Source: an uncultured Candidatus Saccharibacteria bacterium (GTDB lineage Bacteria; Patescibacteriota; Minisyncoccia; Minisyncoccales; CAYZYK01). Taken from it: DNA of 64,000 nt. Location of the stretch: contig CAZDPT010000002.1 in NCBI GenBank assembly GCA_964507665.1, positions 29,016-93,015 of the forward strand, read 5' to 3'. The notes beneath the pieces were generated by a model. The model was not told where the DNA came from. It worked only from the letters and a program-made list of their open reading frames with translations, and ran no database searches. Numbering within the stretch: the first letter of the stretch is position 1; each line of letters starts with the position of its first letter. Made by a program: the position numbers and the translations under genes. Shown one piece after another: positions 1 to 64,000 of the stretch.

Positions 1-684
1 GTAATAGAAATTAAAAAGATAGAAGGAGGATTTCAAATTGAAACTGGCGATAGAGAAAAATTTAAAACAAAAACAATTATTGTAGCAACAGGAAGAGACC
101 CCAGACCCCTAGAGGTTCCTGGAGAAAAGAAATTTATAGGAAAAGGAGTTTCATATTGTGTAACCTGTGATGGGCCTTTGTTTGAAGGAAAACCTGTAGC
201 TGTTATTGGAGGAGGGAATTCTGGATTTGAAGGAGCTTTGGAGTTGAGTGAATATTGCCCTGAGGTTTTTATTTTAGAATATAAAGCTGAAGTTAAAGCA
301 GACGAGTTAATTCAAGAGAGAGCCAAAAATAAAGATAACGTAAAAATTATAACTGAAGCAGAACTTAAGAGAATTGAAGGAGATAAGTCTGTTGAAAAGA
401 TAATTTATAAAGATAGAGAAAGCAAAGAAGAGAGAATTTTGGAGGTGGAGGGAGTTTTTGTAGAAATAGGTTCTATTCCAGCAACATCCTTTGTTAAGAG
501 TTTAGTTGAATTTAATAAACGGGATGAAATTAAAATAGACCCTAGAACATGTGCTACTTCAACCCCAGCTATTCTTGCAGCAGGAGATGTAACGAATATA
601 AGGGATAAACAAATTGTAACTGCCACCGGAGAAGGAGCTAAAGCTGCAATCTCTGCTTATAAATACTTAAGAGAGAAAAAATGA
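1..684 (+). CDS. trxB: thioredoxin-disulfide reductase, 5' end cut by window edge
   Basis: Frame 1 is open from nt 1 (VIEIKKIEGG...). Has the redox-active CVTCDG motif, GGGNSG dinucleotide-binding motif and C-terminal AAGD. TGA stop at 682-684 overlaps the eno start. Confidence 0.85.
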   Translation, partial: VIEIKKIEGGFQIETGDREKFKTKTIIVATGRDPRPLEVPGEKKFIGKGVSYCVTCDGPLFEGKPVAVIGGGNSGFEGALELSEYCPEVFILEYKAEVKADELIQERAKNKDNVKIITEAELKRIEGDKSVEKIIYKDRESKEERILEVEGVFVEIGSIPATSFVKSLVEFNKRDEIKIDPRTCATSTPAILAAGDVTNIRDKQIVTATGEGAKAAISAYKYLREKK

Positions 685-1892
685 AAAAATCTAAAATAAA
701 AGAAATAAAAGCAAGAGAGATTTTGAATTCAAAAGGTGAGTTTACTGTTGAAGTAGAAATTGAGACAAAAGAGGGGGTGTTTTGTGCTTCAGTTCCTTCC
801 GGAACCTCAAAAGGAAAAAAGGAAGCGAAGGAAATTGAAGCATCAGAAGCAGTAAAAAACATTAAAGAAATTATTGCTCCTAAACTAAAGGGAGAAAAAG
901 TTGATAATCAAGCCAAGATAGACGATATGTTGATTGATATTGATGGAACAGAAAATAAGTCTCAACTGGGGGCTAATGCTATCTTAGCTTGCTCTGTTGC
1001 TATTTTGAGAGCAGGAGCTGCTTTCCAAAATATAACTCCCTGGAAATATATTTCCCAAATTACAGAAAAAAAACCTGCTTTACCAAAACCCTGTATTTTA
1101 CTTATTGAGGGTGGATTGCATGCGGGAAATGCTTTGGATATTCAGGAATTTATGATAGTTCCAGAGGGTAATTCTTTTTCTGAAAGACTAAGAACAGGGA
1201 CAGAAATTTATCTTGCTCTTAAAAAAATTCTGAGAAAAGATTATGGTGAGTTTGCAACTAATGTGGGATATGAGGGTGGTTTTGCTGCTCCCTTAGCAAG
1301 TAGTTCTCAAGCCCTTAATTTAATAATGGAAGCCTCAAAAAAAACAGATTATAAAAACAAAGTTAAAATTATCCTTGATATTGCAGCTACAAGTTTTTGG
1401 AAGGATGGAAGTTATAGACTTGAAGGAATAACCTTTACTAAAGCAGGAATTTTGAATTTTTATTCTGATATTTTAAAGAAATATCCTATTGTGGGATTAG
1501 AAGATCCTTTCTCAGAGGAAGATATTGGGGGCTTTAAGGAAATTACTAAAAAAGTTGGTAAAAAAACAAAAATAATTGGAGATGATCTATTAGTTACTAA
1601 TCCAGATAGAATTAAAACAGCAATTGAAAAAAAATATTGCAACGCTATGATTTTAAAACCAAATCAGATAGGTACGGTTACAGAAACAATTGAGGCAGCC
1701 CAATTGGGTTTTAGAAACAAATGGGATATTTTTGTTAAACACAGGAGTGGAGAAACCTGTGATGATTTTATTGCTGATTTAGCTGTTGGATTAGGAGGGG
1801 GTTGGATAATGACAGGGGCTCCTTGTCGAGGAGAAAGGACTACAAAATATAATCGTCTTTTAAGAATTGAAGAAGAATTAGAATGCTCTTAA
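681..1892 (+). CDS. eno: enolase (short, 403 aa)
   Basis: N-terminus IKEIKAREILNSKGEFTVEVEI, then SVPSGTSKG and later KPNQIGTVTE, SHRSGET-like HRSGET: enolase signature blocks. Confidence 0.9.
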   Translation: MKKSKIKEIKAREILNSKGEFTVEVEIETKEGVFCASVPSGTSKGKKEAKEIEASEAVKNIKEIIAPKLKGEKVDNQAKIDDMLIDIDGTENKSQLGANAILACSVAILRAGAAFQNITPWKYISQITEKKPALPKPCILLIEGGLHAGNALDIQEFMIVPEGNSFSERLRTGTEIYLALKKILRKDYGEFATNVGYEGGFAAPLASSSQALNLIMEASKKTDYKNKVKIILDIAATSFWKDGSYRLEGITFTKAGILNFYSDILKKYPIVGLEDPFSEEDIGGFKEITKKVGKKTKIIGDDLLVTNPDRIKTAIEKKYCNAMILKPNQIGTVTETIEAAQLGFRNKWDIFVKHRSGETCDDFIADLAVGLGGGWIMTGAPCRGERTTKYNRLLRIEEELECS

Positions 1893-1896
1893 TTAA

Positions 1897-3093
1897 ATGA
1901 AAAAAATTCTTTTAATTATTATAGATGGATTAGGAGATAGGCCAGTTTCAGAATTGGGAGATAAAACTCCTTTAGAGGCAGCTCAGACTCCAAATTTAGA
2001 TAAATTAGCAAAGAATGGAATTTGTGGACTAGTTGATACTTTTAAATTTTCCGAGGAGAGAGAACCCACTTCCGAGGGCACACATGTTGCTTTATTTGGC
2101 TACAAAGATTATTTTTTAGGGCGGGGTCCCTATGAAGCAGCTGGAGTGGGAATGGATATGAAAAAAGGAGATGTTGCTTTGAGAGTAAATTTTGCAACTG
2201 TAGATAAGGGATTGAAGGTAATTGACAGGAGAGCAGGTAGAATTGAAAAAACAGAACCTTTAGTTAAGTCTTTATCTGGGATAAAAATAGAGGGGGTTGA
2301 ATTTTTAATAAAAAGATCTTTCGGCCACCGTGGAGTTTTAATTTTAAGAAGAGGAAATCTTTCAGATAAAATAACTAAAGGTGATCCTAAAAAGAAAGGA
2401 GAAAAAGTTAAAAAAATTCTGCCTCTTCAAAAAACAAAGGAAGCTCAATTTACAGGGAAAGTTTTAAACAAATACTTAGAAAAAACTCACCAAATTTTAA
2501 AAGAACATCCTTTTAATAAAGAAAGAAAAAAACAAGGATTACTTCCCGCTAATTATCTTTTATTGAGAGGAGCAGGGAAATTTAAGCAAACACCGAGTTT
2601 CAAAGAAAAATATGGACTTCAGGCTTGTTGTGTTGCGGGTGGGAGTTTGTATAAGGGAGTGGCTAAAATATTAGGGATGGATTTAATTGAGGTTAAGGGA
2701 GCTACAGGAATGGCTGATACTAATCTCCCAGGAAAAATTTCAGCAGTCAGGGATAGTTTAAAGAAATATGATTTTGTTTTTTTACATATAAAAGCTACCG
2801 ATACTTTTGCTCACGATGGGGACTTTGAAGGTAAGAAAAATTTTATAGAAAAGATTGATAGAAATATTTCTCCTACCTTAAGTTTTAAAAATACTTTAAT
2901 TGTAGTTACAGCTGATCACGCTACTCCTTGTGAGGTAAAAAATCATAGTTCTGATCCAGTTCCAATTTTGGTATGGGGAGAGGAAAAGGATAAGATTAAT
3001 AAATTTGATGAAAAGGAATGTGTGAATGGCAGATTGGGGGGGATAAAACAAACAGAACTGATGAGCACAATCTTGGAGTTTGCTAAGAATTAA
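1897..3093 (+). CDS. apgM: cofactor-independent phosphoglycerate mutase, archaeal type
   Basis: KILLIIIDGLGDRP N-terminus and TADHATP metal-site motif, about 400 aa. Sits directly after eno. Confidence 0.85.
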   Translation: MKKILLIIIDGLGDRPVSELGDKTPLEAAQTPNLDKLAKNGICGLVDTFKFSEEREPTSEGTHVALFGYKDYFLGRGPYEAAGVGMDMKKGDVALRVNFATVDKGLKVIDRRAGRIEKTEPLVKSLSGIKIEGVEFLIKRSFGHRGVLILRRGNLSDKITKGDPKKKGEKVKKILPLQKTKEAQFTGKVLNKYLEKTHQILKEHPFNKERKKQGLLPANYLLLRGAGKFKQTPSFKEKYGLQACCVAGGSLYKGVAKILGMDLIEVKGATGMADTNLPGKISAVRDSLKKYDFVFLHIKATDTFAHDGDFEGKKNFIEKIDRNISPTLSFKNTLIVVTADHATPCEVKNHSSDPVPILVWGEEKDKINKFDEKECVNGRLGGIKQTELMSTILEFAKN

Positions 3094-3195
3094 TTTTATG
3101 ATAAAATCTAAATATAGTGAAATATAAATTATAATTAATTTACAGAAAATAGAATTATATTAATTAAAATAATTTCTAATTTCTGTTTAAGATCT

Positions 3196-4191
3196 ATGTC
3201 CAAAAAACATATTAAAGCTTTATTACCGTTAATTATTGCTTTTATTGCAGTTGTGATAGCGGGAAGTATTATTTTAATAAGTCAAATTAAAAAAGGAAGT
3301 GAGGTAGCTCCAGAAGGAGAATTGACAAATCAGCAAGTGGCCCAAAAAGCAGTAGGTTATATCAATGATAATTTTCTACAAGGACAAGGAGAAGCTTCTT
3401 TGGGAGAAAGAATAATAGAAGAACACGGTACAATTAAGTTCAAAGTTAATTATCAGGGTCAGGAAATAGATTCTTATGCTACCAAAGATGGAGTGCTTTT
3501 CTTTCCTCAAGCCATTAATTTAGATGAAGAATTAACCCAAACTTCATCAAATCAAGAAACAGCACCTCAAAAATCTTGTGAGGAAATTACAAAGGAAACA
3601 CAATCTCTACTGGAAGCTTTTGTTGTAAGCCAGTGCCCTTATGGGTTACAGATGCAGAGAATTTTAGCAGAAGTGGTAAAAAATATTCCTTCATTAAAAG
3701 AAAACATAGAAGTAAGATATATTGGATCTATTTCAGGTGGGGAAATAACTGCTATGCACGGGACCGAGGAGGCACAAGAAAACTTAAGGCAGATTTGTTT
3801 AAGGGAAGAAACCGATGAATACTGGGATTATATTTCTTGTCATATTAAAAAAGGAGATGTTAATAATTGTTTGACTGAAGTGGGTATAAATCAAAACCAA
3901 CTTGATAATTGTATGACGGATGATTCTAGGGGGCTAAAATATGCCCAAGAAGATTTTAGTTTACAAGAAGAACACAACGTAACTGGATCCCCAACCTTAA
4001 TATTAAACAACGAGCAAGCTCAAGAATCTTGGTTTGGAGGAAGGACTGCTGAAGCAGTTAAAACTTTACTCTGTTGTGGTTTTGATAATCAGCCTGGAGT
4101 TTGTTCTCAAAAACTAGATGAAAATCAAGCAACAACAAACTATTCTGAAAGCTATAGTTCTGGAAATGCTCCTTCGGATGGGGGTTGTTAA
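3196..4191 (+). CDS. membrane-anchored DsbA/thioredoxin-fold thiol-disulfide oxidoreductase-like protein
   Basis: N-terminal TM helix, CPYG active-site-like motif (VSQCPYGLQ), GSPTLILN cis-Pro loop-like segment and a Cys-rich tail. Confidence 0.55.
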   Translation: MSKKHIKALLPLIIAFIAVVIAGSIILISQIKKGSEVAPEGELTNQQVAQKAVGYINDNFLQGQGEASLGERIIEEHGTIKFKVNYQGQEIDSYATKDGVLFFPQAINLDEELTQTSSNQETAPQKSCEEITKETQSLLEAFVVSQCPYGLQMQRILAEVVKNIPSLKENIEVRYIGSISGGEITAMHGTEEAQENLRQICLREETDEYWDYISCHIKKGDVNNCLTEVGINQNQLDNCMTDDSRGLKYAQEDFSLQEEHNVTGSPTLILNNEQAQESWFGGRTAEAVKTLLCCGFDNQPGVCSQKLDENQATTNYSESYSSGNAPSDGGC

Positions 4192-4209
4192 CAATTAATA
4201 AAAAAAAGA

Positions 4210-4455
4210 ATGTCGAATAAAAAAATTAAGATATACTCTACAGACCAATGTCCTTATTGTGTAACCCTGAAGAGTTTTCTTGATAAGCACGATATTGAAT
4301 TTGAAGATGTAAATGTAGCAGAGAATGAAAAAGCTCGCCAAGAAATGATAGAAAAAACAGGTCAGATGGGGGTACCAGTAGTAGATATTGATGGTGAGAT
4401 TGTAATTGGGTTTGATAAACCAAAAATAAAGAAACTTTTAAATATTAAAGAATAA
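4210..4455 (+). CDS. glutaredoxin-like protein (NrdH/YruB-like)
   Basis: 81 aa with a CPYC motif near the N-terminus and GVPVV...G motif typical of small glutaredoxins. Confidence 0.75.
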   Translation: MSNKKIKIYSTDQCPYCVTLKSFLDKHDIEFEDVNVAENEKARQEMIEKTGQMGVPVVDIDGEIVIGFDKPKIKKLLNIKE

Positions 4456-4461
4456 TATTTT

Positions 4462-5475
4462 ATGTCCACAAAAGTTGCCATAAATGGCTTTGGGAGAATA
4501 GGTCGAGCTGTTTTACGTAAGATTCTAAAAGATCTACCAGATTTAGAATTGGTAGCGATTAATGATTTAACTGATAATGAAACTCTAGCTCATCTTTTGA
4601 AATATGATTCCTGTTATGGAGTTTACGAAAAAGAGGTAAAAGGCACAGAGAGTGACTTGGTGATAGATGGTAAAAAAATTAAGGCTCTAGCTGAACCCAA
4701 ACCAGAAAAACTTCCTTGGGGTGAGATGGGGGTTGAGGTAGTGTTGGAATGTACTGGGGTTTTTCGTCACTTCAATGGTGCTAAAAAACATCTGGAGGCT
4801 GGAGCAAAAAAAGTACTTATCTCAGCTCCTGGCAAAGACCCAGATAAAATTCCGACTTACCTGCCAGGAATAAATGAAGAGAAATTTAATCCCAAAGAAG
4901 ATGACATTGTGGATATGGGTTCTTGTACTACAAATTGTGTAGCTCCTGTAATTAAAGTCTTAAACGATGAGTTTGGTTTAAAAAAAGGTCTTTTCACTAC
5001 AATTCACAGTTATACTACTTCCCAAAATATTTTGGATGGTCCCCATAAAGATCTGAGAAGAGCCAGGGCTGCTGCTTTAAATATTGTTCCTACCACTACT
5101 GGTGCTGCAGAAACGGTAGAGAGAGCAATGCCTGAAATAAAAGGTAGGTTGGATGGAATAGCTTTACGAGTTCCCTCACCCGTAGTTTCTATCACTGATA
5201 TAATTTGTGATTTAGAAAAAGAAACTTCAGTTGAAGAAGTAAATAATCTTTTTAAAAAAGCAGCCAAGTCAGAAAAACTTAAAGGAATTTTAGGAGTAGA
5301 GAAGAGACCTTTAGTTTCCATAGATTATAGAGAAAATCCTTTATCTTCAATTGTTGATTTAGATATGACTCGAGTTAAAGGCAATATGGTTAAGATTTTA
5401 TCTTGGTATGATAATGAAGCGGGATATGGTATTCGATTGGCTGAATTTGCAGATTTTATAGCAAAAAAACTTTAA
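4462..5475 (+). CDS. gap: glyceraldehyde-3-phosphate dehydrogenase
   Basis: INGFGRIGR NAD motif, SCTTNC catalytic Cys motif and WYDNE C-terminal motif. Confidence 0.92.
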   Translation: MSTKVAINGFGRIGRAVLRKILKDLPDLELVAINDLTDNETLAHLLKYDSCYGVYEKEVKGTESDLVIDGKKIKALAEPKPEKLPWGEMGVEVVLECTGVFRHFNGAKKHLEAGAKKVLISAPGKDPDKIPTYLPGINEEKFNPKEDDIVDMGSCTTNCVAPVIKVLNDEFGLKKGLFTTIHSYTTSQNILDGPHKDLRRARAAALNIVPTTTGAAETVERAMPEIKGRLDGIALRVPSPVVSITDIICDLEKETSVEEVNNLFKKAAKSEKLKGILGVEKRPLVSIDYRENPLSSIVDLDMTRVKGNMVKILSWYDNEAGYGIRLAEFADFIAKKL

Positions 5476-5495
5476 AATTAATTTTCTATGTAAAA

Positions 5496-5530
5496 ACAAA
5501 AAGGATGCTATCATCCCTTTTTGTTTTTAA
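5496..5530 (+). terminator. intrinsic terminator after gap
   Basis: Stem acaaaaaggatg/catccctttttgt with loop ctat, followed by a T-run. Confidence 0.55.
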
Positions 5531-5641
5531 AAAAGTAAAACATCCTCTTAATTTAGATAATTTAGAAGGGAGATTTTAAAAATTTTTAATAAAAAGATAA
5601 ATAATTTTTTTATTTTTCTAAAATAAGTTATAATAAAACAT

Positions 5642-6217
5642 ATGAATAATAATATACCAATTGAAGTTTCAGCAAGACACATTCATCTCTGCCAGAAACA
5701 CCTAGAGATACTTTTTGGTAAAGGATATAAATTAAAAAAACTGAAACAACTTACCCAGCCGAGTGATTTTGCAGCTCAAGAAACTCTAGTTTTAAAAACA
5801 GACTCAAAGAAATTTCCGAAAGTAAGGATTGTAGGTCCGCCACGAGAAGAAACTCAGGTTGAGATTTCTTTGACAGATGCTGTTTTTTTAGGAATAAACC
5901 CTCCCGTTAAGATTTCAGGAAACCTTAAAGGAAGCTCAGCTGCTACTTTAATAGGACCTAAAGGAAAAGTTAACCTCAAGAAGGGAGTAATTATTGCCCA
6001 GAGACATATTCATTGTAATCTGAAACAGGCTAAGAATTTAGATATTAAGGATAGTGATTTAGTTTCAGTTAAAGTTAAAGAAAAGAGAGCAATAACTTTT
6101 CATAATGTTAAGATTAGAGTGGATAAAAATTATCAATTATGCATGCATATAGATACTGATGAAGGAAATGCGTCTGGAATAACAAAAAAAGGGAAAGGTA
6201 CAATATTAAGAAACTAA
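5642..6217 (+). CDS. pduL: phosphate acyltransferase PduL-type (phosphotransacetylase substitute)
   Basis: Two repeats of the (S/A)xRHIH motif (EVSARHIHL, IAQRHIHC) characteristic of PduL. Adjacent to ackA. Confidence 0.8.
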   Translation: MNNNIPIEVSARHIHLCQKHLEILFGKGYKLKKLKQLTQPSDFAAQETLVLKTDSKKFPKVRIVGPPREETQVEISLTDAVFLGINPPVKISGNLKGSSAATLIGPKGKVNLKKGVIIAQRHIHCNLKQAKNLDIKDSDLVSVKVKEKRAITFHNVKIRVDKNYQLCMHIDTDEGNASGITKKGKGTILRN

Positions 6218-6225
6218 ACAGGGAC

Positions 6226-7248
6226 ATGATTTTAGTTTTAAATTGTGGCAGTCAATCAGTAAAATGGAAGATATTTGATAGTAATTTAGAATTGAAAAAA
6301 GAGAATAAAAAAAATATTTTTAATTCCGATAATTTTGAAAAAATTTTAAAAAGAGAATTGAAGAAAGTAAAAGAATTTAAAATAGATAAGATTGGACACC
6401 GAGTGGTACATGGAGGAGAAAAATTTAGGACTCCTATTAAAATAAATAAAAAAGTTTTAAGACAATTAGAAGATTTAAATAGAATTGCTCCTTTGCATAA
6501 TCCTTTTAATCTTTTAGGAATTAAAATAGCCCAGAAAGTATTTCCAAAGTTAGAACAAATTGCGGTTTTTGATACCGGTTTTTATGCTGATTTACCCCAA
6601 AAAGCCCGCCTTTACGCTTTACCCGAAGATATAAGGAGAAAATATGGGTTTCAAAAATTTGGATTTCATGGAATTTCTCATGAATACGCAGCCAAGAAAG
6701 GAGCTTTAAAAACCAATAAAAAATTTCAAGAATTGAAAATTATAACTTGTCATTTAGGTGGAGGAGCAAGTATTACTGCTGTTGAGGATGGGAAGCCGAT
6801 CGATACCTCGATGGGATTTACACCCCTAGAAGGATTAATAATGATGACAAGAAGTGGAGATATTGACCCTGGGATTATTTTAGATCTTTGTAAAAGATTT
6901 TCTCCAGGAAAAGTAGATAAGATTTTAAATTATAAATCAGGAATTAAAGGTCTTTGTGGAATGTCTGATATGAGAGAGGTTTTAAAAGAGAGAAAAAAAG
7001 GAAATAAAGAAGCAAAAATAGCTCTTAAATCATATGTTTATCGGATTCAAAAATATATTGGGGCTTATTTTACAATCCTGAATGGTTGTGATTTACTTAT
7101 TTTCACCGGCGCTATTGGTTTTGGTTCCTCAGAGATAAAAAATATGATTTGTGAAGAGTTGGATATTTTAAAAGGAACTAAAATTTTAGCTATTGAACCA
7201 AATGAAGAACTTACAATTGCTGAAAAGATTAATAAATTAAAAGATTAA
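6226..7248 (+). CDS. ackA: acetate kinase (short, 340 aa)
   Basis: ILVLNCGSQSVKW N-terminus, GHRVVHGG, FHGISH, and C-terminal IFTGAIG...PNEEL motifs. Confidence 0.85.
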   Translation: MILVLNCGSQSVKWKIFDSNLELKKENKKNIFNSDNFEKILKRELKKVKEFKIDKIGHRVVHGGEKFRTPIKINKKVLRQLEDLNRIAPLHNPFNLLGIKIAQKVFPKLEQIAVFDTGFYADLPQKARLYALPEDIRRKYGFQKFGFHGISHEYAAKKGALKTNKKFQELKIITCHLGGGASITAVEDGKPIDTSMGFTPLEGLIMMTRSGDIDPGIILDLCKRFSPGKVDKILNYKSGIKGLCGMSDMREVLKERKKGNKEAKIALKSYVYRIQKYIGAYFTILNGCDLLIFTGAIGFGSSEIKNMICEELDILKGTKILAIEPNEELTIAEKINKLKD

Positions 7249-7270
7249 TAAATTAAAAGATTAATATTAT

Positions 7271-9679
7271 ATGAAAACAAAAAAGAAAGAAAAAAATATT
7301 TTGTGGTTCGAGGAAGTAAATAAGAAAGATATTCCTTCGGTCGGAGGAAAAAATGCTTCCTTAGGGCAGATGATCTCAGAACTTTCAAAAAAAGGAGTTA
7401 ATGTTCCAAATGGTTTTGCTTTGACAACTTATGCTTATTGGGAGTTTTTGAAAAAGAACAAAATTGATAAAAAATTAAAAAAGATTTTTAAGAAATTTAA
7501 TGCTGAAGATATTAAAACTTTACAGAAAACTGGAAGAGAAGCTCGAAACCTTATTTTAAAAGCTAGTTTTCCTGAAAAGATAAAAAAGGAAATGTTTGAA
7601 GCTTACAGGGTCTTAAACAAGAAATATGGAGAAAAAAAAGTTGATGTGGCTGTTCGTTCCTCTGGTGTGGCAGAAGATGCTCCCCAGGATTCGTTTGCAG
7701 GACAATTTGAGACTTTTTTAAATGTTTCAGGAAAAGAGAATTTATTGGAAGCAATTAAGAAGTGCTTGGCTTCTACTTTTAATGATCGAGTTATTGCTTA
7801 CAGAGAAGAGAAAAAAATTAACCATTTAGAATTTGCTTTATCAGTTGGAATACAGAAAATGGTAAGATCTGATTTAGCTTCCTCTGGGGTGATGTTTACT
7901 TTAGATACTGAAACAGGCTTTTCTGATGTGGTTTTGATTAATTCAGTTTATGGATTAGGAGAAATGATAGTTAAGGGTAAAATTACACCCGATGAATTTT
8001 ATGTTTTCAAACCCACTTTAGAGAAGGGGTTTGATTCAATAATTAGAAAAAATCTCGGAAGAAAAACAAAAAAGTATGTTTATGCTCCGAGAGGAGGTCA
8101 CAAAGAAGTAAGTGTTAAAAAAGAAAAACAATTAAAGTTTTCTTTAACAGATGAGGAAATTTTAATTTTAGCTCGCTGGGCTCAACAGATTGAAGACCTT
8201 TATAATATCTCCCAAGATATTGAGTGGGCAAAAGACGGCAAGACAGGAGAATTATTTATTGTTCAATCAAGGCCAGAGACAGTTCATACTCCAGAAAAAG
8301 AAAGAACTTATAGGGAATATAAGATAGCACCTAGTGAATCTCCTATCCTAACAGGAATTGCTATTGGAGACAAAATCGGAGAGGGAAAAGTTCATATTGT
8401 TTCTGATATTTCTAAAATTTCGGAATTTAAAAAAGGAGGAGTTTTAGTGACAGGAATGACAGATCCTGATTGGCTTCCCATTATGAGAATTGCTTCAGCT
8501 ATTGTAACTGACGAAGGAGGAAAAACATGTCATAGTGCTATTGTAGCTCGTGAATTAGGAATTCCAGCAATTGTCGGAACAGAAAAGGCAACAAAAAAAT
8601 TAAAAACAGGCCAGAATATAACTGTTGATTGTACACAAGGTCTGAACGGAAGAGTTTTTAAGGGTAAAGTGCCCTTTAAGGTTAAAGAATATGATTTAGA
8701 AAAAATTCCTGATTTAGAAACTGATATAATGGTGAACATAGGAGCTCCCGAAATTGCTTTCCAGACTTCTTTTTTGCCAAATGCTGGAGTAGGATTAGCT
8801 CGAGAGGAGTTTATTATCGCAGAGAAAATAAGGATTCACCCTTTGGCTTTATATCATTACAAAAAACTTGAGAAAAAGTTTGGGGCATCTAAAAAACTAG
8901 TTAAAAAGATAGAAAAGTTAACAGTTGAACACAAAGATAAAAGAGAATATTTTATTAAAGAGTTGGCTGAAGGAATAGGACAGATAGCTGCTGCCTTTTA
9001 TCCTAAGCCAGTCATTGTTAGATTTTCTGATTTTAAAACAAATGAATATGCTCAATTGATTGGTGGTGAATTATTTGAACCAAAAGATGAAGCAAATCCA
9101 ATGTTAGGTTGGAGAGGAGCTTCCCGATATTATGATAAAAAATTCAAACCAGCCTTTCTAATGGAATGTAAAGCAATAAAAAGAGTAAGAGATATTTTTG
9201 GACTTGGTAATGTGAAGGTTATGATTCCTTTTTGTAGAACCGCCCAGGAAGGAAAAAAGGTTTTGGATATAATGGCTGAGGCTGGTTTAAAGAAAGGTAA
9301 AGATAATCTTGAGGTTTTCGTGATGTGTGAGGTACCTTCCAATGTAATTATAGTTGAGGAGTTTTTAAAAATATTTGATGGAGTTTCAATTGGTACGAAC
9401 GATTTAACTCAATTATCCTTAGGTATTGATAGAGATAATGCTTCTTTGCAGAAAGTGGGTGATGAAAGAAACTCTACTATTAAAAAGATGGTAAGTAAGG
9501 TTATCCGCTTTTGTAATATGAAAGGAAAATACTGTGGAATTTGTGGTCAAGCTCCCTCTGATTATATAGAATTTGCTGAATTTTTAATGAAAGAGGGAAT
9601 TCAAACTATGTCTTTGAATCCCGATACTGTAATGAAAACAATTTTAAAATTATCAAAAAAGAAGAAATCTAAAGAATAA
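7271..9679 (+). CDS. ppsA: phosphoenolpyruvate synthase
   Basis: GGKNASLGQM ATP-grasp start, phospho-His segment GGKTCHSAIVARELGIPAIVG and C-terminal PEP-utilizer GICGQAPSD. 802 aa. Confidence 0.85.
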   Translation: MKTKKKEKNILWFEEVNKKDIPSVGGKNASLGQMISELSKKGVNVPNGFALTTYAYWEFLKKNKIDKKLKKIFKKFNAEDIKTLQKTGREARNLILKASFPEKIKKEMFEAYRVLNKKYGEKKVDVAVRSSGVAEDAPQDSFAGQFETFLNVSGKENLLEAIKKCLASTFNDRVIAYREEKKINHLEFALSVGIQKMVRSDLASSGVMFTLDTETGFSDVVLINSVYGLGEMIVKGKITPDEFYVFKPTLEKGFDSIIRKNLGRKTKKYVYAPRGGHKEVSVKKEKQLKFSLTDEEILILARWAQQIEDLYNISQDIEWAKDGKTGELFIVQSRPETVHTPEKERTYREYKIAPSESPILTGIAIGDKIGEGKVHIVSDISKISEFKKGGVLVTGMTDPDWLPIMRIASAIVTDEGGKTCHSAIVARELGIPAIVGTEKATKKLKTGQNITVDCTQGLNGRVFKGKVPFKVKEYDLEKIPDLETDIMVNIGAPEIAFQTSFLPNAGVGLAREEFIIAEKIRIHPLALYHYKKLEKKFGASKKLVKKIEKLTVEHKDKREYFIKELAEGIGQIAAAFYPKPVIVRFSDFKTNEYAQLIGGELFEPKDEANPMLGWRGASRYYDKKFKPAFLMECKAIKRVRDIFGLGNVKVMIPFCRTAQEGKKVLDIMAEAGLKKGKDNLEVFVMCEVPSNVIIVEEFLKIFDGVSIGTNDLTQLSLGIDRDNASLQKVGDERNSTIKKMVSKVIRFCNMKGKYCGICGQAPSDYIEFAEFLMKEGIQTMSLNPDTVMKTILKLSKKKKSKE

Positions 9680-9684
9680 AAATT

Positions 9685-10713
9685 ATGTTCGATGTTGTAA
9701 CATTTGGCTCAGCTACCCTGGATACTTTTTTAAAGTTAGGAAAAGAAGATTATAAAATTATCAAGGAAAACAAATTTCCTAAAGGAGAAGCTATTTCCTT
9801 TCCTTTAGGATCTAAAGTTAAGGTTAACAATATTATTTCAGCAACTGGAGGAGGAGGGACAAATACAGCAGCAACTTTTGTGAGACAAGGTTTCAATACT
9901 ACTTTTTGCGGTAGAGTGGGAAAGGATCTGGCTGGAGAGAAAATTTTAAAGGAACTTGAAGATTTAAACATTAATACTGATTTTATTTCAACAACAGATA
10001 AAAAACCAACTAATAATTCTGTTATTCTTACTGCCCAAGACTTAGATAGAACCATTTTAGTTTATAGGGGAGCCTCTGAATTATTTTGTGAAAATGATAT
10101 TCCTTGGAAAGATTTGAAAAACCAATTATCTAAGAATCAAGAAAAGTGGTTTTATTTAGCGCCTTTTTCAGGTAAATTTTGCAGGGTTGCTAAAGATTTG
10201 ATAGATTTTGCTAAAAAAAATGAGATAAAAGTTTCTTTTAATCCGAGCAAAACTCAGATTAATTTACCGAAATCGGTCATTGAAGGAATAATAAAGAAAG
10301 TTGATATTTTAATTTTAAATCAAGAGGAAGCCTCCGAATTGACAAATAAATCTTATAAAGAAGAGGTTAAAATTTTTCAAAAAATTAATAAAATATGTTC
10401 TGGAATTGTAATAGTAACCAAGGGGGGGGAAGGAGTGGTGGTATCTGATGGTGAATATTTTTGGAGCGCTAACTCTCCTGAAGTAAAAGTGGTTGACAGA
10501 ACTGGTGCGGGAGATTCTTTTGGATCAGGTTTTGTGGCAGAATTTATTAAATCGGGAGGTAATATTAAAGAAGCAATTCAAGCAGGAGTTGCAAATGCTG
10601 TAAGTTGTATTGGTAAATGGGGAGCAAAAAATGGATTGTTAAAAAAAGATGAAAAATTTAAAAGAGTTAAAGTTAGGAAGGAATCTTGTTCTCAAAGCAA
10701 ATTTTGTAAATAG
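9685..10713 (+). CDS. PfkB-family carbohydrate kinase (specificity unknown; candidate sugar-phosphate kinase)
   Basis: N-terminal GGGGTN and C-terminal DRTGAGDSFGSGF motifs of the ribokinase/PfkB family. Sits between ppsA and fba. Confidence 0.7.
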   Translation: MFDVVTFGSATLDTFLKLGKEDYKIIKENKFPKGEAISFPLGSKVKVNNIISATGGGGTNTAATFVRQGFNTTFCGRVGKDLAGEKILKELEDLNINTDFISTTDKKPTNNSVILTAQDLDRTILVYRGASELFCENDIPWKDLKNQLSKNQEKWFYLAPFSGKFCRVAKDLIDFAKKNEIKVSFNPSKTQINLPKSVIEGIIKKVDILILNQEEASELTNKSYKEEVKIFQKINKICSGIVIVTKGGEGVVVSDGEYFWSANSPEVKVVDRTGAGDSFGSGFVAEFIKSGGNIKEAIQAGVANAVSCIGKWGAKNGLLKKDEKFKRVKVRKESCSQSKFCK

Positions 10714-10738
10714 TTTTTAAGTTTGAAATTATAGATTT

Positions 10739-11602
10739 ATGAAACTTCAAGGTTTTCTTAAAAAAGCACAAAAAGAAAAATGGGCCCTGGGTCAGTTTAA
10801 TTTTTCAACCTTGTCTCAACTTAAAGGTATAATTCAAGCTGCCCAGAAATTAAAATCACCTCTAATTTTGGGAACATCTGAAGGAGAAAGTAAGTTTTTG
10901 GGTTTAGAACAAACTGTAGCTCTTCGGGATGCTTTCAGGAAACAGACTCAGTTACCTTATTTTTTAAATTTAGATCATGGAAAATCAGTTGATTTCGTTA
11001 AAAAAGCATGTAAAATAGGGTATGATGCAGTTCATTTTGATGGTTCTCAACTGAGCCTTGAAGAAAACATTAAGAAGGCGAAGCAAGTTGTTGAGTATGC
11101 TAAAAATTTTGAAGTTTTAGTTGAGGGTGAAGTTGGAATTTTGGGAACAGAATCCTCGAAGATTTATAAAAGTAAGTTTGAAATAAAAGAAGAAAATTTA
11201 ACTGATCCAACTCAAGCAGAAAGATTCATTAGAGAAACTGGGGTTGATTCTTTAGCTCCAAGTATAGGAACCTTTCATGGTTTAAGTAAAAAAGAGAAGA
11301 ACCCTCATATTCAATTGGATAGATTAAAAGAAATAAAAGAAAGAACAGCAGATAAATTTTTAGTTTTGCATGGAGGATCTGGAACTCCGAGAGGGGATAT
11401 AGAAAAAGCTGTAAAAATGGGAGTTGTGAAAGTTAATATTAACACCGAATTGAGGTTAGCTTTTACAGATACTTTGAGAAAAGTATTAAAAAAGAATCCT
11501 GATAAAATAACCCCTTATAAATATCTACCAGAGGTAGTAAGTAAAGTTCAAAAGGTCGTTGAGAATAAAATAAAATTATTTGGAAGTCAAGATAAAATTT
11601 AA
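10739..11602 (+). CDS. fba: class II fructose-bisphosphate aldolase
   Basis: LDHG, VHFDGS and LVLHGGSG motifs with length typical of class II FBA/tagatose-BP aldolases. Confidence 0.85.
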   Translation: MKLQGFLKKAQKEKWALGQFNFSTLSQLKGIIQAAQKLKSPLILGTSEGESKFLGLEQTVALRDAFRKQTQLPYFLNLDHGKSVDFVKKACKIGYDAVHFDGSQLSLEENIKKAKQVVEYAKNFEVLVEGEVGILGTESSKIYKSKFEIKEENLTDPTQAERFIRETGVDSLAPSIGTFHGLSKKEKNPHIQLDRLKEIKERTADKFLVLHGGSGTPRGDIEKAVKMGVVKVNINTELRLAFTDTLRKVLKKNPDKITPYKYLPEVVSKVQKVVENKIKLFGSQDKI

Positions 11603-11605
11603 AAA

Positions 11606-11824
11606 ATGCCAAAAATAGTTCACGAAATTAAAAAATGTATTGGTTGTGGTTCCTGTGCTTCGGTTTGTCCTAAGTATTGGGAAATGGGGAATGATGGAAA
11701 AGCTCATCTTAAGAACTCTCCTTCAGTAAAAGAAGGAAGGGAAGAATTGGAAGTAGATCAGATTGACTGTAATCGGAGCGCAGCTGATGTTTGTCCGGTC
11801 CAATGTATTCATATAAAAAAATAA
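11606..11824 (+). CDS. small 4Fe-4S ferredoxin
   Basis: CIGCGSCASVCP plus distal C...CP Cys ligands. 72 aa. Confidence 0.7.
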   Translation: MPKIVHEIKKCIGCGSCASVCPKYWEMGNDGKAHLKNSPSVKEGREELEVDQIDCNRSAADVCPVQCIHIKK

Positions 11825-11848
11825 ACTAAACTTAATTATTGAAAAGTT

Positions 11849-12586
11849 ATGATTTCTTTATCTGCTAAGATTCGCGAAAATGTAGGTAAAAAAATAAATT
11901 CTCAACGTAAAAAAGGAGAATTACCTGCAGTTGTTTACGGTCCTAAAATTAAAAATCTGTCCCTGAAAGTAGACTACAAAGAGTTTGAAGATGTTTTTGA
12001 AGAAGTAGGAGAAGCTTCTCTGCTTTCGCTTGAGATAAAAGACAAAAATAAAAAATACCCTGTTTTAATTCATGAAATTCAGAGAGACCCCGTCAGTGGG
12101 AAGTTTTTACATGTTGATTTTTATCAAGCTCCCTTAAAAGAAAAAGTAGAGGCTACTGTTCCTTTAATGTTTGAAGGAACTTCACCGGCCGTTGAAGAAA
12201 AAGAAGGAACTTTGGTTGAGAATATGAGAGAAATAGAAGTTAAAGCCTTACCTCAAAAACTTCCTTCTGAAATCAAAGTAGACATTTCAACTTTAAAAAC
12301 CTTTGAAGACCATATTTTAGTTAAAGATTTAAATTTACCAAAAGAGGTAGAAATTCAAAGAAGCCATGATGAAATTGTAGCTTCAGTGACACCACCCGAA
12401 GAAGTTGAAGAAGAGTTAGAGGAACCTATTGAGGAAAAAATAGAGGAAGTAGAAACAGTTGAGGAAGCAAAAGAGAGGGAAGAGGAGGAGATTCCAACAG
12501 AAGAAGGAGCACCAGCTAAGGAAAAAGAAGCAACAGGTGGGGAAAGTAAAGAAGGGAGAGGTAAAAAGGAAAAAAATAATCTCTAA
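11849..12586 (+). CDS. rplY: ribosomal protein L25/Ctc with long acidic C-terminal tail
   Basis: N-terminal RKKGELPAVVYG and HVDF motifs of L25/Ctc. The C-terminal roughly 70 aa are Glu/Lys-rich and low complexity. Confidence 0.8.
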   Translation: MISLSAKIRENVGKKINSQRKKGELPAVVYGPKIKNLSLKVDYKEFEDVFEEVGEASLLSLEIKDKNKKYPVLIHEIQRDPVSGKFLHVDFYQAPLKEKVEATVPLMFEGTSPAVEEKEGTLVENMREIEVKALPQKLPSEIKVDISTLKTFEDHILVKDLNLPKEVEIQRSHDEIVASVTPPEEVEEELEEPIEEKIEEVETVEEAKEREEEEIPTEEGAPAKEKEATGGESKEGRGKKEKNNL

Positions 12587-12609
12587 GTTTAGATTAGCCA
12601 GACTTGGCT

Positions 12610-14061
12610 ATGAAATTTAAAAAATCAAAAAAAACCTTATTTATAATTCTAATATTAACTTTTTGTTTATTTCCCTTGTCGTTTTTTTTAGATAAGGGTT
12701 TGTTTAGTTTAACTGAAGTATTGGCCTCTTTTGATTTTGAAGTTTGTGTTTCAGTTGAAGAAATTGATAAAAAATGTGAAAGTCTTTCTCCAGAAGAATG
12801 TAAAGAAGTTTTAAATAAATGCCAAGATCATTTACGAGAAAGAAGCGCTGAGATTGAAAAAGATATTACTAAAACAGAACAAGAAAAGAAGACTTTACAG
12901 AATAAAATTTATGTTCTGAGAAAACAAATCCAGAATTTAGACTATAAGATTCATCAAGGAAATGTGACGATTAGAAACTTAGGTTTTAAAATAATAGATA
13001 CTCAATCATCTATTGATAAGATATCTTCAAGGATTGAAGATTCAAAAACACAACTTGTAAGCATCTTAAGAACAATTTACAGGGAAAAACAAAAATCATT
13101 AATTGAAATTATATTTAAAGGAAGCTTATCTAATTTTTTTGATAATTTAACTCGTTTGGAATATTTAAATACTAAATTACAGGAAGTCTTAGAAAACACT
13201 AAAGACCTCAAATCTTATTTAAAAAGTAAAGAAGAGGAATTAGGAGAAGAAAAAGATGATCTTGAAAAAACAGTAGAAATCAGGGAACTTCAGAGGCAAG
13301 AAAGCGCAGAGACAAAGAAAGAAAAGGAATATTTCCTAAGATTAACCGAACAAGAGTATCAAAAGTATTTGGAGCAAAAAAGGAAGACAGAAAAAACTGC
13401 TGCTGAAATTAGAAAAAGGGTATTTGAATTAATTGGAGTTCCAAAAGCCCCTTCTTTCGGTGAGGCCTATGAAATTGCAAAATATGCCTCAGAAGTCACA
13501 GGTGTTCGTCCTGCTTTGTTGTTAGCGGTTTTAACCCAAGAATCTAGAATTGGAAAAAATGTTGGTCAATGTTATCTAAAAGATCCAGATACTGGTGATG
13601 GGATATATATTAAAACGGGCAACAAAGCCCCTCGAACCATGTATCCAGGCCAGGTTCCTTATTTCATAAATATCATTGAGAACGTGAACAAAGATAGAGG
13701 CTTGGTTCGAGACCCTTTTGAAACTCCTGTTTCTTGCTGTATGGTAAACGATGGAAATTTCGTCGGATGGGGGGGTGCTATGGGTCCTGCTCAATTTATA
13801 CCAACTACTTGGCAAAAATTAGGATATGGAGAAAAAGTAAAGCAGATCACAGGCAAAACAGCTGATCCTTGGGATATTAAAGATGCCTTTTTAGCCAGCG
13901 CTTTGTATTTAAAAGATTCTGGAGCTGAGAGAAATGAATTTCGAGCTGTAATGACATATTTTTCGGGTTCTTCTTGGAATACTTGGGAAGAGTTTTATGG
14001 TAGAAATGTTCTGAGTATCGCAGAAGGATATGAAAAAGATATAGCTATAATTGAAAAATAA
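12610..14061 (+). CDS. secreted coiled-coil protein with C-terminal MltB/SLT_2-like lytic transglycosylase domain
   Basis: Signal/TM at the N-terminus, then about 250 aa of heptad-like K/E-rich sequence. C-terminus has LTQESR (catalytic Glu context) and GAMGPAQFIPTTW. ATG at 12610 is preferred over the TTG at 12604. Confidence 0.6.
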   Translation: MKFKKSKKTLFIILILTFCLFPLSFFLDKGLFSLTEVLASFDFEVCVSVEEIDKKCESLSPEECKEVLNKCQDHLRERSAEIEKDITKTEQEKKTLQNKIYVLRKQIQNLDYKIHQGNVTIRNLGFKIIDTQSSIDKISSRIEDSKTQLVSILRTIYREKQKSLIEIIFKGSLSNFFDNLTRLEYLNTKLQEVLENTKDLKSYLKSKEEELGEEKDDLEKTVEIRELQRQESAETKKEKEYFLRLTEQEYQKYLEQKRKTEKTAAEIRKRVFELIGVPKAPSFGEAYEIAKYASEVTGVRPALLLAVLTQESRIGKNVGQCYLKDPDTGDGIYIKTGNKAPRTMYPGQVPYFINIIENVNKDRGLVRDPFETPVSCCMVNDGNFVGWGGAMGPAQFIPTTWQKLGYGEKVKQITGKTADPWDIKDAFLASALYLKDSGAERNEFRAVMTYFSGSSWNTWEEFYGRNVLSIAEGYEKDIAIIEK

Positions 14062-14063
14062 TT

Positions 14064-14108
14064 AAAAAACGGCCTTTAAATAGGATTTTATAAGAGCCGT
14101 TTTTTTAT
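14064..14108. terminator. bidirectional terminator between convergent genes
   Basis: aaaaaacggc ... gccgtttttt inverted repeat flanked by A-run and T-run. Confidence 0.5.
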
Positions 14109-14122
14109 TTCAAAAAAGTTGT

Positions 14123-14872
14123 TTATTTCCTTTTCTTGCGAAGAGCCTTGATTACGGGTTTAAGATCTCCATCTATTATTTTTTCTAAATTATGCCACTT
14201 TTTATTAATCCGATGGTCTGTTAATCTGTTTTGAGGAAAATTGTAGGTTCTTATTTTCTCTGCTCTCTTCGCTTGTTTAATTTGAGTTCTTCTACTTCCG
14301 GCTAGTTTAGCTTTCTGTTTTTCTCTTTTTTTTGCAGACAATCTAGCCTCTAAAATAGAGAGAGCATTCTTCTTATTTTTCAGTTGGTTTCTTTCGGTTT
14401 GAGAACTTACTGTAATTCCTGTGGGTTTATGAGTTATTCTTACTGCTGATTCTCTTCTATTAACATATTGTCCTCCAGGGCCTGAGGCTCGGAAAGTGTC
14501 TATTTTTAAGTCAGATTGATTTATTTTTATCTCCCTTTTTTTAGGTTTAGGTAATACAGCAACTGTGACTGTTGAGGTATGAATTCTTCCTTTTTTTTCT
14601 GTTTTAGGAATTCTTTGAACTCTATGAACTCCCCCTTCATATTTCATTTGTGAGAAAACACCTCCATTTTTTAATTGAAAAATTACTTCTTTTACTCCAC
14701 CGATTTCAGTTGGGTTGGATTCTAGTGTTTTTTGATGCCAGCCTTGATTTTGAGCATATCTTGAATACATTCTAAATAGATTTCGGGCGAATAAACTAGC
14801 TTCATCTCCACCAGCGCCTGCTCTAATTTCGATAATTACTGCTTGTGATTTTTTATGTCCCTTCTTACTCAT
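14123..14872 (-). CDS. prfA: peptide chain release factor 1-like, lacking N-terminal domain 1 (249 aa)
   Basis: PKT (PxT tripeptide, RF1-type) in [15 protein letters not shown] and the GGQ motif SGPGGQYVN. The protein starts at the RAGAGGDEA block, which lies about 100 aa into full-length RF1. Start overlaps the rpmE stop (ATGA). Confidence 0.75.
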
Positions 14873-15096
14873 TTCTTTTTCTGGGCTTTTTTAACTTTTT
14901 CCATTTTCTTTCTGAATTTTTGTACTTGACCTACTGTTTCCATAATCTTATCTTTACCTGTATAAAAAGGATGGCATTTGAAGCAAATTTCTGTTTCAAT
15001 TTCAGGAACGGTTGAACCAACAGTAAAAGTATTTCCGCAAGCACAGTGGACTTTTGCTTCGGGATAATATTTTGGATGAATATCTTTTTTGGGCAT
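14869..15096 (-). CDS. rpmE: ribosomal protein L31 (Zn-ribbon type)
   Basis: [11 protein letters not shown] start at the internal ATG (15096), plus CxC...CxxC Zn ligands. The longer track ORF N-terminus looks spurious. Confidence 0.85.
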
Positions 15097-15181
15097 AATC
15101 ATTTTAGTTTTTAGATAACAAATATATATTAACAGAATTTTTTTAAAAATCAACCCTTTTTAATTTTTATTAATTTTGGAC

Positions 15182-15210
15182 TTGACAGGTTTTTTTCTTT
15201 TTGGTAAAAA
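15182..15210 (+). promoter_or_regulatory. sigma70-like promoter (TTGACA-17-TAAAAA)
   Basis: TTGACA at 15182-15187, a 17-nt spacer, and TAAAAA at 15205-15210. Confidence 0.5.
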
Positions 15211-15220
15211 GAAAAAAGTT

Positions 15221-15283
15221 ATGAAAACAAAAATAAACCCTGAATTGAAAGACTTTTATTTCCTTTTTACCTTTTTTGGATAG
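15221..15283 (+). CDS. putative Phe/Tyr-rich leader peptide MKTKINPELKDFYFLFTFFG
   Basis: 20-codon ORF 10 nt after the -10 element. It has 5 Phe plus 1 Tyr in the last 9 codons, and its stop abuts the antiterminator arm. Confidence 0.6.
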   Translation: MKTKINPELKDFYFLFTFFG

Positions 15284-15351
15284 GAGGTTAGTTTGGGTTT
15301 AAACTGAATTTATCCAAATTAACCTCTTCTTCAAAAGAGGTTTTCTTTTTT
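15284..15351 (+). promoter_or_regulatory. attenuator: antiterminator and terminator alternative hairpins
   Basis: gaggttagtttgg (15284-15296) pairs with ccaaattaacctc (15314-15326), 12/13 bp. The overlapping terminator is aacctctt (15321-15328)/aagaggtt (15335-15342) followed by ttcttttttt. Confidence 0.55.
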
Positions 15352-15462
15352 GAAGAAGTTGAAGTACAACTGGTCCTTTAAAACTTAACAATGGAGGTAA
15401 TTTAAGAAGTAACTTCCGAAGAGGATGAGTATCTTGAACTTCAGCAGAAAAGGAGGGAGAAG

Positions 15463-16206
15463 ATGACAGTAAGATTAAATAATAACAGAAAGAGAGCAGT
15501 TATGTATTTCTTGGAGAGGTTTCCTTCCCCGGAGGGGCTACCCTCAAGTCAAGAGGAAGTTAAGAGAGTTTTTCAATCTCCAAGAGTAGAAGGGGTAGTG
15601 AGTTTTGCTTTGGGTCCAGAAGGGACCAATATTTCCCAAGCCAGCCAGGAATGGGTAGAAGAGACGGGCATTAAAGAAAAAACGACTACTATTCTGGAAT
15701 CTACACCTGAAGAATGTCTTCAATTGGCAAGAGAGATAACAGAACCAAATGTTGTTTCTTTATTCTGGACCTGTGCTGTATTTTATGCACTGAAAGATTT
15801 GTTTTTTACAAATCCAGATGTATATCCTTTCTTTATCCAGCATGGAATGAGACTGGATGAGATGCAGCTTGCTACCAGAGAAGATATTTTGGAGCAAATA
15901 AACCAATTAGGAATTTCACCAGATTGGGTAATTGCTTCTCATCCTTCACCCGCACCTTTACTTGAAGAGTTAGCAAGAAGTAAGGGATGTATTGTCACTG
16001 AAGCAAACAGCAATTCTGATGCTGCCCAAAAGTGTGCTTCAGAAGAGGTGAATCTTTGTATGACCACCGAGAGCGCACGGGAGATACACGATTTGATAGA
16101 GATTCATTCTTTTGGTTCTCCCCTGATGATATTTTTCGGTGGGATAACCTCTACTGGAGCAGAGGTAATAAGAAGGGTTTATTCTGAATTACAAGAAGAG
16201 GAGTAA
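15463..16206 (+). CDS. prephenate dehydratase-fold protein lacking the TRF motif and ACT domain
   Basis: FALGPEGTNISQAS resembles the PDT N-terminal LGPxGTxSxxAA, and SHPSPAPLL resembles SHPQAxxQC. There is no IENS or TRF motif. Strong SD aggaggg lies 5 nt upstream. Confidence 0.5.
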   Translation: MTVRLNNNRKRAVMYFLERFPSPEGLPSSQEEVKRVFQSPRVEGVVSFALGPEGTNISQASQEWVEETGIKEKTTTILESTPEECLQLAREITEPNVVSLFWTCAVFYALKDLFFTNPDVYPFFIQHGMRLDEMQLATREDILEQINQLGISPDWVIASHPSPAPLLEELARSKGCIVTEANSNSDAAQKCASEEVNLCMTTESAREIHDLIEIHSFGSPLMIFFGGITSTGAEVIRRVYSELQEEE

Positions 16207-16249
16207 ACCGAATAACTTATAAATCAAAACAAGAGGTCAGGAGTTAATC

Positions 16250-17812
16250 TTGACCTCAATTTTTTTGTACGATATACTGATTTATATGATTAATGCTATT
16301 GTCGGAGTAAAGGGAGATATGGGAAGTAATTTACTCCTTCCACTTTTAGAAAAATTAGGAGAAGTTCGGACAGCAGATAAGAATAGTTCAAAAGATCAAT
16401 GGAATAAGGTTTGGCAATCAGATGTAATTTGGCTCTCGGTGCCTCGAAAAGCTATTCCAGATATTGTTAAAGATGTTAAATTAAAACCTGAGCAATTAAT
16501 AATAGATATCTGTTCCATAAAGCGTGGCTTATCAGATGTTATTAAATCAACAGGTGCTTCTCATCTTTCCTTACATCCTCTTCATGGTCCTTATATCCCT
16601 CTTAGTGGACAAAAGTGGGTGATTATTAATGATAAATTAACAAAAAATCACCCCCATGCTAAAGCTATTTTAGCTTTTTTAAAAGAAAAAGGAATTAATT
16701 TCCTCAGAACGAAGTCAGAAAAAGAACATGATTTTATGATTGGAGTTGTTTTGAGTTTACCTGAACTTCTTACCTTGGTTATTGATTCTTTAATAAATCA
16801 TTATGCAAAAGAATCGGACCAAAAGGAGCCCAATATAAAGGAATTAATAGAGTGGTCAGTACCTGCCTCGAATGCTCTTTTTAGTTCTTATATTCATTCT
16901 ATTGCAAGTTCAGCAGACTGGCTCCGAGAAGAACTTATTTGTGAGGCCTATGGAAATTTAATTAAGAGTGCCAAGAAAACATTTATTGAATTGAGTAAAA
17001 TATCTTGCAAGAAGATAACCAAAGAGATTGTCAGACAAAATGAGGTTGTTAAGGAATTACCATCGGAAGAAAGAAAGAGGATTCAACAATGGATAGAAAG
17101 ATGGTTTGTTGATTCAACTCAAAAAGTATTCTCTTTTCATAAGAAAAAACAAATGAAACCAAAAATTAATATTCAACAATATAAAGATAAGAATCAAATT
17201 TTCCCCGTTGAAAAAGGAGAAATTACAGTTGGAATTCATGGTATAAAAGCTTGTTTTACTCATGAATCAACTTTGCGATTGTGTGAAGAATTGGGTCTTA
17301 ATCCAGATAACTTAAACTTTAAATATTTAATTGAAGCAAAGAGAGTAATTGAGGCAGTTGATGAAGGAGAGATAGATCGAGGCGTTTTCTGTATAGCTAA
17401 TTCTGGCTCTGGAGCTTATGTTGAAAGTGTACATACTATGGGAAATTACCAGTTTGAAGTTTTAGCAATTTATGGAATGGAAATTCTCCAATGCTTATTA
17501 TCCCATCCTTCTGTTGATGAAATAAGTGAGATAAAAGAAGTTTTTGCTCACCCTCAAGCAGTTAGTCAATGTAAAAGAACCTTTGCAGAAAAATACCCCG
17601 ATATTAAATTGATTCCGGGAGAAGATAAGGATGATACCGCCCTTTGTGCTAAAAAGATATCAGAAGGAGATTTTCCGAAAACAACTGCAACTTTGGCTTC
17701 ACAATTAGCAGCTGAAACATACGGGTTGAATGTTTTAGAATACGGCATGCATCATGATCCCTTCAATACTACCACTTTTGTAGTAATAAGAAAAAAGATA
17801 AATTGTAGATAA
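16250..17812 (+). CDS. fusion protein: prephenate dehydrogenase (TyrA-like) N-terminus + prephenate dehydratase domain C-terminus
   Basis: N-terminus: GVKGDMG Rossmann motif, DICSIK and LHPLHGP TyrA motifs. C-terminus: CIANSGSG (IENS-like), AHPQAVSQC and NTTTFVVI (TRF-like TTF). Start is TTG at 16250 (GGAG upstream) or ATG at 16286. Confidence 0.65.
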   Translation: MTSIFLYDILIYMINAIVGVKGDMGSNLLLPLLEKLGEVRTADKNSSKDQWNKVWQSDVIWLSVPRKAIPDIVKDVKLKPEQLIIDICSIKRGLSDVIKSTGASHLSLHPLHGPYIPLSGQKWVIINDKLTKNHPHAKAILAFLKEKGINFLRTKSEKEHDFMIGVVLSLPELLTLVIDSLINHYAKESDQKEPNIKELIEWSVPASNALFSSYIHSIASSADWLREELICEAYGNLIKSAKKTFIELSKISCKKITKEIVRQNEVVKELPSEERKRIQQWIERWFVDSTQKVFSFHKKKQMKPKINIQQYKDKNQIFPVEKGEITVGIHGIKACFTHESTLRLCEELGLNPDNLNFKYLIEAKRVIEAVDEGEIDRGVFCIANSGSGAYVESVHTMGNYQFEVLAIYGMEILQCLLSHPSVDEISEIKEVFAHPQAVSQCKRTFAEKYPDIKLIPGEDKDDTALCAKKISEGDFPKTTATLASQLAAETYGLNVLEYGMHHDPFNTTTFVVIRKKINCR

Positions 17813-17816
17813 ACTC

Positions 17817-17845
17817 TTGAAATTACAGCTTTTTTTTGATAAAAT
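17817..17845 (+). promoter_or_regulatory. promoter of rpsB-tsf (TTGAAA-17-TAAAAT)
   Basis: Hexamers at 17817-17822 and 17840-17845, followed by a structured leader of about 100 nt. Confidence 0.45.
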
Positions 17846-17948
17846 TAAATAGATAAATTTTACCTTAATTTCGATTTTTTATTTATCTCCGAAGAGTGAT
17901 ATTTTTTAAATCTGCGGGTTTGTTTAAGACCGAACCCAAATTAATTTT

Positions 17949-18719
17949 ATGGCTCCAAAAACATCAAAAAAAGAAACTAAAAAAGGAAAGAAAAGGATTA
18001 AAAAGAAAAAAGGTGAGTTTAATATTAATCCAAAAGAATTAATGGAGATTGGAGTACACTTGGGGCACAAAACTTCTAAGTTTCATCCTAAAATGAAACC
18101 TTATATCTTGGGAGTTAAAAAAACAGTTCATCTTATTGATCCTAAAAAAACTATTCAGAAATTAGAGCAGGCCTTAAAATTTATTGAAAAAATTATTTCA
18201 GAAGGTAAAGCTTTACTTCTTGTTGGAACAAAACCTCACTTGAGAAAACCGATTCAAGAAGTAGCTGAAGAATGTGAACTTTTCTATGTTACAGAAAGAT
18301 GGCTTGGTGGAACTTTTACTAACTTTGAGACGATTTCGAAACGTTTAGATTATCTCCGTGACCTTGAGGAAAAAAGAGAAAAGGGAGAGTTCGAGAAATA
18401 TACTAAGAAGGAGCAACTTGATATTGATAGAGAAATAAAGAAACTCCAAAGAAAGTTTAAAGGAATAAAAACTATGGAAGAATTACCTAATGCTGTATTT
18501 ATTTTTGATATACGGAACGATAATTTAGCAGTAAGAGAAGCTAAGAAGAAAGATATTAAGATTATTGGATTAGTTGATACCAATGTTGATCCTTCTTCGA
18601 TAGATTATCCTATTCCAGCAAATGATGATGCCCTTTCTTCTATAAAATACATGTTGGAAAAAATTAAAAAAGTTGTAAAAAAGGCTAAACTAAAGAAGAA
18701 AGAAAACAGTAAAACTTAA
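17949..18719 (+). CDS. rpsB: ribosomal protein S2 with Lys-rich N-terminal extension
   Basis: GVHLGH, ERWLGGTFTN and DTN motifs of S2. Confidence 0.9.
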   Translation: MAPKTSKKETKKGKKRIKKKKGEFNINPKELMEIGVHLGHKTSKFHPKMKPYILGVKKTVHLIDPKKTIQKLEQALKFIEKIISEGKALLLVGTKPHLRKPIQEVAEECELFYVTERWLGGTFTNFETISKRLDYLRDLEEKREKGEFEKYTKKEQLDIDREIKKLQRKFKGIKTMEELPNAVFIFDIRNDNLAVREAKKKDIKIIGLVDTNVDPSSIDYPIPANDDALSSIKYMLEKIKKVVKKAKLKKKENSKT

Positions 18720-18726
18720 GTTTAAT

Positions 18727-19311
18727 ATGGTAGATATTAACCAAATTAAAAAACTTAGAGATCAAACTCAGGCTTCTCCTGTTGACTGTAAGAAAGCCTT
18801 GAAAGAAGCAAAAGGAGATTTTGAAGAAGCAAAAAAAGTTCTAAGAGTTAAAGGAAAAAAAATAGCTCAGAAAAAGTCAAAAAGAGAAACCCAACAAGGA
18901 ATAATTGACTCTTATATCCATCCCGATTCCAGGGTAGGTGTTTTGTTGGATATTCGCTGTGAATCAGATTTTGTAACTAAATCAAAGCAATTTAAAAAGC
19001 TGGCTCATGAAATTTGTTTGCAGATTGCTGCAATGAAACCCTTATATCTAAAAAGCGAAAATATTCCAGAAAAATTTTTAAATGGAGAAAAGAAAATTTA
19101 CAGAAAACAACTAAAAGATTCTGGAAAACCAAAGAAGATTATTAACGAAATTATTGAAGGGAAATTGGAGAAGCAAAAACAGGGAATTTCCTTATTATCT
19201 CAGGCTTGGATTAAAGACCAGGACAAAACAATTAAGGATCTGATTGACCAATATATCGCTAAAACTGGAGAGAATATTAAAGTAAAAAGGTTTGTTCGTT
19301 ACGAAATCTAA
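18727..19311 (+). CDS. tsf: elongation factor Ts (short form)
   Basis: IKKLRDQTQASPVDCKKAL UBA-like N-terminus. Immediately downstream of rpsB. Confidence 0.85.
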   Translation: MVDINQIKKLRDQTQASPVDCKKALKEAKGDFEEAKKVLRVKGKKIAQKKSKRETQQGIIDSYIHPDSRVGVLLDIRCESDFVTKSKQFKKLAHEICLQIAAMKPLYLKSENIPEKFLNGEKKIYRKQLKDSGKPKKIINEIIEGKLEKQKQGISLLSQAWIKDQDKTIKDLIDQYIAKTGENIKVKRFVRYEI

Positions 19312-19346
19312 TTATAAGAAAGAATTTAATTTTAGTTTACTTTATT

Positions 19347-19661
19347 GTGTTGGAAATAATTGCAATTATTATCTTTTTTACAAGTATTACAGGAATATTA
19401 ATACTGTTGTTCCGAAAGATTCCAGTTTTAACTGGGTTTCCAGGGACATTTGAAAACTCAGCCAGAGAGAGTTTCATTTTTAAATTTAAGAATAATATAA
19501 GAGAGAGATTTACAAGAGAAAAGAAAAATAAGTTCTTCCAAAAAACACTTTCTCGAATTAAAATTTTAGTACTTAAGCTTGAGAAAAAAATTGATAATTC
19601 TCTTCAAAAGTTGAGAAAAGAGTCTAAAAATAATAGAAATAAGACAGATAAGCCGTCCTAG
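19347..19661 (+). CDS. hypothetical small membrane protein (GTG/TTG start)
   Basis: One N-terminal TM helix, then a Lys-rich tail. No recognisable family. The 3' end overlaps tRNA-Thr by 10 nt. Confidence 0.3.
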   Translation: MLEIIAIIIFFTSITGILILLFRKIPVLTGFPGTFENSARESFIFKFKNNIRERFTREKKNKFFQKTLSRIKILVLKLEKKIDNSLQKLRKESKNNRNKTDKPS

Positions 19662-19723
19662 CTCAATAGCAGAGCAGTTGCTTTGTAAGCATCAGGTTGT
19701 CGGTGCAAATCCGACGGACGGCT
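19652..19723 (+). tRNA. tRNA-Thr (anticodon UGU)
   Basis: Cloverleaf by hand: acceptor GCCGTCC/GGACGGC, D-stem GCTC/GAGC, anticodon loop TTTGTAA, T-arm GTCGG-TGCAAAT-CCGAC. No encoded CCA. Confidence 0.85.
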
Positions 19724-19786
19724 CAAAGATATATAAGTGAAAGAATAAGATAAAGATTGTATTTCATTTCTATTAACATTTTTCCC

Positions 19787-19814
19787 TTGACAAAAAATTT
19801 TAAAAGATTAAAAT
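19787..19814 (+). promoter_or_regulatory. 16S rRNA promoter (TTGACA-16-TAAAAT)
   Basis: Perfect -35 hexamer at 19787-19792 and TAAAAT at 19809-19814. Confidence 0.5.
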
Positions 19815-19884
19815 TAAAATAGAAAAGATAAAAAATTATGAAATGGCTTTCTGGAATATGAAATAAAAAGGTGAATTTAAAAAA

Positions 19885-19963
19885 GAAGATATTTAAATAA
19901 AACCACGAAATATCTTCGTGGTTTATTGTTAGAAAGAAAGAGTTTAATCGAGTTCTTTACAAG
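19885..19963 (+). promoter_or_regulatory. 16S leader: alternative hairpins plus boxA-like element
   Basis: gaagatattt (19885-94) pairs with aaatatcttc (19908-17). This competes with the hairpin aaaccacgaa/ttcgtggttt (19900-19924). boxA-like gttctttacaag lies at 19952-19963. Confidence 0.35.
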
Positions 19964-20029
19964 TTAATATGATCGTTGAAAGATAACAAGTAAAATCAGT
20001 TACTTGAAATTGCCTCGGATAAAACTTTT

Positions 20030-21530
<1,501 letters not shown>

Positions 21531-21726
21531 AATAGGTTGACTAAGGTTGAAGTCTGAAATTTGGATTTTAACCTTAAGGGAATTGGTTAAGTTACCCTTT
21601 AAGACTTGACTTATCCGAGGCAATTTCAAGCAACTAATTTCTCCCTTAAGAAGTTGAGGGTTTTTTGTTTGGATCTTGCTGATTACCTTTATTTTTGTTA
21701 AAATTTAAATAATTAAATCTAAAAGA

Positions 21727-21800
21727 GCGCACGTGGCTCAGTTGGTTAGAGCACACCTCTGATAAGGGTGAGGTCCCTGGTTCGAATCCAGGCGTGCGCA
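21727..21800 (+). tRNA. tRNA-Ile (anticodon GAU)
   Basis: Acceptor GCGCACG/CGTGCGC, anticodon loop CTGATAA, T-loop TTCGAAT. Confidence 0.9.
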
Positions 21801-21814
21801 CTATCTTTACAGTT

Positions 21815-21887
21815 GGGCCTGTAGTTCAGTTGGAAGAACGCCGCTCTTGCACAGCGGAGGTCAGCGGTTCGAATCCGCTCGGGTCCA
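21815..21887 (+). tRNA. tRNA-Ala (anticodon UGC)
   Basis: Acceptor GGGCCTG with the G3:U70 identity pair, anticodon loop CTTGCAC, T-loop TTCGAAT. Confidence 0.9.
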
Positions 21888-21897
21888 CTAAATTAAA

Positions 21898-21930
21898 TTA
21901 ACCACCTCAGAAAAGGTGGTTAATTTGTTT
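21898..21930 (+). terminator. intrinsic terminator ending the 16S-tRNA transcription unit
   Basis: ttaaccacc/ggtggttaa 9-bp stem, loop tcagaaaa, then tttgttt. Confidence 0.6.
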
Positions 21931-21966
21931 AACTCGGAGAATTGGGATTTAATAAAACTAATCTTT

Positions 21967-23187
21967 TTAAATTTTTGTTTGGGTTTTGGTTTGGGTTTTG
22001 GGAGGAGTAACGAAGTAATCTTTTTTAACGTGTTCAATTAATATTTTAGTTAATATAGGGGCAAGGAGAGTGGTGATAACACTTAAAATAATCATAGCGG
22101 TCACTAATTCAGAAGATAGAATTTTCATTTCTTGACCAACAAAGACTACAGCTAAGGTAGTGGTGAGCTGGGGGATACTTGTGGCTGCCACTAGGGCACT
22201 TTGTTTTAAAGTATGATGACGTAAACGAGCAGCAATCCAAGTGCTTCCAAATTTAGTCACTAGAGAACCAAACAGGATGGTTATTGTTAATATCCAAAAC
22301 CCTTTTGTTTCCAAAAAAATATTAATATTTGTTTTCATACCTATAGATACAAAAAATATAGGTATGAAAAATCCATAAGATAAAGCAAATATCTTATTTT
22401 TTAATTCAGGATTGGTTATTACCCCCGAAAGTACTAAACCTGCAAAAAATGCTCCTATCATAGGATGCAATCCAAGCAATTCAAATACAACCACCATTCC
22501 TAATAGAATAACAAAGATGAAACGAAGTTCACGTTCAAAGCCAAACTTCTCCTCTGATATAAATATTTTAGCAAGAAAACGATAAGAACGAAAAATAACC
22601 CAAACAAACAATCCTCCTAACAAAAATATTCCAACAAACAATAAGATAAACCAGGTCAAAGAGAGAGTTGAACCAGGAGATAAATATTGTAAGGCAACAG
22701 CAAGAATTATTAAACTTAAAATATCTTGTAGTATAATGGCTGAAGTGGTTAATTGACCTATTTTAGTTTTTAAAAGTTTTTTTTCTTCTAAAATAGGAAC
22801 AACCACAGCAAAGGAAGAGGACATAAAAATAATTCCTAACAAGATAACCGCGCCAATATTATAACCAAAAAATAGACCAATTAGTGCTCCTATGATGGCG
22901 GGAACAAAACCGCTTATCAAAGCAATTAAAACTGAATCTTTCCAAAATTGTTTAATTCCCGATAATTTAATTTCTAATCCGGCCATGAATAATAAAAATA
23001 TCAATCCCAGAGATGCCAGAAAATTAAAAGTGGCATCGGGAGCAACAAATTTAAAACCAAAAGGGCCGATGATTATTCCTGCTACAATAAGAGCTATTAC
23101 CCAAGGAATTCGAAAACGATGAAGTATTCGGGAAAAAAATAAAGAAACTGATAAGATTAAAAATAGTGGAATTAGTCCTTCTTGCAT
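21967..23187 (-). CDS. cation:proton antiporter (CPA2/Kef-NapA-like)
   Basis: 406 aa with about 12 predicted TM helices. N-terminal pattern resembles Na+/H+ exchanger family proteins. Confidence 0.7.
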   Translation of the reverse strand: MQEGLIPLFLILSVSLFFSRILHRFRIPWVIALIVAGIIIGPFGFKFVAPDATFNFLASLGLIFLLFMAGLEIKLSGIKQFWKDSVLIALISGFVPAIIGALIGLFFGYNIGAVILLGIIFMSSSFAVVVPILEEKKLLKTKIGQLTTSAIILQDILSLIILAVALQYLSPGSTLSLTWFILLFVGIFLLGGLFVWVIFRSYRFLAKIFISEEKFGFERELRFIFVILLGMVVVFELLGLHPMIGAFFAGLVLSGVITNPELKNKIFALSYGFFIPIFFVSIGMKTNINIFLETKGFWILTITILFGSLVTKFGSTWIAARLRHHTLKQSALVAATSIPQLTTTLAVVFVGQEMKILSSELVTAMIILSVITTLLAPILTKILIEHVKKDYFVTPPKTQTKTQTKI

Positions 23188-23429
23188 TTTATAAATTATA
23201 GCAAAAAAAAGATTAAATAAAAACTGATGAATCTGAGGATATCTTTTAACCTCAAGCTCTAAAACATATTATATTAGAGAGATTCTCATTTTATATCCCC
23301 TTTAATCTCTTAAAAAGTTATCCACAGATTTAGTAGAAACTCTGTTTTATTTTTGTTATAATACTTCAATTATTAAAAGTTAAAGGTCGAGATTTAATTT
23401 AGAAATAATAATTTTTAAATCTTTTTAAA

Positions 23430-24125
23430 ATGATTATTGGTTCATGGGCTCAAATAACTATTGATGCTTTAAAAGATCTTTGGCGAGGATTTTTAGATTT
23501 TATTCCTGAAGCTATAGGAGCTATTGTAGTTTTTGTTATTGGTTGGTTTATTGCTGCTGGTGTCGGAAAATTAGTTGAGAAGATTTTGTTGAAGTTACAG
23601 TTTAACAAACTTTTTGAGAAAGAAGGATGGAGAGAAGCTCTAGAAAAAGCAGATCTTAAAGTTGATGCCTCAAAATTCGTTGGAGCAATTGTTAAATGGG
23701 TTTTAGTAATTGTTTTCTTACTGGCTGCAGTAGAGATTTTAGGATTAGTACAATTTGCTAATTTCTTACAGGATGTTCTAGCTTACTTGCCTAATGTAAT
23801 TGTTGCTGTTTTGATTTTTGTGGTGACTTTCATTGTAGTAGATATTGTTGAGAAATTGGTGAGAGCATCTGTAGAAAGAATAAAAGTTGGTTACGGAAAT
23901 TTAATAAGTTTGTTTGTTAAATGGGCTATTTGGGTGTTTGCAGTTTTTGCTATTTTACGACAGCTTGTAATTGTTCCCACATTGATTGATACTCTATTTA
24001 AAGCTTTGGTTTATGGAGTGGTGGCTATGTTTGTAATTACAGCTGGGCTTGCTTTCGGACTTGGTGGAAGAGATTTTGCTAAAGAAGTTTTAGAAGAGTT
24101 AAGAAGAAAGGTTAGAAAGCGATAA
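23430..24125 (+). CDS. conserved TM-helix-repeat membrane protein (MscS-N-terminal-like family)
   Basis: Several TM helices with repeated VxxVxxWxIxxVxxL-type segments. Family assignment rests on pattern memory only. Confidence 0.4.
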   Translation: MIIGSWAQITIDALKDLWRGFLDFIPEAIGAIVVFVIGWFIAAGVGKLVEKILLKLQFNKLFEKEGWREALEKADLKVDASKFVGAIVKWVLVIVFLLAAVEILGLVQFANFLQDVLAYLPNVIVAVLIFVVTFIVVDIVEKLVRASVERIKVGYGNLISLFVKWAIWVFAVFAILRQLVIVPTLIDTLFKALVYGVVAMFVITAGLAFGLGGRDFAKEVLEELRRKVRKR

Positions 24126-24184
24126 TTCCTTTTGTTGATTTCGTTTTTAAGTAAGGTCTTGTTCAAGAGGGGGTTCTCTCCCTC

Positions 24185-24212
24185 TTGACAGGGTTTTAGA
24201 ATTTGATAAAAT
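24185..24212 (+). promoter_or_regulatory. 23S-5S promoter (TTGACA-16-TAAAAT)
   Basis: Hexamers at 24185-24190 and 24207-24212, overlapping the terminator hairpin of the upstream gene. Confidence 0.5.
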
Positions 24213-24302
24213 AATAATAGTAGTAAAAGAAGTATATTGTAATCTTGCTTCTTTTGCTCAATAGTTAAGTTATGAGAAAACCAGAAATCATATTAAATAA
24301 AG

Positions 24303-24413
24303 GAAGCGGTTAATTTTACCGGAGAATTCTATTTCTCTTTTGGGTAACCGCTTCTCTGAAGCGGTTTTTGGTTAGGGGAAGACGAGAGTAGAGAGAGAAC
24401 CTTGAAAATTAAA
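24303..24413 (+). promoter_or_regulatory. 23S leader: triple 9-10 nt element forming alternative hairpins, plus boxA-like element
   Basis: Three elements: gaagcggtta (24303-12), taaccgcttc (24345-54) and gaagcggtt (24358-66) followed by ttt. boxA-like gaaccttgaaaattaaa lies at 24397-24413. Confidence 0.4.
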
Positions 24414-27032
24414 TAGTGGAAAATTAAAAGATAATTAAAATCTGTATCTATTCCGCAGGAATAAATTAATTTAAAGGCAAATGGTGGATGCCTCGGGAGT
24501 AGGAAGCGATGAAGGACGTGGCGTAGCTGCGATAAGCCTCGGGGAGATGCTGAGCAATCTTTGATCCGGGGATATCCGAATGGGATAACCTATTCGCGTG
24601 ATAAACACGAATAACTCTGTCAGACGGCAGAGTAGCGAACCTGGTGAAGTGAAACATCTCAGTAACCAGAGGAAAAGAGAACGAAGTTTATTCTCTTAGT
24701 AGCGGCGAGCGAAAAGGGAAGAGTCCAAACCGAGTACTTTTTGTGCTCGGTGTAGTAAGGAGATAATTTCAGGGATATTTCTGGTGCACAGAAATATCCA
24801 CTGAGGGAGTTTATAACACAAAACTTGGTTAAAAGAAACACCCTGGAAAGGGGTGCCATAGAGGGTGATAGCCCCGTATTTAAAAACCGTTTTGTACTCC
24901 TTGTTATCTTTCTTGAGTACCGTCGGAAATGAAAGCCCGGCGGGAACCACCCCGAACTATCGGGGAAGACTAAATATTCCTACTCACCAATAGCGAACAA
25001 AGTACCGTGAGGGAAAGTTGAAAAGTAGCCCTGTGAGGGCGGTGAAATAGAACCTGAAACCATTTGCTTACAAAGAGTCAGAGCTCCACTTGTGGAGTGA
25101 TGGCGTGCTTTTTGCAGAACGAGCCAACGAGTGTATTTTATCCGCTAGTCTAAGAGGTTCTGCCTCGAAGGCATAGGGAAACCAAGTGTGAAAGCGCATC
25201 AAGCGGAGAGAATACGACCCGAAACCAGGCGATCTTACCATGGCCAGGGTGAACCCACTGTAAAAAGTGGGGGAGGCCCGAACCCGTAAGCCGGGCAATG
25301 CTTTGGGATGAGCTGTGGTAAGGAGTGAAAAGCTAATCGAGCTTGGTAATAGCTGGTTCTCCCCGAAACAGCTTTAGGGCTGACGTCTAGTTATATCTAT
25401 TGGAGGTAGAGCACTGGAAGGATTATCGTGGATTTTTCCAGATTTTCCTACCAAACTCCGAATACCAATAGACTTATCTAGGCAGTCAGACTATGGGGGC
25501 TAAGCTCCATAGTCGAAAGGGAAAGAGCCCAGACCATCATCTAAGGTCCCCAAGATTGAGCTAAGTGTATCTTAAGGAAGTATTTTGCCCCAGACAAACA
25601 GAAGGTTTGCTTAGAGGTAGCTATCCTTTAAAGAGTGTGTAAAAACTCACTGTTCTACTCATCCTTTGGATGAGAAGGGCAAGGTGCGCCGAAGATTTCC
25701 GGGACTCAAGCTCAACACCGAAGATATGGTTCAATATATTTAATATATTGGAGGTAGGGGAGCGTTCTGTTTGCGTTGAAGGTGAACCGGAAGGTTCACT
25801 GGAGCGGACAGAAGTGAGAATGTTGGCATGAGTAACCACAATAGGTGTGAGATTCACCTACACCGAAAACCCAAGGTTTCCTTGGCAATGGCGATCAGCC
25901 AAGGGTTAGGCGGTCCTAAGGTGAACCCGAAAGGGGTAATCGATGGACAGCCGGTTAATATTCCGGCCCTCCATTACTTTTTCAAAGAGGTAACGAAATT
26001 TAGTAGGTAAGGCAGATTATTGGATTTCTGTCCTCAGTCTAAGTTTTTACAAGGACTGAGGGGAAATTTGTCTTCGGACAAATTAACCTTACTGAGCAAA
26101 TTTCCAAGAAAAGCCTCCGCGAGTTAAAAGTAATGGATCCGTACCGCAAACCGACACAGGTGGGTTGGCATAAATGTGCTAAGGTGAACGGGTGAAACCT
26201 CGTTAAGGAACTCGGCAAAAAAGTGGCCGTAACTTCGGGATAAGGCCTACCACCATTTAGGTGGTCGCAGCTAAAGTTCCCCTGGCGACTGTTTATCAAA
26301 AACATAGGTCCCTGCTTAACTCGTAAGAGGATGTATAGGGGCTGAGGCCTGACCAGTGTTGGAACGTTAATGGTGGCGGTCCTTGTTTTACCTTCGGGTG
26401 AAATAACAAGGGCTGACTGCTTGAAGCTCCAATGAACGTCGGCGATAACTATAATCGTCCAAAGGTAGCGTAGTCCCTTGCCGGGTAAGTTCCGGCCTGC
26501 ATGAAAGGCTTAACGGCTGGGGGGCTGTCTCAACGAGGAGCCCGGTGAAAATGCAATACCGGTAAAGATGCCGGTTACCTGCGGCAAGACGGAAAGACCC
26601 CGGAAGCTTTACTGGAGCTAGATATTGGGTTTTGATTTTGAATGCGTAGTGTAGGTGGGAGACTTTGAAGCCAGAATTTCGGTTCTGGTGGAGTCGCCAA
26701 TGGAACACCACCCTTTTGAAATCTTTATTCTAATTTCGTTGTCCAAAGTACAACGGAAGACAGTGTTTAGCGGACAGTTTAAGTGGGGCGCTTGCCTCCC
26801 AAAGAGTAACGGAGGCGTTTATTAAGGTCGGCTAACTCCGGATGGAAATCGGAGTAATAGGACAAAGCCACAAGCCGGCTTTACTGCAAGACGGCTATGT
26901 CACGCAGTTGGGAAACCAGAACTTAGTGAACCGAGCGTAGTTTATAGAACCGCGTGAGATTATCAGATAAAAGTTACCCCGGGGATAACAGGTTGGTAGG
27001 GCCCGAGAGTCCATATCTACGGCCCTGTTCGA

Positions 27033-27104
<72 letters not shown>

Positions 27105-27120
27105 TGGTACGTGAGCTGGG

Positions 27121-28260
27121 TTGAGTAAAACTTGAGCCCAGTTAAAACTGGCTAATAACGGTGAAACCCATTATTTATTGTGGTATAATAAAATAATGGG
27201 CAATACCGTGGGAAGACAATTTTTTACCTTAAAGTTTCAAAGAGAAGTAATTATAGGATGTCTTTTAGGAGATGGAAGATTAGAATGTCGATCAAAAGAA
27301 GGAAGCGCCAGATTAAGAATTCATCACGGATGGAAGCAAAAAGATCTTGTCTTTTGGAAATATAGGGTGCTGAAAAACATAGTTTCTTGTCCTCCAAGAA
27401 GAATAGTTTGTTGGAAGAATCCTAAAAATGGTGAAGATTACCATTCCTGGTATTTTCACACTCGAACACTTCTAGGATTGAGAGAAATTTATAAGATGTT
27501 TTATCCAGACGGAGCAAAGATTTTACCCCAGAATATTCTTGATTTGTTAACACCAGTAAGTTTAGCAGTTTGGCTTATGGATGATGGATGCAATGATAGA
27601 AATTCTCTTGTTCTCAATACTCATAATTTTTCAAGAATCGAGAATAAAAGATTACAAGAAGTTCTTAAAGTGAAATTTAATCTTGATTTTGGGATTAATA
27701 AAGATCGAGATAAATGGAGATTAAGGCTTTATAGCAATGATTTTCAAAAGATAATAGATTTGACAGAGCCATATATTATTCCATCAATAAAGTATAAAAT
27801 TGTCCCCGTAGAGACTGAGTCCGTAAGAAGGACGAGGCAGTAGATAACCTACTGCAATACGCCAGTCCCATTAGATAATTTCAAAATCTATGGGAAAGAT
27901 ATAGTCCATGCTTATAGTAATATAAGAGTAAATATGTCAGACCGTCAAAAAAAGAACTTTAGATATCGAGTTCACACGGCGGCTTCCTGCTGTAAAGCAG
28001 GTTGAAAAACCGACTCATATCGGTGAAGTCCTTGTATCTTAACCTGTCGTGTACTAGGATAATACCGAGGGAAGTCGTAAATATTTTTTTATGGAGAATC
28101 TTCTAAAGGAAAAGAAAAATGTTTATTGACCCTGTAGAGACTTAGTGAAAAATTTTACTAGATTCTTTTCATTTTTGAGAAGGATAATACGTCGGTCCCC
28201 TTGAGATAGATATATATTTCATAGGGTGATGGTATAGTCCATTCCACTGGTAACAGTGGG
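27121..28260 (+). mobile_element. group-I-like intervening sequence in 23S domain V (between GCUGGG(UU) and UUUAGAA, E. coli ~U2584-U2586 region)
   Basis: Exon homology stops at ...gtgagctgggtt and resumes at gggtttagaatgcgtgagacagg. It contains S-element aagatatagtcc and R-like gtagagactgag motifs twice, plus a LAGLIDADG ORF. Confidence 0.8.
27196..27843 (+). CDS. double-motif LAGLIDADG homing endonuclease (intron-encoded)
   Basis: Motif 1 is IIGCLLGDGRL and motif 2 is LAVWLMDDGC. ATG at 27196 is preferred over the upstream TTG. The 3' end overlaps the first ribozyme core. Confidence 0.85.
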   Translation: MGNTVGRQFFTLKFQREVIIGCLLGDGRLECRSKEGSARLRIHHGWKQKDLVFWKYRVLKNIVSCPPRRIVCWKNPKNGEDYHSWYFHTRTLLGLREIYKMFYPDGAKILPQNILDLLTPVSLAVWLMDDGCNDRNSLVLNTHNFSRIENKRLQEVLKVKFNLDFGINKDRDKWRLRLYSNDFQKIIDLTEPYIIPSIKYKIVPVETESVRRTRQ

Positions 28261-28600
28261 TTTAGAATGCGTGAGACAGGTTGGTCCCTATCTACCGTAG
28301 GCGTTGAGTCTTGAGAGGAGTCATCCCTAGTACGAGAGGACCGGGATGAACTAACCTCTGGTGTACCAGCTGTTGCGCCAGCAGCACCGCTGGGTAGCTA
28401 AGTTGGGAAGGGATAAGCGCTGAAAGCATCTAAGTGCGAAGCCCACCTCAAGATTAGGACTCATAGACTCCTTGAAGACCACGAGGTTGATAGGCTCCAG
28501 GTGTAAGTCTAGTAATAGATTTAGCCGAGGAGTACTAATAAGTCATAAGTTTATTCCTCAAAGAATAGATACAGATTTTAGAAATCTTTTAAAAGGCATT

Positions 28601-28714
28601 TTGGTGGCGGCTATACTGGAGTTGTCCCACCTGTTCCCATTTCGAACACAGAAGTGAAATACTCCGAGGCCGATGATAGTAGGTTTTACCTGCGAAAGTA
28701 GGTAGCCGCCACCT
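28601..28714 (+). rRNA. rrf: 5S rRNA
   Basis: ttggtggcggctatactggag...cccacctgttcccatttcgaacacagaagt...gtagccgccacc. Helix I pairs the termini. Confidence 0.88.
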
Positions 28715-28768
28715 GAGTGCCTTTTTTATTTTTTAAAGTCTTTCTTATATAATAAAGGTAAGTTTTTT

Positions 28769-29551
28769 ATGAGGATTTCTAAGATTCAAAAAATTTTAAT
28801 TATAGTTGCGGGAATTTTAGTTATAATTTCTTTAAATTTTTTTCAGACTCAAGTGAGAGAAGTTTTCTATTTTATTTCCTCTCCCATTCAAAAAATATTT
28901 TGGCAGGAAGGACAGAAGATTTCTGATTTTGGAGAAGTATTTTTAGAAATGAAAGATTTGGAGAAAAAAAATCAAGAATTTAAAACTAGAATAAAGCAAC
29001 TTCAGTCTGAAGTTGCTTTTTTGAAAGAAAAAGAAAAAGAAAATGAAACTTTAAGAAAAGCCTTGGATATTGGGCTAGAAGAAGAATTTAATTTACAATT
29101 TGCACAAATCATTGAAAAAGACCCTTCAGAAGATTTTATTCTGATTAATAAAGGTTATAATCAGGGAATAGAAGAGGATTTTCCTGTTGTAACGGAAGGA
29201 AAAGTTTTATTTGGAAAAACCTTCCAAATTTATAACAATTTTTCAAAAGTTATGTTAATCTCCAATAAAGAAAGTGTTTTTGATGCTAAAATTCAAGATA
29301 AAGAGATTTCTGGAATAATTAAGGGTAAAGGAAACTTAAAGTTAATTTTTGATCTTATTCCTTTTGAAGTTGAGATTAAGAAAGGGGATGTTGTTGTAAG
29401 TTCGACACTAGGCAAGATTTTTCCGAGGGGGCTTTTAGTAGGAAAGATAGAGAAGATAATAAAAGAAGATATTAAGCCTTTTCAGAAAGCTGAAATTACT
29501 CCCTTTTTTGAACTCAAGGAGACAGAAAGTTTATTTATTATTAAACCTTAA
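28769..29551 (+). CDS. mreC: rod shape-determining protein MreC
   Basis: N-terminal TM, a coiled-coil (LQSEVAFLKEKEKENETLRKAL), and a beta-rich C-terminus with GDVVVSS and FPRGLLVGKI. Confidence 0.8.
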   Translation: MRISKIQKILIIVAGILVIISLNFFQTQVREVFYFISSPIQKIFWQEGQKISDFGEVFLEMKDLEKKNQEFKTRIKQLQSEVAFLKEKEKENETLRKALDIGLEEEFNLQFAQIIEKDPSEDFILINKGYNQGIEEDFPVVTEGKVLFGKTFQIYNNFSKVMLISNKESVFDAKIQDKEISGIIKGKGNLKLIFDLIPFEVEIKKGDVVVSSTLGKIFPRGLLVGKIEKIIKEDIKPFQKAEITPFFELKETESLFIIKP

Positions 29552-29553
29552 AT

Positions 29554-30474
29554 ATGGGTTTAAAAAATTGGTTTAAGTTTTATTTAATATTAATTTTTGT
29601 ATTTGTTATTATTCTAAACTTTCAGGAACTTTTACCCTTAAAAGAATTATACTTGTGGTTGAAAATTGGTCAGCAAGAGAGTTTATATCAACAGATAACA
29701 CCAGAGCAGGGAACCGCAGGAAATGTTTTACAGAAACAGAAAACTGAAACAATTATTCATTTGGGTGAGTGGGATAAAAACTCACTAAATAATCTTATTA
29801 AGAATTCAAAGAAATATAATGTTTTTGGAGAAAGGATTGAATATATTTCCCAAAAATTTCTCAACACTTCATATAAGAAAAATACTTTAGTTGGAAAAAA
29901 AGATTTACCTGAGAAATTTGTTGTTAATTTAAAAAAAATTGATTGTTTTACTTTTTTGGATTATGTTTTGTCTCTTGGAATTGCAAATGATTTTGAGGAT
30001 TTTTTCAAGAAACTTAAATCAGTAAGATACAACTCAGGGATAGTTAATTTTAAAAAAAGAAATCATTTTTTCAGCCAGTGGATTGATAATAATTCCAATT
30101 ATTTTTCTTATATCCTCAAAGATCTTCAAAATTCAGTTTGCTTGATTAAAAAACTTAATCAGAAACAAAACGGAGAATACTGGGTTGAAGGAATTGCTCC
30201 ATTTAGAGAAGAAATATGTTTCTTACCAAGGGAGATTATATTAGATAAAAGGTTTGATTTTGAATCTGGCGATATTGTTGGTTTTTATACTAATTTAAAG
30301 GGATTAGATGTTACCCATCTTGGGATTATATCCCTGCAGGATTCTGAGATATATTTGAGGCATGCTTCACAGAAAAAGAAAAAAGTGGTTGATGAAAAAC
30401 TTAAATCATATTTAGAAAATAACCTCCAATACAGTGGTTTAATAATTGTAAGACCAATTTATTCTTCTTCATGA
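29554..30474 (+). CDS. membrane-anchored hypothetical protein, possible DUF1460-like Cys/His hydrolase
   Basis: N-terminal TM. KIDCFTFLDYVL (Cys) and DVTHLGII (His) segments resemble amidase-like DUF1460 proteins. Assignment is by motif memory only. Confidence 0.3.
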   Translation: MGLKNWFKFYLILIFVFVIILNFQELLPLKELYLWLKIGQQESLYQQITPEQGTAGNVLQKQKTETIIHLGEWDKNSLNNLIKNSKKYNVFGERIEYISQKFLNTSYKKNTLVGKKDLPEKFVVNLKKIDCFTFLDYVLSLGIANDFEDFFKKLKSVRYNSGIVNFKKRNHFFSQWIDNNSNYFSYILKDLQNSVCLIKKLNQKQNGEYWVEGIAPFREEICFLPREIILDKRFDFESGDIVGFYTNLKGLDVTHLGIISLQDSEIYLRHASQKKKKVVDEKLKSYLENNLQYSGLIIVRPIYSSS

Positions 30475-30968
30475 AAAAAGCTCTAATTTTAATTTTAACC
30501 CTTTATTTGTTAACCTTAATCCAGACTAGTTTTTTGGTTCATTTTAATATTTTAGGAGTTATTTTTAATCTGGTTTTAGTTTTTGTCTGTCTTTTAAGTT
30601 TTTTTGAAGGACCAACTCAAAGATGGGGATTTTTTGCTGCTGTTATAGGAGGGTTTTTTCTGGATATTTTTTCTACTTCTTTTATTGGAATTTCTATTTT
30701 TGTGTTAGTTCTGATAAGTTTTATTTTTAAAATTAGTTTATATATTTTAAAAGAAAGGCCAGAAAAACATCCCTTGATTTATTTTATTCCTCTCTTTATT
30801 TTTTCTGTTCTTCTTTACACTTTATCTCTAAACTTTATATCTTTTATTATTAAAAGTTCTTCTTTTCAAATTTCACCTATTTCTTTATTAGTTGAAATAA
30901 CTCTTAATTTTTTACTTTCTTTAATCGGATTTTATTTCTTTAAGAAATTTAAACTTAAACTTAGGTAA
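30471..30968 (+). CDS. mreD: rod shape-determining protein MreD (probable)
   Basis: 165 aa polytopic membrane protein positioned between mreC and the PBP2 gene. Confidence 0.55.
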   Translation: MKKALILILTLYLLTLIQTSFLVHFNILGVIFNLVLVFVCLLSFFEGPTQRWGFFAAVIGGFFLDIFSTSFIGISIFVLVLISFIFKISLYILKERPEKHPLIYFIPLFIFSVLLYTLSLNFISFIIKSSSFQISPISLLVEITLNFLLSLIGFYFFKKFKLKLR

Positions 30969-30980
30969 AATGTATTAAAA

Positions 30981-32975
30981 ATGAAAAAACCTTCTTCTCG
31001 AAGATATAAAATAAAAAGAAGCTACAAGGAAGACATTGAACCTCATGAAGTTTTTTTGGATAAACTTGCTAAGAAAAAAGAAGAGGAAACAGATATTTCG
31101 GAAAGAAAATTTGAGGTTCCAATCAGTGAAAAAATAACCAAAATTCTATTTTGGGTTTTTATTGCTGTGATTATACTCTTTTTTAGTAGAACTTTTTATT
31201 TCCAGGTAGTGAAAGGAGAATATTTTTCTAATATTAGTAAAGACAACAGAAGTAGAATTGAATTGATTACACCGAGAAGAGGTATAATTTATGATAGAAA
31301 TTTAAAGCAACTTGTTTCAAATAAACCTGCCTTTGATTTAGTTTGTGACAAAAGAGATCTTTCAATCTCCCCTTTTGAAGGGGTGGAGGAGATTGAACAA
31401 ATTGCTGAAATTATTAATAAAGATCCTCAAAGTCTGAAAGAACAAATTAAAGATTCAAAATCGTCTAAAGTTTTAATTCTAGAAAATATTTCCCATAAAA
31501 ATCTTCTCCTACTTGAGACTAAAATAAATAATTTTTCTGGTTTTGAAATTGAAGAAAATACAACTAGAGAATACATTACAAATTTTGATTTTTCTCATTT
31601 ATTAGGTTTCACTTCTAAGGTTAATAAACAAGAACTAGAAGAATTGAAGGAGTATTCAGTTACAGATTATATTGGTAAAAGTGGGGTTGAAAAATATTAT
31701 GAAAAGTATTTACGAGGAGTTGCTGGTAAAATTGAAATAGAAAAAGATGCTTTTGAAAGAAAGAAGCTAGAGAAGGAAATAAGTTCAGCTGAACCTGGAA
31801 ATAATCTTGTTCTTCATTTAGATTCTAACCTTCAGAAAAAACTTACAGAAGAGTTAAATGAAAGCTTGAATAGAGTAGGAGCAAAAAAGGGAGTAGCAGT
31901 TGCTTTAAACCCTCAAACTGGAGGAATTCTAAGTTTGGTTTCTTTACCTGCCTTTAATAATAATCTTTTAAGCCAGGGAGTTTCTCGAGAAAAACTAAGA
32001 CAAATTCAAACAGATCCTCAAGAACCCTTTTTCAACCGAGTAACTTCAGGGGAATATGCTCCAGGTTCAACAATAAAACCTTTAATTGCAGCCGCGGGTT
32101 TAGAGGAGAATATAATTTTACCTTATCAAAAAATTAATTGTCAGGGAGTAATCTCTGTAAAGAATCCCTATTATCCTGAAATTAAACCAGAATTTTATTA
32201 TTATCATGACTGGAAAACTCACGGCATCACTGATATGAGGAAAGCTATTGCTGAATCCTGTAATATCTATTTCTACCGATTGGGAGGTGGTTATAAAAGT
32301 TTTGAAGGATTGGGCGTTGAAAGAATTAAAAGATATTTGTCTCTTTTTGGTTGGGGTCAGAAAACAGGGATTGATCTTCCCGCTGAAAAAAAAGGTCTTA
32401 TTCCAGATCCTGTCTGGAAAGAAAATTATTTTAAAGATCCTCAATTAAAAATCTGGCGAGTAGGGGACACCTATCATCTTTCAATCGGTCAAGGAAACAT
32501 TTCAGCAACCCCTCTACAGATTACAGCAGCTTTCGGTGCTGTAGCCAATGGTGGCACTTTATATCAACCCCAAATTGTTCAGAAGATAATTGAAGGTTCT
32601 TTGGAAACAAAGAATACTACTTCCACAAATTCAATCGAAGTATTTAAAAAGACAAAGATAAAAGAAATAGACCCCAAAGTTATTAGAGAAGAATTCATTG
32701 ACTCAGAAAACTTGAAAATAGTAAGAGAAGGAATGAGACAAGCAGTAACTTCTGGTTCTGGGGTTTTACTTAATTATTTACCAGTTCAAGCTGCAGCAAA
32801 AACTGGAACCGCAGAAACCTCAAAAGAAGAACATTATCACCATTGGGTTACAGTTTTTGCTCCTTATGAGAACCCAAAAATAGTTTTAACAATACTAATA
32901 GAAGATGTCAGGGGGTTACAATCTGCTACTTTACCTGTAGCCAAAGAGGTTTTAGATTGGTATTTTAAAAGATGA
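30981..32975 (+). CDS. mrdA: penicillin-binding protein 2 (elongation transpeptidase)
   Basis: N-terminal TM, RGIIYDRN dimerisation-domain motif, STIKP (SxxK) and KTGTAE (KTG). Confidence 0.85.
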   Translation: MKKPSSRRYKIKRSYKEDIEPHEVFLDKLAKKKEEETDISERKFEVPISEKITKILFWVFIAVIILFFSRTFYFQVVKGEYFSNISKDNRSRIELITPRRGIIYDRNLKQLVSNKPAFDLVCDKRDLSISPFEGVEEIEQIAEIINKDPQSLKEQIKDSKSSKVLILENISHKNLLLLETKINNFSGFEIEENTTREYITNFDFSHLLGFTSKVNKQELEELKEYSVTDYIGKSGVEKYYEKYLRGVAGKIEIEKDAFERKKLEKEISSAEPGNNLVLHLDSNLQKKLTEELNESLNRVGAKKGVAVALNPQTGGILSLVSLPAFNNNLLSQGVSREKLRQIQTDPQEPFFNRVTSGEYAPGSTIKPLIAAAGLEENIILPYQKINCQGVISVKNPYYPEIKPEFYYYHDWKTHGITDMRKAIAESCNIYFYRLGGGYKSFEGLGVERIKRYLSLFGWGQKTGIDLPAEKKGLIPDPVWKENYFKDPQLKIWRVGDTYHLSIGQGNISATPLQITAAFGAVANGGTLYQPQIVQKIIEGSLETKNTTSTNSIEVFKKTKIKEIDPKVIREEFIDSENLKIVREGMRQAVTSGSGVLLNYLPVQAAAKTGTAETSKEEHYHHWVTVFAPYENPKIVLTILIEDVRGLQSATLPVAKEVLDWYFKR

Positions 32976-32998
32976 GATAAGTTTTTAATAATTATTTC

Positions 32999-33026
32999 TT
33001 GACAAAAAATTTTAATAGTGTAATTT
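32999..33026 (+). promoter_or_regulatory. promoter of Zn-ribbon cassette (TTGACA-16-TAATTT)
   Basis: 18 nt (cttgacaaaaaattttaa) are identical to the 16S promoter at 19786-19803. Confidence 0.45.
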
Positions 33027-33074
33027 AAAACTAGTTCCTGGAGATAACTTTTTTTTCAGACCAAAGGAGGGGAA

Positions 33075-33308
33075 ATGGCAAGGATAAGATGTCCTTATTG
33101 CAGAAAATGTTTTTTTGTGGATGAAAGTTTGCTTGAAGAGGGTCCAGAAACTGTACTTCATTCAACCTGTCCTGAGTGTAAGAATAAAATTTCAATAAAT
33201 GGTGAAAATGATCCAAAACACCTTCCCGGTCCTAAAGAATTTCAATTTTCTTCTGATTCTGAAGAAGAGGAGGGATTAAGAGGACTAAGAGTTCAAAAAG
33301 AGTGGTGA
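33075..33308 (+). CDS. small zinc-ribbon protein with acidic tail
   Basis: CPYC...CPEC pairs, a strong SD aggagg 4 nt upstream, and its own promoter and terminator. Confidence 0.5.
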   Translation: MARIRCPYCRKCFFVDESLLEEGPETVLHSTCPECKNKISINGENDPKHLPGPKEFQFSSDSEEEEGLRGLRVQKEW

Positions 33309-33325
33309 TTATCTACTTTCTGAGG

Positions 33326-33356
33326 ACCCGCAACTATGTTTGCGGGCTTTTTCTTT
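33326..33356 (+). terminator. intrinsic terminator
   Basis: cccgcaa/ttgcggg stem followed by ctttttctttt. Confidence 0.65.
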
Positions 33357-33384
33357 TGACCCAGAATAGAAAATAAAGTAAAAT
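33356..33384 (+). promoter_or_regulatory. lysS promoter placed for a leaderless mRNA (TTGACC-17-TAAAAT, 7 nt to ATG)
   Basis: Hexamers at 33356-33361 and 33379-33384, with the ATG at 33392. Confidence 0.5.
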
Positions 33385-33391
33385 AAAGCAT

Positions 33392-34861
33392 ATGACAACC
33401 AAAAAGCAACTTAGAAAAACAAGATTAAAAAAACTTAAGGCTGTTAAAAAAGCCGGTCTTTCTGTATATCCTGGCAAAGTGAAGAGAACCCATACCATAA
33501 AGAAAGCCTTGGATAATTTTTCTGAGTTATTGGAGTCAAAAAAAGAAATAGTTTTAACAGGAAGAATTACAGCTCAGAGAGGTCACGGTCGAGCAACTTT
33601 TTTTGATATTAAAGATGGTACAGCAGAAATTCAAGGATTTTTAGGAGAAACTAGCTTGGGGCCTAAGGGTTATAAGTTTTTTGTGGATAATTTCGATATT
33701 GGAGACTTTATTGAAATTAAAGGAGTTTTGTTTAAAACCAAAAAAGGAGAAAAAACCCTTAAGGCTCGGGATTTTAAGATGCTAGCTAAAAGCTTATTGC
33801 TTTTGCCCGATAAATGGTATGGTTTGAAAGATATCGAAGCTAGATTTAGAAAGAGATACTTAGATTTAATTTTTAACAAGAAAGTCAAACAGAAATTTAA
33901 AACTAGAGCAAAAATTATAAAGGAAATTAGAAAGTTTTTGGAAAAAAAAGGCTTTCTGGAAGTTGAAACTCCAATTTTACAACCTATTTATGGTGGAGCT
34001 ACAGCTCGACCTTTCAAAACTCATTTAAATGCCCTAGATTTAGACTTATATCTGAGAATTTCTCCAGAACTTTATTTAAAGAGATTATTAATTGGTGGAT
34101 TTGAGAAAGTTTATGAGATTGGGAAATGTTTTCGTAATGAGGGAATGGATAAATCTCATAATCCAGATTTTACTATGCTTGAATTTTATCAAGCTTATTC
34201 AGACTACAAGGATTTAATGAAAATGACAGAGAAAATGTTTGAAACTTTACTTGAAAATATATTCGGTGAATTAAAGATTGAGTATAATGGTGAGAAAATA
34301 GACTTTGGGACCCCTTGGCCCAGAGTTGAATTTTCCTCGCTTTTGGCAAAACAGACTGATATAAAGTTAGAAGAGATTCATATTGATGCTCTCCGCAAGA
34401 AAGCTAAAAAACTTGGTATTACTCCAGAAAGAGGAGATACTAAAGCAAATCTGGCAGACAAAATTTACAAAAAATATTGTCAGCCAAAAATAGTTCAACC
34501 AACTTTTGTGATTCACCATCCTGCAGGTTCAGCTCCTTTAGCTAAAAAACTAGAAGATGATTCTTCAAAACTAGCTAGATTTCAATTGGTGGTAGCTGGT
34601 TTTGAAATAGTTAATGCTTTTTCTGAATTGAATGACCCGGTTGAGCAAAAGAAAAGGTTTCAAGAGCAAGAAAAAATTTTTAAAAAAGGATTTGATGAGG
34701 CCCAAAGAATGGACAAAGAATTTATTGAGGCTTTAGAATATGGTATGCCTCCTGCTGCTGGTTTTGGTATGGGGATAGATAGATTAACTGTTTTATTAAC
34801 TGATTCTAATTCTATAAGAGAAGTTATATTATTTCCTACAATGAAACCAAAAGATAAATAA
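33392..34861 (+). CDS. lysS: lysyl-tRNA synthetase, class II
   Basis: OB-fold N-terminus, then class II motifs FRNEG, and GGFGMGIDRL-like AAGFGMGIDRL. Confidence 0.92.
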   Translation: MTTKKQLRKTRLKKLKAVKKAGLSVYPGKVKRTHTIKKALDNFSELLESKKEIVLTGRITAQRGHGRATFFDIKDGTAEIQGFLGETSLGPKGYKFFVDNFDIGDFIEIKGVLFKTKKGEKTLKARDFKMLAKSLLLLPDKWYGLKDIEARFRKRYLDLIFNKKVKQKFKTRAKIIKEIRKFLEKKGFLEVETPILQPIYGGATARPFKTHLNALDLDLYLRISPELYLKRLLIGGFEKVYEIGKCFRNEGMDKSHNPDFTMLEFYQAYSDYKDLMKMTEKMFETLLENIFGELKIEYNGEKIDFGTPWPRVEFSSLLAKQTDIKLEEIHIDALRKKAKKLGITPERGDTKANLADKIYKKYCQPKIVQPTFVIHHPAGSAPLAKKLEDDSSKLARFQLVVAGFEIVNAFSELNDPVEQKKRFQEQEKIFKKGFDEAQRMDKEFIEALEYGMPPAAGFGMGIDRLTVLLTDSNSIREVILFPTMKPKDK

Positions 34862-34868
34862 TATTTTT

Positions 34869-36143
34869 ATGTTGGATATAAATTTTATTAGAGAAAATAA
34901 AGAAAAAGTAAAAAAGGGATGTAAAAGTAAACAGTGTAATCCTGCTCTTGTTAGTAGGATTTTAGAGATAGATAAAAAGAGACGAGAACTTATCCAAAAA
35001 TATGAAAAAATACAAGCAGAGAAAAATAAAGCTAATAAGAAAATCGTAAGAGCAGAAAAGAAAGAAAAGAAGAGAATAATAAAAGAAATGCAAAAAGTAG
35101 ATAAAAAAGGAGATAAATTAAAGAAGAAACTCCAAAAAACTGAGGAAAAATTCAATAAATTGATGCTTGAGCTTCCAAATATTCCTTTTGATGATGTTCC
35201 CCAAGGGAAGGACGAATCAGATAATGTTGAAGTAAAAAAAGTAGGTGAGATCCCAAAATTTGATTTTGAACCAAAAGGTCATTTAAAAATAGGAGAAAAT
35301 TTGAATTTAATTGATACAGAAAGAGCAGCCAAAATTTCTGGGGCCAGATTCGGATATTTAAAAAATGAAGCAGTTTTGCTTGAATTTGCTTTGATAAATT
35401 TTGCCTTTGAAACCCTGCTTAAAGAGGGCTTCACGCCAATTATTCCTCCGGTAATGATAAAACCGGAAATAGGGGAGGGTATGGGTTATCCTGAACAATT
35501 TGACGGAAAGGAGGCTTATTATATGAAAGAAGACAACCTCTATTTGGTTGGCACCTCAGAACAATCAATAGGCCCCCAGTATAAAGAAGAAATCTTAGAA
35601 GAAAAAAGTTTACCAAAAAGGTATTTGGGTTTTTCAACTTGTTTCCGTAGAGAGGCAGGAAGTTATGGTAAAGATACCAAGGGAATTTTAAGAGTCCACC
35701 AGTTCGATAAAGTAGAAATGTTCAGTTATGCTAAGCCTCAGGATTCAAAAAGAGAACACAAGTTTTTACTGTCTTTGGAGGAGAAACTGATGAAGTCTTT
35801 AAAAATTCCTTATCGGATAATTCAAATGTGTACAGGAGATTTAGCTAATCCTTCCGCTGCAACATATGATATTGAAAGTTGGATGCCATCTCAAGATCGT
35901 TACAGAGAAACTCACTCAACTTCAAACTGCACTAATTTTCAAGCAAGGAGATTGAATATTCGTTATCGTAGAGAAAAGGACAATAAGTTAGATTTTATTC
36001 ATACCTTAAATGGAACTGCTTTTGCTATTGGCAGAACATTAATTGCTATTTTAGAAAACTATCAGAAGAAAGATGGAACCATAGAAATTCCTGAAGTTTT
36101 ACAGAAATATGTTAGTTTTAAACAAATTTCTCCCAAGAACTAA
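34869..36143 (+). CDS. serS: seryl-tRNA synthetase
   Basis: MLDINFIREN coiled-coil arm, then FRREAGS and TLNGTAFAIGRT motifs. Confidence 0.92.
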   Translation: MLDINFIRENKEKVKKGCKSKQCNPALVSRILEIDKKRRELIQKYEKIQAEKNKANKKIVRAEKKEKKRIIKEMQKVDKKGDKLKKKLQKTEEKFNKLMLELPNIPFDDVPQGKDESDNVEVKKVGEIPKFDFEPKGHLKIGENLNLIDTERAAKISGARFGYLKNEAVLLEFALINFAFETLLKEGFTPIIPPVMIKPEIGEGMGYPEQFDGKEAYYMKEDNLYLVGTSEQSIGPQYKEEILEEKSLPKRYLGFSTCFRREAGSYGKDTKGILRVHQFDKVEMFSYAKPQDSKREHKFLLSLEEKLMKSLKIPYRIIQMCTGDLANPSAATYDIESWMPSQDRYRETHSTSNCTNFQARRLNIRYRREKDNKLDFIHTLNGTAFAIGRTLIAILENYQKKDGTIEIPEVLQKYVSFKQISPKN

Positions 36144-36191
36144 TAGAGATTTCCGGGGGTTCTGTCTCTATGAGTTCGGTAGAAAATAAAA

Positions 36192-36968
36192 ATGAAAGAA
36201 AAAAAGATTGTAATCAATGGTTTAAAATCAAATTACAAAATCACAGGTTCAGGACCTGTTATTTTGATTTTGCATGGTTGGGGCAGGGGTTCTGATTCTT
36301 ATATTTCTGTTCAAGAAAATTTGGCTGATTCAGGATATAAAGTAATTGTTCCTGATTTACCAGGTTTTGGAAAAACAGAACCTCCTGCTTCGGGTTGGGA
36401 TGTTAGCGATTATGCAGAATGGGTAAATCGCTTTGTTTCTGCTTTGAACATTAGAAAATTTTATCTTCTAGCTCATTCTTTTGGTGGTAGAGTGGCTATA
36501 AAATTTGCAATCGTTTCTCCTCAAAAAGTATTACACCTAATTTTATACGAAGCGGCGGGAATAAAACACAAGAAAACTTTCTTTCAATCTTTACTTTTTT
36601 TAATTTCAAAGACAGGAAACATATTTTCTTTTTTACCTGGATTTTCTTTTTTAAAAAAATGTTATTATAAATTCATTGTCAGAAAAAAAGATTATTTTAC
36701 AGCGAAAGGAACAATGAAACGAACCTTTTTAAAAGTTATTGAGGAAGATTTAACTCCTATATTAAGTAAGATTTCTGTCCCTACCTTTCTTATTTGGGGT
36801 GATAAGGATAAACAAACTCCTTTAAGTGATGGTTTTTTAATGGAAAAAGAAATTCCTAATTCTAAATTAAAAATTGTTCCAAATCGCGGTCATGCTTTCC
36901 ATCATAAGGCTGCTGGTGAATTAACAGATATAATCTTAAAATTTTTAAAACAATGTTCTCAATCATAA
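36192..36968 (+). CDS. alpha/beta-fold hydrolase
   Basis: HGWG oxyanion region, nucleophile elbow AHSFGG, and C-terminal GH. Confidence 0.7.
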   Translation: MKEKKIVINGLKSNYKITGSGPVILILHGWGRGSDSYISVQENLADSGYKVIVPDLPGFGKTEPPASGWDVSDYAEWVNRFVSALNIRKFYLLAHSFGGRVAIKFAIVSPQKVLHLILYEAAGIKHKKTFFQSLLFLISKTGNIFSFLPGFSFLKKCYYKFIVRKKDYFTAKGTMKRTFLKVIEEDLTPILSKISVPTFLIWGDKDKQTPLSDGFLMEKEIPNSKLKIVPNRGHAFHHKAAGELTDIILKFLKQCSQS

Positions 36969-38512
36969 CTCTTTTTTGGTTTATCCGCACCTCAAAGATA
37001 TTTCTTTTTTGGCTCTATTTTTGGCAATTGAAAGAGTATCACACAAAAAGATTATTTGCTCATTTTAGTACTCACAAAGGTAAAAAATTAATATTGGATC
37101 CTTTATTATTTCTAAAACTTGGGTTGGTAGCTGGTTTCTTTTTATCTGAGACAGTATTTTTTATTTTTCCTTTAATTTTATTCTTGCTTTATTTTACAGA
37201 AACTCTTTTCTTTTTGAGATCATTTTTTGGCAAAAAGATAAAAAGACCTGTTTTAACTAAAAAAACAGCAGTTATAATTTTTGTAGGATTTTTAATCCTA
37301 TTTTGTTTTCCTCTGGTTTTGTTTCTTTTGGTTAAAAACTTGTTTTGGTTCTGTTTTGGTTTGTTGGTTTTTGATATTTTAACTCCAAAGATTACCTCAA
37401 TTCTTGTTTTGTTTTTTCAACCCCTTGTTTTTATTTGGCAAAAAAGAATTTTAAAGAAGGCAGCCAAGAAAATATCTGAAAAAAAGAACCTTAAAGTTAT
37501 AGGTATCACAGGCAGTTTTGGCAAGACTTCCACTAAAGAATTTTTAGCTACGGTTCTCTCTCAAAAATTTAATGTTTTAAAAACAAAAGAGCATCAGAAC
37601 TCAGAGATAGGAATTGCTCGTTGTATCTTAGATGATTTAAAGGAAGAGCATGAAATTTTTGTTTGTGAAATTGGAGCTTACGATAAAGGTAAGATAAAAG
37701 AGGTTTCTGAAATAATTCAACCTCAAATTGGTATTTTAACGGGAATAAACCAACAGCATATAGCAACTTTTGGTTCTCAAAAAAATGTTATTGAAGCAAA
37801 ATACGAACTCATTGAAAATTTACCAAAAAATGGAATAGCTTTCTTTAACGGAGAGAACAAATATTGTAGAGAACTTTTTGAGAAGACCAAAAAAAGAAAG
37901 AAATTATATAAATTCTCAGATGCAGAAGATATTGAAATTAGAAAAGAAAGTGTTTCTTTCAAGCATGATTCAATTAATTTTAAAGTAAATGTTTTAGGGA
38001 AAGGTATTCTTTTAAATATTTTAGGGGTCATTTCTATTGCTCAGGAGATGGGAATAAGCTTGAAGAAAATAGCAGAGGGATTCCAAAAAATTACCGAAGA
38101 ACAATTAGGAACAACAATAAAAAAAACAAATAAGGGTCTGAATATTATTGATTCAAGTTATTCGGCTAACCCTACCGGAGTTTTGTCCCATTTGGAACAT
38201 TTAAAATTATGGCAGGGAAAAAAAGTTATTGTTATGCCTTGCTTAATTGAACTAGGAGGAGAATCAAAGAAAATTCACCAGAAGATAGGGGAGAAGATAG
38301 GGAAGGTTTGTGATTCAGCCTATATCACAACCAAAGAAAGATTTGGACAAATTAAAAAAGCAGCCCTTAAAGCCGGTATGAATAAAAAAGAGATTCTATT
38401 TCTCTCAAATCCTTACAGAATCTTTGAGAAAATTAAAGTTTTTCGGGGAAAAGAAGACATAATACTTTTAGAGGGAAGAGTTTCCAATAAACTTCTTGAT
38501 TTACTGAAATAA
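36953..38512 (+). CDS. murF: MurF-like UDP-MurNAc-tripeptide--D-Ala-D-Ala ligase with polytopic membrane N-terminal domain
   Basis: Residues 1 to about 170 are Phe/Leu-rich TM helices. These are followed by GITGSFGKTSTKE (Mur ligase P-loop), NSEIGIA, EIGAYDKGKI and GINQQHIATFGS, which resemble MurF blocks. Confidence 0.7.
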   Translation: MFSIITLFWFIRTSKIFLFWLYFWQLKEYHTKRLFAHFSTHKGKKLILDPLLFLKLGLVAGFFLSETVFFIFPLILFLLYFTETLFFLRSFFGKKIKRPVLTKKTAVIIFVGFLILFCFPLVLFLLVKNLFWFCFGLLVFDILTPKITSILVLFFQPLVFIWQKRILKKAAKKISEKKNLKVIGITGSFGKTSTKEFLATVLSQKFNVLKTKEHQNSEIGIARCILDDLKEEHEIFVCEIGAYDKGKIKEVSEIIQPQIGILTGINQQHIATFGSQKNVIEAKYELIENLPKNGIAFFNGENKYCRELFEKTKKRKKLYKFSDAEDIEIRKESVSFKHDSINFKVNVLGKGILLNILGVISIAQEMGISLKKIAEGFQKITEEQLGTTIKKTNKGLNIIDSSYSANPTGVLSHLEHLKLWQGKKVIVMPCLIELGGESKKIHQKIGEKIGKVCDSAYITTKERFGQIKKAALKAGMNKKEILFLSNPYRIFEKIKVFRGKEDIILLEGRVSNKLLDLLK

Positions 38513-38514
38513 AA

Positions 38515-39786
38515 ATGAGTTTTTTAAAGCCAATTTCAATATCTTTATCACCGAATACAGAAAAAGACGATATTTGGTTAGCTTTTAAATTGATTTTCCA
38601 ACCCTGGAGGTGGAAAAAAGGAAGAGCAATTAAAAAATTAGAAGAAAGATTTAAAAAATATTTAAAAGCAAAACATAGTTTTTCTTTTAACAGTGGCAGG
38701 TCTGCTTTTTTGGCAATTTTAGAATCATTAGATTTAAATCAAGGCGATGAAGTTTTTCTTCAAGGTTTCACCTGTAATGCAGCTTCAAATCCTATAATCT
38801 GGGCTGGTTTTAAGCTTGTTTATGTAGATTGTAACAAAGATGATTTTAATATCGATCCTGAAAATTTAAGACTAAAAATAAATCGTCACAAAAATCAAGG
38901 TAAGAGACCTCGGGTAGTAGTAGTTCAGCATACTTTCGGTCAGCCAGCTGATATGGATAAGATTCTGAAAATCTGCAAAGAGAATAATTTAATTTTAATT
39001 GAAGATTGTGCTCATTCTTTAGGATCAAGTTATAAGGGAAAAAAGATTGGTACTTTCGGTAAAGCTTCTTTTTTTAGTTTTTCAAGGGATAAGGTAATAT
39101 CATCTGTTTATGGTGGTATGGCTGTTACTGATGATAAGATTTTGGGTCAGAAAATTAGAAGATTACAACAGGAATGGAATCAACCCTCAATTTGTTGGAT
39201 TCTACAGCAACTTTTTCATCCAGTTTTAATGAATTGGCTTATTTTGCCAACTTACCGGGTTCTTGGTAAATATCTTTTGGTTTTATTTCAGTGGTTAAGG
39301 ATCTTATCTAAGGCTGTTCACTGGAAAGAGAAAAGAGCCAAAAAACCTTCCTATTTCCCCAAAGCATTACCTAATTCTTTGGCTGTTTTGGCTCAAAAAC
39401 AATTTGAAAAATTGAATTACTTTAATGATCACAGAAAAAAAATAGCTAAATTTTATTTCAAAAACCTAAAAAAACCTTCTTTTGAATTACCAAAAAAATT
39501 TAAAGAAAGAAAACATATATTTTTGAGATTTACTGTAAAACACCTCCAGGCTCATAAAATTGTAAGGGAAGCTTGGGATAATAACTTATTAATAGGGGAT
39601 TGGTACCAGACTCCAATTGCTCCAGATGATACGAAACTGGAGAAAGTATTATATAAGAAGGGTTCCTGTCCCATTGCCGAGGAGTTATCTCAAACCACCT
39701 TTAATCTACCAACTCATATTAATATTTCAGAGAAAGAAGCTCGGAAAATCATTAAGTTTTTAGAAACAACTGTCTCAGATATCTAA
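38515..39786 (+). CDS. DegT/DnrJ/EryC1/StrS-family PLP aminotransferase
   Basis: FSFNSGRSA, EDCAHS and FSFSRDK (PLP Lys) motifs. Confidence 0.75.
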   Translation: MSFLKPISISLSPNTEKDDIWLAFKLIFQPWRWKKGRAIKKLEERFKKYLKAKHSFSFNSGRSAFLAILESLDLNQGDEVFLQGFTCNAASNPIIWAGFKLVYVDCNKDDFNIDPENLRLKINRHKNQGKRPRVVVVQHTFGQPADMDKILKICKENNLILIEDCAHSLGSSYKGKKIGTFGKASFFSFSRDKVISSVYGGMAVTDDKILGQKIRRLQQEWNQPSICWILQQLFHPVLMNWLILPTYRVLGKYLLVLFQWLRILSKAVHWKEKRAKKPSYFPKALPNSLAVLAQKQFEKLNYFNDHRKKIAKFYFKNLKKPSFELPKKFKERKHIFLRFTVKHLQAHKIVREAWDNNLLIGDWYQTPIAPDDTKLEKVLYKKGSCPIAEELSQTTFNLPTHINISEKEARKIIKFLETTVSDI

Positions 39787-39812
39787 ACCTCAAGATTAAG
39801 GTTTGATTTTGG

Positions 39813-39840
39813 TTGACAAATTAATATTTAAAGTTAGAAT
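39813..39840 (+). promoter_or_regulatory. promoter of small-membrane-protein cassette (TTGACA-16-TAGAAT)
   Basis: Hexamers at 39813-39818 and 39835-39840. ggttgacaaatta is shared with the promoter at 56898. Confidence 0.5.
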
Positions 39841-39880
39841 GATAAGTAGTCAACTTGCTCTTTAACAGAAGAGGGAAGAA

Positions 39881-40078
39881 ATGTATTCTTTGATTGGAGG
39901 ATGGGTGTTGTTTGGTGGAAGTATTTTATTTAGTGTACTTGTTGTATTATTGAAGATAGCAGGATTAACTGAAAAACTAGTACTATTGGAACCAAAAATA
40001 GTGGTAATAACTATGGTAGCTCTAGTAGTTGGATTTGTTCTTATTGGAAAGGGTGTTCTTTCGATCGCCTTGCCTTAA
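39881..40078 (+). CDS. hypothetical 2-TM small protein (65 aa)
   Basis: Two hydrophobic helices and an SD-like agagggaag upstream. Confidence 0.4.
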   Translation: MYSLIGGWVLFGGSILFSVLVVLLKIAGLTEKLVLLEPKIVVITMVALVVGFVLIGKGVLSIALP

Positions 40079-40126
40079 TTCAATTTTATTGTTTCACCAG
40101 TTTTGTTTCAGGGAAAGGAGGAATAG

Positions 40127-40450
40127 ATGATAGATCTTGATTCACCAAAGAGAAGAGTCCTGGAACGTGAACTTGGCATGATCAGAGTTGCTATAATCAT
40201 TCATGTTTTAGTGAGTTCTTTTTGGATAATGGGAGTTATCTTTGCTTTTTTGTGGGGGGTTTTCAACCTAGTTTTTGTCTGTCAACAGAACCCTCAAATT
40301 ACCGGTTGCTTTTTTGTAGTTTTATCTTGTATTGGATTTTTCCTTTATATTCGCTTCTCTGCTTGGTTAGTGGAGAAATTCCGAGAGACAACAAAAAAAC
40401 TAGATTATATTTTACCGGAAGAAAAAGAAAAATGGAGGAAAATTCTCTAA
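40127..40450 (+). CDS. hypothetical 3-TM small protein (107 aa)
   Basis: Strong SD aaggagg 5 nt upstream, three hydrophobic helices and a basic C-tail. Confidence 0.45.
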   Translation: MIDLDSPKRRVLERELGMIRVAIIIHVLVSSFWIMGVIFAFLWGVFNLVFVCQQNPQITGCFFVVLSCIGFFLYIRFSAWLVEKFRETTKKLDYILPEEKEKWRKIL

Positions 40451-40556
40451 GAAAATACAACAAGAGCTGTGGTCTAGGGACTACAGCTTTTTTATTTTCA
40501 CAATTTCTCTTTTTTGTAACTATGATATGATAGTAAAAAGGTTTAAATTTCAATCG

Positions 40557-40598
40557 AGGCCATCAGGCGAGAAAATTTAAGGCGAGATGGCCTTTTTC
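40557..40598 (+). terminator. intrinsic terminator of the cassette
   Basis: aggccatc ... gatggcct stem followed by ttttc. Confidence 0.6.
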
Positions 40599-40638
40599 TT
40601 TTAAATCAGAACTTATTTTATGTTAAAATAGAAAAATC

Positions 40639-41688
40639 ATGTTAGATGAAATAAAAGAAATTGGAGATAAAAAAAAGTGGGAGAATTTTTTGATGGGTTG
40701 TGACCAAAAAACCTTTTTGGATTCTTGGAACTGGGGGAAATTTCAAAAAAAATTAGGAAACAAGATTTGGAGATTAGGTTTTTTTAAAGAAGGTCAACTA
40801 GAAGCTGTAGCTCTTATGGTAAAAATAGAAGCAAAAAGAGGTACATTTTTGTTTATTCCTCACGGACCTAATTTAAAAACTCCTAATAAAGAAACTAAAA
40901 AACAAGTTTTAGAAGTTTTAATAGAAAAGTTAAAAAGAATAGCGAAAAAAGAAAAAGTAAGTTTCATAAGATTTTCACCAATTTGGGGGAGAAAAAAAGA
41001 AAATATTAATATTTTTAAATCCTTAGAATTCAAAAAAGCCCCAATTCATATTCATCCTGAAGTTACTTGGGAACTTGATATTTCAAAAGAAGAGAAAGAG
41101 ATTCTGATGGATATGCGCAAGAATACAAGGTATGAAATTAGAAAAGGTAAAAAAAACAAAGATTTAACTATAGAAAGAAGCAAAAAAGAGAAAGAAATTG
41201 AAGTTTTTAATAGTCTTTATGAGAAAACAGCAAAGAGGCATGATTTCGTTCCTTTTTCTCTCAGTTATTTAAAAAAAGAATATCAAAGTTTTGCTCCTGA
41301 TAATCAAATTTTGACTTTTTATGCCAGATATAAAGGAGAGATTACCAGTTCCGCTATAATCGTTTTTTGGCAGAAGAGAGCTTTCTATCATCATGGGGCC
41401 TCAAATATGAAGTATCCTAAAGTGCCAAGTTCCAGATTGCTTCAGTGGGAGGTAATTCGGGAAGCAAAAAAGAGAGGTTGTGAACTTTATAACTTCTGGG
41501 GTATTGCTGATGTTCCACTCCGTGAAGTTAAAAAAAGAAAGCATCCCTGGGCAGGATTAACTATCTTTAAAAGAGGTTTTGGTGGTCAAAAAAAAGAGTA
41601 CTTAAAAACTCAAGATTTAATTTTATCTTCAAAATACTGGCTAAATTATTTAATTGAGACAATAAGGAGAATAAGGAGAGGGCTTTAA
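40639..41688 (+). CDS. FemAB-family aminoacyl-tRNA-dependent peptidoglycan peptidyltransferase
   Basis: FLDSWNWGKFQ N-terminus and FYHHGAS and Y(N)FWG(I) blocks typical of FemX/FemAB. Confidence 0.75.
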   Translation: MLDEIKEIGDKKKWENFLMGCDQKTFLDSWNWGKFQKKLGNKIWRLGFFKEGQLEAVALMVKIEAKRGTFLFIPHGPNLKTPNKETKKQVLEVLIEKLKRIAKKEKVSFIRFSPIWGRKKENINIFKSLEFKKAPIHIHPEVTWELDISKEEKEILMDMRKNTRYEIRKGKKNKDLTIERSKKEKEIEVFNSLYEKTAKRHDFVPFSLSYLKKEYQSFAPDNQILTFYARYKGEITSSAIIVFWQKRAFYHHGASNMKYPKVPSSRLLQWEVIREAKKRGCELYNFWGIADVPLREVKKRKHPWAGLTIFKRGFGGQKKEYLKTQDLILSSKYWLNYLIETIRRIRRGL

Positions 41689-41705
41689 AATAGTAAAATT
41701 TCAAG

Positions 41706-42509
41706 ATGACAAAAAGAAGAAGAACCCCTCATAAAATAAAAAGAAAAAAAAGCATTTTCAGAAGACGTCTCTTTTGGTTTTTCTTATTATTTTTAATTAT
41801 TATTTTGGTTTTCTCTTATTTCTTATTTTTTTCAGATAAGTTTTATGTTAAAAAAATAAAAGTTACAGGAAACGAAAAAATTGCAACAGAAGATATTAAA
41901 AAAATTGTTTCTGATAAATTAAGTCGTAATTTTTTTGATATAATTAAGACAAGAAGTATATTTTTAATTCCAGAAAAGGAAATAAGGAATAAAATTTTAA
42001 AAGATTATCCTAAAATTGGAAATGTTGAAATAAAAAGAAAGCTTTTTGACACTTTGATTCTGAAAATAGAAGAAAGAAAGCCTATGGCTCTTTTCTGTCA
42101 AGGAAATGAATGTTTTTTGATTGATAAAAATGGAGTAATTTTTGAGTCCTCAAAAACAACTCCCAAAGAGTTAGAAATTAGACTTTTCGAAAAGAGACAA
42201 AATTTATCTTTACCCAGGAAGATTATAACAAAGAAGATTTTAGGATTAATCTTAAAAATTGAAAAGAACCTTAAAGAAAAGTTTGATGTAACGACAAAAG
42301 AAGTATTTACTGACCAAAAAGAGAAATTAAACTTTAAAACAGTTCAAGGGTGGAAGATTTATTTTAATCTAGAGAAAGATATAGACTTACAGATAACTAA
42401 ACTGAATTTATTACTTGAAAAAGAGATTTCTCCAGAAGAGAGAAAGATTTTAAATTACATTGATTTAAGATTTAGTAGGGTTTTTGTAAGCCCCCCTGAA
42501 GTTTTGTGA
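41706..42509 (+). CDS. ftsQ: cell division protein FtsQ/DivIB-like (POTRA)
   Basis: Basic N-terminus, single TM, POTRA-like FYVKKIKVTGNEKI, and IDLRF near the C-terminus. Confidence 0.7.
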   Translation: MTKRRRTPHKIKRKKSIFRRRLFWFFLLFLIIILVFSYFLFFSDKFYVKKIKVTGNEKIATEDIKKIVSDKLSRNFFDIIKTRSIFLIPEKEIRNKILKDYPKIGNVEIKRKLFDTLILKIEERKPMALFCQGNECFLIDKNGVIFESSKTTPKELEIRLFEKRQNLSLPRKIITKKILGLILKIEKNLKEKFDVTTKEVFTDQKEKLNFKTVQGWKIYFNLEKDIDLQITKLNLLLEKEISPEERKILNYIDLRFSRVFVSPPEVL

Positions 42510-42525
42510 ATTATTTGATTAACCC

Positions 42526-42553
42526 TTGACAAGGTTTTTTAAAGAGGTAAAAT
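42526..42553 (+). promoter_or_regulatory. promoter (TTGACA-16-TAAAAT) driving a non-coding or peptide transcript
   Basis: Hexamers at 42526-42531 and 42548-42553. Confidence 0.45.
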
Positions 42554-42559
42554 AAAAGT

Positions 42560-42925
42560 AGTATGCAAAAGATAAACCTAACCAATCTTGTAGTACTTCA
42601 AGTAGTAGCAGATAGTAATCTGCTTGGTTGGGTTTGTTAAGAAAAAAAATAAATAGAAAAAAAGCAAATCTGGCCGAGCAGAGCCAGATTTTTAAGTTTA
42701 AATCTACAAAAGTTCCTTAAAAACTAATTCTGTCCTAGGAGAACAGTCACCCAAACTACAGAAAAAGAACACTATCAGAGAGTAAAGGAGATAGGGCTCT
42801 GTAAACAGCAGAGTATCCGTGGCCATTTCCCATCATAGAAAAGCCGGTCTTTTGGAAAACACCTTCTTCCAGAAGACCCTCCTTTACTCTTAAACAAGGG
42901 GGCCAGACCAGGCCCCCTCTTTTTA
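42560..42925 (+). ncRNA. candidate structured RNA(s) of unknown class, ending at a GC-rich terminator
   Basis: 5' module: a long hairpin (aaacctaaccaa/ttggttgggttt) and the hairpin aaatctggc/gccagattt. 3' module: a perfect 12-bp closing helix 42779-42790/42879-42890 enclosing two hairpins. Terminator is gggggcc-agacca-ggccccc-tcttttt (42898-42924). Confidence 0.45.
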
Positions 42926-42931
42926 GTTGAC

Positions 42932-43011
42932 TTGACAAGAATTTTTTAATAAATATAATTAAATGAGGGTGAATTATCACTCTTGACCTCAGACTGCTAA
43001 TTTTATATAAT
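42932..43011 (+). promoter_or_regulatory. tandem hrcA operon promoters (TTGACA-16-TATAAT and TTGACC-17-TATAAT)
   Basis: P1 hexamers at 42932-37 and 42954-59. P2 hexamers at 42983-88 and 43006-11. Confidence 0.5.
42974..43000 (+). promoter_or_regulatory. CIRCE operator (HrcA binding site)
   Basis: TTATCACTC-N9-GACTGCTAA against the consensus TTAGCACTC-N9-GAGTGCTAA, one mismatch per arm. It overlaps the P2 -35 and spacer. Confidence 0.7.
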
Positions 43012-43078
43012 AGTTGTAGCTAACCTTCTCATATGAGACAAAAGAATAATTTTTGTCTGAGAAGAGATATTTTCGAAT

Positions 43079-43831
43079 ATGAAGTTAACTAATCGTCAAC
43101 GAAAAATAATAAATGCAGTAGTTAAAGAATATGTTAAATCAGCTCATCCAGTAAGCTCTAAGCTGCTTAAAAAAAAGTATAAGTTTGAAGTTTCACCAGC
43201 AACCCTTAGAAATGAGATGAAAGAGTTAACTGATAAAGGTTATTTGTTCCAGCCACATACTTCTGCAGGAAGAGTTCCTGCTGATAAAAGTTATCGCTTT
43301 TTTGTAAATCATTTTTTGGAAAAAGAGTTCCAGAATAAAAAAAGAGAACAACCCAAAAAGAAAGAAGATGTTTTTGAAATGTCCCAGGAATTTGAGAAAG
43401 AAGTTAAAGATATTCATAAATTTGTTCGTACTCTTACTAAAAAATTAGCTCATTTTTCTTCAAGTTTAGCGATCTGTTATCTGCTAGAGGAAGAAATTAT
43501 GTTAAGAGAGGGCTGGAATGAGATTTTCAAAGAGCCAGAATTTAAAAATTCTGATTTTTCCTCCCAGTTTATAGATATGGTAGATATTTTAGAGAAAAGT
43601 TTTGAAGATTTACCCTTCGAAAATGGAAGGTATGACAGAATTAAAATCTATATTGGAAAAGAGGTTCCTTTCTCTAAAAAATCAGAGTTTAGTGTGATTG
43701 TTTCTAGGTGTAGTTTCTCCAAGATTCAAGAAGGTTTTTTAACCCTTTTGGGTCCAAAGAGAATGGCTTATCCTAAAAATATTAGTTTAATGAATTCAGT
43801 GATAAAACTATTAGAAGAAAAAACAGAGTAG
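43079..43831 (+). CDS. hrcA: heat-inducible transcription repressor HrcA (short, 250 aa)
   Basis: LTNRQRKIINAVVKEYVKSAHPVSSKLL wHTH N-terminus, SPATLRNEM and GYL.QPHTSAGRVP motifs. Confidence 0.85.
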   Translation: MKLTNRQRKIINAVVKEYVKSAHPVSSKLLKKKYKFEVSPATLRNEMKELTDKGYLFQPHTSAGRVPADKSYRFFVNHFLEKEFQNKKREQPKKKEDVFEMSQEFEKEVKDIHKFVRTLTKKLAHFSSSLAICYLLEEEIMLREGWNEIFKEPEFKNSDFSSQFIDMVDILEKSFEDLPFENGRYDRIKIYIGKEVPFSKKSEFSVIVSRCSFSKIQEGFLTLLGPKRMAYPKNISLMNSVIKLLEEKTE

Positions 43832-43833
43832 TT

Positions 43834-44334
43834 ATGTCTGATAAAAAAAACAAAAAAGAATCAAAAGATGAAAAATCAAAACTAGAAAAAAAGATTGAGG
43901 AATTGAAGAAAGAAAACCAGGAGTATTTGGAAGGTTGGCAGAGAGCAAAAGCTGACTTCTTGAATTTTAAGAATAAAGAAGCAGAGAGAATTAAAGAAGT
44001 TATAGATTTTGCAAACCAAGAATTAATTCTGAAAATTTTACCTATTTTGGATAATCTTGATTTAGCTGAAAAAAACTTAACCAAGAAAGAGAAAAATAAT
44101 GAATATATTAAAGGTATTTTACAAATTAAAAGACAATTTCAAGATATTTTAAAAGAAGAAGGTGTGGAGGAAATAAAAACGGAGGGTCAGAAATTTGATC
44201 CAAATTTTCATAAAGTAACAGAGCAAATTAAGAAGGACAATCTTTCTTCGGGCAAGATAGTGGAAGAAATTAAGAAAGGTTATACTTTAAACGGAAAAGT
44301 GATAAGACCCGCTGAAGTTAAAGTTGTAAAGTAA
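43834..44334 (+). CDS. grpE: nucleotide exchange factor GrpE
   Basis: Coiled-coil N-terminus, RAKADFLNFK, LPILDNLD and the C-terminal beta domain GYTLNGKVIRPAEV. Confidence 0.88.
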   Translation: MSDKKNKKESKDEKSKLEKKIEELKKENQEYLEGWQRAKADFLNFKNKEAERIKEVIDFANQELILKILPILDNLDLAEKNLTKKEKNNEYIKGILQIKRQFQDILKEEGVEEIKTEGQKFDPNFHKVTEQIKKDNLSSGKIVEEIKKGYTLNGKVIRPAEVKVVK

Positions 44335-44418
44335 TTAATATTAAAAATACTAAAAAGGTCATCTTTTATTCATCATTAACTTAATTATTGGGCTAAAAAC
44401 CCATAATTAGAAGAATTT

Positions 44419-44838
44419 ATGCCTATTGTACCATGGAGACCATTTCATGAACTAGAAAGATGGTTTGAGGATTGGCCTGAGCTTGAGGGTTTTCCCGAAA
44501 GACAGGTTCCTAGAATGGACATTTATGAGAAAAACAGCAATATTGTAGCTGAAGTTGAACTTCCTGGTGTTGATCCTAAAGATATTGATGTTGAAGTAAA
44601 AGACAATGTTTTGAGTATTGAGGCAAAGAAGAAGAAAGAAGAAAAGAAGAAAGAAAAAGGTTATTACAGGAGAGAATTGAGCAAAGGCTATTTTAGGAGA
44701 AGAGTAAGGTTGCCGGAAGGTGTGAAATCTGGGAAAACAACTGCTAATTATGAAGACGGAATTCTGAAAGTTATTGTTCCTAGAGAAAAACCCAAAAAGG
44801 AAAAGAAAGGCAAGAAGGTTAAAATTGAATCCAAATAA
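44419..44838 (+). CDS. Hsp20/alpha-crystallin small heat-shock protein
   Basis: VAEVELPGVDPKDIDVEV and ANYEDGILKVIVP alpha-crystallin motifs. Confidence 0.85.
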   Translation: MPIVPWRPFHELERWFEDWPELEGFPERQVPRMDIYEKNSNIVAEVELPGVDPKDIDVEVKDNVLSIEAKKKKEEKKKEKGYYRRELSKGYFRRRVRLPEGVKSGKTTANYEDGILKVIVPREKPKKEKKGKKVKIESK

Positions 44839-45029
44839 TTTTCCTCAAACTGGTTTAGTTTTGAGTTGAATCTCCCTCTCTGAACTCTCTTTATGAGATT
44901 GCTATAAGAGTTTCAAGGGAGTTTGGAGTGGGTATTCAGTTCAAAATAATAAATACTTTAAGTAAAACTGTGATTATAAATCGTAAATGTAAAGATAAAA
45001 CATTTTCGAGATAATAATCACCACAGAAA

Positions 45030-46952
45030 ATGTCAAAAATTTTAGGTATTGATTTAGGAACCACTTTTTCTGCTATAGCTACAATGGAAGGGGGAAATCC
45101 AAAAATAATTGAGAATAAAGAAGGTAACAGAACAACACCTTCTGTTGTTGCTGTAAACAAGAAGGGGGAGAGATTGGTAGGTGTTGTAGCTAGAAGACAG
45201 GCAATTACTAATTCAGAAAACACCATATTTTCCATAAAGAGATTAATGGGAAGGAAGTTTTCTGATAAAGAAGTTAAAAAAGATATTAAAAATTTACCTT
45301 ACCAAATTAGAAAATCACCGGATGGCAAAGGTATTCAAGTTAAAATGGGGGAAAAATGGTACAAACCTCCTGAAATTTCAGCAATGATTTTACAGAAATT
45401 AAAACAAGATGCTGAATCTAAATTAGGCGAAGAAATTAAAGAAGCCATCATTACTTGTCCTGCCTATTTTAATGATTCTCAAAGAAAAGCAACCAAGGTT
45501 GCAGGGGAAATAGCAGGGTTTAAAGTAAAAAGAGTTATTAACGAGCCAACTGCTGCAGCTTTAGCTTATGGTTTAACCAAAAAGAAAAACCAACAGATTT
45601 TGGTTTATGATTTTGGTGGTGGAACATTTGATGTTTCTATTCTAGATGTTTCAGAGGACACAGTTGAGGTTAAAGCAACTGGTGGTGACAGTCACCTGGG
45701 TGGAGATGATTTTGATCAAGAAGTTATGAACTGGATAGTTGATAAATTCAAGTCAGATGAAGGTATTGATTTATCAAAAGATAAATTAGCCTTACAGAGG
45801 ATAAAAGAAGCTGCAGAAAAAGCTAAGATCGAACTATCTTCAAGTAAAGAAACAGAAATTAACCTTCCTTTTATTACTTCTGGTGAATCAGGACCCAAAC
45901 ACTTACTTTATAAGTTAACAAGAGCTCAACTTGAAAATTTAACCTCAAAATATATTGAAAAGTCATTCGATTTAGTTAAAAAGACACTCCAAGAGGCGGA
46001 TCTTAAACCCGAAGATATTGAAGAGATTGTTCTAGTCGGTGGTCAAACTAGAATGCCTAAGATTCAACAAGAGGTTAAAGAGATATTTGGGAAAGAGGCA
46101 AATAAAGAAATAAACCCTGATGAGGTGGTGGCAATTGGTGCTGCAACTCAGGCTGGAATTTTACAAGGTGATATTAAAGATGTTCTTCTGTTGGATGTTA
46201 CACCTTTAAGCTTAGGAATTGAGACTTTAGGTGGTGTCAACACAGTTTTAATTCCTAAAAATACTACTATTCCCACTTCTAAAAAACAAGTTTTCTCAAC
46301 AGCAGCTGATAATCAAACCTCAGTTCAAATTAATGTTTTACAAGGGGAAAGGCCTGTGGCAGGAGATTGTAAGAGTTTAGGCAAATTTATTCTAGATGGT
46401 ATCCCTCCTGCTCGGAGAGGTGTCCCTCAAATTGAAGTAAGCTTCGATATTAATGCTAATGGAATCTTAAATGTTTCAGCAAAAGATAAAGGGACAGGAA
46501 AGGAACAGTCAATTCGAATTGAAGGTTCCTCTGGTTTGTCGAAAGAAGAAATAGAAAAAATGAAAAAAGAAGCAGAGAAGCACGCAAGAGAAGATGAAAA
46601 GAAGAAAGAATTAATTGATGAAAGAAATAAAGCAGATACTTTGATTTACACCACAGAGAAAACTCTGAAAGAGTCAAAAGACAAAATAGATGAAGAAACT
46701 AGGAAACAAATAAAAGAAAAATTGAAAGTCTTGAAGGAAGTTAAAGATAAAGATAATATTGAGGAAATAAAAAGTAAAATTCAAGATCTATCCCAAATCG
46801 TTCAGAAAGTTGGAGCTGAAATTTATCAACAATCAGAGAAACAGAAACAAAAAGGAGCCCAGACAGACCAACAACAGAGTAAGAAGAAAGGAAGCAAAGA
46901 GAAAAAGAAAAGCAAAGATACAGAAGAAGGAGAGTATAAAGAAGAAGAATAA
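45030..46952 (+). CDS. dnaK: molecular chaperone DnaK
   Basis: [15 protein letters not shown] and VGGQTRMP Hsp70 signatures. Confidence 0.95.
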
Positions 46953-46976
46953 CATCAACTTATTGAATTTTAATTT

Positions 46977-48074
46977 ATGACAGAAGATTATTACAAAATC
47001 TTAGGAGTTTCTCGAAAGGCGTCTCCTGAAGAAATCAAAAAAGCCTATCGAAAATTAGCTCACAAACACCATCCTGATAAGGGAGGAGATGAAAAGGAAT
47101 TCAAGAAGATTAATGAGGCTTATCAAGTTCTTTCAGATAAAAAGAAAAGAGCTCAATATGATAGATTTGGAAAAACCTTTGGGGGGAGTTCAGGTTTTGG
47201 AGGTGGAGATCCTTTTGGTTCAGCAGGTCAAACTTTCTCAGGAGCAGGTTTCGGATTTGGCTCCGATGATTTAGAAGATATATTAGAGCAACTAGGAGAA
47301 TCTTTTGGATTTGGCAGAAGAAGAAAGAGACCAAAAGATAAAAATAGAGGAGAAGATATTAAAGTAGATTTAGAGATAAATCTTGAAGAGACACTAAAGG
47401 ATCAAGAGAAAATAATTACTTTAAATAAATTAGTTGCTTGTTCTCGCTGTGAAGGAACTGGTGCAGAACCCGGAACAGAACTTAAAGAGTGTTTTTCCTG
47501 TAGGGGGACAGGAAGGGTCCGACAAATAAAAAGGACAATTTTTGGTTCCTTTACACGTCACACTACCTGTCCTGAATGTGGTGGTGAAGGTAGGAAACCC
47601 GAGAAATTTTGTAATGTTTGCTCGGGTGAGGGAAGAATAAAGAAAGAGCAAAAAATTAAAATTAATATTCCAGCAGGTATTGATTCAGATCAGATATTAA
47701 AGTTAAGAAATAAAGGGCAAGCTGGAAGAAGGGGCGGACCTCCAGGAGACTTATATATTAGGATTTCAATACGTGCTCATAAAGATTTTGAAAGAAAAGG
47801 TGATGATCTTTATCTTTCCTGTAATATTTCCTTTTCTGAAGCAGTTTTAGGTGATGAAATAGAGATTCCAACTCTTGAAGGAAAAAAAGTGTTATTAAAA
47901 ATTCCAAAAAGTACAGAATCAGGTAAGACTTTAAGAATTTCAAACAAAGGAATTCCTCATTTTCAGAGAAGAGGAAGAGGAAATTTATATGTTAAATTAA
48001 ATATAAAAACTCCTAAGAAATTGACTAAAAAACAGAAAGAACTTTTGGAGAGATTAAGACAACAAGGTCTTTAA
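46977..48074 (+). CDS. dnaJ: co-chaperone DnaJ
   Basis: J-domain HPD, a G/F region, and four CxxCxGxG zinc motifs. Confidence 0.92.
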
Positions 48075-48217
48075 TTAACTGAAACCAACAAATCGATTAA
48101 CTTCCACCGACCAAAACCGAGCAAAATCATCAGTAAAGTCCAATTGCAACCTCAGGTTGAATCACCTGAGGTATTGATTTTTCAGCAAAAATTAGATAAG
48201 ATATATAAATGTATAAT

Positions 48218-48289
48218 GCCCCCATAACTCAACTGGTAGAGTAGCGGCCTTTTAAGCCGTCGGTTTCCGTTCGAGTCGGAATGGGGGCA
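48218..48289 (+). tRNA. tRNA-Lys (anticodon UUU)
   Basis: Acceptor GCCCCCA/TGGGGGC, anticodon loop CTTTTAA, T-arm TTCCG-TTCGAGT-CGGAA. A T-run follows. Confidence 0.88.
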
Positions 48290-48680
48290 CTTTTTTATGA
48301 GAGACCCATTGGTAATTAAAAAATGCAGAAGATTAAGGAAAAGAGGTTCACCTTTAGTGTAAGCAGGAAAAGAATATACAAAAAGATGATCAAAATATTA
48401 CAGAAAGTTTCTAAAGACAATAAAAATTTTCCTCAAAATTGGTCATTACTACATCAATAGCAAATGAAATGTTCTAAAAACCATAGTTTAAAAAAGAAAA
48501 CATTGGGAGCGGAGCAGCGTGATTTTGCTCTGTCTGTCAGAATTAAAAATTTATTCCCCCACAAATTCTGTTGTAAGGTTTTTATTTATAATGTAGAATG
48601 AAATAGTAGTATTAGCCGTCTATAATCTATGGAGAACCAAAAAAAATAAAAAGATTGGGAAACAAAAAATTCTTATCTTT

Positions 48681-48989
48681 ATGAAATTAAAACATTATTC
48701 TTCTGAAAAACTTAAAAAGGAAATAAGGGAAATTATAGGAAAGTATTTAAACTTAAAAAAATATGAAGTTTTCTTTTTCGGTTCCCGGATAACCGAAGAG
48801 GGGAGAGAAAGGTCTGATATTGATGTGGGTATTGAAGGACCAAAAAAAATCTCAGGGGATCTAAAAGTGAAAATAGAAGAAGAAATAAAAGAAATTCCTA
48901 CTCTCTATACAATTGATATTGTTGATTTTAAAGATGTCTCCTCTGATTTTTATAACGTAGCTCGTCAAAAGACAGAATCAATAAGTTAA
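48681..48989 (+). CDS. minimal nucleotidyltransferase (MNT-type antitoxin-like)
   Basis: GSRITEEGRERSDIDVGIE matches the GSx(n)SDxD pol-beta nucleotidyltransferase motif. 102 aa. Confidence 0.75.
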   Translation: MKLKHYSSEKLKKEIREIIGKYLNLKKYEVFFFGSRITEEGRERSDIDVGIEGPKKISGDLKVKIEEEIKEIPTLYTIDIVDFKDVSSDFYNVARQKTESIS

Positions 48990-49001
48990 ATTGTCCAAAT
49001 T

Positions 49002-49379
49002 ATGACCAAGCTAAAAGCTGTTAGCAAACAATTTCAAAAGGCCCACAAGAGGCTTGAAGAAGCGTTGAGACAAGAAAAGAATGATATCGTGTGAGATTCA
49101 GCCATTCAAAGGTTTGAGTTTACTTTTGACCTTTGCTGGAAAACTATTAAGGCTTTTTTAGAAAAAGAAAAGGGCTTAACTTGTAGTTCTCCAAAAGGGT
49201 GTTTTAGAGAAGCTTACAAGCAAGGCCTTTTAGAATATGAGGAGGCCTGGATTGAAATGACCGATTCCCGTAATAAGACTGTTCATACTTATCATGAAGA
49301 AATGGCCGACAAAATTTATTCTCGGCTGCCTGACTATTTGAAACTTTTCGGGCAACTGAAGAAAAAGTTAAAATTTTAG
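49002..49379 (+). pseudogene. HEPN/HI0074-family nucleotidyltransferase substrate-binding (toxin-like) gene with in-frame TGA
   Basis: Translation reads MTKLKAVSKQFQKAHKRLEEALRQEKNDIV*DSAIQRFEFTFDLCWKTIKAFL...DSRNKTVHTYHEE (Rx4H). The TGA at 49092-49094 sits where the family has Arg (..RD.AIQRFE..). Confidence 0.7.
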
Positions 49380-49397
49380 TAAGTAGAGATTAATAAT

Positions 49398-49586
49398 ATG
49401 TTTCTACCATTACTTTTAATACTTTTAGGGTTGATATTTCTGTTGAAAAATCTTGGGATAATCACAGCCAGCACTTGGAGTGTTGTTTGGCCCTTAATTT
49501 TTGTTTTACTGGGCGCTTATCTTCTTTGGAAAAAGTATGAATGGACAAGATGGAAGGAAAGAATCTGGACTAAGTTAGAGGAGTAA
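49398..49586 (+). CDS. small 2-TM protein (LiaF-N/DUF5668-like)
   Basis: 62 aa with two hydrophobic helices and a Trp/Lys-rich tail. A terminator hairpin aaaacccctttt/aaaagggttttt follows. Confidence 0.4.
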   Translation: MFLPLLLILLGLIFLLKNLGIITASTWSVVWPLIFVLLGAYLLWKKYEWTRWKERIWTKLEE

Positions 49587-49645
49587 ACCCTAAAATAATA
49601 CAAAAACCCCTTTTAAGGGTTTTTTGTATTTCAGACAGAGAGAGG

Positions 49646-49674
49646 TTGTTTCGGTAATTTAATTGTGATATATT
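49646..49674 (+). promoter_or_regulatory. ctpA promoter placed for a leaderless mRNA (TTGTTT-17-TGaTATATT, 6 nt to ATG)
   Basis: Hexamers at 49646-51 and 49669-74 with an extended -10 TG. The ATG is at 49681. Confidence 0.45.
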
Positions 49675-49680
49675 TATTTA

Positions 49681-50856
49681 ATGGATTTTAAATTTAAGAA
49701 AGAACCATTTTTATTTCTAATACTGCTTTTTATAACCCTGGGGGCAGGAATTGTTATAGGCAGACAAACCGTAAAATGTGAGGTTTGTCCTCCAGAGAAC
49801 ATCGATTTTTCTCTTTTTTGGAGGGCTTTTAATGTTTTGCAAGAGAAATTTGTAGCCCCACAAAAAATTGATATACAGAAAATAATTTATGGGGCAATTT
49901 CTGGAATGACAGAAACCCTGGATGACCCTTATACTGTTTTCTTTAATCCAAAAGAAACCGAGGAGTTTGAAAAAGCATTAGCTGGAGTATATGAAGGAGT
50001 TGGAATGGAGGTTGGAGTTAAAAAAGAACAGTTGACAGTAATAGCTCCTTTAAAGGGAACTCCTGCTCAAAAAGTAGGATTGAGGCCTGGAGATAAGATT
50101 TTGAAAGTTGATGGAAAAATAACTTCTGATTTATCTATTGAAAAAGCAGTTAATTTAATCAGAGGTCCTAAAGGGACAGAGGTAGTTTTAACTATTGCTC
50201 GTGAAAGTTGGGAGGAACCCAGAGATATTAGGATTAAGAGAGCAAAAATTAAAATTCCATCTTTGGAATGGGAATTTAAGAAGTCAAATATAGTCTATAT
50301 TCAAATTTATCAATTTAATGAACCCTTGATTTCTGATTTTAAGAAAGCTAGTACTCAAATCTTATTCTCACCTGCTGAGAAAATAATTTTGGATCTTCGC
50401 AACAATCCTGGCGGTTATCTCCATACTGCCGTGGAGATTGCTGGTTGGTTTTTAGAAGAAGGTAAAATTGTAGTTATTGAAAATTTTGGAGACAAAGAAG
50501 AAAATGATACTTACAAAACTGATGGAAATGAAAAGTTTTCACAATATCCTATGGTAATTTTAATAAACGAAGGGTCTGCTTCAGCTTCTGAAATTTTAGC
50601 TGAAAGTTTAAGATATCATCGTGGTATAAAATTAATAGGTAAATCTTCATTTGGTAAAGGTTCAGTCCAGGAAGCTGTAAGATTAGATGACTCCTTGTTT
50701 AAATTAACTGTAGCTGAATGGTTAACTCCAAATGGTGAATCTATTTCAGAGCAGGGATTGGACCCAGACATAGAAGTTGAATTAACAGAACAGGATTATC
50801 AGCAAGGTAAAGATCCTCAGTTAGAGAAGGCGATTGAAGTTCTTCGGGGATTGTAA
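49681..50856 (+). CDS. ctpA: carboxy-terminal processing protease (S41)
   Basis: PDZ segment (GLRPGDKILKVDG), DLRNNPGG, and the GSASASEI catalytic Ser region. Confidence 0.88.
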   Translation: MDFKFKKEPFLFLILLFITLGAGIVIGRQTVKCEVCPPENIDFSLFWRAFNVLQEKFVAPQKIDIQKIIYGAISGMTETLDDPYTVFFNPKETEEFEKALAGVYEGVGMEVGVKKEQLTVIAPLKGTPAQKVGLRPGDKILKVDGKITSDLSIEKAVNLIRGPKGTEVVLTIARESWEEPRDIRIKRAKIKIPSLEWEFKKSNIVYIQIYQFNEPLISDFKKASTQILFSPAEKIILDLRNNPGGYLHTAVEIAGWFLEEGKIVVIENFGDKEENDTYKTDGNEKFSQYPMVILINEGSASASEILAESLRYHRGIKLIGKSSFGKGSVQEAVRLDDSLFKLTVAEWLTPNGESISEQGLDPDIEVELTEQDYQQGKDPQLEKAIEVLRGL

Positions 50857-50915
50857 ATTAAGTTGAGAAAATTTAAAATTTTTGTAATATATACTATAAA
50901 GAAAAAATATAAATT

Positions 50916-51362
50916 ATGAAAGTTATCCTCCTAAAAGATGTAGAAAAAATAGGAAAAAGAGATGAGGTAATAGATGTTAAATCAGGTTTTGCCAGGAATT
51001 TTTTGTTTCCTAAAAAATTAGCAGAGCAAGCTACTTCCGAGAAATTGAAACAGTTAAAGAAACAAAAAAAAGAAAAGAAACGAAAAGAAGAAAGAGAATT
51101 AAAAAAGAATCAGAAATTAGCCTCTAGTTTAGATGGGTTGGAGGTTATTATATCTGTTAGAACGGGAGATGAAGGCCAACTTTACGAATCTGTAAACAAA
51201 GCTAAAATTCGAAGTAAATTAAAACAAATGGGTTTTAAAATTGAAAAAAAACAGATTAGTTTAAAGGAACCAATTAAAGAGACAGGAGAATTTCCAATCC
51301 AGGTAAAACTTGGTCATAATTTGGAGGCTGAAATTCTGTTAATTGTAGAGGAGGAAAAATAA
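50916..51362 (+). CDS. rplI: ribosomal protein L9
   Basis: MKVILLKDVEKIGKRDEVIDVKSGFARNFL N-terminal domain. Confidence 0.88.
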   Translation: MKVILLKDVEKIGKRDEVIDVKSGFARNFLFPKKLAEQATSEKLKQLKKQKKEKKRKEERELKKNQKLASSLDGLEVIISVRTGDEGQLYESVNKAKIRSKLKQMGFKIEKKQISLKEPIKETGEFPIQVKLGHNLEAEILLIVEEEK

Positions 51363-51400
51363 TTTACAGAAAATTAGCAAATATTAATTGATAAATAAGT

Positions 51401-53026
51401 ATGAGTAGATATATTTTTGTTGCGGGCGGGGTGATGTCTGGAATTGGTAAGGGGGTAGCTACCGCCTCAATTGGAAGAATTTTAAAGAGTAAAGGATTTT
51501 CTGTTACAGCAATTAAGGTTGATCCTTATGTTAATGTTGATGCTGGTACTATGAATCCCATTGAACATGGGGAAGTTTTTGTAACTGATGACGGCACAGA
51601 GTGTGATCAGGACATAGGAAATTATGAAAGATTTTTGGGTCAAAATCTTACCACAGATAATTATATTACTACAGGTAGAGTTTATCGAGCAGTTATTAAT
51701 CGGGAAAGAAACTTAGGATACAATGGGAGATGTGTGGAAGTAGTTCCTGATATTCCAAATGAAGTTATTTCCCGAATTAAAAAAGCAGGTAAAAAATTTA
51801 AAGCTGATTTTGTTTTGATTGAAATTGGAGGTACGGTAGGGGAGTATCAGAACCTTTTATTTTTGGAAGCAGCTAGAATGATGAAACTTGCTCAACCAAA
51901 GGATGTTCTTTTTATTTTAGTAACTTATTTACCTATCCCCGATACAATTGGGGAGATGAAGACAAAACCCACCCAGAATGCTACTCGAACTTTAAATGAG
52001 GCTGGAATTCAGGCTGATATAATTTTAGGTAGAGCTAACACACCCTTAGATGAACCAAGAAAAAGAAAGATATCTGTTTTTTGCAATGTAGCCAAAAAAG
52101 ATACTATTTCAGCTCCTGATGTTGATTCTATTTATGAAATTCCTATAAACTTTGAAAAGGAAAATTTAGGAAACCAAATTTTAGAGAAGTTTAATTTAAG
52201 TTCTAAGAAGAATGATTTAAAAAATTGGCAAAAATTGGTTGATTCTATTCATTATCCCAAGAAAAAAGTTAAAATAGGAATGGTTGGAAAGTATTTTAAA
52301 ACAGGTGAATTTACATTAATGGATTCCTATATCTCAGTAATTGAAGCTATAAATCACAGTTCCTATTCTTTTTCAGCTGAGCCAAAGGTTACTTGGCTTG
52401 ATGCAGAGAAGTATGAGGAGAAGCCAAAAACCCTTCGGGAACTTGAAAAATTTGATGGGATAATAGTACCCGGAGGCTTTGGTAAAAGGGGATCGGAAGG
52501 TAAGATTAAAGCCATTCAGTATTGTCGGGAACAAAAGATTCCTTTTTTAGGACTTTGTTTTGGAATGCAGTTAGCTACCATAGAATTTGCTAGAAATGTT
52601 GCGGGGATAAAAAATGCTAGTTCTTCTGAATTCAAAAAGAATTGTAAAAATCCTGTTATTGACGTGATGGAAGAACAAAAAGATTTAATAAAAGAAAAAA
52701 AATATGGGGGAACAATGAGATTGGGAGCTTATGATTGTAAATTAACTGAAGCTACTTTGTCAAAGAAATTCTATGGTAAGTCAATGATTTCTGAAAGGCA
52801 TCGTCACCGTTATGAATTTAACAATTCCTTTCGTGAAATTTTGAAAAAAAATGGTATAATAATAGCGGGGGTGAATCCTCAAAAAGATTTAGTTGAGATT
52901 ATAGAGATAGAAAATCATCCCTTTTTTGTTGCTACTCAGTTTCATCCAGAATTCAAGTCTCGACCTCTCTCACCCCACCCTTTATTTCGAGGATTCATTA
53001 AAAAAGCCCTCCAAAGGGAGAGCTGA
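51401..53026 (+). CDS. pyrG: CTP synthase
   Basis: YIFVAGGVMSGIGKG, the GATase GLCFGMQ and QFHPEF motifs. Confidence 0.93.
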   Translation: MSRYIFVAGGVMSGIGKGVATASIGRILKSKGFSVTAIKVDPYVNVDAGTMNPIEHGEVFVTDDGTECDQDIGNYERFLGQNLTTDNYITTGRVYRAVINRERNLGYNGRCVEVVPDIPNEVISRIKKAGKKFKADFVLIEIGGTVGEYQNLLFLEAARMMKLAQPKDVLFILVTYLPIPDTIGEMKTKPTQNATRTLNEAGIQADIILGRANTPLDEPRKRKISVFCNVAKKDTISAPDVDSIYEIPINFEKENLGNQILEKFNLSSKKNDLKNWQKLVDSIHYPKKKVKIGMVGKYFKTGEFTLMDSYISVIEAINHSSYSFSAEPKVTWLDAEKYEEKPKTLRELEKFDGIIVPGGFGKRGSEGKIKAIQYCREQKIPFLGLCFGMQLATIEFARNVAGIKNASSSEFKKNCKNPVIDVMEEQKDLIKEKKYGGTMRLGAYDCKLTEATLSKKFYGKSMISERHRHRYEFNNSFREILKKNGIIIAGVNPQKDLVEIIEIENHPFFVATQFHPEFKSRPLSPHPLFRGFIKKALQRES

Positions 53027-53052
53027 GAGATTCCTGGATATATTGCTGCTAT

Positions 53053-53325
53053 TTATTCTACATTGACAACTTTAACTTTTCTTTGTTTTCCATCAAATCT
53101 TGTTTTTCTTTTGGTCGTGAACTGAATTGTTCCTTTTTTTAAAGCATAAAGAGTATCATCTGAACCTCGTTTTACATTTTTGCCGGGTAGAAATTTTGTA
53201 CCTCGTTGGCGAACTATAATCATTCCAGGTTCTACTTTTTCTCCCCCGAATAATTTTATCCCTAACCGTTTGGATTCAGAGTCCCGACCCAACCTTGTTG
53301 TTCCTGTTGCTTTAGTCTTTGCCAT
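53053..53325 (-). CDS. rpmA: ribosomal protein L27
   Basis: [24 protein letters not shown]...[10 protein letters not shown]. Confidence 0.9.
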
Positions 53326-53365
53326 AATTTATTTTAATAGTTAATCTTATTTGATTATATCAAGA

Positions 53366-53533
53366 ATGTTATCAAAAATTAAGAAATTTGTCAAAGATAA
53401 TAAAGGTAACATATTATTATTAATTTCAATAGTCTTAATTTCTTTGCTTTCTTTTGGAGTTGGGTTTCTTGCGGGTGTAAATCAGCAAAAAGAACCTTTA
53501 AGAATAAAAGAAAGTAAAATAGATTATGAGTAA
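53366..53533 (+). CDS. hypothetical single-TM small protein
   Basis: ATG at 53366 is preferred over TTG at 53351. It has one hydrophobic helix and overlaps the uppS start. Confidence 0.3.
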   Translation: MLSKIKKFVKDNKGNILLLISIVLISLLSFGVGFLAGVNQQKEPLRIKESKIDYE

Positions 53534-54245
53534 AAATTCATCTTCTGAGATTCCCGAACATATTGTTTTATTTCCCGATGGTAATAGACGTTGGGCTAGA
53601 AAAAGAGATTTACCCACTCTCAAAGGGCATCAAAAGGGTTACAAAAATCTTATGGATTTTTGTGGTTGGTGCAAGAAGAAAGGAGTTAAAGTTTTAACTG
53701 CTTTTGGTTTCTCTACTGAAAATTGGAACAGACCAGAACAAGAAGTAAGTTATTTAATGGGCCTTTTTGAAAAAGGGCTCAGAGATCATATTAAAAAATA
53801 CAAGAAGAAAAAAGTAGATAAAGAAAGAGAACTAAAAGTTAGAGTAATCGGCCAAAGAGAAAAGTTACCTGGATCTTTACAGAAAGCAATACAAGAAGTA
53901 GAAAATTTAACTGGGGATAATAAAAAACATCAATTAAATCTAGCTGTAAGTTATGGGGGAAGATGGGATATTTTACAAGCAGTCAGGAAAATAATCAAAG
54001 AAAAGATTCCTGCTAGCAAAATTAATCAGGAACTATTTGAAAAATATTTATCAACAGCAGGCATGCCTAACCCTGATTTAATTATTAGAGCAGGAGGGGA
54101 GAAACGTCTCTCTAACTTTGTTCTGTGGCAGGCAGCCTATTCTGAATTATATTTCTCTCCCAAACTTTGGCCAGCTTTCACAGAAAAGGATTTAGATAAG
54201 GCCCTGGAAGAATATGCTTCCCGCCAGAGGAGATTTGGTCATTAA
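53526..54245 (+). CDS. uppS: undecaprenyl diphosphate synthase
   Basis: PDGNRRWA, and IRAGGEKRLSNFVLWQAAYSELYF. Confidence 0.9.
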   Translation: MSKNSSSEIPEHIVLFPDGNRRWARKRDLPTLKGHQKGYKNLMDFCGWCKKKGVKVLTAFGFSTENWNRPEQEVSYLMGLFEKGLRDHIKKYKKKKVDKERELKVRVIGQREKLPGSLQKAIQEVENLTGDNKKHQLNLAVSYGGRWDILQAVRKIIKEKIPASKINQELFEKYLSTAGMPNPDLIIRAGGEKRLSNFVLWQAAYSELYFSPKLWPAFTEKDLDKALEEYASRQRRFGH

Positions 54246-54304
54246 GTTTTGAAATATTAATTGAAGATAATAGCCAGCCGAACTGTGGCTGGCTATTTTA
54301 GTTT

Positions 54305-54811
54305 TCAAACAGAACTAAAATGATAAGGTTGAAGAGGAGAAGGAAGTTTTTCTTTTTTCAGTTTTTCTGAGAACTCTGCAATAAATATTTTGATTTCTTC
54401 TTGAACTTCTCTGAAAGTCGAAAATTCTACTCTTTCTATTATTCCAGGGTGTCCTAACATAGGTTCTGAAACTCTGCCTTTTTCTGTTGCTTTCACTTCG
54501 TTTTCATAGATTATAATGATGGGGGTGGAAGCGTGAAAAGCAAGTTCAATATCAATACCAAGGTCAATAAAGGGAATTCCAGTATAGATAATAGCAAGAG
54601 AGGATTGAGAAACAGCACGTCGCTGCCTTTTTCTTATTTCTGAGGGTTCAGGATATGGCCTGTTTTTATGAGGACTGTTAACAAAAGAAGAAATATAAGG
54701 TTCAAATCCGTTTCGGAGGACAATTTCTCCTAATTCGTTATAGAGAAGTTGCATTCCTCTTCTTTGGGCGGGGTCTTTGGGTAATCCGCCGTTAATGAAT
54801 ATCATTATCAT
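54305..54811 (-). CDS. hypothetical protein, weak nucleoside 2-deoxyribosyltransferase-like (Rossmann-like) resemblance
   Basis: IDLGIDIELAFHASTPIIIIY resembles the DxGTxxExGxA...PV motif. It has an SD aaggag 8 nt upstream and a perfect TTGACA-17-TATAAT promoter. Confidence 0.3.
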   Translation of the reverse strand: MIMIFINGGLPKDPAQRRGMQLLYNELGEIVLRNGFEPYISSFVNSPHKNRPYPEPSEIRKRQRRAVSQSSLAIIYTGIPFIDLGIDIELAFHASTPIIIIYENEVKATEKGRVSEPMLGHPGIIERVEFSTFREVQEEIKIFIAEFSEKLKKEKLPSPLQPYHFSSV

Positions 54812-54869
54812 TTCCCTTTCTCCTTTCTGGGTTTGTAAAGGTGCTTGAATTAACTCTTTTGATTATTAT

Positions 54870-54898
54870 ATTATATCTTTCTCTGAAATATATGTCAA
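54870..54898 (-). promoter_or_regulatory. consensus promoter (TTGACA-17-TATAAT) for the 54305-54811 gene
   Basis: The reverse complement of 54893-54898 is TTGACA, and that of 54870-54875 is TATAAT. Confidence 0.6.
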
Positions 54899-54930
54899 AT
54901 AAGTTTTTAACAGTTTAAATTTAGGATAAT

Positions 54931-54962
54931 TAAAAAGCTCCAATTAGAACCGATTGGAGCTT
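54931..54962 (-). terminator. intrinsic terminator of the 54990-55469 gene
   Basis: agctccaat/attggagct stem. The minus-strand reading is followed by a T-run. Confidence 0.6.
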
Positions 54963-54989
54963 TGTTTGTATTAAATCTTTGTTATCGAA

Positions 54990-55469
54990 CTAGTTTTTGT
55001 TATCCTTATCGGATTCGGGCATTTGAGTTAGTTTTTCTGCTTCTCGAGCTAATTCTCTACCTTTATCTGTTAATTTAATAGTTTGTTCTCCGTTTTTTTC
55101 TCCGGTGAATTCAATTAATCCTATTTTTTCCATAGCTCTGCTGGGTGAAATTATTTCATTTTTTTCTAGTTCGATTCCAAATTCTTCTGTGAGAATTTCT
55201 CTTAAAATGAAACCTAAAGTTGTAGCTTTTTCATAAACTTCATCATTGGTGCTGTCAGCGAACCTTATAGATATTTCAAATAATACGTTCAAAGCCATGT
55301 TATAAAAACCTAAAACTTCATCAGTCATTATTTCTCTGTCTTGCCAGTCAGGTGGGGTACTTTCAACTCTTTCGACTTCAATAGTGAATTTTTTCATAAA
55401 AGCGTTGAGAAGAGTAGATTCTTTGCCTATTCTTCTTTTCCATTTTTCAAAGAGCTCACGAAAAGTCAT
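54990..55469 (-). CDS. hypothetical protein with C-terminal winged-helix-like segment
   Basis: MEKIGLIEFTGEKNGEQTIKLTDKGRELA resembles MarR/ArsR-type wHTH wings. The N-terminal domain is unrecognised. SD gaggagga lies upstream. Confidence 0.35.
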   Translation of the reverse strand: MTFRELFEKWKRRIGKESTLLNAFMKKFTIEVERVESTPPDWQDREIMTDEVLGFYNMALNVLFEISIRFADSTNDEVYEKATTLGFILREILTEEFGIELEKNEIISPSRAMEKIGLIEFTGEKNGEQTIKLTDKGRELAREAEKLTQMPESDKDNKN

Positions 55470-55606
55470 AGTATTCTCCTCCTCTGAGAATCCTACTTCT
55501 TATTTTAATTCATTTTTTTAAAAAATCAATTTTCTCTTGAATATTTATTTTAAAAAGGATAGAATATATTAATAATTAAAGGTTTTAATTTTTAAATAAA
55601 AAAATT

Positions 55607-56410
55607 ATGATAAACTCCAATTTAAAGATGAAAAAAGGTCCCCGAGCTGTTCTTTTAATTTTAATTACTATCTTATTAATTTCTTCTGTAATTTGGGTAG
55701 TTGTTGATATTCAAAATAAAATAAGAGAGGGGAAATACATCGGCAAAGACGTTGTTCCAGCTAACACGATTACTGTTTCTGGGACAGGGGAGGTCTTTAC
55801 TAAGCCTGATTTAGCTTTGATAACTTTCTCTGTTAAAAACGAAGCAAAGTCAGTTTCGGAGGCAATGACAGAGAATACAAAGAATATGAATAATGTTATT
55901 GGTTTTTTGAAAGAAAAAGGAATAGAAGAGAAAGACTTAAAGACTGTGACTTTTAATGTATATCCTCGTTATGAGTGGCACCAGATTACCAAAAATTATT
56001 CTTATCGACCAGAAGGAGAAAGAGTATTAGTGGGGTATGAAGTTATTCAATCTTTGGAAGTTAAAATTAGAGATATGGAAAAAATAGGTGAAATTATTGA
56101 AGGTGTTACCAAAAAAGGAGCTAACCTTGCTGGCAACCTACAATTCACTGTTGATAACCAAGATGAGTTCAAGAAACAGGCCAGAAAAGAGGCTATTAGG
56201 AAAGCTAAAGCAAAAGCTGAAGAATTAACTTCTCAATTGGGGGTAAAGTTAGGAAATGTTTCTAGTTTTCATGAAAATGTTGTTTTTCCGAGATATTTTG
56301 AAACACAAAAAGCAATTCCGGTTGAATCAGGTGGAGATTCAACTCCTCAAATTGAGACCGGAGAAAATGAAATTTCTGTAACAGTAACCATCACTTACGA
56401 GATTAATTAA
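55607..56410 (+). CDS. SIMPL/DUF541-domain periplasmic protein
   Basis: N-terminal TM, ITVSGTGEV...KPDLA start and the C-terminal GENEISVTVTITYEI, typical of SIMPL domain proteins. Confidence 0.7.
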   Translation: MINSNLKMKKGPRAVLLILITILLISSVIWVVVDIQNKIREGKYIGKDVVPANTITVSGTGEVFTKPDLALITFSVKNEAKSVSEAMTENTKNMNNVIGFLKEKGIEEKDLKTVTFNVYPRYEWHQITKNYSYRPEGERVLVGYEVIQSLEVKIRDMEKIGEIIEGVTKKGANLAGNLQFTVDNQDEFKKQARKEAIRKAKAKAEELTSQLGVKLGNVSSFHENVVFPRYFETQKAIPVESGGDSTPQIETGENEISVTVTITYEIN

Positions 56411-56416
56411 TATATT

Positions 56417-56866
56417 ATGAAAAAAAATTCTTTAATCAGGACAATCTATCTTTATATCTTTTCTTTACTAGGATTGGTGCTTTTGGTAATAAGTGGGGTG
56501 CGTTTTTTGAATATGGGACTGAAGGCGTTTGTTTTTACTAAAGCAGAACAAGAACAAAGATTGAATTACAAACAACCTCCAGTTCCTCGTTCTGTTGAAA
56601 GACTTGAAGATCTCTCAGAGGAAGGTGCTGTTTCAGAAGAAACTATATCTAAAAAAGAGAAACAACAAATTGAACAATGGTTAACTGATTATCAACAATG
56701 GAAGGAAGAAAAAGAAAAGATTGATCCCATAACCTCAAGAAGACACAGGGAAGCTTCTTTAAATTTAGCTATGATTTTGATTGGTTTACCTTTGTATCTT
56801 TATCATTGGGGAGTAATTAAAAAGGAGACAAGAAGCAAAAAAGATAAAAAATACAACAAAAATTAA
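56417..56866 (+). CDS. hypothetical 2-TM membrane protein
   Basis: TM helices at both ends with an acidic, Gln-rich middle. Confidence 0.4.
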   Translation: MKKNSLIRTIYLYIFSLLGLVLLVISGVRFLNMGLKAFVFTKAEQEQRLNYKQPPVPRSVERLEDLSEEGAVSEETISKKEKQQIEQWLTDYQQWKEEKEKIDPITSRRHREASLNLAMILIGLPLYLYHWGVIKKETRSKKDKKYNKN

Positions 56867-56899
56867 TTTAGAAGTTTTTTGTTTGTTTATTTAAGAAGG

Positions 56900-56927
56900 T
56901 TGACAAATTATAAGTAATTGTTAAAGT
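56900..56927 (+). promoter_or_regulatory. promoter of second Zn-ribbon cassette (TTGACA-16-TAAAGT)
   Basis: TTGACA at 56900-56905. The -10 assignment is tentative. Confidence 0.4.
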
Positions 56928-56982
56928 AAGAATTAGCACCTTCATTTTTTGTTTTCTGGTTCTTCAAATACGGAGGAGGAAA

Positions 56983-57228
56983 ATGCCGTCCGTTGAGTGT
57001 CCGGTTTGTGGTACCGCAGCTGAATGTTTTAGCCGTGAAGTAGGTAATGGTTATCATGAAACCTTTACTTTAGTTTGTAGTAATAAAGAATGCGGTTTCG
57101 TTAGCGAAAAAACAGTTAAGGGACCTGTGCGTTGTAATCCCAAGCCTCATTCTTATCCGGCTAAGTGCCCGTTTTGTGAAAAAAAATCTTTCGTTCATAA
57201 ATCAACTCCCAGGGAGTATAGATCTTAA
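56983..57228 (+). CDS. small Cys-rich zinc-ribbon protein (81 aa)
   Basis: CPVC...C, CSNKEC and CPFC motifs, with a strong SD ggaggagg 3 nt upstream. Confidence 0.5.
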   Translation: MPSVECPVCGTAAECFSREVGNGYHETFTLVCSNKECGFVSEKTVKGPVRCNPKPHSYPAKCPFCEKKSFVHKSTPREYRS

Positions 57229-57253
57229 CTTATTTTTTGGATAAAATAGATTT

Positions 57254-57282
57254 AACCGCCTTTTTGGGCGGTTTTCTTTTTT
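57254..57282 (+). terminator. intrinsic terminator
   Basis: aaccgcc/ggcggtt stem followed by ttctttttt. Confidence 0.65.
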
Positions 57283-57289
57283 AATTTAC

Positions 57290-57318
57290 TTGCATCTATT
57301 TTTTATAGATGATATAAT
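57290..57318 (+). promoter_or_regulatory. A/V-ATPase operon promoter (TTGCAT-17-TATAAT)
   Basis: Hexamers at 57290-95 and 57313-18. Confidence 0.5.
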
Positions 57319-57360
57319 ATTCTCTTCCCGGTTTTTAGAAAAAAAAGAGTTTCAAAATCT

Positions 57361-57681
57361 ATGACTAAAAAACCAATTGAGGAAATAAAAAAACAAGAGG
57401 AGAAATCAGAGGAACAACTGAAAAAGAAAGAGCAAGAATTTCAAACAGAGATAGAAAAAAGAAAGAGGTTCTGGCAAGAAAAGAAAGAAAATTTATTACA
57501 AAAATTTAAGAAGAAAGAAGGAAAAATTAAAGAAAATTTAAGAGAGGAACTAAAACAAATAGAGGATAAAGTTTCTTTTCAACATAAAAAGTCAGTACAA
57601 GAATTAAAAAGAAAAACTAAGGCTAATTTTGGTGTTTTTAAAAAAAAGATTTTAGATTTAATTTTAGAAGATAAAGCATGA
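57361..57681 (+). CDS. A/V-type ATPase peripheral-stalk subunit (G/H-like coiled coil)
   Basis: 106 aa of uninterrupted K/E-rich helix. First gene of the ATPase operon, with its stop overlapping the subunit I start. Confidence 0.4.
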   Translation: MTKKPIEEIKKQEEKSEEQLKKKEQEFQTEIEKRKRFWQEKKENLLQKFKKKEGKIKENLREELKQIEDKVSFQHKKSVQELKRKTKANFGVFKKKILDLILEDKA

Positions 57682-59582
57682 TTTTGAAAAGTAAAAAAAT
57701 AGAGGTAATAGTCCCTAAGGATAAAGCAGATGATTTACTTGAAAAACTTCAGAACTTGCAAATAATTGAGGTTATTTCCTGTGGCAAAACACAAAAAGAA
57801 AATAATAAAGAATTTTTAAAAAAGAAAGAAAATTTGGACTCCAAAATTGCTGACTTAAATTTTACTAGAACCTTCTTAAATAATTTTAAAAAATCTTCAG
57901 GATTTCTTGAGGGTTTTTTGAATTTGAAGCCGAAATTTAGACTTTCTCACCTTCAAGAGTTCTCCCGAGATAATCAAATTAACGAGGCTATTCAAGAGTG
58001 TGCAAGCCTGGAACAAGAAATAAATAGTTTTAAATCTAAAAAACAAAAACTAGAGAGTAAAATTAATATTTTGGATAATTTTAGAGACTTAAGTTTGAGT
58101 TTTCCTGAAGAAAATTTAAATAATTTTTATTATAAAGCAGGAATTTTAGACAAAAAGAAGAAAGAAAGTTTTTTGGAAATTTTAAGAAAAGAGATTCCAG
58201 TTCTTTTTGTGGAGTGGTCAAACAAAAAGAGCAATCTTGGTTTTGGTTTGGTTTATCCTCAATCAAAAAACAAAAAAATAAAAGGTATTTTTAAAAAATT
58301 TGATGTAAAAGAGCAAGAAATTTTTTGGTCTGATTGTCCCTCAAAGGTAATTTCAAATTATGAAAAAAAGTTAGGTAAAATTAAAAAAGAAGTTAGGAAT
58401 AGAGAAAAGCAAGCCCAAAAATTAACTAAGTTTATTCCAAAAATAAAAGCTTTAATTGATTTTTACACCTGGGAGAGAGATAAACAAAAATCTTTTATTT
58501 CTGGTGAAAAAACTAAGAGATACTTTTCTATTTCTGGATGGGTTCCCCAGAACTCTCTTTCTCTCTTGGAAGAGAAGGTAAAAGAAATAACTCCTCATTT
58601 TTTAATTAAACAAAAAGAGATTAAAAAAGGAGAGAAACCCCCTGTTATTATTGAGAACAAAAAAGCCAGTCAGCCCTTTGAATCAGTAACAAATGTTTAT
58701 GGAGCTCCCAAGCATAGTGATCCTGATCCTACTCCTTTTTTAGCTCCCTTTTTTGCTTTATTTTTTGCTATGGCATTATCAGATGCAGGTTATGGTTTAG
58801 TTTTGTTTCTGGGAGGATTGGTAGCTAAAAAGTTTTTTAAGCAACTAAGTTTTAGAAAATTTTTTAACCTTTTAATTATTTCTGGTTTTCTTACTATTAT
58901 TGCTGGAATTTTAACAGGAACTGTTTTTGGCACAGAGATCGCTGCTAATTATAGAATCCTTGATTCGGTAAAAAATCCTGTCAAAACAATGATTGTGACA
59001 TTAGTTTTAGGAACTGTTCAGATTTTTGTTGGTTTAGTAATAGGTATGATTTGGAATATTAAACAATCTGGAATTAAACAAGGAATTTCAAGCAAGGGGG
59101 CCAATCTGGTTTTCTTTTTGGGATTAGGAGCATTTGTTTTAACCAATGAAACTTATTTTCTTTTTGGAGGTATTATTACTATGGTCTTTCTGAAAATATT
59201 ATTCTCTGTGGAGAAAAAAGTGTTTTTGAAGATAGGAAAAGGAATTGCTTCTTTATATGATTTAGTTGGTTATTTTGGAGATATTATTTCTTATTCAAGA
59301 ATTCTGGCTCTCGGGTTAGCCACTGGAATAATTGCTATGGTAGTTAATGTGGTTGCTTTTTTGTTTAAGGATATGATTCCTTTTGAAATTTTAGGGTGGG
59401 GGGTTGCTGTGGTGATATTAGTTGGAGGTCATATTTTTAATATTTTAATTAATAGTTTAGGTGCTTTTATTCATTCTGCAAGATTACAATTTGTTGAGTT
59501 TTTCCCAAAATTTATGGAAGGGGGAGGAAAATATCTTCACCCCCTTAGTAAACAAGGTCGATTTATTAAGATTATAAAGTAA
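57678..59582 (+). CDS. atpI: A/V-type ATPase subunit I (a)
   Basis: Soluble N-terminal half, then a C-terminal polytopic domain with YSRILALG (essential Arg context). Confidence 0.8.
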   Translation: MILKSKKIEVIVPKDKADDLLEKLQNLQIIEVISCGKTQKENNKEFLKKKENLDSKIADLNFTRTFLNNFKKSSGFLEGFLNLKPKFRLSHLQEFSRDNQINEAIQECASLEQEINSFKSKKQKLESKINILDNFRDLSLSFPEENLNNFYYKAGILDKKKKESFLEILRKEIPVLFVEWSNKKSNLGFGLVYPQSKNKKIKGIFKKFDVKEQEIFWSDCPSKVISNYEKKLGKIKKEVRNREKQAQKLTKFIPKIKALIDFYTWERDKQKSFISGEKTKRYFSISGWVPQNSLSLLEEKVKEITPHFLIKQKEIKKGEKPPVIIENKKASQPFESVTNVYGAPKHSDPDPTPFLAPFFALFFAMALSDAGYGLVLFLGGLVAKKFFKQLSFRKFFNLLIISGFLTIIAGILTGTVFGTEIAANYRILDSVKNPVKTMIVTLVLGTVQIFVGLVIGMIWNIKQSGIKQGISSKGANLVFFLGLGAFVLTNETYFLFGGIITMVFLKILFSVEKKVFLKIGKGIASLYDLVGYFGDIISYSRILALGLATGIIAMVVNVVAFLFKDMIPFEILGWGVAVVILVGGHIFNILINSLGAFIHSARLQFVEFFPKFMEGGGKYLHPLSKQGRFIKIIK

Positions 59583-59589
59583 ATAATAA

Positions 59590-60072
<483 letters not shown>

Positions 60073-60117
60073 TAGATTTTTAATTAAATTAATTAACAAA
60101 AAAAGCTAATTAACACA

Positions 60118-60696
60118 ATGGCTTTACAAGATTTAATCCAACAAATTAAATCTTCTACTAAAGAAGAAATAAGAGAGATGGAACAAAAAAAATCTTCTGA
60201 GATAAAGAAGATAGATAAGAAATTTCAGAGAGAATTAAAAAATTTAAAGAAAAGAAAAAAATCAGAATTTCAAAGAAAAAAAGAGGAATTCCTTGCTCGG
60301 GAAAAACAGAGAATAAAGCATGATTCTGAGATGAAATTGTTAGCTGAGAAAGAAAAAATATTTAATAAAGTTTTTTCTAGAGTAAAGAAAGATTTCCAAG
60401 AATTATCGGAAGAAAAAAGCAAGCAAATTTTAAAGACAGAAATTAAAAAAGCTTTACCTTTTTTGGAGAAAGATGCAGTTGTTTTTGTTCCTTCTTTAAA
60501 AAAGAGAACTGTAATGGAGATTTTGAAAGAAATTGGTGTGGACGATTTGGAAATAGAACAGAAAGAATTAGACTTCAAAGATGGGGTTTTAATTGAAAGC
60601 GAAAACCTTTCAATTAAAATTTCCTTAGAGGAAATTATTGATAATCTCTTTAAAGAGAAGAAAGCGGAATTATCTAAGATTCTTTTTGGGAATTAG
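60118..60696 (+). CDS. atpE: A/V-type ATPase subunit E
   Basis: Long N-terminal K/E helix plus a globular C-terminus. Assigned by operon position. Confidence 0.6.
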   Translation: MALQDLIQQIKSSTKEEIREMEQKKSSEIKKIDKKFQRELKNLKKRKKSEFQRKKEEFLAREKQRIKHDSEMKLLAEKEKIFNKVFSRVKKDFQELSEEKSKQILKTEIKKALPFLEKDAVVFVPSLKKRTVMEILKEIGVDDLEIEQKELDFKDGVLIESENLSIKISLEEIIDNLFKEKKAELSKILFGN

Positions 60697-60713
60697 CTTT
60701 TTGGGAGTAAAAT

Positions 60714-61517
60714 ATGAAATATATTTGTGCTATAACTTTTTTTAGAACAAGAGAGAAACAACTACCAGATCAAACAGATTTTGAAAGGATGATAGCTGGG
60801 GCTTATTTATCAAAATCTTTTTCTGTGTTGCAGGATACTCATTATGCTCCTTTTCTCAGTGATAAGAAAGCAGAGGAGTTTAAACAAGTTTTTGATGAAG
60901 AAAAAATTAGTTTTAAAAAAAACCTTCCCAAACTTGGAATTAAAGGGGATCTAATTGATTTTCTTTATCAAAGAGCAGATTTTTTTAATATTGGTTTGTA
61001 TTTTAAAAAGGAACTTTTTAATGAAGGGTTTTCAGAAGAAGATTTTTTAAGAGAAGGCCTCTCTGACTTTGAGAAACTTAAGAGAAAATATCCAGAATTA
61101 GAGAATAAAGTTCAACAGCAAGATTTCGAAAACCCTTCTCAGTTGGATCAATTTTTAACTAAATTTTATTTTAATAAAACAATTGAATTAGCAAAAGAAA
61201 AAAAAGAAAAAGAAATTAAGCAATTTTTTGAAAATTACCTTAAAGTTTTAGAAAAATCTTACAAACTAACAAAAGAAAACAAAAGTAAGAAAAACTTGCT
61301 TTCTCTTGATAAAGTTAAAAAAAGATTAGATAAACTTGAAAAGGATTTCTTTCAGAGAGAAAAATGGAGGATAGAAGGTTTGGGTCCTATTCTAGCTTAT
61401 TTTCTTAAGAAACGAAAAACAGAAAAGATTACCGAAGCTATTCTTGCTGGAAAACAAATTAATTTACAAAATCTTAGAATTAAAAAATTGATTAAAAATC
61501 TCCCTGTCCTGTTATAA
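60714..61517 (+). CDS. atpC: A/V-type ATPase subunit C (d), short
   Basis: Operon position between E and F, and a helical composition. Confidence 0.5.
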   Translation: MKYICAITFFRTREKQLPDQTDFERMIAGAYLSKSFSVLQDTHYAPFLSDKKAEEFKQVFDEEKISFKKNLPKLGIKGDLIDFLYQRADFFNIGLYFKKELFNEGFSEEDFLREGLSDFEKLKRKYPELENKVQQQDFENPSQLDQFLTKFYFNKTIELAKEKKEKEIKQFFENYLKVLEKSYKLTKENKSKKNLLSLDKVKKRLDKLEKDFFQREKWRIEGLGPILAYFLKKRKTEKITEAILAGKQINLQNLRIKKLIKNLPVLL

Positions 61518-61537
61518 ATCTTTGTTTTGGAATAAAA

Positions 61538-61843
61538 ATGGAAAAAAACAAAAAAGAAAACAATCAAAATAAAAAGATAGCTTTTGTTGCCCCCCAGCAA
61601 TATGCAAAAAGTTTATCCCTTTTGGGATTTAAAACTTTTGAAGCAGATAGTGAACAAAAAGCAGAACAAACAATAGAAGATCTTAAAACAAAAGATTTTA
61701 GATTAATTTTTGTAAGCGGAGATATTTTCAGTAAAGAAATTCCAGGAGTGGTAGTTTTACCTGGAATGACCAAAAAGCCCGAAACAGATTTTTTACAGCA
61801 GATTATAAAAAAGGCGATTGGTAAAGAAATAAAATTAAGTTAA
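61538..61843 (+). CDS. atpF: A/V-type ATPase subunit F
   Basis: About 100 aa. IAFVAP...GFK...RLIFVS pattern resembles subunit F. Confidence 0.6.
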   Translation: MEKNKKENNQNKKIAFVAPQQYAKSLSLLGFKTFEADSEQKAEQTIEDLKTKDFRLIFVSGDIFSKEIPGVVVLPGMTKKPETDFLQQIIKKAIGKEIKLS

Positions 61844-61859
61844 ATTATTAATTTAAATT

Positions 61860-64000
61860 ATGAAAAAAGGAAAGATAATAAAAGTCTCAGGACCTTTAAT
61901 TGTAGCTGAAGGAATGGAAGGGGTTAAAAACTACGAAGTAGTTAAAGCCTCAAGATTTTCTCTTATCGGTGAGGTAATTGAACTTAATGAAGACAAAGCT
62001 TCAATTCAAGTTTATGAAGAGACTTCTGGGGTTGGTCCCGGAGAGCCAGTTTATGCTACAGGAAGTCAGTTATCTGTTGAATTAGGTCCTGGCTTGATAG
62101 GTTCCATTTATGATGGTATTCAAAGACCCTTAGAGTCGATCTCAAAAAAATCAGGTGATTTTATTAAAAGAGGAATCGAAGTCCCTGCTTTTTCTAAAAC
62201 AAAAAAATGGAACTTTGAACCTATTTTAAAAAAGGGAGATAAAGTTCAAGCAGGAGATATTTTAGGTGAAGTTAAAGAAACTCCTCTGGTGACTCATAAA
62301 ATCATGGTTCCACCACAAGTAAAATCAGGTCAGATTTTAGAAATAAAGCAAGGAAAGTTTACGGTCGAGGATGAAATAGCAAAATTGAAACAAGAAAATG
62401 GGGAAGTTCTTGAAATAAAGATGAGTCAAAAATGGCCTATTCGTCAACCCCGACCTGTCAAAAAGAAACTTTTACCTACTGAACCTTTGATTACGGGCCA
62501 GAGGGTTATCGATACTTTCTTTCCAATTGCTAAAGGTGGGGCAGGATGTGTTCCAGGGCCATTCGGTGCTGGAAAGTGTGTTGTAGGAGAAACGCCAGTT
62601 CTGTTAAAAACTGGTCAAATATTACCTATAAAAGAAATTTTTGAAAAATACGATAAAAAGGGTGAAAAAAGGAAAAATAAGGATGAAGAATATACAGTGT
62701 TAGATAAACCATTTGAAGTTTTAAGTTATAAAGAGGGTAAGATTTCTAATGGTAAAGTAACAGCCGTCTATAAAGGTAAGTCAGATTCTTTAATTAAAAT
62801 AACAACCAAAACAGGAAGAGAACTGAGAATTACTCCAATTCATAAATTATTTAAACTTGATGACAATTTAGGATTAAAAGAAAAGCAAGCCCAATCTTTG
62901 AAAGAAGGAGACTATATTGCTATGCCCCGTGTTTTACCTTCTTTTGGAGAAGAGGTTCTTTTTGATGCTTATGAGATCTTTTCTGAATTCAGAGTTGTAG
63001 AGGATCAAGTTTTAAAAAGAGTGAAGAATAAGATTGAAGATTTAAGGAAGAAAATTGGTTCTTTAAAAAAACTAGCTGAGAAAATGAATGTTTCTTATGA
63101 TGTTTTGATGGAATATTATCATAACAGAAACAAACCAACCCTTAATTTCGTTAAGAGATTATATCAGATAGAAGGAGAAGAACCTCCTCTTATCTCTCGG
63201 GTTAAAGGAGAAAGACAGAGTAAATCAACAAAAATACCTCAAACTTTCACTAAAGATATTGCTGAATTTCTGGGTTTAATATTTTCTGAAGGAAGTCTCA
63301 AGAAAAATAGTGTCTATTTTTACAACAATTGTAAGAAAACTCAAAAAAGATTTAATCTACTTTGTAAGAGAATTTTTGGCTTGATTCCAAAGAGAGAGAT
63401 AGCAAATACTGTTGATTGTTCCTCTATTTTTAGTGTTGTTCTTGCTCATTTTCTTAAATATATAGGAATGCCAGAATACAAAAAATCAACCAAAATATCT
63501 TTGCCTGCTTTTTTGCTTTCTTCTAACTCTGAGAAAATTGGTGCTTTCTTGGGGGCTTATTTTGTGGGAGATGGTTCTTTTTCTAAAAAAAGGAACGCAA
63601 TTGAAATATCAACTTCTAGTAGGGAAATGTCAACTGGTATATCTTATCTTCTTCAAAGATTAGGAATTCTTTACTCTCAGAAGAGTAGAGAAACAAAAGC
63701 AAATATTAATTATAGAATTAATATTTATGGCAAAGATAACGTCTCTGCCTTTTATAACCAGTCTAATTTACCTTATCCTAAATTTAGAAAACTTAAATCT
63801 TCTCTTAATAATTCTCCGGGTGATAATTTGGGGTCAAGATTTGATATTTTACCAATAAAATCTAATTTACTCCGAAAGATTTTTCAGAAAAAAGAAGGCT
63901 TTTGGAGTCTTTTAAGGAAACAGGGGATAGCAGCGTCAAATTATTTATCAGGCGGGGAGAATATAACGGTGAAAATGTTTCAGAAGATGATTAAGATTTT
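61860..64000 (+). CDS. atpA: A/V-type ATPase catalytic subunit A, interrupted by an intein; 3' end beyond window
   Basis: Hand translation gives KIIKVSGPLIVAEGMEG...IYDGIQRPL...GQRVIDTFFPIAKGGAGCVPGPFGAGK, then the intein. The frame is open to nt 64000, which is why it is absent from the ORF track. Confidence 0.88.
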   Translation, partial: MKKGKIIKVSGPLIVAEGMEGVKNYEVVKASRFSLIGEVIELNEDKASIQVYEETSGVGPGEPVYATGSQLSVELGPGLIGSIYDGIQRPLESISKKSGDFIKRGIEVPAFSKTKKWNFEPILKKGDKVQAGDILGEVKETPLVTHKIMVPPQVKSGQILEIKQGKFTVEDEIAKLKQENGEVLEIKMSQKWPIRQPRPVKKKLLPTEPLITGQRVIDTFFPIAKGGAGCVPGPFGAGKCVVGETPVLLKTGQILPIKEIFEKYDKKGEKRKNKDEEYTVLDKPFEVLSYKEGKISNGKVTAVYKGKSDSLIKITTKTGRELRITPIHKLFKLDDNLGLKEKQAQSLKEGDYIAMPRVLPSFGEEVLFDAYEIFSEFRVVEDQVLKRVKNKIEDLRKKIGSLKKLAEKMNVSYDVLMEYYHNRNKPTLNFVKRLYQIEGEEPPLISRVKGERQSKSTKIPQTFTKDIAEFLGLIFSEGSLKKNSVYFYNNCKKTQKRFNLLCKRIFGLIPKREIANTVDCSSIFSVVLAHFLKYIGMPEYKKSTKISLPAFLLSSNSEKIGAFLGAYFVGDGSFSKKRNAIEISTSSREMSTGISYLLQRLGILYSQKSRETKANINYRINIYGKDNVSAFYNQSNLPYPKFRKLKSSLNNSPGDNLGSRFDILPIKSNLLRKIFQKKEGFWSLLRKQGIAASNYLSGGENITVKMFQKMIKI
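62577..64000 (+). mobile_element. intein with LAGLIDADG endonuclease domain inserted in the Walker A P-loop (GPFGAGK|C...)
   Basis: Starts with Cys (CVVGETPVLL, block A). It has a TxxH block B (ITPIHKLF) and LAGLIDADG-like motifs FLGLIFSEGS and FLGAYFVGDGS. The C-terminal splice junction lies outside the window. Confidence 0.8.

Follow-up and report, generated by a model that had tools for sequence, protein, structure and literature searches.

The window, by which we mean the whole 64,000-nucleotide stretch of DNA analysed here, appears, from named S2 and gene 1 homologues, to derive from a Patescibacteria/Parcubacteria-like (CPR) host. Its contig also occurs in the sequencing runs SRR7048218 and SRR7048220. 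Upstream of two prephenate-enzyme-like genes it holds a candidate switch of about 170 bases, made up of the following features.

15182-15187, plus strand: -35 hexamer TTGACA (sequence), matched by a perfect TTGACA at the corresponding place in 29 of 33 related leaders.
15190-15218, no strand assigned: inverted repeat of a T-run and an A-run, tttttttcttttt-ggt-aaaaagaaaaaa, forming a hairpin when 15100-15470 is folded.
15205-15210, plus strand: -10-like hexamer TAAAAA, 17 nt downstream of the -35 and 10 nt upstream of the ATG.
15221-15283, plus strand: leader ORF of 20 codons and a TAG, MKTKINPELKDFYFLFTFFG, with the ATG at 15221 and the TAG at 15281-83 (sequence).
15254-15277, plus strand: putative regulatory codon run F12 Y13 F14 L15 F16 T17 F18 F19 (sequence).
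15269-15277, plus strand: segment 1, ACCUUUUUU, corresponding to codons T17 F18 F19, paired with 15333-15341 in the MFE fold and kept in L002, the closest relative.
15278-15296, plus strand: arm 2, the antiterminator 5' arm, with the TAG (15281-83) and the core gaggttagtttgg (folding; covariation with arm 3).
15314-15332, plus strand: arm 3, a shared segment forming the antiterminator 3' arm and, at 15321-28, the terminator 5' arm (folding, covariation).
15321-15342, plus strand: terminator hairpin aacctctt-cttcaa-aagaggtt, -8.2 kcal/mol (terminator scan).
15343-15351, plus strand: U-run TTCTTTTTT, where the attenuated transcript is predicted to end (sequence, terminator scan).
15352-15462, plus strand: spacer with the gene 1 SD GGAGG (15452-56) and GTCCTTTAAAACTTAA (15378-93) (sequence).
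15463-16206, plus strand: gene 1, 247 aa, from a family putatively related, if remotely, to prephenate dehydratases (relatives match PF00800 weakly).
16286-17812, plus strand: gene 2, with a prephenate dehydrogenase-like N-terminal half and a prephenate dehydratase domain (PDH_N and PDT).

The original prediction described the downstream genes as prephenate-utilising enzymes. This is clearly so for gene 2, with its PDH_N and PDT domains, while the gene 1 protein of the window has no Pfam match and a PDB profile search with its family returned no match. PF00800 is weakly matched by 25 of 36 members of the gene 1 family, the homologues of which come mostly from Patescibacteria MAGs, and these matches in relatives point to gene 1 as a putative remote PDT relative. 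Gene 2 probably has its own leaderless promoter (TTGACC at 16250-55 and TATACT at 16273-78), its ATG lying 7 nt past the TATACT -10 without an SD, and a hairpin with a T-run is found upstream of it at 16233-57. This start geometry makes leaderless expression plausible in this genome.

The promoter-like pair and the leader ORF lie exactly where they had been placed: TTGACA and TAAAAA are 17 nt apart, the ATG follows 10 nt on, and the 20-codon ORF carries five Phe and one Tyr within codons 12-20, that is, at six of its last nine positions. The -35 is identical in L002, and TAAAAA serves as the -10 in L002, L033, L041 and L050 as well. The window -10 is without the conserved final T, and a promoter scan left the TTGACA/TAAAAA pair unlisted solely because the tool requires a T as the last -10 base. 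A distance of 6-14 nt from the end of the -10 to the ATG, with no SD, is seen in 29 of the 33 leaders (10 nt in the window). Transcription would start a few bases upstream of the ATG at 15221. The absence of an SD from the leader ORF means that leaderless or near-leaderless translation would be required, and the promoter spacing suggests that the ORF is translated in this way. The inverted repeat at 15190-15218 covers the spacer, the -10 and the start region, and is kept in L002.

Taken alone, the ORF is not significant, since ATG mini-ORFs with at least five aromatics in eight codons occur in 29 of 566 tiles (about 5%) of this 33%-GC window. It is, at the same time, the sole one of 17 aromatic mini-ORFs in the window that stands behind a -35/-10; the other 16 lack a promoter and lie inside genes, and were set aside.

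Downstream of the stop, gaggttagtttgg (15284-96) pairs with ccaaattaacctc (15314-26) at 13 of 13 positions (12 Watson-Crick pairs and one G.U), where 12 of 13 had been claimed. The overlapping terminator at 15321-42 and its T-rich run, also part of the original prediction, were found independently by a terminator scan. This terminator has a 6-nt loop and is followed by TTTTCTTTTTT, and its stem is weak (8 bp with three G-C pairs, -8.2 kcal/mol). The antiterminator at 15284-15326 reaches -18.4 kcal/mol and is therefore more than competitive with the terminator; in the comparison of the two conformers that had been proposed as a check, it dominates unless a ribosome covers its 5' arm. Arm 2 is homologous to the conserved GAGGTTGGTTTGA of the relatives.

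While the two hairpins that had been proposed as mutually exclusive are both present and do compete, a longer helix adds another state. Pairing extends outward into a single 28-pair hairpin, 15269-15341 (-35.8 kcal/mol), which is the MFE fold of 15217-15360 (-39.8 kcal/mol, z = -4.0, with 1 of 200 shuffles as good). The minus strand folds more poorly because this hairpin holds four G.U pairs. The hairpin enters the last Phe codons and adjoins the U-run, so that 'antiterminator' and 'terminator' are not the sole two states, and the position of the long helix beside the U-run suggests a three-state switch.

The effect of a translating ribosome was modelled by an in-silico ribosome mask combined with partition-function folding, a purely thermodynamic calculation without kinetics. 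With the A site at codon 19 or later, or at the stop, the terminator probability in the window is 1.0, which agrees with the proposal that a ribosome at the stop would occlude the antiterminator arm. Earlier A sites bring the terminator to about 0 with the antiterminator formed, and arm 4, the terminator 3' arm, is left unpaired only when the A site is on codons 14-18. As the full 15269-15341 hairpin adjoins the U-run, read-through needs this narrow ribosome window. For a ribosome stalled as early as codons 12-13, the first for Phe/Tyr, the masking predicts termination, which counts against the attenuator reading. When the upstream part was replaced by composition-preserving shuffles, 0 of 30 yielded a terminator-displacing helix.

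The same layout recurs upstream of homologous genes in more than 35 divergent Patescibacteria loci from uncultured bacteria, with a perfect -35, a near ATG without an SD, an F/Y/W run at about codon 9, and a terminator with its competing helix. Of 95 regions upstream of gene 1 homologues, 33 contain a mini-ORF with aromatics at 5 or more of 8 codons; on the reverse strand 4 of the 95 do, and the rate is 1.6% for shuffles and 3.3% for other tiles. In a set of 34 related leaders, frame 0 contains 222 aromatic codons and not one stop, while stops number 66 and 57 in the remaining two frames. F/Y/W account for 30% of the codons, the run begins at about codon 8-10, and Phe is mixed with Tyr, the latter occurring in all but 2 of the 34 leaders. 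Each of the 34 has a hairpin and U-run (the terminators of L018, L028, L041 and L070 were placed by hand), and 31 keep an internal 3:4 hairpin in competition with 2:3. Beyond its aromatic content the leader peptide is poorly conserved, its C-terminal part varying with the position of the stop; the window ORF ends before arm 2 (15284-96), and most relatives translate through it. Since the peptide is variable and its stop shifts at arm 2, the constraint there is on RNA and not on the peptide. A generic scan also returned minus-strand 'leaders' (L020, L046, L049 and L101), which are antisense to coding sequence and were rejected.

Applied to the relatives, the ribosome mask gave a geometry like that of the window in 30-33 of 34 cases, with a terminator probability of at most 0.2 on some aromatic codon in 31 and of at least 0.5 at the stop in 33. 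Only 8% of shuffled controls reached 0.2 or less (0 of 30 for the window).

Covariation was assessed on a sequence-only MAFFT alignment of 23 leaders. Arm 2:arm 3 cells are paired in 82% of cases; shuffles give 73%, with none of 500 reaching the observed value, and slid partners give 38-60%. In these arms 47 double-change cells were observed where 17.7 were expected. For the terminator, the same alignment gives modest covariation (77%), since arm 4 is misaligned by variable loops. The 1:4 pairing, between the last Phe codons and the terminator 3' arm, is paired in 72.5% of cases family-wide, with shuffles at 66.7% and partners offset by one column at 65-70%, and is kept here as a feature of the window and L002 only. 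L002 shares the synteny L31, leader, gene 1, gene 2 and rpsB with the window, and its homologous leader ORF is MKTKINSELKNFYFFFTFLG. Nucleotide identity between the two is 88% over the promoter and ORF, compared with 65% for gene 1 and 70% for both gene 2 and rpsB, and the changes in the arm 2:arm 3 helix are A-U to G-C, G-C to A-U and G.U to A-U. The original prediction had pointed to related genomes as the place to look, and there the mini-ORF and hairpins are conserved, with compensatory changes in the antiterminator helix. A covariance model built from relatives only, with the window left out (R1), matches the window at 15266-15351 with 60.4 bits (E = 2.9e-11), while the next plus-strand match scores 21 bits. 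The comparative data turn what is weak single-site evidence from a mini-ORF into strong evidence.

Consistent with the proposed fit between codon bias and pathway, aromatic leaders precede not only PDT-like and PDH/PDT genes but also a chorismate mutase gene (L065) and DAHP synthase genes (L002, L023, L052, L064 and L074), and at L024 leuA follows a Leu-rich leader that shares this architecture. An Ile-rich leader of the same type was found at L021. The DAHP synthase that follows the L002 leader is absent here, and the pathway served by the switch may therefore be incomplete. Elsewhere in the window, a possible Val/Leu leader was noted at 42563.

From this combination of features we think it likely that the element is a ribosome-mediated Phe/Tyr leader-peptide transcription attenuator controlling gene 1 and perhaps, by read-through, gene 2. 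Levels of charged tRNA-Phe and tRNA-Tyr would be sensed through translation of the leader, and the outcome would be set by the position of the ribosome as RNA polymerase arrives at the U-run. When Phe and Tyr are plentiful, the ribosome would reach the TAG (15281-83) and place its footprint on arm 2 (15284-96); with arm 2 covered, the arm 3:arm 4 terminator (15321-42) would form before the U-run and the transcript would end at about 15345-51. When they are scarce, the ribosome would be held on the Phe/Tyr codons, best with its A site at codons 14-18, where it would cover segment 1 and free arm 2. The arm 2:arm 3 helix could then form (-18 versus -8 kcal/mol), leaving the terminator 3' arm single-stranded and allowing polymerase to enter gene 1. 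With no ribosome, or an earlier stall, the helix would zip to 15269:15341 beside the U-run and would probably terminate, and termination from this long-helix state would probably resemble the 'superattenuation' of trp. We infer both the actual termination and the response to starvation from these structures.

Exclusive, covarying helices would fit any antitermination switch equally well, and the best-surviving alternative, though an improbable one, is a switch worked by RNA alone or through a protein (riboswitch, T-box-like element or binding-protein attenuator), to which the mini-ORF is incidental. That the ORF has no SD and that the -10-to-ATG spacing leaves almost no 5' UTR would sit well with such a switch. 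However, the promoter-ATG distance is fixed, the frame is always open, and the aromatics stand in frame 0 from about codon 9, while too little is conserved beyond the two arms and the ORF for a ligand pocket, and no T-box, PyrR or other Rfam match was found. Moreover, the copy upstream of leuA is enriched in Leu instead, and another copy in Ile, which argues for translation-based sensing, the sole reading that predicts this shift.

The promoter, 20-codon ORF, and hairpin with U-run make a self-contained unit, and the full 15269-15341 hairpin ending at the U-run could be a plain terminator. The element could in that case be a small aromatic-rich micropeptide gene or sRNA with its own promoter and long-stem terminator, unlinked to gene 1. 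This we regard as less probable still: the peptide is poorly conserved except for its aromatics, the constraint at arm 2 is on RNA, and the competing 3:4 hairpin kept in 31 of 34 leaders would be needless for a simple terminator. The unit is also always found directly upstream of and co-oriented with aromatic-pathway genes, in some cases right behind the gene 2 stop and without a promoter of its own.

An equally slim chance is left to mainly translational control, in which the structures would gate the ribosome-binding site of gene 1 or the stability of the transcript. In the fold of 15100-15470 the U-run does pair with the purine-rich SD region of gene 1, several relatives have small hairpins around the SD, and the terminator stem is weak. 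In every leader, however, the hairpin is followed directly by a U-run, and composition alone would lead one to expect pairing between U-rich and purine-rich stretches. Folding of the spacer that separates terminator and gene 1 SD, carried out in all relatives, showed no consistent structure and no conserved pairing, and the length of this spacer ranges from 18 to 246 nt.

Finally, chance, in the form of an intergenic T-rich tract of a genome with 33% GC that happens to supply Phe codons, a promoter-like match and a hairpin, would be in keeping with the roughly 5% of 450-nt window tiles that hold an equally aromatic mini-ORF and with promoter-like and terminator-like matches at the shuffle-expected frequency in the region, but is effectively refuted by the comparative data, namely the more than 35 divergent loci with covariation, the R1 match, the excess identity of the leader to L002 over its neighbouring genes and the failure of all 30 shuffles to give a competing helix.

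Returning to the attenuator reading, we compared the element with known systems. Searches of Rfam with the whole window at the gathering score, with 15000-15600 at E values up to 10, and with 15 related loci returned no leader, T-box or riboswitch; the sole matches were chance miRNA- or sRNA-like hairpins, and the leader family is absent from Rfam 15. In particular, the Phe_leader covariance model gave no match in any of these searches. The label 'pheL-like' therefore holds for the mechanism and not for homology, as neither Phe_leader nor any other Rfam model matches.

Like pheL-pheA of E. coli (gamma-proteobacteria), the element combines a short ORF containing a Phe run with a 2:3 antiterminator that competes with a 3:4 terminator and U-run, a ribosome at the stop would mask segment 2, and the regulated gene is a putative prephenate dehydratase relative. 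It is unlike pheL-pheA in that the two share no homology of sequence or structure. In addition, pheL-pheA uses Phe codons only, whereas the window family mixes Phe with Tyr and sometimes Trp, has no SD, places its ATG 6-14 nt past the -10 and in most members is translated through arm 2. The 1:2 pause hairpin of pheL is not evident in the window, where segment 1 pairs with segment 4, outside 2:3. A 2010 survey found pheL to be essentially confined to the gamma subdivision (PMC3082878), while the host of the window is apparently a member of the Patescibacteria.

The general attenuation model for trpL, hisL and leuL has been reviewed and modelled (PMC1183508). The proposed switch shares with these leaders a kinetic coupling in which a ribosome on several regulatory codons in a row would pick the antiterminator or the terminator, a third, 'superattenuated' state without leader translation, and the re-use of one architecture for other amino acids (here Leu, Ile and possibly Val). 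The untranslated state of trpL, hisL and leuL, however, consists of separate 1:2 and 3:4 hairpins, whereas in the window 1:4 is nested around 2:3, and initiation in the window appears, from the promoter spacing, to be leaderless. In the latter respect it may resemble the mycobacterial polycysteine sORF attenuators, which are leaderless regulatory short ORFs of Actinobacteria (bioRxiv 10.1101/834739). These also start at or near the transcript 5' end, which in the window is suggested by the promoter spacing, have no SD and carry a codon run for the amino acid of the operon; they differ from the window element in amino acid and phylum, and the latter has a clear terminator/antiterminator pair and U-run.

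In Firmicutes, aromatic amino-acid genes and aminoacyl-tRNA synthetases are usually controlled by T-box riboswitches. These, too, sense tRNA charging and set a terminator against an antiterminator upstream of amino-acid genes, but the window has no T-box sequence, specifier stem or Rfam match (E up to 10) and would sense charging through translation of an ORF.

The leaders appear to form a new family of a known kind, no description of which was found in Rfam or in the literature searched. In line with the original remark that leader-peptide attenuation is essentially undescribed in CPR genomes, our literature search found no paper joining it with CPR/Patescibacteria, and searches for prephenate together with Patescibacteria or Parcubacteria returned nothing relevant. 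CPR/Patescibacteria are usually described as episymbionts without amino-acid biosynthesis, and hardly anything is known of how they regulate their genes. The mechanism itself is textbook and offers no new principle; its value lies in where it is found and in what it says of CPR physiology. A conserved attenuator would imply that these lineages keep terminal aromatic enzymes (relatives also keep DAHP synthase and chorismate mutase) and tune them to tRNA charging, that transcription and translation are coupled tightly enough for attenuation, and that regulatory ORFs with leaderless initiation are not confined to Actinobacteria.

By a narrow balance, we favour a broader reading in which the window element belongs to a modular, Patescibacteria-wide family of leaderless attenuators, with one RNA scaffold, swapped regulatory codons and a three-state switch. 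The scaffold would consist of arm 2 (GAGGUUGGUUUGA), the shared arm 3 and the terminator. Phe/Tyr(/Trp) codons would serve the DAHP synthase, chorismate mutase, PDT-like and PDH/PDT genes and Leu codons would serve leuA, one relative would use Ile codons and the unit at 42563 possibly Val/Leu codons; without translation, the leader would fold into a single long hairpin able to act as a terminator. If true, this would provide the first evidence of translation-transcription coupling for amino-acid sensing in CPR, and would mean that some CPR retain regulated synthesis of aromatic amino acids; the family model could be used to annotate regulated amino-acid genes in thousands of uncultured genomes. 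Alongside the leaders of model R1, a 'ANNWFFGFYFFTDR' subfamily was distinguished. The GTCCTTTAAAACTTAA motif of the spacer recurs downstream of the window's second leader-like unit.

The leader element upstream of gene 1 lies in a divergent intergenic region, and the promoter, open reading frame and hairpins of the original prediction were all recovered from the sequence, the terminator also being picked up independently by a terminator scan:

15182-87, plus strand: -35 element, TTGACA
15205-10, plus strand: -10 element, TAAAAA, a poor -10, after a 17-nt spacer
15221-15283, plus strand: leader ORF, ATG (15221) 10 nt past the -10, 20 codons (MKTKINPELKDFYFLFTFFG) and TAG (15281-83)
15284-96 with 15314-26, plus strand: antiterminator core, gaggttagtttgg x ccaaattaacctc, pairing at 13/13 positions (12 Watson-Crick, 1 G.U)
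15321-42, plus strand: 8-bp terminator hairpin, then TTTTCTTTTTT
from about 15099, minus strand: L31 gene, flanking the leader
same side as L31, minus strand: release factor 1 gene
from 15463, plus strand: 247-aa gene 1, 507-aa PDH_N+PDT fusion (gene 2), rpsB, tsf and rRNA operon, in this order

From 15190 to 15218, a T-run and an A-run form an almost perfect inverted repeat (tttttttcttttt ggt aaaaagaaaaaa) that extends over the spacer, the -10 and the predicted start of transcription. This repeat, also kept in L002, the closest related locus, is possibly an operator or a feature of promoter architecture.

The two-conformer picture held in that both helices are present, but pairing extends further than had been described. 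The pairing of arm 2 (15278-96) with arm 3 (15314-32) continues outward, giving a single 28-pair hairpin (15269-15341, -35.8 kcal/mol) with one mismatch and four G.U. This hairpin is the minimum-free-energy fold for 15217-15360 (-39.8 kcal/mol, z = -4.0), and its 3' end reaches the U-run that also follows the short terminator. In isolation, the terminator is weak (-8.2 kcal/mol) compared with the antiterminator 15284-15326 (-18.4 kcal/mol). We then folded the RNA present with polymerase on the U-run, masking the A-site codon plus 12 nt for the ribosome. With codon 19, codon 20 or the stop in the A site, the terminator had a probability of 0.7-1.0; at earlier positions, where the antiterminator forms instead, it was about 0. 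Only an A site on codons 14-18 leaves the 3' arm of the terminator (arm 4) truly unpaired. With no ribosome, or a stall at codons 12-13, the helix reaches the U-run; the long hairpin thus implies a narrow window of ribosome positions for read-through.

At the 33% G+C of the window, ATG mini-ORFs with at least five aromatic residues in eight codons occur in 29/566 450-nt tiles, and an F-rich mini-ORF alone is no more than chance. The leader ORF is the only one of 17 such mini-ORFs in the window with a -35/-10 in front, and a helix displacing the terminator arose in 0/30 composition-preserving shuffles of its upstream part. The decisive evidence is comparative. The gene 1 family gave 203 matches, the named ones from Parcubacteria or Staskawiczbacteria, through which 32 genome and 80 metagenome loci were fetched. 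Upstream of gene 1 homologues, the promoter, near ATG, aromatic mini-ORF, competing hairpin, terminator and U-run recur, with the ATG a few bases past the -10 and codons from about the ninth onward rich in F/Y/W, as in these leader peptides:

L007, Staskawiczbacteria: MIQIITQNFSCFFTFFKKGVGLNIK
L052: MQNVTNRNYFYFYFFSFFQREVGLSI
L019, Paceibacterota: MNMLADKFFNFFYFSR
L024: MIKTQANKWFFSFFFYTDR
L003, Parcubacteria: MILTANNSYFAFYFIN

Such mini-ORFs were found in 33/95 upstream regions in sense and 4/95 in antisense, against background rates of 1.6% in shuffles and 3.3% in the other tiles of these loci. A perfect TTGACA with a 16-17-nt spacer precedes 29/33 leaders, and in 29/33 the ATG follows the end of the -10 by 6-14 nt without a Shine-Dalgarno (SD) sequence. 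Together, 34 leaders comprise 752 codons, among them 162 for Phe, 54 for Tyr and 6 for Trp; their frame 0 has 222 aromatic codons and is free of stops, against 89 and 166 aromatic codons and 66 and 57 stops in the other two frames.

The compensatory changes looked for in the arms are present in excess. The window and 22 window-like leaders were aligned with MAFFT on sequence alone and scored for the arm 2:arm 3 pairs of the window (a 17-sequence alignment was also scored): 82.0% of cells were paired, compared with 73.2% in shuffles (0/500 as high) and 38-60% with slid partners. Double changes affect 14/18 pairs, with 47 double-change cells observed and 17.7 expected, and terminator pairs too score above slid controls. 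In most relatives the ORF translates through arm 2, where the conserved GAGGUUGGUUUGA is read as E-V-G-L, and in the window and L019 a stop codon stands immediately 5' of the core of this arm (15284-96 in the window); the constraint there is therefore on RNA, not peptide. A covariance model built from the 22 relatives, with the window left out (R1), gave exactly one strong match over the 64 kb of the window, at 15266-15351 with 60.4 bits (E = 2.9e-11); the next-best plus-strand match scored 21 bits. Under the ribosome mask, the terminator was displaced (P <=0.2) on some aromatic codon in 31/34 leaders, a level reached by only 8% of controls with a shuffled upstream part, and it formed (P >=0.5) at the stop in 33/34; about half show a three-phase profile like that of the window. 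Because the outer 1:4 pairing (segment 1, 15269-77, with arm 4) is not convincingly supported across the family, we propose a "superattenuation" state only for the lineage of the window and L002.

L002 shares the synteny of the window (minus-strand L31, then leader, gene 1, gene 2 and rpsB), and its leader, MKTKINSELKNFYFFFTFLG, stands behind TTGACA-17-TAAAAA. Identity is 88% over promoter and ORF, 65% for gene 1, 70% for gene 2, 70% for rpsB and 84% for L31. Compared with the window, its arm 2:arm 3 helix has A-U to G-C at one pair and G-C to A-U at another, both compensatory double changes, and G.U to A-U at a third; the long hairpin is kept (-32.8 kcal/mol, z = -3.8). The DAHP synthase gene between the L002 leader and gene 1 (L002:1890-2911), lost entirely from the window, is interrupted by four in-frame stops (TAA, TGA, TAA, TAG), with frame changes further downstream. 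These stops fall at what we take to be Gln/Arg/Gln/Gln positions of DAHP synthases, and presumably all are C-to-T changes of CAA, CGA or CAG; the gene is a pseudogene in decay, or else the interruptions are an oddity of assembly or recoding.

That prephenate-utilising enzymes follow the leader was borne out for gene 2, with a prephenate dehydrogenase-like N-terminal half and a prephenate dehydratase domain, but not for gene 1 of the window, whose protein has no Pfam match. PF00800 is matched weakly by 25/36 gene 1 relatives and was not matched by the window protein in the domain search; gene 1 is a putative remote PDT-family protein. In relatives the two genes abut or overlap, with aminotransferases of class I/II or class IV and TyrRS on their flanks. 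Leaders of the same family precede chorismate mutase (L065) and, in L002, DAHP synthase before gene 1. Second aromatic leaders stand 3' of gene 2 in five loci, several starting right after the gene 2 stop without a promoter of their own:

L052:4167-4309, followed by DAHP synthase
L064:3826-3953, followed by DAHP synthase
L074:4283-4436, followed by DAHP synthase
L023:5325-5460, followed by DAHP synthase
L075:4366-4501, followed by an ORF with no Pfam match

The DAHP synthase after four of the five carries a ferredoxin-like N-domain, and the second leaders are putative internal attenuators within the operon. R1 also found leaders that share this layout of promoter, arm and terminator and have other codon runs: a Leu run (MKSFTKINLLLGLLLLKPLGGRFICV, L024:503-653) upstream of leuA (HMGL-like + LeuA_dimer) and an Ile run (MINSKPTSPRNIIAIISIIITFARGEVGYC, with NIIAIISIIITF inside it, L021:2371-2524 = L097:4446-4599) upstream of an 89-aa ORF. 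The enriched amino acid tracks the downstream pathway, as ribosome-mediated sensing predicts, a match hard to explain without such sensing.

We conclude that the leader is a real, conserved regulatory element, and most probably a Phe/Tyr-sensing, ribosome-mediated transcription attenuator; its transcription start, leaderless translation, termination and starvation response are what we infer. The designation "pheL-like" fits the mechanism but not family membership, since no Rfam match of any kind was found to the element in the window or 15 relatives. As in pheL-pheA (PMC3082878; general model, PMC1183508), a ribosome on a Phe codon run would decide between 2:3 antiterminator and 3:4 terminator; unlike it, the window leader lacks an SD and a 1:2 pause hairpin, mixes Phe and Tyr codons and belongs to a different phylum. 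Its SD-less, promoter-abutting start, here predicted, is similar to that of the leaderless Cys-sORF attenuators known from mycobacteria (bioRxiv 10.1101/834739). Named homologues of ribosomal protein S2 (Patescibacteria, Parcubacteria, Minisyncoccales, Nealsonbacteria, Paceibacterales; nearest non-self relative only 70% identical) justify the "CPR-like" label, and, in line with the original prediction, our literature search found no paper linking leader-peptide attenuation to CPR or Patescibacteria. The mechanism is a textbook one, to which the element adds a new family and a new phylum.

Gene 2 appears independent of the leader. The gap before it (16233-16290) holds a 10-bp hairpin with T-run (16233-57). 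This hairpin overlaps a promoter-like TTGACC-17-TATACT, and the SD-less gene 2 ATG (16286) comes 7 nt after the end of the -10. Gene 2 is probably transcribed separately as a leaderless mRNA, and this spacing suggests that leaderless expression is normal in the organism.

Downstream of the terminators, a short motif occurs at 15378-15393 (GTCCTTTAAAACTTAA) and 42712-42727 (GTTCCTTAAAAACTAA) in the window and, as GAAG.AGTTCTTT, in spacers of L007, L052, L063, L075, L087 and others. In the window fold, the SD region of gene 1 is paired with the U-run, and this pairing or the motif may add a translational layer; no consistent fold of the post-terminator spacer was found in the window and relatives.

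A second leader-like unit lies at 42528-42935 (plus strand): TTGACA-16-TAAAAT, an SD-less ATG (42563) nine nt after it, and an ORF, MQKINLTNLVVLQVVADSNLLGWVC, in which codons 9-15 form a Val/Leu run. Its arm GGTTGGGTTTG (42626-36) is similar to the Phe/Tyr leaders' arm 2, and an antiterminator (42619-42683, -26.2 kcal/mol) faces a terminator at about 42667-92. The masked profile goes from 0 to 0.8 at codon 18, a switch seen in 0/50 shuffles. About 230 nt without an ORF follow, very structured and ending in a strong terminator (42559-42935: -120.4 kcal/mol, z = -8.9); the unit gave no Rfam match and no tmRNA. After it comes hrcA, which is preceded by a promoter of its own with a CIRCE-like repeat.

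Release factor 1 (14123-14872, minus strand), directly after L31, is only 249 aa and starts at about position 100 of RF1 models, so its N-terminal domain is missing; L002 has the same short form. The rRNA operon (20028-28714) is split: two tRNAs, a minus-strand Na+/H+ exchanger gene and an MscS-like gene separate the 16S (20028-21529) from the 23S (24460-27181, about 200 nt shorter than the model), and a LAGLIDADG endonuclease ORF (27178-27843) lies between the 23S end and the 5S (28603).

Follow-up and report, generated by a model that had tools for sequence, protein, structure and literature searches.

Two neighbouring group I introns, apparently separate elements, around a 9-nt exon in a Patescibacteria-like 23S rRNA gene

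The window, the 64,000-nucleotide stretch of DNA that was analyzed, contains a 23S rRNA gene that is most similar to those of Patescibacteria MAGs (by 23S similarity to named MAGs). The identical sequence (100% identity) is also present in a second assembly in the public data, L001. The gene is otherwise well conserved in its exons (2098 bits), and its intron region was left unresolved by the Rfam LSU model. All of the features described here are on the + strand. The 5' exon ends with GAGCUGGGU (27113–27121), in which U27121 is E. coli U2584, as placed by the E. coli alignment and the A2602 landmark. It is followed by intron 1 (27122–27936), a group I intron of 815 nt at site L2584, directly after U2584, that carries a LAGLIDADG gene. 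A micro-exon of 9 nt, UCAGACCGU (27937–27945), corresponds to 23S U2585-U2593, in the peptidyl-transferase loop and the 5' strand of helix 93. Intron 2 (27946–28269), a group I intron of 324 nt with no ORF, is inserted after U2593, the classic L2593 site. The 3' exon begins at C2594 with CGUGAGACAGGUUGGUCCC (28270–28290), a start given by a pattern scan, the junction table and the joined mature sequence.

A preliminary description of the region had a single 1.14 kb insertion between GCUGGG(UU) and UUUAGAA. The insertion is not continuous – 27937–27945 (TCAGACCGT) is rRNA exon, and the segment after core 1 that was said to resemble the 3' exon loosely is the true exon itself. The 3' boundary, placed near 28260, is at 28269/28270. 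Intron 2 closes with the 10 nt gtttagaatg, which had been read as exon, and the supposed 3' exon GGGUUUAGAA is in fact this intron tail, alike by chance. A search with the Rfam Intron_gpI model gave two separate matches, 27950–28260 (45.5 bits, E=4.7e-10) and 27719–27927 (27.6 bits, E=1e-4), bearing out the proposal of two group I cores in tandem. Both are below the RF00028 gathering score of 50 bits, which is a curated cut-off and not a biological criterion; the L140 intron, of the same L2593 family as intron 2, is above it at 57.1 bits. The match in intron 1 is on the 3' half and is split by the ORF.

In intron 1, P1 (27116-21/27136-41) contains the U27121.G27136 wobble. Its guide GCCCAG would pair with the 5' exon sequence CUGGGU, with the U.G at the splice site, and the adjoining UUGA would pair with the first four bases of the micro-exon to form P10 (27132-35 with 27937-40). 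The core consists of P3 (27147-52/27861-66), P4 (27158-63/27204-09), P5 (27167-76/27191-200), P6 (27210-17/27802-07), P7 (27811,27813-16/27903-07), P7.1 (27819-33), P7.2 (27837-55), P8 (27867-94) and P9 (27911-26), with P7.1, P7.2 and the inner part of P8 taken from the window sequence only; a tail (27927-36) ends in the omegaG at 27936. The IGS gagcccag (27134-41), P3, the R-like (27808-19) and S (27896-907) elements and P9 had all been located correctly beforehand. In an alignment of 26 sequences, 96.3% of cells were paired and 20 pairs were compensatory, while slid controls gave 35-43%. This count excluded inner P8, P7.1 and P7.2, the last two because MAFFT misaligned both. The U.G of P1 is present in 26/26 sequences, and the first pair of P1 covaries, being U-A in place of C-G where the exon has the variant GUUGGGU. 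The exon ends in ...GGGU in 26/26 of these same-site introns, with a varying base after it (T/A/G). The terminal omegaG, G27936, is directly before UCAGACCGU and the junction recurs in homologues; the L002 orthologue ends ...caatatG/TCAGAACGTCGTGAGACAG.

The ORF of intron 1 (27196–27843) encodes a LAGLIDADG_2 (I-SceI-like) homing endonuclease of 215 aa. The reading frame opens in the 3' strand of P5, takes up the loop of P6 and stops in P7.2. The match to Pfam PF03161 (LAGLIDADG_2) scores 155.4 bits (cut-off 25), and the nearest solved structures are 6x1j and I-SceI (E 4e-16 to 1e-13). Core 1 alone has such an ORF, as was noted from the start. Among 125 homologues, the consensus start MGNTVGRQF agrees with the ATG at 27196. 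The acidic motifs LLGDGRLE and WLMDDGC, invariant across the family, are both intact, and the enzyme is predicted to be active. Its putative target in an intron-less gene would be GTACGTGAGCTGGGT/TCAGACCGTCGTGAGA.

Intron 2 has its own complete set of pairings. P1 (27942-46/27978-82) contains U27945.G27979. Its guide GGCGG would pair with the last four bases of the micro-exon and the first base of the intron itself, with the U.G at the splice site, and the overlapping CACG would pair with CGUG of the 3' exon as P10 (27975-78 with 28270-73). The other helices are P2 (27986-28001), P3 (28009-14/28191-96), P4 (28020-25/28063-68), P5 (28028-32/28056-60), P6 (28069-76/28128-33), P7 (28137,28139-42/28236-40), P7.1 (28143-60), P7.2 (28162-85), P8 (28198-226) and P9 (28244-59); P7.1, P7.2, inner P8 and a hairpin in the P1 loop (27954-73) come from the window sequence only. 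The P3, R-like (28134-45), S-like (28231-40) and P9 motifs earlier listed for core 2 are all in place. The tail (28260-69) ends in the terminal omegaG, G28269, directly before CGUGAG, a junction that recurs in homologues.

In 17 intron 2 sequences, 96.5% of cells were paired with 21 compensatory pairs, against 32-45% in slid controls, and 0/500 shuffles were as good; P7.1, P7.2, the P1-loop hairpin and inner P8 were excluded from this count. P1 (CCGU+C/GGCGG) has the U.G in 16/16 scored sequences. This helix of 5 bp is invariant within its subfamily, so covariation within the alignment lends it no support, and what supports it is its conservation and the comparison of subfamilies. In another L2593 subfamily the exon reads GAACGU and the guide, to match, is GCGUUC, not GGCGG. 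The P7 pairs are invariant or covarying in both intron families. Minimum-free-energy folding of intron 2 with its flanks gave hairpins where P2, P7.1, P7.2, P8 and P9 sit (z = -4.3) and did not recover the long-range P3 and P7 of intron 2, as expected for a pseudoknotted core; comparative pair counts were used for this reason. The insertion between U2593 and C2594 (E. coli numbering), the short P2 and the P7.1/P7.2 at 28143-85 place intron 2 in the L2593 lineage.

The P6 loop of intron 2 contains a remnant ORF of 12 codons (28091–28129), encoding MENLLKEKKNVY followed by a stop. Relatives of intron 2 that bear an ORF have a LAGLIDADG gene of 145-160 aa exactly at this place. The remnant retains the start-codon context and a stretch like the 3' ends of the relatives (...QLLKQKGLLTP in L095 and ...KHLIEKNLLTP in L110, each followed by a stop). 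Judging by these relatives, it is evidently the deletion scar of a LAGLIDADG_1 endonuclease gene.

The segment GGGUUUAGAAUG at the end of intron 2 (28258–28269) begins with the final 2 bases of P9, continues with an unpaired G and ends with what remains of the 3' tail. It matches the upstream exon of the organism itself, GGGUUCAGACCGU, with a score of 7/13, while none of the other 98 L2593 introns scores above 6, and the likeness is therefore not a feature of the family. The family tails are of similar length, mostly A/U-rich and mostly end in AUG. The idea that GGGUUUAGAAUG is a conserved mimic of the exon was rejected, as it is the single best of 99 L2593 introns and the rest are unlike the exon.

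Ligation of the three exons would be expected to give GCUGGGU-UCAGACCGU-CGUGAGACAGGUUGG, and the mature junction would read GCUGGGUUCAGACCGUCGUGAGACAG, that is, GCUGGGU/UCAGACCGU/CGUGAGACAGG. On the two-intron reading, the sequence GACCGUC-GUGA-GAC-A-GGUU has helix 93 at its canonical length, with a compensatory A2590C/U2604G change. The resulting CC...GG signature of helix 93 is found in most of the loci labelled Patescibacteria or Saccharibacteria, while AACGU...GUUCGG takes its place in other phyla and in a few loci with these labels. The bases of the micro-exon are identical to the conserved exon, and the guides of both introns pair with it. They occupy non-overlapping halves of it, so both introns could in principle fold and splice independently. 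Going by the sequence, both would be expected to splice themselves, with ligation of the exons.

Both introns are also found separately in other genomes. A scan for the L2593-type 3' junction, with one genome per species, found 120 loci. About 95 of the 120 (~95) have the L2593 intron alone and read GAGCTGGGT-TCAGACCGT/intron/CGTGAGACAG; after GAGCTGGGT these 23S genes have UCAGACCGU or its A/C, C/U variants. Among the loci encoding relatives of the endonuclease, ~20 metagenomic loci have the L2584 intron alone, with UCAGACCGU or the A/C, C/U variants directly before CGTGAGACAG. L002, the nearest of the long relatives, has intron 1 alone (...GAGCTGGGT/intron/TCAGAACGTCGTGAGACAGTTCGG). Both introns are present in 8 loci encoding endonuclease relatives and also in L045 and L050, and at least ten loci have both with the 9-nt exon between them (L045, L050, L125, L138, L140, L141, L149, L150, L154 and L164). 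In these two-intron loci the exon is TCAGACCGT, except in L150, where it is TCAAACCGT.

The sequences of the cores follow the insertion sites. Identity is 74-86% between the core of intron 1 and most of the L2584 family, and 67-74% between the core of intron 2 and every L2593 family core compared except that of L010 (62.7%). The two cores of the window are 64.5% identical to each other. Each element has its own P1-P9 and a guide that fits its own flanking exons, and the two are side by side with a genuine exon between them. The reading adopted, with a probability of about 0.9, is that two canonical group I introns, independent of each other, occupy neighbouring sites in the 23S gene, both already known as rRNA intron sites, with a 9-nt exon between them. 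Earlier, no junction could be found that combined a U at the end of the 5' exon with an intron-terminal G. Once the 9-nt exon is recognized, both introns have canonical boundaries of this kind, together with the U.G wobble of P1 and a P10.

A tandem or twintron arrangement or non-canonical processing had been suggested instead. A single composite twintron or twin-ribozyme unit of 1.14 kb, removed whole, would use the 5' site of core 1 and a 3' site just past P9 of core 2, in keeping with the presence of two cores, with GGGUU at both ends of the region and with the resemblance of the 12 nt before 28270 to the E. coli exon GGGUUUAGAACG. That look-alike tail is not conserved in the L2593 family, however, and the 9 nt between the cores are a conserved exon paired by both guides. 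No junction of such a unit offers both a 5'-exon U and an intron-terminal G. The junction proposed earlier, GCUGGGUUUAGAAUGCGUGAG, would yield a product one base short in helix 93, with its G-C and U-A pairs broken, a form seen in 0 of ~200 loci. The introns are not nested, and other genomes have one or the other by itself at the same junctions. Canonical U/G boundaries, which the preliminary description had named as evidence against its own proposal, are present at the sequence and comparative level, and a composite unit has next to no chance of being correct. It is also extremely improbable that one intron was recently duplicated in tandem with its target site, the second copy then losing its endonuclease gene and the sequence between the copies being a degenerate duplicate of the exon. 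The cores do share GUAGAGACU, AUAGUCC, GGUGAA...AAUACCG, a GUAA-capped P9 and an architecture with P7.1 and P7.2, but each is nearer to same-site introns of other organisms than to its neighbor, at 64.5% identity, and BLAST of intron 1 against intron 2 finds short core motifs only. The guides differ and fit different exon positions, the scar in intron 2 is of the LAGLIDADG_1 type while the gene in intron 1 is LAGLIDADG_2, and the 9 nt between the introns are intact exon, not a degenerate copy.

Loss of splicing in one or both elements would leave a pseudogene, or a 23S rRNA that is fragmented or interrupted in the manner of bacterial intervening sequences or the unspliced Simkania intron. Intron 2 has lost its endonuclease gene and so is an ageing element, both Rfam scores are below the gathering threshold, and splicing of both introns is a sequence-based prediction. 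Even so, such a loss is very unlikely. All of the core pairs tested, 51 and 47 in the two introns, are standard pairs in the window, the U.G splice-site pairs, both terminal G and the G-binding pair of P7 are intact, and the exons are otherwise those of a well-conserved 23S gene. An insertion retained in the peptidyl-transferase loop, or absence of the 9-nt exon, should make the ribosome inactive, given what is established about U2585 and A2602.

The tandem pair of separate introns is an interesting piece of anatomy, and the kind of element is already known. Coxiella 23S rRNA reportedly (in a 2007 paper) has two independent group I introns with a very short exon between them, and in this the window is alike as a bacterial 23S gene. 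The sites are different – one of those in Coxiella is L1951 and the other presumably L1917 – and the exon there is 34 bp, compared to 9 nt in the window. One Coxiella intron has no omegaG, while both introns in the window have one. The Chlamydomonas Cr.LSU/I-CreI intron is an L2593 group I intron. L2593 group I introns are present in the 23S genes of Synechococcus C9 and C1 and of Thermosynechococcus (Haugen et al. 2007, PMC1995217). Like these cyanobacterial introns (PMC1995217), intron 2 has an insertion after U2593, a short P2, a short P5 and a P7.1/P7.2 extension. Its relatives among L2593 introns have a single-motif LAGLIDADG gene in P6; intron 2 differs from L2593 introns in the loss of this gene, with a scar of 12 codons, and in having another intron 9 nt upstream. 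[quoted passage not shown] The Cryptococcus introns are ~250 nt with no ORF (PMC5808193), whereas intron 1 comes from a bacterium and has a LAGLIDADG_2 gene of the I-SceI-like type.

Insertion sequences in CPR/Patescibacteria rRNA genes, the group nearest to the 23S gene of the window, were surveyed by Tsurumaki et al. (2024, PMC11270868), and the accessible portion of that paper includes an intron at site 2593 in CPR. That portion of the PMC11270868 text makes no mention of position 2584 or of an L2584 + L2593 pair across a 9-nt exon, and none of the sites 2584-2586 was found in its supplement. The labels "L2585" and "L2593" in PMC9002315 are specimen numbers, not intron sites. According to the MFannot paper, two seemingly adjacent introns indicate a mini-exon or, less often, a twintron, and mini-exons of less than ~4 codons are regularly missed (PMC10352661). 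The window matches the mini-exon situation, an overlooked short exon between two introns, but in a bacterial rRNA gene, while the mini-exons in PMC10352661 are mostly in mitochondrial protein-coding genes.

No new mechanism is revealed by the tandem intron locus. Its main value is corrective and practical – mature sequences of the peptidyl-transferase center, intron counts and homing-endonuclease target sites all need correct parsing, and where an intron ends in a sequence that looks like exon, an annotator or an rRNA covariance model can fuse it with its neighbour into one insertion and arrive at impossible splice sites. Patescibacteria-like rRNA genes can hold neighbouring introns with exons of only 9-11 nt between them. 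The locus is a compact case, with two ribozymes that would share a 9-nt exon, one half each, built of essential PTC nucleotides (U2585-U2593), and could be a convenient substrate for studying in which order, and how faithfully, adjacent group I introns splice.

That the two introns act as a linked mobile pair is possible but unlikely. The ORF-less L2593 intron is 9 bp from the cleavage/insertion site of the L2584 endonuclease, so co-conversion would carry it into intron-less alleles when intron 1 homes. Closely related L2584 introns, however, are a mixture of tandem and solo cases, which points to independent gain and loss, and this evidence does not favor a linked pair. In the GGCGG-guide subfamily, ORF-less copies make up 5-6 of 6-7 at tandem loci and a smaller share, 8/21, at solo loci. 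The idea that intron 1 destroyed the target of the L2593 endonuclease and so drove the loss of that gene was not adopted, because there are few samples, and these are related, and because a site of the I-CreI type (~2586-2607) would be left whole by an intron at 2584/2585. The I-SceI site extends ~9 bp to each side of the insertion and the I-CreI site starts at ~2586; by analogy with these sites neither intron would destroy the target of the other, and 9 bp may be about the smallest spacing that leaves both endonuclease target sites whole.

The 23S rRNA gene in the window, which starts at 24460, can be read with about 90% confidence as carrying two independent, canonical group I introns that flank a 9-nt exon, with splicing and endonuclease activity predicted. 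The preliminary description had reported a single 1.14 kb insertion with two group I cores and no canonical splice sites, an observation that is partly confirmed. Its motifs are all present where it placed them. The two cores and single ORF are borne out by two separate matches to the Rfam group I intron model, at 27950–28260 (45.5 bits, E=4.7e-10) and at 27719–27927 (27.6 bits, E=1e-4; only the part of the first intron downstream of the ORF), and by a LAGLIDADG_2 ORF at 27196–27843 (155 bits). The boundaries were wrong.

Locus L002, the nearest relative on a long contig, has only the orthologue of intron 1 at these sites. Its exon ends in GAGCTGGGT, the intron begins with aagtgaaatatgagcccag and ends with gtaatacaagagcaatatG, and the exon resumes with TCAGAACGTCGTGAGACAGTTCGG. 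The intron therefore sits after the U equivalent to E. coli U2584 (numbering verified against an rrl copy and the A2602 landmark) and ends in G, and the exon restarts with UCAGA. With these junctions applied to the window, intron 1 (site L2584) is at 27122–27936, with the 3’ end gtaaatatG. It is followed by the exon U2585–U2593 (TCAGACCGT, 27937–27945), which the preliminary description had taken for a stretch loosely resembling exon. Intron 2 (site L2593) is at 27946–28269, with the 3’ end gtttagaatG, and the 3’ exon restarts at 28270 with CGTGAGACAGG. The junction proposed earlier yields a mature product one base shorter, a form seen in no locus.

One genome per bacterial or archaeal species was scanned for a P7 3’ strand followed 15–45 nt later by G and CGTGAGACAG, which gave 120 loci with L2593-type junctions. 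In about 95 of these the L2593 intron is alone – the 23S reads GAGCTGGGT-T[CT]A[GA]A[CA]CGT, intron, CGTGAGACAG – and the nine bases of the window’s micro-exon immediately precede the intron. In L045 and L050, the second of which is from a Zambryskibacteria MAG, both introns are present and TCAGACCGT separates them. A further sample consisted of 80 metagenomic loci with genes for relatives of the endonuclease; in about 20 the L2584 intron is the only one of the two and TCAGA[AC]CGTCGTGAGACAG comes next, and 8 have both introns (L125, L138, L140, L141, L149, L150, L154 and L164). The first intron base is variable at both sites (T, A or G after GGGU in L2584 introns; C, T, A or G in L2593 introns), which leaves no ambiguity in the junctions. 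In the joined product, GCUGGGUUCAGACCGUCGUGAGACAGGUUGG, helix 93 has its canonical length and A2590C/U2604G is a compensatory pair. This L2584+L2593 pair around a 9-nt exon recurs in public data; no description of it was found in the accessible literature texts.

Alignment of 26 L2584 introns gave 96.3% pairing and 20 compensatory pairs, versus 35–43% pairing in shifted controls. P1 of intron 1 is CUGGGU/GCCCAG, with U.G in all 26 sequences, and its first pair changes from C-G to U-A in step with the exon variant GUUGGGU. In P10, guide bases (U)UGA adjoining the P1 guide pair with exon UCA(G). The first pair of P7 (alignment columns 223/360; 27811/27907 in the window) covaries among GUAGAGACU/AGUCC, GUAACGACU/AGUCU and GUAUCGACU/AGUCA. 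The closest solved relatives of the encoded protein are 6x1j and I-SceI, and both acidic motifs are retained. In L002 (1990–3735) the L2500 and L2584 sites are each occupied by an intron that contains a LAGLIDADG ORF, and L2593 is empty; over 67 nt, P3–P6 of the L2500 intron there shares 87% identity with that of intron 1.

Intron 2 was aligned with L2593 introns of the same guide subfamily (17 sequences, P6 loops trimmed) and scored against a hand-built P1–P10 model. Standard pairs fill 96.5% of cells, both sides have changed in 21 of 51 pairs, and none of 500 shuffles did as well; with 3’ partners shifted by 1–3 columns, pairing was 32–45%. Its guide, GGCGG, forms P1 with CCGU and the first base of the intron, the splice-site pair being U.G, and an overlapping CACG pairs with 3’ exon CGUG as P10. 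In another L2593 subfamily the host exon is GAACGU and the guide GCGUUC. A P7.1/P7.2 extension is present in both window introns, and P2 of intron 2 is short, matching the architecture described for cyanobacterial L2593 introns (PMC1995217).

The P6 loop of intron 2 relatives holds a single-motif LAGLIDADG gene of 145–160 aa. In the window this loop has a 12-codon remnant ORF (MENLLKEKKNVY and a stop, 28091–28129), in which a start-codon context is joined to sequence that matches the final codons of the relatives’ LAGLIDADG_1 gene. It looks like the scar of a near-complete deletion, and intron 2 is a decayed mobile element. GGCGG-guide L2593 introns adjoining an L2584 intron (L138, L140/L164, L141, L154, L149) are mostly ORF-less, with the gene kept only in L149, while solo copies have it in 13 of 21 cases; these samples are few and related.

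The earlier interpretation, a tandem or twintron arrangement or non-canonical processing, is partly supported. It drew on an apparent splice-site paradox, which arises from two coincidences: intron 1 begins with a U that mimics U2585, and the final 12 bases before 28270 (GGGUUUAGAAUG) are similar to the E. coli exon GGGUUUAGAACG. For likeness to its own upstream exon the intron 2 tail has a score of 7 of 13, compared with 6 or less in the other 98 L2593 introns; comparable tail lengths are the rule in this family, most tails are A/U-rich and most end in AUG, and the exon-like look is treated as chance. The tandem arrangement is upheld, and twintron and non-canonical splicing are not. Because each guide uses its own half of the 9-nt exon, the sequence forces no order of splicing. 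Local duplication of one intron was also rejected, since the trimmed cores are only 64.5% identical and are mostly nearer to same-site introns elsewhere – 74–86% for intron 1 and most other L2584 introns, 67–74% for intron 2 and all compared L2593 introns but L010 (62.7%). The two introns are separate site-specific lineages of one structural class.

L2593 is a classic intron site, that of Cr.LSU/I-CreI. Introns are found there in cyanobacteria (PMC1995217) and in CPR (PMC11270868), whose 23S genes are reported to contain numerous LAGLIDADG-encoding group I introns near the peptidyl-transferase centre. The L2584 site is recorded in fungal mitochondria (PMC5808193). A title in the reference list of PMC11270868 reports two self-splicing introns around a 34-bp exon in Coxiella 23S, and a warning from organelle annotators is that introns seeming adjacent usually conceal a mini-exon (PMC10352661). 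In L053, a gammaproteobacterial MAG locus (140–500), an L2593 intron, an 11-nt exon CGTGAGACAGT and a second intron after U2604 (L2604) form another tandem pair, with its micro-exon inside helix 93. The window is therefore a further case of a known arrangement. In locus L071 (1–520), CGTGAGACAG stands upstream of an intron and recurs downstream of an L2593-type intron 3’ end, the two copies being separated by a stretch of N; this is probably an assembly join across L2593 and L2604 introns and not a real duplication.

The contig has low GC (about 32%) and co-oriented genes. Its rRNA locus comprises 16S (20028–21529), tRNA-Ile, tRNA-Ala, 23S and 5S (28603–28714) genes. Genes for a Na+/H+ exchanger (21967–23187, minus strand) and an MscS-like channel (23430–24125, plus strand) lie between the tRNAs and the 23S, so that about 2.5 kb of protein-coding DNA splits the operon. 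The closest matches (80–87%) to the 23S 3’ domain are MAG 23S genes, mostly labelled Patescibacteria, Saccharibacteria or ‘bacterium’. The helix-93 signature ACCGU...GGUUGG is shared with most of these loci and absent from proteobacterial and cyanobacterial ones. From these two features the host is probably a member of the CPR/Patescibacteria. Over 1.2 kb, the intron region is identical in a second public assembly (L001). The Rfam bacterial LSU model gives a single match at the gathering threshold, 24460–27181, which stops inside intron 1 and claims model positions 1–2925 – a standard rRNA annotation model is defeated by the two-intron region.

Follow-up and report, generated by a model that had tools for sequence, protein, structure and literature searches.

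The attenuators of the enterobacterial leu, ilvGMEDA/ilvBN and trp operons are built around a short ORF rich in the codons that are sensed (LeuL, IlvL and TrpL), four RNA segments that can pair as 1:2, 2:3 or 3:4, and an intrinsic terminator, with the stop codon of the leader placed such that a ribosome finishing the peptide blocks region 2. The interval described here, positions 42526-42925 of a 64,000-nt stretch of Patescibacteria DNA (the window), shares the codon-rich ORF, the four segments with their alternatives, the terminator and the placement of the stop. One relative, L102, carries the likeness to the leu operon further, its leader holding six Leu codons in a row and likewise preceding a leuA-like gene. 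In other respects the Patescibacteria element departs from its enterobacterial counterparts: it has no sequence or covariance-model similarity to them (Rfam leader families, E up to 10), its leader is near-leaderless and lacks a Shine-Dalgarno sequence, its cargo is a non-coding RNA in the window and a tRNA-Val or a 55-85 aa protein elsewhere, and it usually lies beside clpB, hrcA or grpE rather than in a biosynthetic operon. Judged from sequence, the mechanism is a known one, carried by a family new to Rfam and joined to unusual cargo (non-coding RNA, tRNA-Val). Our literature search found no account of this attenuator element, and no report of leader-peptide attenuation in Patescibacteria.

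Two further systems invite comparison. The S. meliloti trpL attenuator is reported to release both a small RNA, rnTrpL (PMC6614838), and a peptide, peTrpL (PMC7298713). The likeness is that the products of an attenuator may themselves be functional, the window unit appearing to yield only RNAs and a leader peptide; the difference is that the trans-acting RNA of S. meliloti is the terminated attenuator, with a biosynthetic gene downstream, whereas the candidate here, a downstream module B, would need read-through. In mycobacteria, leaderless Cys-rich upstream ORFs have been proposed to be attenuators that act through ribosome progress (PMC4633059). They are likewise leaderless, enriched in one kind of codon and located upstream of related genes, but they belong to another phylum and concern another amino acid. 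For the element described here, a terminator and antiterminator are supported by covariation.

The ftsQ-hrcA interval

An earlier note on this DNA had proposed a promoter-to-terminator unit on the plus strand with two structured modules, a proposal that our analysis bears out; all the sequence features it described in 42526-42925, between ftsQ and hrcA, were recovered where it had placed them. We consider it likely that this interval is a single sigma-70-driven transcription unit on the plus strand, in which a leader-peptide attenuator (module A, 42526-42696) is followed by a structured RNA. The promoter that had been read between ftsQ and hrcA is present and of sigma-70 type, with TTGACA at 42526-42531, a 16-nt spacer and TAAAAT at 42548-42553 on the plus strand; it agrees with the consensus at 11 of 12 positions and is also kept in L001, L085 and L174. 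The -10 element ends 9 nt ahead of the leader ATG, and transcription would begin so as to leave a 5' UTR of about 2-3 nt. Upstream of module A, 17 of the 37 copies known to us carry the motif TGTAAY-N16-CGTC, which we take to resemble ECF-sigma stress promoters. Directly downstream of the unit lie separate promoters for hrcA, together with a CIRCE-like operator.

The GC content of the interval climbs to 0.45 where the background is about 0.28-0.30, and the excess of secondary structure seen by eye is pronounced, with 42558-42925 folding at a minimum free energy (MFE) of -121 kcal/mol compared with -76.3 +/- 5.7 in dinucleotide shuffles (z = -7.85). No plausible protein ORF spanning the whole interval was found; a 74-aa minus-strand ORF at 42756-42980 carries the risk of being a spurious call. 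Two of the checks suggested in the earlier note, an Rfam scan and a search for homologues with covariation, returned no known family in the first case and, in the second, homologues of both modules on other contigs with compensatory base changes. We assign both modules to the plus strand because their conserved G.U pairs would become C.A mismatches if read on the minus strand.

At gathering score no Rfam family matched across 42526-42925, and at E up to 10 the matches were at chance level only, the highest-scoring of them, rnk_pseudo, reaching 27.8 bits (gathering 55) on the wrong strand. At that same threshold the interval contained no T-box, riboswitch or Rfam leader match, and the Rfam covariance models for tmRNA, RNase P, SRP and 6S RNA did not recognise this region of the window. 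ARAGORN found no tRNA or tmRNA in the interval. The earlier reading by eye had likewise matched the RNA to none of tmRNA, RNase P, SRP, 6S or common riboswitch cores.

Architecture and pairing of module A

Module A is conserved in 37 distinct copies with the whole architecture, drawn from a metagenome scan for the attenuator terminator (119 stretches), the window and two syntenic contigs; the count includes the window's own copy, and the remainder come from contigs of metagenomes or MAGs. In L001, the closest relative, module A is about 85% identical and HrcA 71% identical, and module B is replaced. Close relatives of this lineage are contained in samples SRR7048218 and SRR7048220. Among Patescibacteria hrcA loci the distribution is patchy: nhmmer searches with the window modules against 83 hrcA loci matched only L001 and L002, in module A only, and a covariance model of module A (R1) found no copy in about 50-55 other Patescibacteria hrcA loci.

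The leader ORF, MQKINLTNLVVLQVVADSNLLGWVC, comprises 25 codons and a stop (ATG 42563 to TAA 42640, plus strand) with five Leu, five Val and one Ile. The two hairpins previously read in this module are both there, the first formed by AAACCTAACCAA (42574-42585) with TTGGTTGGGTTT (42624-42635) and the second by AAATCTGGC (42666-42674) with GCCAGATTT (42683-42691), followed by a T-run. They had been taken for an unclassified non-coding RNA with an ordinary terminator; we read them instead, together with the A-rich linker, as helix 1:2, the spacer and helix 3:4 of an attenuator, in which an alternative pairing of 18-20 bp (2:3), missed earlier, makes the terminator conditional. Region 1 (42571-42584, codons 3-8 of the ORF) is, from the window MFE and alignment A3, the 5' arm of the anti-antiterminator 1:2. 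Region 2 (42619-42638) pairs with region 1 through 42625-42638 or, over its whole length, with region 3, and the leader stop codon (42638-42640) falls at its 3' end. An A-rich unstructured spacer follows (42639-42662 in the window), present in all copies at variable length and with stop codons abundant in all frames. Region 3 (42663-42682) begins 3 nt before the terminator hairpin and runs through its 5' arm (42666-42674) and loop (42675-42682); region 4 (42683-42696), GCCAGATTT with the T-run, completes the conditional terminator as its 3' arm, the 3:4 helix amounting to -11.8 kcal/mol.

In alignment A3 (32 sequences), helices 1:2 and 3:4 are jointly 90.5% paired. Helix 1:2 is itself 90.3% paired (about 90% of cells in columns 45-57, its 5' arm) and holds all six of the pairs with double changes; the invariance of 3:4 comes partly from the search pattern, which fixed that stem, and is accompanied by no independent covariation. 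An intrinsic terminator stands between leader ORF and cargo in all copies, though the search pattern selected for it. The antiterminator 2:3, with 18 pairs, is 94.2% paired by cells and shows double changes in 8 pairs (34 cells). No shuffle out of 500 reached this level, and with the partner shifted by 1-3 columns only 22-48% of cells pair. Column 135, in region 2, shows covariation with column 48 as well as with column 183, its two alternative partners, and changes in the terminator loop (CAAGC) are matched by changes in the GCUUG lying 5' of region 2 (CC/GG in L101, C/G in L102 and U/A in L181).

The free window RNA folds as 1:2 plus terminator at -39.4 kcal/mol. Here the antiterminator extends over 20 bp, of which the 17 pairs evaluated give -20.8 kcal/mol; when region 1 is masked it becomes the MFE structure (-26.2 kcal/mol) although region 4 is still available, and when region 2 is masked the terminator forms. 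Across the family, masking region 1 yields the antiterminator in 30 of 32 copies and masking region 2 yields the terminator in all 32. Counting against the attenuator model, the MFE of the free RNA is already the antiterminator in 8 of the 32. By covariation and predicted folding, module A is an RNA switch of three helices.

Most copies carry a conserved box, (T)AGTTCTTTAACA, 3' of the attenuator terminator as judged by eye, and the window copy, AGTTCCTTAAAAAC at 42711-42724 on the plus strand, was read in the same way. The box (AGTTCTTTAACA / TTTAGCAC) was rejected as a promoter, a consistent -10 partner being absent, and as a CIRCE element, of which it offers a half-site only.

Proposed mechanism

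We propose that the first ~135 nt of the transcript govern transcription by ribosome-dependent attenuation, in the manner of the trp, leu and ilv operons. RNA polymerase would start 2-3 nt before the AUG and a ribosome would read the 25-codon Leu/Val-rich leader. Without translation, region 1 (42571-42584) would pair with region 2 (42625-42638), leaving the 3:4 terminator and its U-run to form and to stop transcription near 42696; a ribosome reaching the stop codon at 42638-42640 would cover region 2, and the terminator would form again. A ribosome stalled on the Leu/Val codons just past region 1, most likely through a shortage of charged tRNA-Val or tRNA-Leu, would mask region 1, upon which 2:3 would form over 20 bp (42619-42638/42663-42682), no terminator would arise and polymerase would continue. 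The read-through product would be a structured non-coding RNA of ~230 nt that includes module B (42779-42890) and ends at the terminator at 42898-42924. Counting against the model is the missing Shine-Dalgarno sequence, by which the leader would have to rely on (near-)leaderless initiation.

Module B, cargo and the possible signal

Module B (42779-42924 with its terminator, plus strand) is a second conserved RNA, marked by the GUAAACAGC hairpin. In the window its core (42779-42890) is a perfect 12-bp helix (42779-42790/42879-42890) closing around three hairpins: CTCTG/CAGAG with the loop UAAACAG (42797-42813), which is conserved; a hairpin with the loop CCAUCAUA (42821-42845), conserved as a hairpin of pyrimidine and purine arms; and GGTCTTTTGGAA/TTCCAGAAGACC (42846-42878), which is window-specific. 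A strong intrinsic terminator ends the unit at 42898-42924, formed by GGGGGCC-AGACCA-GGCCCCC (42898-42917; 8 pairs, 7 of them G-C) and TCTTTTT. The closing helix, the CTCTG/CAGAG hairpin and the terminator are as the earlier note gave them, and its 12-bp GGTCTTTTGGAA/TTCCAGAAGACC pairing is present too, with one G.U pair among the twelve. The second module as a whole stands as a real conserved RNA, but its conserved core comprises the GUAAACAGC hairpin and the neighbouring hairpin, the closing helix and third hairpin being peculiar to this genome. The loops of module B read UAAACAG and CCCAUCAUA.

Main-family homologues of module B show compensatory changes in 16 of 25 pairs (alignment A4), and its conservation is, at the level of sequence, clear. 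In the DNA examined every occurrence lies 3' of a module A, and clpB, hrcA or grpE usually come next; a model of the main-family form (R2) had no match outside contigs carrying module A and also misses the window's own diverged copy. As for its role, we tentatively suggest a regulated small RNA or a 3' domain tied to the adjacent heat-shock genes. Mimicry of the 23S GTPase-associated centre (GCGUAAUAGC, CCAUCAU) was considered and rejected, the window 23S having no matching arrangement, and an inspection by eye for base pairs joining the module B loops to the start of the leader gave no consistent result across copies.

The cargo of some other copies fits amino-acid or tRNA sensing, as far as gene content tells: a leuA-like gene follows the LLLLLL leader of L102, LeuA_dimer proteins lie downstream in L129 and L166, a tRNA-Val lies downstream in five loci, and DAHP synthase and prephenate dehydratase are also found downstream of some copies. 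Elsewhere a gene for a 55-85 aa protein usually lies between modules A and B. The window has no such gene, and an HMM of alignment A5 found no decayed copy in 42690-42930 or in the whole window. This protein family has no Pfam match; its members are tiny and coiled-coil-like. An amino-acid gene is likewise absent from the window, where the non-coding module B is followed by the separately promoted hrcA. The first large downstream gene encodes ClpB in 11 loci, HrcA in 7 (window included) and GrpE in 2.

With a non-coding RNA as the window cargo and chaperone genes closest by, what is sensed may be general translation stress and not Val/Leu supply. On this account the same RNA switch would respond to translation trouble at large (ribosome-targeting antibiotics, heat, slow elongation) in a stress unit beside chaperones, and the ClpB, HrcA and GrpE counts, the ECF-sigma-like motif of 17 of the 37 copies and a window cargo that is not an amino-acid gene all speak for it. 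In antibiotic-sensing attenuators the drug arrests the ribosome at specific peptide motifs. Precedents are available in bmrB-bmrCD of B. subtilis (PMC4191407) and the msrD leader (PMC10314930), which likewise combine a leader peptide with a terminator/antiterminator and have stress-related, non-biosynthetic cargo. The Patescibacteria leader, in contrast, conserves only the NUN codon class and amino-acid composition, so that selection falls on a class of codons and not on a fixed arrest motif. Leader composition, moreover, follows the cargo (LLLLLL ahead of the leuA-like gene, runs of Val elsewhere, tRNA-Val as cargo), and the chaperone genes have their own promoters beyond a strong terminator. 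We therefore consider a general-stress signal rather unlikely, and favour the supply of charged tRNA-Val or tRNA-Leu as what the leader would sense.

The invariant 7-nt loop UAAACAG of module B, on its UCUG/CAGA stem, resembles the anticodon arm of tRNA-Val(AAC), and tRNA-Val(AAC) genes occupy the module B slot elsewhere (the anticodon arm in L141 is UCUGG-CAAACAU-CCAGA). It is conceivable, though in our estimation distinctly unlikely, that the attenuator gauges Val/Leu decoding capacity while its cargo acts on translation or proteostasis, module B being a regulated tRNA-anticodon-arm mimic or small RNA.

Codon selection in the leader

A homologous ATG-started ORF that covers region 1 and ends near region 2 is present, by fixed ORF criteria, in 32 of the 37 copies, and two of the other five have the same start with an earlier stop. 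Those listed ORFs that cover region 1 end 3 to 26 nt past the start of region 2, with the exception of L191 (7 nt before it). Within the hairpin loop T stands nearly always at codon position 2, where mean entropy is 0.84; positions 1 and 3 have values of 1.52 and 1.59. The leader peptides of the family are 38-58% Leu+Val+Ile; VVVLVVV is found in the hrcA-linked clade, and L085 and L174 encode this same core by different (synonymous) codons. The leader codons are under selection, as these comparisons indicate, and the leader is probably translated; with its conserved ATG and the codon periodicity in the loop, the ORF that had been flagged as possible is very likely real.

These observations bear directly on the earlier view that the interval holds one or two stand-alone untranslated sRNAs, the first at 42560-42697, with an accidental ORF. 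The strong folding (z = -7.85) and the hairpin with U-run at 42666-42696, a competent terminator, agree with that view, and terminated attenuators are reported to act in trans elsewhere, for example rnTrpL (PMC6614838), so the short transcript may also be an sRNA. However, an unpaired loop with three-base periodicity and T at codon position 2, a peptide core that L085 and L174 share through different codons, and the fixed and conserved position of the ATG all argue against it, and region 2 covaries with the loop and flanks of the terminator, a relationship for which an ordinary terminator would have no need; we regard stand-alone sRNAs as very improbable.

We give as little credence to the ORF being a functional hydrophobic micro-protein, either a membrane peptide or a type I toxin, with the structure controlling its translation or stability. 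The peptides do resemble a single hydrophobic helix, with a basic tail in the main family (e.g., MGKLMNLIVVLLLIVVLKQRLVRFIE), and peTrpL is a reported precedent for a trans-acting leader peptide (PMC7298713). The C-terminal part, though, is read in different frames among copies (RLVRFIE, LG-stop, LGWVC) with the nucleotides conserved, and so appears constrained as RNA and not as protein; an antisense promoter-like site in the window (42640-42612, minus strand) is not conserved in L001; and the terminator/antiterminator pairing and conserved downstream cargo would be left unexplained. A type I toxin-antitoxin system was rejected on the first two of these grounds, despite the hydrophobic peptide.

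Antitermination set by temperature, or by a trans-acting factor such as a TRAP-, PyrR- or LicT-like protein, a small ligand or, in the manner of T-boxes, an uncharged tRNA, is hardly credible, for although the window-clade loop has GUAGUAGUA repeats recalling the (G/U)AG repeats of TRAP and the A-U rich 1:2 helix could melt on heating, the loop sequence is unconserved except at codon position 2, T-box and riboswitch matches were absent at E up to 10, and UAG repeats are limited to part of the window clade, being absent from the main family and from L174, which retains VVVLVVV (GTT GTC GTG CTT GTC GTG GTA) without them, so that TRAP-type attenuation was rejected.

Implications

Our findings define two RNA families absent from Rfam and account for a long 'empty' intergenic region. 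The RNA logic of the proposed ribosome-dependent attenuator is unusually clear, with one strand covarying with two different partners. In the Patescibacteria (CPR), whose genomes are tiny and hold few recognisable regulators, the element would represent a classic ribosome-coupled switch in leaderless form. The position of the cargo, usually just upstream of chaperone genes, suggests a link between translation status and heat-shock genes. If the attenuator does gauge decoding capacity and its cargo does act on translation or proteostasis, the tRNA-Val gene in sister genomes would be under leader-peptide feedback control, and module B would couple translation stress to the hrcA-grpE-dnaK and clpB operons in these reduced-genome CPR bacteria.

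Results

The 569-nt gap between ftsQ (41706-42509; domains POTRA_1 and FtsQ_DivIB_C) and hrcA (43079-43831, followed by grpE, hsp20 and dnaK) in this low-GC patescibacterial genome, whose HrcA has its nearest named relatives among proteins assigned to Patescibacteria group, Paceibacterota or Nealsonbacteria, contains on the forward strand two structured elements, modules A and B. Module A (42526-42696) carries a TTGACA-16-TAAAAT promoter (42526-42553; 11 of 12 consensus positions), a 25-codon leader ORF (42563-42640), a first hairpin (42574-42585 with 42624-42635) and a second hairpin followed by a T-run (42666-42691). Module B (42779-42924) consists of a 12-bp helix (42779-42790 with 42879-42890), inner hairpins at 42797-42813 and 42846-42878, and a final terminator (42898-42917) followed by TCTTTTT. 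All features listed in an earlier note on this DNA were found where it had placed them. The interval folds at -121 kcal/mol, against -76.3 +/- 5.7 for shuffled sequences (z = -7.85), its local GC content reaches 0.45 against approximately 0.28-0.30, and no ORF of convincing size was found spanning it. Comparison of the interval with Rfam gave no match at the gathering score and nothing above noise when E was relaxed to 10, in line with the earlier note, which by eye had matched it to none of tmRNA, RNase P, SRP, 6S and the common riboswitch cores. ARAGORN reported nothing between ftsQ and hrcA. Upstream of hrcA, which encodes a short HrcA of 250 aa, lie two sigma-70-like promoters, a perfect TTGACA-16-TATAAT (42932-42959) and TTGACC-17-TATAAT (42983-43011), and a CIRCE-like inverted repeat TTATCACTC-N9-GACTGCTAA (42974-43000) overlaps the -35 element of the second.

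Syntenic contigs were reached through the HrcA protein. L001, whose HrcA is 71% identical, matches the window at ~85% identity across the promoter, the first hairpin, the linker and the second hairpin, and has a small protein gene in place of module B. L085 (HrcA 56% identical) has both modules; other relatives have a short ftsQ-hrcA spacer lacking the element, and the distribution of module A among relatives is patchy. The second hairpin did not differ between the three copies then known and so supplied the pattern AATCTGGCC-N4-10-GCCAGATTTTT with which a metagenome collection was scanned. The 119 stretches recovered, taken together with the window and its syntenic contigs, yielded 37 distinct copies of the whole module A architecture, a sample biased by the search pattern; stretches without it were unrelated terminators. 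Homologues were sought in metagenomes and covariation was judged by pair counts; both were found, and both modules are conserved in other contigs.

The earlier note had listed module A within a non-coding interval of unknown class; module A is instead a three-helix switch, with covariation in two of the helices. In an alignment of 32 copies, GCUUGG, just 5' of region 2, is complementary to the second-hairpin loop CCAAGC, and UUCAUUG, just 3' of region 2, to CAAUGAA just 5' of the second hairpin, so that region 2 can pair either with region 1 over 13 bp (the anti-antiterminator) or with region 3 over 18 bp (the antiterminator). Region 3 takes in the loop of the terminator and the stem arm before it, the other arm being region 4. 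In the window, region 1 is 42571-42584, region 2 42619-42638 (42625-42638 when paired with region 1), region 3 42663-42682 and region 4, with the T-run, 42683-42696. Helices 1:2 and 3:4 together are paired in 90.5% of cases and 1:2 alone in 90.3%, with changes on both sides at six pairs, every one in helix 1:2. For helix 2:3 the paired fraction is 94.2%, and double-sided changes affect eight pairs and 34 cells, clearly so in L101 (UU to CC with AA to GG), L102, L113 and L181; these values were reached by none of 500 shuffles, a count that is not a probability since the copies are related, and sliding the partner by 1-3 columns reduced pairing to 22-48%. Alignment column 135 covaries with each of two partners, column 48 and column 183. 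No variation is seen in stem 3:4, but it was fixed by the search pattern; the three copies found by synteny have it too. Such invariance fits the idea that all four segments would be frozen by the pairing of one strand with two partners.

In folding calculations the free leader of the window adopts 1:2 plus terminator (-39.4 kcal/mol); when 42563-42612 is made unavailable, mimicking a stalled ribosome, the minimum becomes a 20-bp antiterminator (42619-42638/42663-42682; -26.2 kcal/mol), which persists with region 4 present and the region 1 side masked, and covering 42623-42652, to mimic a ribosome that has reached the stop codon, yields the terminator. Scored alone in the window, 2:3 (17 evaluated pairs) gives -20.8 and 3:4 -11.8 kcal/mol. 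Masking region 1 produced the antiterminator in 30 of the 32 copies and masking region 2 the terminator in all 32; as free RNA, 19 of 32 fold into 1:2 plus terminator, and the antiterminator is already the minimum in eight of the remainder.

To judge from its pattern of variation, the leader ORF is under selection as codons. By the ORF criteria used, 32 of 37 copies have an ORF that begins with ATG in the corresponding position, reading region 1 as Asn-Leu-Thr/Ile, and Leu, Val and Ile make up 38-58% of the leader peptides. In the unpaired loop (codons 9-17) a strict three-base rhythm prevails, with position 2 nearly always T (mean column entropies 1.52, 0.84 and 1.59 for positions 1, 2 and 3), placing these codons in the NUN class (Leu, Ile, Val, Phe or Met). 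The peptide VVVLVVV is written GTA GTA GTA CTC GTA GTA GTA in L085 and, with other codons, GTT GTC GTG CTT GTC GTG GTA in L174. In the 3' arm nucleotides are conserved while the reading frame varies between copies (RLVRFIE, LG-stop or LGWVC), so this arm is constrained as RNA. The stop codon lies 3 to 26 nt past the start of region 2 in the recovered ORFs; in L191 the ORF ends 7 nt before region 2 and L133 has an earlier internal TAG. As the -10 element ends 9 nt ahead of the ATG and a Shine-Dalgarno sequence is absent, initiation would be leaderless or nearly so. The possible leaderless 25-codon ORF of the earlier note is very likely real.

Leaderless upstream ORFs have been proposed as attenuators in mycobacteria (PMC4633059). 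In the related contigs L137, L139, L141 and L191 the neighbouring clpB shares this layout (TAAAAT, 7-8 nt, ATG) with the leader ORF and appears leaderless, directly 3' of a CTTGATTTTTTT element overlapping the tail of the preceding terminator. Upstream of module A, a sigma-70-type promoter is present in 14 of 37 copies, and in a further 17 (e.g., L167, L126, L195 and L097) TTGACA/TAAAAT is replaced by TGTAAY-N16-CGTC, ~10-15 nt before the leader ATG, a motif that resembles ECF-sigma promoters. A greA-linked subgroup (L142, L147, L192, L196 and L200) shares regions 2-4 and has a different upstream ORF that is not Leu/Val-rich (e.g., MENVNTLLQTICNPFQKAISYDSG); a region 1 is not evident in it, and the subgroup may represent a relative of the switch that responds to another trigger.

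What follows module A varies between loci. The commonest cargo is a predicted helical protein of 55-85 aa that matches nothing in Pfam. As the next large gene, ClpB is found in 11 loci, HrcA in seven (window counted) and GrpE in two. This predicted helical family (consensus ...EAI..KL....P..KR..L..RL..I..RLIP....) lies between modules A and B in most genomes (L001 5579-5836, L099, L113, L176, L195, L202 and others); the window shows no trace of the gene. In L092, with this cargo, the next large ORF is DAHP synthase, and in L097 an 89-aa protein stands directly after module A, with prephenate dehydratase, the next large ORF, ~0.9 kb downstream. Directly 3' of module A stand a leuA-like HMGL/HCS_D2 gene in L102, whose leader contains LLLLLL, stand-alone LeuA_dimer proteins in L129 and L166, and tRNA-Val genes in L137, L139, L141, L164 and L191. 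The tRNA-Val(AAC) genes (L141 6758-6833, L164 634-709, L191 8470-8545) have A or G in place of the near-universal U33, giving anticodon loops CAAACAU and CGAACAU; a tRNA in L105 (6858-6932) has a 6-nt anticodon loop and could not be assigned by ARAGORN. In most loci, whichever cargo they carry, the T-run of the attenuator terminator is directly followed by a conserved box with the sequence (T)AGTTCTTTAACA or TTTAGCAC (42711-42724 in the window), for which neither a promoter nor a pairing partner could be found consistently.

Module B is, on comparative grounds, a real RNA family that appears to end attenuator-controlled units. Its motif GTAAACAGC occurs 12 times 3' of module A, against four unrelated matches in the 1.27 Mb of DNA searched, and a covariance-model search with the main family found no copy away from module A. 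In the main family the motif caps a long terminator hairpin, and ahead of this comes a 13-bp hairpin, often with the loop CACCCAUR. Compensatory changes affect 16 of 25 pairs there, in a set of only 10 sequences. The strand is given as forward by conserved G.U pairs. A subfamily of the window type (window, L085, two copies in L174, and L176) begins with a YUCUG-UAAACAG-CAGAR hairpin, followed by one whose 5' arm consists of pyrimidines and whose 3' arm consists of purines, again with compensatory changes. The structure described in the earlier note holds as a second conserved RNA, except that the third hairpin and the 12-bp closing helix, which pairs a former Shine-Dalgarno-like AAGGAG with CTCCTT, are additions of the window and not subfamily-wide. 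A possible lead to its role is the predicted 7-nt loop UAAACAG, which together with its UCUG/CAGA stem looks similar to the anticodon arm in the tRNA-Val(AAC) genes found in the same slot of sister loci.

Elsewhere in the window, the rRNA genes (20028-28714) are split by protein-coding genes: 16S (20028-21529) and tRNA-Ile/Ala are followed by a Na+/H+ exchanger (21967-23187, reverse strand), a mechanosensitive-channel-like protein (23430-24125), 23S (24460-27181; a match of only 2722 nt, with an insertion near 24780-24812), a LAGLIDADG_2 endonuclease ORF (27178-27843; Pfam E = 1.7e-45) beginning just as the 23S match ends, and 5S (28603-28714).

Discussion

Module A is best supported as a classical ribosome-mediated attenuator. 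Without translation, or with fast translation, transcription would terminate near 42696; a ribosome stalled on the Leu/Val codons just past region 1 would leave region 2 free to trap region 3, and polymerase would then read on across module B as far as the terminator at 42898-42924. Transcription of hrcA would proceed from its own promoters, overlapping the CIRCE-like repeat. The comparative and folding data show the alternative RNA pairings, selection on the codons and conservation; from these the start site, translation of the leader, the kind of signal and a role for module B are inferred. The main rival keeps the identical switch and makes general translation stress its signal, which the chaperone neighbourhood and the ECF-like sequence upstream of 17 of 37 copies both favour. 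A plain sRNA is argued against by, among other evidence, the codon rhythm in the loop and the synonymous VVVLVVV codons, and a type I toxin by the frame changes in the C-terminal part of the ORF. Control by TRAP, T-box, ligand or temperature is argued against as well, one ground being that no T-box or riboswitch family matched even with E up to 10.

In mechanism, the ribosome-mediated attenuator proposed here is of the leu/ilv/trp type, though its sequence belongs to no described family, and the literature searches turned up no earlier description of elements of this kind from Patescibacteria. It is unusual in its apparently leaderless leader ORF, in a very long antiterminator that employs the terminator loop, in a cargo of non-coding RNA, tRNA-Val or a tiny protein, and in its constant placement beside heat-shock genes.
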